From NCBI GenBank assembly GCA_016840425.1, contig JAEOSI010000043.1, positions 1-12,409 on the forward strand: a stretch of 12,409 nucleotides of DNA. The letters are read 5' to 3'. The notes beneath the pieces are model-generated. The model was not told the DNA's origin and did no database searches. It saw only the letters and a list, made by a program, of their open reading frames with translations. Below, piece by piece: positions 1 to 12,409 of the stretch. This DNA comes from Candidatus Wukongarchaeum yapensis (GTDB lineage: Archaea > Asgardarchaeota > Wukongarchaeia > Wukongarchaeales > Wukongarchaeaceae). Numbering within the stretch: position 1 is the stretch's first letter; every line of letters begins with the position of its first letter. The position numbers and the translations under genes were made by a program.

Positions 1-372
1 GAGGGTTGATGCCGCTTTTACAGGCATAGACCTCTCATACTCGATCTCGAACAATGCCGCTTCTGCTCTTATTACATCCATGATAGATTGAGCATCTGCT
101 ACCCTTCCCGCCATCGTTGAAGCCAAATGATTTCTAATTTTGTATATCTTATTGACAGTTTTTGAGGCGATAAATGATCCTGAAGTAGCGCGTTTATCCG
201 TGGCTAAAACAACGCCATCCTTGCAAACGATTCCAGCAGTTGTTGTGCCATGAAAGGCTTTCTTTAACGCTTCTTCATGCATTTTTTCAAACTCTTTAGA
301 CATAGGTTCGGGGCCTATTTTTTTAACGTTGATTAATCTTTTGATAAAAGCGTTATCAAGAATGTATGTCAA
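1..372 (-). CDS. psmB: 20S proteasome beta subunit, 5' part (runs off the window start)
   Basis: Not in the ORF track; translated by hand: ...KKAFHG|TTTAGIVCKDGVVLATDKRATSGSFIASKTVNKIYKIRNHLASTMAGRVADAQ. It has the Ntn-hydrolase G|TTT autocleavage site with Asp17, Lys33, Met45 and Gly47 in mature numbering. The start is either TTG 372 (GAGGGT 9 nt upstream) or ATG 303; an in-frame stop lies at 391-393. Confidence 0.96.
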   Translation of the reverse strand, partial: MTYILDNAFIKRLINVKKIGPEPMSKEFEKMHEEALKKAFHGTTTAGIVCKDGVVLATDKRATSGSFIASKTVNKIYKIRNHLASTMAGRVADAQSIMDVIRAEAALFEIEYERSMPVKAASTL

Positions 373-417
373 AATAATCAAACCCTCTTCTTATTACCTA
401 AAATTTTTATTATCGTT

Positions 418-425
418 CTTATAAG
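418..425 (-). promoter_or_regulatory. Candidate TATA box (CTTATAAG) for psmB
   Basis: TTATAA core about 30 nt upstream of the SD-like GAGGGT (387-382). Assigned on position and motif only. Confidence 0.4.
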
Positions 426-457
426 TTATAGTGGCGATTTGCCGTTAACAATTTTTT

Positions 458-469
458 GAAAGGTTTAAG
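458..469 (+). promoter_or_regulatory. Candidate BRE-TATA (GAAAGG TTTAAG) for the egsA operon
   Basis: Purine-rich BRE-like hexamer directly before a TTTAAG box in the AT-rich divergent gap. It sits about 120 nt from the start, so this is tentative. Confidence 0.35.
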
Positions 470-586
470 AAAAGTAAATTAATAAAAAGTTTTACATATT
501 AACTGATTACTAAACTCACTTATGCATTTTTAAGCTTTGCCTTTCCAACGGCATATTTTTTTAATGGTTGAAAGGTGTTTAATAAA

Positions 587-1654
587 ATGATCCAAAAAAA
601 ACAGGTTTTTCGCCTACATCGGATAGAGCTTCCAAGGCAGATAGTTGTGGGAGAAGGAGTGATTTCTTTAACAGGTGAGATCTCAAAGGAACTTGGTTTT
701 TCAGATTCTGCAGCGATCGTCACCGGACCAAATGTTGTTAAGGTAGCAAGAATAGTTGAAGAATCTCTTCAAGAAGCGAGTTTTAATGTTTCGATGGTTG
801 AGGGGACTTCTGCTACTTTAGAGGAGGCAGAGAGGGTTAGAGAGTTTATTCATGAGACTAAGCCGGAGATTGTTATGGGGGTAGGAGGAGGAAAAAGCGT
901 TGATCTTGCAAAGTATGCTGCAACTAAGGAAAATCTCTTCTTTTTTAGTATTCCTACGGCGGCGTCTCATGATGGTATTTCAAGTCCTTTTTGCAGTATA
1001 AAAGGTGAAAATACACGTCATTCGGTCATTGCTAAAACTCCTTTAGCCATAATTGGTGATACTGAGATCATAGCAAAGGCTCCGAGAAAGCTTCTTGCTT
1101 CAGGTTGTGCTGATTTAGTTGCAAAATTAACAGCGGTAAAAGATTGGCAGTTAGCTCATAGGCTTAAAAATGAGCCTTTGAGCGAATCGGCTGCTTCTTT
1201 AGCTTTGTTGGCTGCACAGATGATCTTTGATGAAGCGGACACTATAAAAGTTAACGCTGTTGAAAATGCAAGAACCGTGTTAAAAGCGTTAATAAGTAGC
1301 GGAGTAGCAATCTGTATAGCGGGATCTTCAAGACCTGCAAGCGGAAGTGAACATCTTTTTTCTCACGCTTTAGATATTATAGCGCCAAAACCTGCCCTTC
1401 ATGGAGAACAGTGTGGGGTTGGAACCATAATGATGGAGTTTCTCCACGGTGGGGATTGGAAACGTGTAAAGGAAACATTAAGGAAAGTAGGAGCCCCGAC
1501 CACTGCTAAAGAGCTAGGGATTAACCCAGAACATATAATAGAGGCTTTAAAAATTGCCCATACTTTGAGACCGGAAAGATACACCATTTTGGGTAAGGAA
1601 GGATTGACACATGAGGCTGCAGTAAAACTAGCGACAATTACCGGCGTCATTTAA
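587..1654 (+). CDS. egsA: NAD(P)-dependent sn-glycerol-1-phosphate dehydrogenase (archaeal lipid backbone)
   Basis: Motifs GGGKSVDLAK, PTAASHDGISSP, DLVAK, SRPASGSEHLFSHALD and LHGEQCG are present, with the Zn ligands Asp/His/His intact. ATG 587 is preferred over GTG 575 because AGGTG (573-577) lies 9 nt upstream as an SD. Confidence 0.96.
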   Translation: MIQKKQVFRLHRIELPRQIVVGEGVISLTGEISKELGFSDSAAIVTGPNVVKVARIVEESLQEASFNVSMVEGTSATLEEAERVREFIHETKPEIVMGVGGGKSVDLAKYAATKENLFFFSIPTAASHDGISSPFCSIKGENTRHSVIAKTPLAIIGDTEIIAKAPRKLLASGCADLVAKLTAVKDWQLAHRLKNEPLSESAASLALLAAQMIFDEADTIKVNAVENARTVLKALISSGVAICIAGSSRPASGSEHLFSHALDIIAPKPALHGEQCGVGTIMMEFLHGGDWKRVKETLRKVGAPTTAKELGINPEHIIEALKIAHTLRPERYTILGKEGLTHEAAVKLATITGVI

Positions 1655-1664
1655 ACAATTAAAA
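1646..1664 (+). repeat. Copy 1 of a GTCAT(T)TAAACAATTAAAA direct repeat, spanning the egsA stop
   Basis: GTCATTTAAACAATTAAAA at 1646-1664 differs from the copy at 2150-2167 by a single T. Confidence 0.6.
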
Positions 1665-2165
1665 GTGGAGGAGGTAAAAAAGACGGAACAGAGTAAAATG
1701 GATAAAAAACCGATTATTACGCTTATAGGAGAAAGTTTAGCTAAAAAAAATTTCAAGTTCTTTTTCATGGGAAAAAGTGAAAAGAACAAAGAATGCGATA
1801 AATGCCCCACTAATAATGTGTGCCTTTCAAACCTCGAAACCAACCGTGTTTATCAAATAGTTGAGGTACGGGAGATTAAACACCCATGCAAGATACATCT
1901 GGGAGAGGTTGTAAAAGTTGTTGAATGTGTTTTAGCAGACGTAGAAACTATTATAGAATCAAATCAATGTTTTGTTGGAGCAACACAAATATACCAAAAA
2001 CCTGAATGCGATGAATATGATTGCCCTTACAAAGAGCTTTGTTTCCCTGAATACCTTAAAGAAGGCGATAGAATAAAAATCCTCGAAATTTTCGAGGATA
2101 AAACATTAAGAGAGTGTAAAACTCGAGGAAATATTAAAAAAGTTCTCGTGTCATTAAACAATTAA
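1665..2165 (+). CDS. UPF0179 family protein (Cys-rich, archaeal, function unknown)
   Basis: ITLIGESLAK N-terminus, CxxCxxxxxC, VYQIVEVR, HPCKIH and CxxxxCxxxxxCxP patterns. The start is uncertain; ATG 1698 fits the family N-terminus better than GTG 1665. Confidence 0.85.
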   Translation: MEEVKKTEQSKMDKKPIITLIGESLAKKNFKFFFMGKSEKNKECDKCPTNNVCLSNLETNRVYQIVEVREIKHPCKIHLGEVVKVVECVLADVETIIESNQCFVGATQIYQKPECDEYDCPYKELCFPEYLKEGDRIKILEIFEDKTLRECKTRGNIKKVLVSLNN

Positions 2166-2167
2166 AA
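2150..2167 (+). repeat. Copy 2 of the GTCAT(T)TAAACAATTAAAA direct repeat, spanning the UPF0179 stop
   Basis: GTCATTAAACAATTAAAA at 2150-2167. Confidence 0.6.
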
Positions 2168-2221
2168 TAACTATCAAGCATTTTAAAAAATGGAGTATTT
2201 TGTAGGAATGGGAGGATCGGA

Positions 2222-2953
2222 TTGAAGCTTGAAGAAATGACTTGGGAAGAGGTAAAAAAAGCAGCAGAACAAAATACCACGATGATTATTCCTTCTGGAG
2301 GTTTGGCAGGCTACGGTTTGCATCTTCCCTTAGGCACAAACGTTATGATTGTCTACGAACTTGCCCTAAAAGTAGCAGAAGAAACTAACGTTGTAGTTGC
2401 TCCGCCACTATGGTACGGTTATGAATATTCTACAGACAATTTCGTAGAAGTTACCCTCTGGCCGGATCATTTTAAAGAGTATGTTTATTGGCTTGTAAGA
2501 AGCCTTGTGAATAAAGGATTCAAAAAATTCATTCTTTTTTATGGGGCACTACATAACATATCTCCTTTGAATTATTGTGCTCAAAAGATCGTGGAAAAGT
2601 TTCCAAAGACTAAAGTGGCGGTTGTAGGCTGGTGGCAGCTGGTTCAAAAAACTTTAATGAAACTCTTTCCAGGAGAGATAGGGCATCATGCAGAATCCTC
2701 AGAAACCTCGCTTATGTTGGTTCTAAGACCAGAACTCTGCAGAGTTGACAAAATAAAAGATGAAATGCCAGAGATTGTATTATTCTACGATCTTTACCCA
2801 CGCCCGCCTCAATGTTCTACTAGTTCAGGAGTTGATGGTAAGCCTAGTTTGGCTTCAAAAGAGAAGGGTGAAAAGCTGGTAAAAGAGATTGTGGATAAAA
2901 TGAAAAGAATGATCGAAAACGAGCTCGTACTTGAGAGCGATTTCTACAAATAA
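2222..2953 (+). CDS. Creatininase/creatinine amidohydrolase-fold protein with a degenerate metal site
   Basis: Motifs EEMTWEEV, HLPLGT, PPLWYG, GFKKF, HAxxxETSLML and RPEL, plus the ASKEKGEKL C-terminus. TTG start with GGGAGG 6 nt upstream. Metal ligands are replaced (see findings). Confidence 0.88.
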   Translation: MKLEEMTWEEVKKAAEQNTTMIIPSGGLAGYGLHLPLGTNVMIVYELALKVAEETNVVVAPPLWYGYEYSTDNFVEVTLWPDHFKEYVYWLVRSLVNKGFKKFILFYGALHNISPLNYCAQKIVEKFPKTKVAVVGWWQLVQKTLMKLFPGEIGHHAESSETSLMLVLRPELCRVDKIKDEMPEIVLFYDLYPRPPQCSTSSGVDGKPSLASKEKGEKLVKEIVDKMKRMIENELVLESDFYK

Positions 2954-2984
2954 ACAAGGAAACAAGAGGGGAAAATGGAACAAA

Positions 2985-3004
2985 TTTTTTTCTTTTAGTT
3001 TTTT
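2985..3004 (+). terminator. Oligo(dT) archaeal-type terminator candidate for the egsA operon
   Basis: TTTTTTTCTTTTAGTTTTTT lies about 30 nt after the last + strand stop, at a convergent junction. Confidence 0.55.
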
Positions 3005-3863
3005 AACTTGTTTGGGGAAAGGGCATGACCTCCCATTCTTCGATATATTTCACCTTTTTAGCGCCTAAATATCTTGCACAATCCCTTGCAACTCCGCTTT
3101 TAACAATTTGAATGCCGTCAGCAGTGAGAAGTTTTCGGTCACTGGGCAACTTTATCGTGATTTCATCTTCTTTGCGGACAATCTCAATTTTTGACTTATC
3201 GTATGCTGGCATATAACGGGAGAAGAGACTCCTAACTTTTTCTTCATCACTTAGAAGTTTTTCCTTTATGGTCACCTCATACACGAGGGTTTGTCCTGCG
3301 AGGGGATGGTTTAAATCGATCTGAACCCTTCCTCCTGCCACTTTTAACACAGTACCTATCTGGTTACCTATGCGAACTCTTTTTCCAGGTTCAGGTTTTA
3401 CACCCGCTTTTGAGAACTTTTTAAAAGTAACAAACTTTATTTTTTTTGCATCTTTTGGGCCGTATGCTTTTTCTGGGGGTATTTCAACCGTTTTTGTTTC
3501 TCCCACCTTCAGACCGATTAATTCATCCTCAAGGGCTGGAAGCTGGAAAGACTCTCCCACAATCACCAAATCTGGCTCGAATATACCATCTTCCCTGAAA
3601 ACTCCTTCCTTTTTTGCTACGTCTTCCATTGTTAAATAGAAGATTTTTCCAGTATCTTTTATCCGTCCACAAACATCTATAAGAACAAAGTCTCCCCGAT
3701 TCACTAAATCAACATCAACAATCTCTTTTTTAGCTGGAGTTTCTGTAACAGATTCTATTTCTTCTCCTTCTTCTGTCTTTGTCTCTCCAGTATCAAGATC
3801 CTCTTTTTCACCCTTTTTAGGTGTTTCTAGTTCTGGTTCTTTCTCTGCCAAAGCTTTATCCAC
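3003..3863 (-). CDS. Long-type archaeal FKBP/SlyD-like peptidyl-prolyl isomerase/chaperone with an acidic N-terminal extension
   Basis: Motifs GDFVLID, the archaeal insertion EDVAKKEG, IPPEKAYG, an insert-in-flap domain, NHPLAG and a C-terminal domain. The GTG start overlaps the NIP7 stop by 8 bp. Confidence 0.92.
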   Translation of the reverse strand: MDKALAEKEPELETPKKGEKEDLDTGETKTEEGEEIESVTETPAKKEIVDVDLVNRGDFVLIDVCGRIKDTGKIFYLTMEDVAKKEGVFREDGIFEPDLVIVGESFQLPALEDELIGLKVGETKTVEIPPEKAYGPKDAKKIKFVTFKKFSKAGVKPEPGKRVRIGNQIGTVLKVAGGRVQIDLNHPLAGQTLVYEVTIKEKLLSDEEKVRSLFSRYMPAYDKSKIEIVRKEDEITIKLPSDRKLLTADGIQIVKSGVARDCARYLGAKKVKYIEEWEVMPFPQTS

Positions 3864-4395
3864 CTTTTCGGAGATACCAACCCCTATCTAAAACATTAAT
3901 TAAGATTAAATCTTCGTCTTTGAGGTTGTGTATTTCTTCTGAGTTTACGTGCAGTCTGCCTAGACCGATGGGGTCGCCGTAAACGTTGGCTACTATAACA
4001 TTTGATCCTTTTTTAAGGTTTTTCGGTATTCTTAGTACTGATTTTTTTAAGATGGAATGACCGTAAAGTACAAACTGTTCTCCTTTATCAGAAACTATTA
4101 CTTTTTTCTTTGTGTGTTTTCCAACTTCATGTATGCCTTCAATGCTTAATTTAAACCTTTTATTTTTTCCAATTTCTCCTATGTTAACACCTATAAAGTA
4201 GGGGGTTTCATTTTTTTTAATGTGGACAAATTGGCGGTATACCTCTTTAGAGACCAAAAAGACTTTTTTTTCACGGTTTTTAGATATCAGGATCTTTTCA
4301 TTTTCTAAAATTTTTAAGGGGAGGTTTTTGCCAAATTCTGCTATGGCTGAAGTGATAATCATGACCTCTTCTTTATTAGCTTTTCTGAAACTCAT
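3856..4395 (-). CDS. nip7: NIP7-like PUA-domain ribosome biogenesis protein
   Basis: FRKANKEE N-terminus, PYFIGVNIG, GEQFVLYG, a PUA-like core and a DRGWYLRKGG C-terminus. ATG 4395 overlaps the upstream TGA (ATGA), so it is preferred over the track's 4413. Confidence 0.85.
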   Translation of the reverse strand: MSFRKANKEEVMIITSAIAEFGKNLPLKILENEKILISKNREKKVFLVSKEVYRQFVHIKKNETPYFIGVNIGEIGKNKRFKLSIEGIHEVGKHTKKKVIVSDKGEQFVLYGHSILKKSVLRIPKNLKKGSNVIVANVYGDPIGLGRLHVNSEEIHNLKDEDLILINVLDRGWYLRKGG

Positions 4396-5351
4396 TTTTT
4401 CTTTAGGAGACAAAAAAAGAAGCCCTCCGTAGTATGTTTATGGGGATAAAATCTTTTAGCAAGGGATAAAGAAAGATCAAAAGTTTTTCCAAATGCTTTA
4501 ATAAGCCCATTTTCACCAATTTCCAACCCTGTGTCTTCAACTTCAACTCCCAACTGTTCCTTTTCAAGCACGTACTGGATGACTTCTTCATTTTCCTCAG
4601 GGGCAATTGAACAGGTTGAATATACTAAATGACCTCCTGTTTTTGTTGCTTTTATTGCTGCAGTTAGGAGCTCTTTTTGAAGGCTGGAACACCAGTGAAT
4701 GTCTTCCATTTTTCGACTTGTTTTTCTTGATGGGTCTATGCAGATTAATCCTTCACCGGTGCATGGGGCGTCTAAAAGCACTTTATCTGCTTTAATGCCT
4801 AATGCGGGAAGTTTTCGAGCGTCCGTGTGCAAAACTATGGTGTTTCTGACGCTGCATCTTGAAAGATTGGAACAGAGGGATTTTAAACGGTTGAGTTTTA
4901 AGTCTACTGCTATTATTGTGCCTTTGTTTTTCATTAATTGGGCGATTTGGGTGGTTTTTCCTCCGGGTGCTGCACAAGCATCTATCACCAACTCTCCAGG
5001 TTGGGGATCTAACACGTAGACGGGTATCATGGAAGCAGTGCCTTGGATGTAGTAGAAGCCGAGGAGGTACTCAGGCGTTGCTCCTAAAGGATATTTTGAT
5101 TTTAAAACCTGGTATCCATGGATTATATAGGGGATTTTTTTAAGGGTGAATTGGCGATTTTTCATGCGTTTTTCAAAAGTTTTTATTGGTACGCGAAGGG
5201 TATTGCATCTTATGGATGGAAATGGTTTTCTTTCATTTGCTTCTAAAAGTTTTATTGTTTCTTCTAATCCGAAAAGGTCAATATATCGTTCGACTAAATA
5301 GGTAGTATAGCCGTACTCCTTTGCTAAATTTTTTGTTTCGGTTTCAGTCAT
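4392..5351 (-). CDS. NOL1/NOP2/RsmB-family RNA m5C methyltransferase
   Basis: Motifs IRCNTL, YYIQGTASMIP, DACAAPGGKTTQ, LLDAPCTGEG and YSTCSIAPEENE (both catalytic Cys present), plus RFYPH and EGFF. Confidence 0.95.
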   Translation of the reverse strand: MTETETKNLAKEYGYTTYLVERYIDLFGLEETIKLLEANERKPFPSIRCNTLRVPIKTFEKRMKNRQFTLKKIPYIIHGYQVLKSKYPLGATPEYLLGFYYIQGTASMIPVYVLDPQPGELVIDACAAPGGKTTQIAQLMKNKGTIIAVDLKLNRLKSLCSNLSRCSVRNTIVLHTDARKLPALGIKADKVLLDAPCTGEGLICIDPSRKTSRKMEDIHWCSSLQKELLTAAIKATKTGGHLVYSTCSIAPEENEEVIQYVLEKEQLGVEVEDTGLEIGENGLIKAFGKTFDLSLSLAKRFYPHKHTTEGFFFCLLKKK

Positions 5352-5357
5352 TTATTT

Positions 5358-5367
5358 TCCTCGAGGA
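5358..5367. promoter_or_regulatory. Perfect palindrome TCCTCGAGGA providing a GAGGA Shine-Dalgarno on both strands
   Basis: Self-complementary 10-mer in the 28-bp gap between divergent starts. On the - strand GAGGA ends 6 nt before ATG 5351; on the + strand GAGGAG ends 11 nt before TTG 5380. Confidence 0.7.
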
Positions 5368-5379
5368 GCGTGCTTTGAT

Positions 5380-5904
5380 TTGATTGAGGTTGAAGTAAAA
5401 GCAAAAGTGGACGATTTGAAAAAGTTTGAGGCAATGCTTAAATCCATCGGCGCTCAGTTTATGAAGAAGGTTGAAGATGTGGATCTTTATTTTAATGCAC
5501 CCCACAGAGATTTTGTGGAAACGGATGAAGCGTTACGTATAAGGAGGAGAGATGGCGAGATAAGCGTTACTTATAAAGGTCCAAAGTTTGACTTGAAATC
5601 TAAAAGTAGGGAAGAGGTAAACCTGTTAATAAATGATGCTTTTACTGCTGAAAAACTTTTTGAATTATTGGGCTTTAGGAAAGCAGGTATAGTTAAAAAA
5701 ACACGCTTAATTTACAAATTATCTGATGTGGAAGTATCTTTGGATGAAGTAGAGGGTTTGGGAAGTTTTATCGAGATTGAAACAGAAGCTGTGGACAAAA
5801 AGGAGACAATAAAAAAAAGAGATGAGCTTTTAAAGATTTTAAAAAGTTTGGGGATAGAAGAAAGTGCTTTTGAAAGACGAAGTTATCTTGAGTTACTACT
5901 TTAA
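5380..5904 (+). CDS. cyaB: CYTH/triphosphate tunnel metalloenzyme (CyaB, class IV adenylate cyclase-like)
   Basis: ExExK (EVEVK), DLYF, EALRIR, TYKGPK, SREE, KKTR, LDEVEGLGSFIEIE and RRSYLELL. The family assignment is firm; the actual activity (cyclase or triphosphatase) is not determined. Confidence 0.92.
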   Translation: MIEVEVKAKVDDLKKFEAMLKSIGAQFMKKVEDVDLYFNAPHRDFVETDEALRIRRRDGEISVTYKGPKFDLKSKSREEVNLLINDAFTAEKLFELLGFRKAGIVKKTRLIYKLSDVEVSLDEVEGLGSFIEIETEAVDKKETIKKRDELLKILKSLGIEESAFERRSYLELLL

Positions 5905-5934
5905 TAAAACGGGAAGTTTTTACGTATGATCCCT

Positions 5935-6612
5935 TTATGGGAATAAGAAGATAGGTTTGTACTCAACATTACCACCAACGGAATCCATCTCTATTATAGC
6001 TGCGTCCCCACTTTGGGCAGGGCCGACATTGATACATGTCGTGTTCCCTATTTTTTCTACGCCTTTTGCCTCATGTATATGACCACAAAGAAGTAAAGCG
6101 GGCCGTTTCTCTGTTATAAATTTTCTAACGTTTTTACTTCCTGCATGGATCCCCATACGGGTTAAATCAAGGCTTGAACCATAAGGTGGTGAATGAGAAA
6201 CGACTACTCCATTTTGAACAGCTACGTCTTTAAGCCCTTTTTCTAAAACTTCTAAAATCTCTTTTTCAGTGATTTCAAAAGGTGTTTCGAAGGGGGTAGG
6301 GGGCGAACCTCCCACACCTATAAAAGCGACATTTTTAACGCGGGTTCCCCGCCCATGAAGACAAAACCCATTGACTTTTTCTTTTTCAAAATTTGCTAAT
6401 TCTGGAGGATCACAGTTTCCTGGAACATATAATACAGGTGCTTTTGTTTGGGCTAAATCGTTTATTATTTTATAGGCTAAGTTTACTGTTCCGAAATTTG
6501 TAATATCGCCAGTTAAAACTATGCAATCCACTTTTTCAGCCATCGCGAACTCTTTCACCGCTTTAACGGCTTCCAAAGTTCCATGGAAATCGGAAGCTAC
6601 AAACATCCTCAT
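5935..6612 (-). CDS. Calcineurin-like metallophosphoesterase (Icc-related archaeal type)
   Basis: Motifs SDFHG, GDITNFG, PGNCD, SHSPPY and CGHIHE. The start is placed at ATG 6612 because GGAGGT (6627-6622) lies 9 nt upstream. Confidence 0.92.
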   Translation of the reverse strand: MRMFVASDFHGTLEAVKAVKEFAMAEKVDCIVLTGDITNFGTVNLAYKIINDLAQTKAPVLYVPGNCDPPELANFEKEKVNGFCLHGRGTRVKNVAFIGVGGSPPTPFETPFEITEKEILEVLEKGLKDVAVQNGVVVSHSPPYGSSLDLTRMGIHAGSKNVRKFITEKRPALLLCGHIHEAKGVEKIGNTTCINVGPAQSGDAAIIEMDSVGGNVEYKPIFLFP

Positions 6613-6697
6613 AAGAACATGACCTCCCAAAAAGACCCAATACCAAAAAATTGTTTTAAGAAATTTAACTATCTTTAAAAGAATTCAAAAACGATAT

Positions 6698-6709
6698 TTT
6701 ATATACTTT
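6698..6709 (-). promoter_or_regulatory. Candidate BRE-TATA (AAAG TATATAAA) for the metallophosphoesterase
   Basis: Motif read on the - strand in the AT-rich divergent gap. Confidence 0.45.
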
Positions 6710-6781
6710 AATGTAAAACAACTTTAAAGAAGTTATCCTTTCCTTTAAAATATTATATGATTATAAAAAGTTAATTAAGTT

Positions 6782-6798
6782 AGAAGAAGCTTATAATA
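6782..6798 (+). promoter_or_regulatory. Candidate BRE-TATA (AGAAGAAGC TTATAATA) for hypC
   Basis: Purine-rich element followed by TTATAATA, about 50 nt upstream of the hypC start. Confidence 0.5.
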
Positions 6799-6849
6799 GG
6801 TATTAACTGTTATTGTTTAATTTTAATTTTTATAGATGAGTTGATGATT

Positions 6850-7080
6850 TTGTGTCTTGCGGTGCCTGCTAAGATTGTTGAGATAAAGGAAGATAGTAAA
6901 GCTATTGTGGACTTTGGCGGCGTAGAACGTGAAGTTTCATTACAACTTGTAGGAGACAGGGCAAAAGTAGGAGCTTATGTTTTAGTTCATGTGGGATTTG
7001 CTATCGAAGTCATTGACGAAAAAGAAGCACAACAAACCCTTGAAATTTGGCAAGAAATAGAAGAATACCAAGAAATATGA
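6850..7080 (+). CDS. hypC: [NiFe]-hydrogenase maturation chaperone HypC/HybG/HupF
   Basis: Motifs (M)CLAVPAKIVEI, VDFGGVEREVSL and GAYVLVHVGFAI. TTG 6850 places Cys at position 2, and GAGTTGAT (6838-6845) matches the SD GAGGTGAT at 7 of 8 positions. Confidence 0.96.
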   Translation: MCLAVPAKIVEIKEDSKAIVDFGGVEREVSLQLVGDRAKVGAYVLVHVGFAIEVIDEKEAQQTLEIWQEIEEYQEI

Positions 7081-7088
7081 GGTAGGAT

Positions 7089-8381
7089 TTAGAGCAGATT
7101 TTGATGGTTTTCGTTCTCTTCAAAAATTCCCATTTTTACTATATTTTTTGCTATCATTCTATCCCCTATATCTTGGTCTATTATGGTTCCAGGCATGATT
7201 TTTGAATAAGCGCCTATTTTTTTCCCTGGATGTATGCTAACATTAGATCCGATTGCTGTACCTTCGCCTATTACCGCTCCAAATTTTTTGAGAGCCGTGT
7301 CCACTTCTCTACCATTTATGTTCATTTTAATCGTCTCATCTTTGTTAAAAGATACGTTAACCGTGGTTACTGCAGCGCCTATATCTGTGTTCCTTCCTAC
7401 AATGCTATCTCCGATGAAACATAGCCTTCCAAGCTTCGTGTTCTCCATCAAGATGCAATTTTTTAATTCAACTCCAAATCCTACTATTACGTTCCGTCCA
7501 ATATCCGTATACTCCCTAATGAGGCTATTATTTCCGATATATGCGTTTGGTCCTATGTAGCATGGCCCGATGATGCATGCTCCAGACCTTATATGAGCAC
7601 CAGCAGAGATTAATGCGGGTCCTTCTATCTTAACCCCTGACTCGACTTGTGCCCTTTTAGAAATTCTTGCTTCTTCTTTTTTTTCCATGATAATTTTGTT
7701 GGCTTTAAGAATATGCCAAGGGCAACCCACATCCACCCAGCTTTTCTCCCATATGGCGCCGTAAAATTCCACACCTTGATCTATCAGGTTTTGGATGACT
7801 TGATCCAACACGGGGGTTTTCTCTAACATTTTAAAAATTTCAGAGCGAAGGATATAGATTCCTGCTGCCACATAGTTTCCAGGCTCTCTGCCAGCAAGGG
7901 GTTTTTCTACAATTTTTTTCACTCTTCCCTCTTCATCAATGAGAACCGAACCGTAGTGTTCAGGTTTTTTTGCTAGTGTGAGGGCAATAGTCATACAATA
8001 ATCAAAATAGTTGTGAGTGTTAAGTGTCCTTGAAATTATGTCTTTCTCTGCAACGATATCGCCGTGAACTAAAATAAAAAATTCTTCTTGCTCAAGAAGG
8101 TTTTTAGCCTGAAGGATGGCGTCTTCTACTCCGCTAGGGGTTTCTTGGATTACGTAATTTATGTTGACACCAAAATCAAAACCGTTCCTAAAATAGTTAA
8201 TTATCTGTTCTTTTCTATATCCTACAACTATAACAATATCTTTAATCCCGCAATTCCTAAGTTTTTCAATGATTCTTTGCAGGATAGGTTTTCCTTGAAG
8301 CACTATCATGGGCTTGGGCATCGTGGAAGTTATGGGAGCTAAGTTTTCCCCCAAACCTGCACACAATATTAAAGCCTTCAT
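7089..8381 (-). CDS. Archaeal GlmU-like sugar-1-phosphate nucleotidyltransferase/acetyltransferase (NTase plus left-handed beta-helix) with degenerate active sites
   Basis: Motifs MKALILCAG, PKPM, VVGY, HGD, YG, VEKP, WVDVGxPW, hexapeptide repeats, GDSIVG and KFGAVIG. SD-like GAGGG upstream; adjacent to glmS. No symbol is given because function is doubtful. Confidence 0.9.
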   Translation of the reverse strand: MKALILCAGLGENLAPITSTMPKPMIVLQGKPILQRIIEKLRNCGIKDIVIVVGYRKEQIINYFRNGFDFGVNINYVIQETPSGVEDAILQAKNLLEQEEFFILVHGDIVAEKDIISRTLNTHNYFDYCMTIALTLAKKPEHYGSVLIDEEGRVKKIVEKPLAGREPGNYVAAGIYILRSEIFKMLEKTPVLDQVIQNLIDQGVEFYGAIWEKSWVDVGCPWHILKANKIIMEKKEEARISKRAQVESGVKIEGPALISAGAHIRSGACIIGPCYIGPNAYIGNNSLIREYTDIGRNVIVGFGVELKNCILMENTKLGRLCFIGDSIVGRNTDIGAAVTTVNVSFNKDETIKMNINGREVDTALKKFGAVIGEGTAIGSNVSIHPGKKIGAYSKIMPGTIIDQDIGDRMIAKNIVKMGIFEENENHQNLL

Positions 8382-8424
8382 TTTTCCCTCATCTCCTTGT
8401 GATTAAATAGTTTTAATTAAACTT

Positions 8425-10248
8425 TTAGGGCACTGTCACAGACTTTGCTAGGTTTCTGGGTTTGTCAGGATCATAGCCTCGCTTAACAGCAGTATAATAG
8501 GCTATCAACTGTAGAGGCACCACATATAATATGGGGGAAAAAGGCAAAGAGAAGCCTTGGGGCATGTCTAAAAATTGATGAGAGACCTGGGCAAGCTCTT
8601 TATCACCTTCTTCTCCCAAAGTTATTATGTAAGCGCCTCTTGCACGCATCTCCATGACGTTGCCGAGGATATCTTTCCTTGTAACATCATTTGGAGCAAT
8701 AAAAATCACGGGAAAACCTTCATCGACCAAGGCAATAGGACCGTGTTTACTTTCTCCAGCAGAATATCCTTCCGCGTGAATATAAGAGATTTCTTTAAGT
8801 TTTAAAGCTCCTTCTAGGGCCGTTGATACGCTAACCCCTCTCCCAAGATAAAACGCGTTACTTTTCTCTGCCAAGAAACTTGCCAACGATTTGGTTTTTA
8901 TTTCAAGCTTATTGATAACTTGATTTAGGGCTTGGGGCGTTTGGTTTAATTTTTCCCTAAAATTTTCCGTGTATGCGGGGGAATTTGTTCCAAAATTATC
9001 TAAAAGTTTTAAAGCGATCCTGGTGAAAGTTGTTAACTGAACTAGGAATGTTTTCGTTGCTGCCACTCCGATCTCTGGTCCTGCTTGGGTGTAGAAAACA
9101 AGGTCTGCTTCCCTTGTAATACCGCTTCCTAAAACGTTGGTTATAGCTAAAACTTTAGATTTTTTGCTTTGAGCATGGCGAATAGCCCTTAGAGTATCTA
9201 TTGTTTCCCCCGATTGACTAACCGCTATAACCACGTCATTCTCGCTTAAAGAGTTTCCAACAAGGTTGGCAAATTCTGACGAGATGATCGCTTGGGAGGG
9301 TATTCCGATCGTTTGACTTAACACGGATTGGGCGGCAAGTCCTGAATGGTAAGAGGTTCCTGCTGCCACGATATAAAGCTGTTCAGCCTGCGAAATAATC
9401 TCAGCAAACTTATCAATTGTTTGCTGTTTAAATTTTAAAGTGTCTCGTAAGGCCTTTGGTTGTTCGTGTATCTCTTTAAGCATAAAGTGAGGATAACCGC
9501 TTTTTGAGGCCATGTCAGCGGTCCAAGAAACGACAACAGGCTCCCTCTCAATTTTCAATCCGTTGACGTTTTCTATAGCAACTGATTCGGATCCTATTGT
9601 TGCTAATTCTCCATCGTGAAGAACTATCACCTTATTTGTCCAAAAAAGAAATGCTGGGATATCTGAAGCACAATAGTTTCCATCCTCACCCAGCCCGATA
9701 ACAAGGGGGCTCTCATTCCTAGCGCAATACAACCGCCCGGGATCCCTTGCACTAACAACAGCTAAAGCATAGGATCCTTCAAGTCTTCTAATTGTTTTTT
9801 TAATGGCTTCAAAGATCCCACAACCATTACTCATAAACTCCTCAATAAGGTGGGCAATGCACTCGGTATCTGTCTCGCTTTTAAAATTATGACCTTTAGA
9901 AGTTAACTCCTTGCGTAACTTGAGGAAATTTTCTATAACCCCATTATGTACAACGGCGATAGAATCTGAACAATCAAGATGGGGATGGGCATTTTCCCTT
10001 GAAGGAGCGCCATGTGTCGCCCATCTGGTGTGCGCTATTCCGAGGGGGCCTGGCAGTTCTTCGGGGTTAATCTGAACAAAAACTTCGTCAATTTTCCCTT
10101 TATCTTTTTCAAAATAAATGCGATTTTCATGAACTGTAGCGATACCACAAGAATCATAACCCCGATACTCTAAAGCTTTTAAAGCCCTATGTAGAATGTA
10201 AGTAATACCGCCCCCACTATGGGAAACGAAACCCACGATGCCGCACAT
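8425..10248 (-). CDS. glmS: Glutamine--fructose-6-phosphate transaminase (isomerizing)
   Basis: MCGIVG (catalytic Cys1 after Met removal, so the start is ATG 10248 and not 10263), LEYRGYDS, HTRWATHG, HNG, SQSGET, AATKT, EGALKLKE, KHGP and RNLAKSVTV. Confidence 0.97.
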   Translation of the reverse strand: MCGIVGFVSHSGGGITYILHRALKALEYRGYDSCGIATVHENRIYFEKDKGKIDEVFVQINPEELPGPLGIAHTRWATHGAPSRENAHPHLDCSDSIAVVHNGVIENFLKLRKELTSKGHNFKSETDTECIAHLIEEFMSNGCGIFEAIKKTIRRLEGSYALAVVSARDPGRLYCARNESPLVIGLGEDGNYCASDIPAFLFWTNKVIVLHDGELATIGSESVAIENVNGLKIEREPVVVSWTADMASKSGYPHFMLKEIHEQPKALRDTLKFKQQTIDKFAEIISQAEQLYIVAAGTSYHSGLAAQSVLSQTIGIPSQAIISSEFANLVGNSLSENDVVIAVSQSGETIDTLRAIRHAQSKKSKVLAITNVLGSGITREADLVFYTQAGPEIGVAATKTFLVQLTTFTRIALKLLDNFGTNSPAYTENFREKLNQTPQALNQVINKLEIKTKSLASFLAEKSNAFYLGRGVSVSTALEGALKLKEISYIHAEGYSAGESKHGPIALVDEGFPVIFIAPNDVTRKDILGNVMEMRARGAYIITLGEEGDKELAQVSHQFLDMPQGFSLPFSPILYVVPLQLIAYYTAVKRGYDPDKPRNLAKSVTVP

Positions 10249-10295
10249 TCTAAAGACCTTCAAAAAAAGAAACTTTATCTGCTGTAAGTTTATTC

Positions 10296-10310
10296 TTTTT
10301 TAAAGTTTTT
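10296..10310 (-). promoter_or_regulatory. Candidate BRE-TATA (AAAAAC TTTAAAAAA) for glmS
   Basis: TATA-like box about 55 nt upstream of ATG 10248; mirrors the + strand element at 10402-10418. Confidence 0.5.
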
Positions 10311-10340
10311 AAATAAATTTCAATTAGTGAATAGATTACT

Positions 10341-10356
10341 ATTTATTTAAATAAAT
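10341..10356. promoter_or_regulatory. Perfect 16-bp palindrome ATTTATTTAAATAAAT (candidate operator or bidirectional TATA)
   Basis: Self-complementary, and centred 100 nt from the glmS ATG and 102 nt from the GT-C GTG. Confidence 0.5.
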
Positions 10357-10401
10357 TACTGTTGTGCTTTTCCCATTTTTTATTTACTAAAATACGTCGT
10401 T

Positions 10402-10418
10402 AAAAAAGCTTTAAAAAA
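10402..10418 (+). promoter_or_regulatory. Candidate BRE-TATA (AAAAAAGC TTTAAAAAA) for the GT-C gene
   Basis: TATA-like box about 40 nt upstream of GTG 10451. Confidence 0.5.
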
Positions 10419-10450
10419 TAGTTTAAGGACCAATTAATCAGCAGAAGAAT

Positions 10451-12061
10451 GTGAATGTGATTTTTAGGAAGGATCATTCTTTGAGCTTTATTAAAAACAT
10501 TAATTTTTTAAAAAATAACAAGGAAAAAACAGTTCTTTTAATCATATTTACAGTTGCTTTTATTCTAAGAATAATAACGTCATTCCTTATAGCAACTAGC
10601 GGGGTAGATGATGCTTACACTTGGTGGATTCTTGCGGTTGAAACAAAGCATAACGACCTTGTTTATACGGATCCCTGGGGTGGCCATGATAAAATTTGGC
10701 CGCCTTTTTATGCAACTGTTTCTGCTTTTTTCATGATGATTTTTTTCTCTGAAAAAATCTGGATTCCAAAGCTTATAAGCGTTTTTTGTGGTGCGTATGC
10801 TGTGGCTTTAACCTACCTTATAACGAAGAAGATAGTGACAAGCGTTAATAAAGAGGGGTTAAAAAATTCTGGAAGAAGTATTATGGATAAGGCGCCTTTG
10901 GCTGCTGCTCTCCTCCTTGCTTTTAATCCATATCATATTTTTTACACTTCTAAGTCGATAAATGAACCGCTTTACAGCGCTTTATTATTGTCTGCTATAT
11001 ATTTTCTTTTGAAAGCGGAAAAGGCGAACAATTATATTTTTTTAACTGCTGTTTTCTTATTTTTTGCCAGTTTAACCCGTTATGAGATATGGGTTTTATT
11101 ACCGTTTTTTGCATGGATATCATTAAAGCAGGGGCGTTTAACTCTTACAAAGTTTTTTGCATCAGCAATAATAGTTTTATCAGGACCGTTTATTTGGATT
11201 CTGAGGCAACATTATGTTTATGGGTCGTGGAGGGATTTTATTGAGCATTATACGAGCGGGGGAGGGGCTTCTTCGAGTTCAGCGACAGGAGACCCGTTTC
11301 TTAACGCGTTATTTGTAATTTCCACAGCAGGAGTTATGACTTTTGGCATAGCATGGTTTACTTTAATATACGGCTGGAAAAAACTCACTGGATCAAAAAA
11401 GAAGGAAAAAGTTGTTAACGGTAATGGTATTATTAATTTTAGAGATTTTGAGGTGGTTTACGCGTTTTTTGTGGCGTATATTTTGTTAATGGTGGTTTCT
11501 GCAGCTTTAGGGGTTTTTCCAGCATGGGTACGTTACCACATAGCATATATTCCTACCGTGTTCATTATTTTCGGTATAGCGTTTGCTGAAAAAATCTTTC
11601 CACTTCTTCAAAAAATGAGCAAAAAAGCAAGCCTTTTTTCAAAAAGGGAGTTTTACGCAAGTCTTTTACTTGTACAGCTTTTACTTCTTCCAGCTTTTTC
11701 CCTTGAAGGAAAGCAACAAGACTCAATAATAGATGCAGGGGAGATCTTTGCAAGACAATATGAGGGAGGGACAATAATAAACGATCTCCCCTCCTTTATC
11801 TATGGAAGCGGTCTCCCCATTGAAAAATTCATTAGAAGTAGCGATATACCGGATGAAACATCTCTTTGGGGAGGATACCTCAAATCAGAAAATGTCACAT
11901 ATCTGGTATGGACCAACGCAGATTATGCAAAAATCAGCGACTTCGATGAAAACTTTATCAAAAACAATGAAACAGGGGTAGAATTCATCCTTATCTACTC
12001 AACAAACGAATCTACCTCCCGCATATGTAACGTATACAAAATCGTAGACTATGGGATTTAG
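10451..12061 (+). CDS. GT-C fold polytopic membrane glycosyltransferase (PMT_2/ArnT-like, lipid-linked sugar donor)
   Basis: About a dozen hydrophobic segments, an acidic DD pair in the first external loop (SGVDDAY), WPPFY, SINEPLY and LTRYE, with a soluble C-terminal domain. The start may be TTG 10481 (AGGAAGGA upstream). Substrate unknown. Confidence 0.8.
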   Translation: MNVIFRKDHSLSFIKNINFLKNNKEKTVLLIIFTVAFILRIITSFLIATSGVDDAYTWWILAVETKHNDLVYTDPWGGHDKIWPPFYATVSAFFMMIFFSEKIWIPKLISVFCGAYAVALTYLITKKIVTSVNKEGLKNSGRSIMDKAPLAAALLLAFNPYHIFYTSKSINEPLYSALLLSAIYFLLKAEKANNYIFLTAVFLFFASLTRYEIWVLLPFFAWISLKQGRLTLTKFFASAIIVLSGPFIWILRQHYVYGSWRDFIEHYTSGGGASSSSATGDPFLNALFVISTAGVMTFGIAWFTLIYGWKKLTGSKKKEKVVNGNGIINFRDFEVVYAFFVAYILLMVVSAALGVFPAWVRYHIAYIPTVFIIFGIAFAEKIFPLLQKMSKKASLFSKREFYASLLLVQLLLLPAFSLEGKQQDSIIDAGEIFARQYEGGTIINDLPSFIYGSGLPIEKFIRSSDIPDETSLWGGYLKSENVTYLVWTNADYAKISDFDENFIKNNETGVEFILIYSTNESTSRICNVYKIVDYGI

Positions 12062-12121
12062 AAAATAATATTGGAAACATAGTTTAAAAAATGATTAAAG
12101 ATTAATGGGCGATTTTAGAAG

Positions 12122-12136
12122 CGAAAAGTTTTATAG
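12122..12136 (+). promoter_or_regulatory. Strong BRE-TATA candidate (CGAAAAG TTTTATAG) for the GT2 gene
   Basis: Close match to the archaeal BRE plus TATA consensus; predicts a TSS near 12158. Confidence 0.65.
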
Positions 12137-12157
12137 CCATAAAACATAAATGCATGG

Positions 12158-12202
12158 ATGGCATTAATCTCTGTTTTGAAAATTTCTTTGATTTTGGTTT
12201 GA
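12158..12202 (+). other. Putative leaderless 14-codon uORF MALISVLKISLILV*
   Basis: Its ATG coincides with the predicted TSS, it is in frame with the GT2 ATG at 12218, and its TGA overlaps the GAGGAG SD. Confidence 0.3.
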
Positions 12203-12217
12203 GGAGAGAATCGCTTA

Positions 12218-12409
12218 ATGGGAGTTCTTGGAGCCACGTGGGCATTCATAGTTCTCATCGCCAAGATCGGGATCGTTTTTTGCAGTGTATGTCTTGCGGT
12301 TTACGGACTTAATATTTACATTTTAGCCTATCTTTCAGGGAAGGGAAAAGATCGATATCGGCAAAAGTATAAAAAGAAGCTTGAAAGATATCCGATGGTC
12401 ACGATACAG
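12218..12409 (+). CDS. Family 2 (cellulose-synthase-like) glycosyltransferase, N-terminal part (runs off the window end)
   Basis: Not in the ORF track; translated by hand: MGVLGATWAFIVLIAKIGIVFCSVCLAVYGLNIYILAYLSGKGKDRYRQKYKKKLERYPMVTIQ. This is a TM helix, a basic linker and the start of the PxVTIQ(LPxYNE) GT2 motif. GAGGAG SD at 12201-12206. Confidence 0.78.
   Translation, partial: MGVLGATWAFIVLIAKIGIVFCSVCLAVYGLNIYILAYLSGKGKDRYRQKYKKKLERYPMVTIQ

Follow-up and report, generated by a model that had tools for sequence, protein, structure and literature searches.

We analysed a stretch of 12,409 nucleotides of contig JAEOSI010000043.1 from Candidatus Wukongarchaeum yapensis (the window), in which an open reading frame of 430 amino acids coding for a GlmU-like protein lies at positions 7089 to 8381 of the minus strand; all features described below are on the same strand. 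This reading frame, which had been noticed in a preliminary description of the DNA, is real, and a Shine-Dalgarno-like GGAG is found 5' of its ATG. Directly upstream, after a gap of 43 bp, lies glmS (positions 8425 to 10248; 607 amino acids from MCGIVG), which contains GATase_6/7 and two SIS domains. The two genes are adjacent, as had been noticed, in an operon-like arrangement, and glycosyltransferase genes are present in the vicinity.

The protein shows a two-domain fold, as indicated by its AlphaFold model (pLDDT 93.5, pTM 0.90) and by Foldseek comparison. Residues 1-235 (positions 7677 to 8381) make up a nucleotidyltransferase-like domain, with a match to PF00483 over residues 2-231 (E 1.5e-38), and residues 236-405 (positions 7167 to 7676) a left-handed beta-helix, which gave Hexapep and LbH matches and contains short, regularly spaced beta strands in the model. 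The C-terminal tail (residues 406-430, positions 7089 to 7166) is modelled with a pLDDT of 53-78 and is weakly constrained (dN/dS 0.33-1.5). The model superimposes on ST0452, the archaeal GlmU of Sulfurisphaera tokodaii, with TM values of 0.86/0.93 and an rmsd of 2.1 Å. On the archaeal GlmU model TIGR03992, the protein gave a full-length match of 359.9 bits (cut-off 292.1) as compared to 458-550 bits for canonical GlmU copies, and its score is about 160 bits below that of the canonical copy of the same genome.

The protein belongs to an old GlmU subfamily that had no name and is called R-family here; it is defined by a deletion of the sugar-binding loop and by the replacement of the acetyltransferase His with Arg. 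This signature, including the loop deletion, is common to 116 of the best 120 database matches, and the R-family amounts to 393 loci among 185,579 species genomes, which range over most Asgard lineages and several bacterial phyla, chiefly Nitrospinota. On the R-family profile, the window protein scored 632 bits, as compared to 406 bits for the canonical copy of its genome. The phylogenetic tree shows that the R-family is monophyletic with respect to canonical GlmU and that the window gene groups inside clade B (51 sequences from Hod and Heimdall archaea and from bacteria; SH-aLRT 96), whose members additionally lack the Arg of the P-loop. The motifs of this clade, i.e. the short loop, G-R-L-[SC]-[FY]-[IV]-G-D-S and W-E-x-x-W, are all carried by the window protein. 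The gene is not peculiar to one genome, being a member of a large cross-domain subfamily, and our search of the literature on GlmU, ST0452, GlmU pseudoenzymes and Asgard eIF2B found no description of it.

The substitutions detailed below are a conserved clade signature and do not reflect chance. Close orthologs likewise lack the catalytic residues, every change being found in them and most of the changes being common to the whole subfamily, and dN/dS is lower than 1: 0.12-0.18 for the whole gene, 0.12-0.21 for the nucleotidyltransferase domain and 0.11-0.18 for the beta-helix, about equal to the values of the adjacent glmS (0.10-0.16). The gene is under purifying selection, and the substitutions are not the product of local decay, against which the ribosome-binding site and the confidently modelled fold speak as well. 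That the locus is an artefact of assembly, a pseudogene of recent origin or the gene of a proto-eIF2B gamma/epsilon translation factor is hardly credible. The architecture is shared with eIF2B gamma and epsilon and a weak match to PF25084 was obtained (46 bits), but this score lies below the cut-off of 54 bits, and eIF2B chains are absent from both the best 60 sequence matches and the best 50 fold matches, so that the likeness to these subunits that had been suggested does not amount to specific kinship. Moreover, the frame is intact and purifying selection is seen in five independent assemblies, runs from 13 metagenome studies contain the same DNA stretch (two of these studies may be the source of the assembly), and the genomic context is that of hexosamine and glycan synthesis, not of translation. 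The dN/dS, sequence-match and fold-match results effectively refute these explanations.

The residues of both domains were checked against ST0452 (PDB 2ggo and 5z09) and against the canonical paralog of the same genome, and their conservation was determined in an alignment of 86 R-family sequences (51 from clade B and 35 from clade A) and 9 canonical sequences. In the nucleotidyltransferase domain, the P-loop (canonical G-x-G-x-R-L) reads G9-L-G-E-N13-L (positions 8340 to 8357). The loss of the catalytic Arg at residue 13 described previously was confirmed; E12, which had been listed with it, is not abnormal, because the P-loop of ST0452 itself reads G-S-G-E-R-L. This Arg is present in all 9 canonical and all 35 clade A sequences and in none of the 51 clade B sequences, in which N, E, D, T or G takes its place. 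In addition, P-loop positions 10, 12 and 13 differ among five close orthologs that are 84-98% identical. The Asn of the INAGIY motif (position 172) is Ala in the window protein, and the S-x-R-G-E-x-E-x-T sugar-1-phosphate loop is missing at residues 186-194 (positions 7800 to 7826), the segment consisting of 18 residues as compared to 25 in the canonical copy. The change of PWD to PWH is also real but is not diagnostic, since ST0452 and Heimdall copies carry PWN.

On the nucleotide side of the site, K23, Q79, G84, D108 and the E159-K160 pair are retained, in agreement with the preliminary description, and so is D217. This last residue is part of a motif specific to the R-family, W211-E212-x-x-W215-x-D217 (positions 7731 to 7751), whose W211 and E212 are near-invariant across the subfamily and variable in canonical GlmU. 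Retained nucleotide-side residues, new conserved pocket residues such as W211 and E212 and the glycosyltransferase genes nearby might suggest a sugar-1-phosphate nucleotidyltransferase that has changed its substrate, in which a remodelled sugar pocket would admit another sugar phosphate and the beta-helix would serve for oligomerisation only, as in GMPPB or long RmlA. We consider this improbable, because the P-loop Arg is replaced by an acidic or neutral residue throughout clade B, the P-loop varies even among close orthologs, E159 is lost in the Heimdall sister group, and the invariant beta-helix pocket (see below) would be left unexplained. Inactivity is not uniform across the R-family, since the nucleotidyltransferase residues are all present in clade A.

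In the beta-helix domain, the H-L-S-Y acetyltransferase motif has been lost, as had been noticed. Its position is occupied by R319-L-C-F322 (positions 7416 to 7427), with R319 and F322 aligned to ST0452 H308 and Y311, and N342 is kept at the position of N331. The catalytic His (ST0452 H308, M. tuberculosis H374) is found in all 9 canonical sequences and is replaced by Arg in 84 of the 86 R-family members, the exceptions being one Heimdall-group sequence with Gly and one clade A sequence (Asgardarchaeum) with Gln. At the Tyr position (322), 57 members have Phe and 29 Tyr. R289, E305, K307, D325, S326 and K366 are invariant in the 86 members and N342 is found in 81 of them; we take the E. coli equivalents of R289, E305, K307, N342 and K366 to be R333, E349, K351, N377 and K392. 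The R-family has conserved neither the basic residues equivalent to ST0452 R333, K337 and K340 nor the canonical S-G-R-R motif. The earlier statement that the protein looks dead in both domains was correct in that the key catalytic residues are replaced, but it was too strong for the beta-helix, where the rest of the GlcN-1-P pocket is kept. A pocket that is otherwise invariant, together with an Arg so widely conserved, suggests ligand binding or a changed chemistry rather than a dead site, and points to a working ligand site.

If the chemistry were changed, the protein would still be an enzyme, namely a beta-helix acyltransferase with a hexosamine phosphate (GlcN-1-P, GalN-1-P or GlcN-6-P) as its substrate, in which Arg319 would lower the pKa of the amine or bind the substrate instead of a His base and the nucleotidyltransferase domain would be merely allosteric or structural. 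This is possible but rather unlikely. Beta-helix N-acetyltransferases that lack a catalytic base are known (QdtC and WlbB), and in the window protein all residues of the GlcN-1-P site are kept except the catalytic His and Tyr. Furthermore, E305 aligns to the Glu that is named catalytic besides His in GlmU, E348 and H362 being the key catalytic residues of the S. aureus and S. pneumoniae enzymes (PMC11947611). On the other hand, M. tuberculosis GlmU is devoid of acetyltransferase activity when the equivalent His is mutated to Ala (PMC4619583), the three basic residues of ST0452 and the S-G-R-R motif mentioned above are not maintained, and position 319 itself can be occupied by Gly or Gln.

The content of the carrier genomes also bears on this question. 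An intact canonical glmU had been predicted to exist elsewhere in the genome, and contig C237 does carry one, which scores 522 bits on TIGR03992 and preserves GEGKRL, the SQRGEFEVTES loop and GHLSYVGDS; glmM, also predicted, was found on contig C128 (448 bits). A canonical and an R-family copy occur together in all five other Asgard genomes checked and in the sister species. Among 30 bacterial carriers, a full GlmU is present in 3, a uridylyltransferase-only GlmU in about 21, often directly upstream, and a separate His-type beta-helix protein in at least 20. Most bacterial carriers encode the uridylyltransferase and a His-type acetyltransferase in two separate single-function genes, so that the R-family protein comes as a third component. 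For this reason, the idea that it might be the missing acetyltransferase half of a split bacterial GlmU is weakened, and the presence in most carriers of a His-type acetyltransferase, whether part of a fusion or separate, argues against an acyltransferase role in general. Conversely, 6 of the 30 bacterial carriers, these six being incomplete MAGs, showed no full GlmU and no separate His-type acetyltransferase; there, the enzyme could be the R-family protein. The bacterial members do not correspond to 'alt_bact_glmU' (TIGR03991), on which they scored 74-103 bits, as compared to a cut-off of 225.

The association with glmS is a property of clade B. All five orthologous contigs have glmS followed by the paralog. 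In clade B, glmS is adjacent at 34 of 51 loci, as compared to none of 35 in clade A, where the clustered neighbours were lineage-specific housekeeping genes only, with no shared partner. This synteny is common to Heimdall/Hod archaea and bacteria; in the latter, glmS lies immediately downstream of the paralog at 26 of 30 loci. Because the loss of the P-loop Arg and the linkage to glmS both trace to one branch of the tree, their association is one evolutionary event and not a repeated correlation. Linkage to glmS would suit a pathway enzyme such as the acyltransferase considered above. A predicted complex between GlmS (residues 6-612) and the paralog (residues 1-392), run without controls, gave a score of 0.00, which counts neither for nor against an interaction.

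Considered together, the replaced residues suggest that the window protein probably performs neither the standard uridylyltransferase nor the GlcN-1-P acetyltransferase reaction. Since the catalytic residues of both reactions are replaced and selection is nonetheless strong, the most likely role of the protein is that of a sensor or regulator in the synthesis of amino sugars. The reading that we prefer, and to which we give about even credence, is that it is a functional, selected R-family member acting as a metabolite-sensing regulator or scaffold of hexosamine synthesis. Both GlmU activities are provided by the enzymes with which it coexists; under this regulatory reading, it would no longer carry out either reaction. 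A nucleotide or UDP-sugar site (Q79, D108, E159-K160, W211-E212) would be kept for a ligand, and the beta-helix (R289, E305, K307, R319, N342, K366) would keep a site for a sugar phosphate or acyl-CoA. The protein, most likely a beta-helix trimer, would then be a regulatory or scaffolding subunit that tunes GlmS or the catalytic GlmU by direct contact or in mixed oligomers, a role analogous to that of GMPPA with GMPPB, KONJAC with VTC1 and GlgD with GlgC. More tentatively, clade B as a whole may be a cross-domain, glmS-linked pseudo-GlmU that uses both of its vestigial sites to sense UDP-GlcNAc, UTP or acetyl-CoA and controls the flux through GlmS or GlmU. It would thus be an unrecognised prokaryotic counterpart of the GMPPA type, found in Heimdall/Hod archaea, to which eukaryotes are most closely related among known organisms, and exchanged with bacteria such as Nitrospinota, whose GlmU is split into separate enzymes.

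Annotation pipelines call these proteins 'bifunctional sugar-1-phosphate nucleotidylyltransferase/acetyltransferase'. As neither standard reaction is probable, the wrong gene could be taken for GlmU when the metabolism of Asgard archaea and Nitrospinota is reconstructed. Should the protein indeed be a sensor or regulator, it would represent a new mode of control for the committed step of the synthesis of UDP-GlcNAc, a pathway from which N-glycans, S-layers, peptidoglycan and LPS are supplied, as well as a prokaryotic case of the strategy based on an inactive nucleotidyltransferase and beta-helix paralog, so far represented by GMPPA, KONJAC, GlgD and eIF2B. If it is instead an Arg-dependent acyltransferase, a new catalytic solution would be added to the beta-helix family.

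Among known systems, the closest homolog by both sequence and fold is archaeal GlmU (TIGR03992, e.g. MJ1101), with ST0452 outscoring all other solved chains by far (222 bits by sequence and 335 bits by profile). The window protein shares with ST0452 the two-domain architecture, K23, Q79, D108, the E-K pair, N342 and the larger part of the GlcN-1-P pocket, and differs from it by the lack of the P-loop Arg, the S-x-R-G-E loop, N172 and the catalytic His and Tyr, and by the newly conserved W211-E212 and R319. The likeness to GMPPA that had also been suggested is not one of specific kinship, since PF25087 gave 31.5 bits, below its cut-off of 39, and the GMPPA chain 51.6 bits; judging from these sequence scores, the resemblance to GMPPA and eIF2B is one of analogy only. 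With eIF2B gamma and epsilon, the protein has in common the domain architecture and the degenerate catalytic residues, but it has neither a W2/HEAT domain nor a translation-related context.

GMPPA, the regulatory paralog of GMPPB (PDB 7d72), and plant KONJAC with VTC1 (PDB 8yre) have a similar fold (TMq 0.64-0.69), and each is a catalytically impaired nucleotidyltransferase with a beta-helix that coexists with an active paralog; the window protein, with its replaced residues, likewise coexists with an intact canonical GlmU. GMPPA and KONJAC sense the product nucleotide-sugar. The GMPPA pathway is that of mannose, whereas the window gene belongs to hexosamine synthesis; it is linked to glmS, the first enzyme of the pathway, instead of a pyrophosphorylase. 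GlgD and the large subunit of ADP-glucose pyrophosphorylase are non-catalytic nucleotidyltransferase and beta-helix subunits that modulate a catalytic paralog in prokaryotes and plants. They belong to a different subfamily (glgC models gave only 75 bits on the window protein), and the gene of GlgD lies next to that of its catalytic partner, in contrast to the window gene with its neighbour glmS. In GlmR (YvcK), RapZ and the glmS ribozyme, a metabolite of the hexosamine pathway is sensed and the output of GlmS is adjusted; if the regulatory reading is right, the window protein would follow the same logic, although folds and mechanisms are unrelated.

The GlmU-like paralog is encoded on the minus strand by a single ORF (7089-8381, 430 aa), preceded by a GGAG ribosome-binding motif. 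The glmS gene (8425-10248, counted from MCGIVG) lies on the same strand, 43 bp upstream of it. The mechanical glmS ORF begins at a TTG (10263); orthologs begin at the ATG of MCGIVG (10248), a start that supplies the N-terminal Cys required by glutamine amidotransferases. The paralog matched PF00483 and hexapeptide repeats in Pfam, and passed TIGR03992, the archaeal GlmU model, with 359.9 bits as compared to a cut-off of 292.1. Among proteins of solved structure, its best match was ST0452 of Sulfurisphaera tokodaii (222 bits), on which the confident AlphaFold model (pLDDT 93.5, pTM 0.90) superposed with a TM of 0.86/0.93 and an rmsd of 2.1 Å. Divergent from glmS is a gene (10451-12061, plus strand) whose 536-aa product has about 8 hydrophobic segments, matched nothing in Pfam and may be a GT-C-like membrane glycosyltransferase; next comes the beginning of a GT2 glycosyltransferase gene (12218-12409, plus strand), after which the orthologous contig L102 carries another nucleotidyltransferase plus beta-helix gene (377 aa). 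A small HypC/HupF-like gene (6841-7080, plus strand, 79 aa) is convergent with the paralog, a position kept in 5/5 orthologous contigs, and Pfam matched a creatininase-fold gene at 2222-2953. The DNA stretch was also present in marine-sediment, mangrove and marsh metagenome runs from 13 studies; two of the best-matching runs may be the source sample of the assembly.

The residue changes listed in the preliminary description were checked by HMMER alignment to ST0452 and by comparison with the canonical paralog of the same genome, whose catalytic motifs are intact. The loss of the catalytic P-loop Arg was borne out (the motif is G9-L-G-E-N13-L), as were the replacement of N172 by Ala and the absence of the S-x-R-G-E-x-E-x-T loop (a segment of 18 vs. 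25 residues). The acetyltransferase residues H308/Y311 of ST0452 align to R319/F322, and N331 to N342, as had been proposed; K23, Q79, G84, D108 and E159-K160 are indeed retained. E12, previously taken as abnormal, is a normal P-loop residue, considering that ST0452 reads G-S-G-E-R-L. The change of PWD to PWH is real but not diagnostic, because PWN occurs in ST0452 and in Heimdall copies.

These substitutions are a family trait rather than local decay. A short loop together with the motif G-R-L-S-[FY]-[IV]-G-D-S was found in 116 of the 120 best matches from a collection of 5.8 billion proteins; we call R-family the GlmU-like proteins with a shortened sugar loop and Arg in place of the acetyltransferase His. 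When 185,579 species genomes were scanned with the motif as seed, 393 loci emerged, the best 80 of which were inspected. Among these 80, essentially every Asgard lineage is represented, and the bacterial sources are Nitrospinota, Nitrospirota, SAR324, Cloacimonadota, Binatota, Acidobacteriota, Margulisiibacteriota and Coatesbacteria. On TIGR03992, R-family members scored 285-371 bits vs. 458-550 bits of canonical copies, and are therefore named bifunctional GlmU by annotation pipelines; identity with TIGR03991 was rejected on scores against that model. The searches for genes in genomes depended on MAGs, which differ in completeness. Of 151 sampled Asgard genomes, about 80 have a gene that reaches 466 bits or more on the profile of the R-family; the canonical copy of the window genome scored 406 on this profile, and one large family (30 genomes of this sample) shows a single gene only, at about 400 bits.

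In a quick IQ-TREE analysis of 95 sequences, canonical GlmU and the R-family were separated (SH-aLRT 98), and the latter split in two. Clade A (35 rows) comprises Sif, Borr, Frey, Jord, Baldr, Odin, Hel, Loki, Thor and Hermod sequences; clade B (51 rows, support 96) contains the window protein's Hod subclade (5 rows, stem 0.58), a Heimdall group (14 rows), two unplaced sequences and all 30 bacterial ones. Given the quick search and several long branches, details of the tree are provisional. Two database proteins (P0106 and P0122), which sit on long branches basal to the canonical group, are intermediate forms, in which the sugar loop is deleted as in the R-family and the catalytic His is kept (GHLA[FY]VGDS). 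A clade A type copy (L019, 49% identity), grouping with a Promethearchaeota sequence, came from the Hodarchaeota-labelled MAG DZ1B.307; Hodarchaeota would then have members of both clades, unless this MAG carries a wrong label or was binned wrongly.

All canonical sequences (9/9) and all of clade A (35/35) have the P-loop Arg, but none of the 51 of clade B, where it is replaced by N/E (Hod), D/E (Heimdall) or N/T/G/K (bacteria). P-loop positions 10, 12 and 13 vary even within a set of five orthologs with 84-98% identity; the window protein differs from its 98% ortholog at 10 positions, 2 of them inside the six-residue motif (binomial p ~0.008). The Heimdall copies (L038-L064) show further decay of the nucleotidyltransferase site (E159 to I/L/M/V, N172 to D, R13 to D/E), keep the beta-helix pocket and lack the C-terminal tail. 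A nucleotidyltransferase re-specified for another substrate, for which the retained K23 and D108 speak and against which the loss of the Arg speaks, appears improbable. The beta-helix pocket has the opposite pattern to the P-loop, being strongly conserved in the alignment: of 86 R-family sequences, all have R289, E305, K307, D325, S326 and K366, while R319 is found in 84 and N342 in 81. E305 and R319 are equivalent to E348 and H362 of S. aureus and S. pneumoniae GlmU, described as key catalytic residues in a paper which also states that each of the trimer's three monomers contributes to the acetyltransferase centre (PMC11947611). In M. tuberculosis GlmU, H374A abolishes the acetyltransferase and K26A the uridylyltransferase activity (PMC4619583). 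W211-E212 are new conserved residues of the R-family, not found in canonical GlmU. Between pairs of the five orthologs in the Hod subclade, dN/dS stayed below 1, at 0.12-0.18 (dS 0.35-0.65), as anticipated, and was 0.10-0.16 for the adjacent glmS of the same contigs; by domain, it was 0.12-0.21 (nucleotidyltransferase) and 0.11-0.18 (beta-helix), selection being relaxed in the C-terminal tail only. The paralog is selected, well folded in the model and widely conserved, and a pseudogene or an artefact is effectively excluded.

glmS is the sole widely shared neighbour of R-family loci, adjacent in 34/51 clade B loci and absent from the flanks of all 35 clade A loci. The order glmS then paralog is kept in 5/5 orthologous contigs; glmS is upstream in the Hod and Heimdall groups, and immediately downstream in 26/30 bacterial loci. 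Since the loss of the Arg and the linkage to glmS are both placed on the stem of clade B, they count as a single event rather than a correlation seen repeatedly. In Nitrospirota locus L085, the R-family gene lies between two glmS-like genes (6161-7972 and 9212-11029), 35% and 40% identical to the window's glmS.

The predicted intact glmU and glmM were both located in the window genome, on contigs C237 (522 bits; GEGKRL, intact loop, GHLSYVGDS) and C128 (448 bits). Canonical and R-family copies coexist in the sister species and in 5/5 other Asgard genomes, including two complete Heimdallarchaeum chromosomes. GlmU appears to be split in many Nitrospinota, Nitrospirota and related bacteria (L066, L073, L074, L090, L091 upstream of the match, L110-L130), into a uridylyltransferase-only gene of about 250-270 aa and a stand-alone His-type beta-helix acetyltransferase gene of 230-340 aa. 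Full-length GlmU was found in only 3/30 bacterial carriers, uridylyltransferase-only GlmU (model positions 2-240) in about 21/30, often directly upstream of the paralog, and a separately encoded beta-helix protein of 230-340 aa that carries the canonical motif A-G-H-F-A-Y-[IV]-G-D-S in at least 20/30. The typical bacterial operon runs from uridylyltransferase-only glmU through the R-family gene to glmS; in four genomes the uridylyltransferase domain is inside a 633-668-aa ORF. Because the standard activities are encoded separately, the R-family protein is a third GlmU-like component in most carriers. In six of the 30 bacterial carriers, whose genomes are incomplete, no other acetyltransferase candidate was seen, and this keeps alive the main alternative, possible though rather unlikely, of an acyltransferase whose chemistry is Arg-assisted or independent of a base and whose nucleotidyltransferase domain is vestigial. 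As far as sequences tell, the paralog lacks the residues needed for both canonical reactions, keeps its two pockets constrained and is linked with glmS. We give an even chance to a putative trimeric sensor or scaffold, which would bind pathway metabolites and modulate hexosamine synthesis.

By homology, the window protein belongs to a branch derived from archaeal GlmU of the ST0452 type, and ST0452 outscores by far all other solved chains in sequence and fold matches. The GMPPA/eIF2B-gamma-like identity suggested in the preliminary description was not upheld: the Pfam beta-helix models of eIF2B and GMPPB stayed under their cut-offs, and no eIF2B chain was among the best sequence or fold matches, so that an eIF2B-like factor is also effectively excluded. 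The pairs GMPPA with GMPPB (PDB 7d72), KONJAC with VTC1 (PDB 8yre) and GlgD with GlgC resemble the window protein only by functional analogy, and GlmR, RapZ and the glmS ribozyme offer analogies for the control of GlmS.
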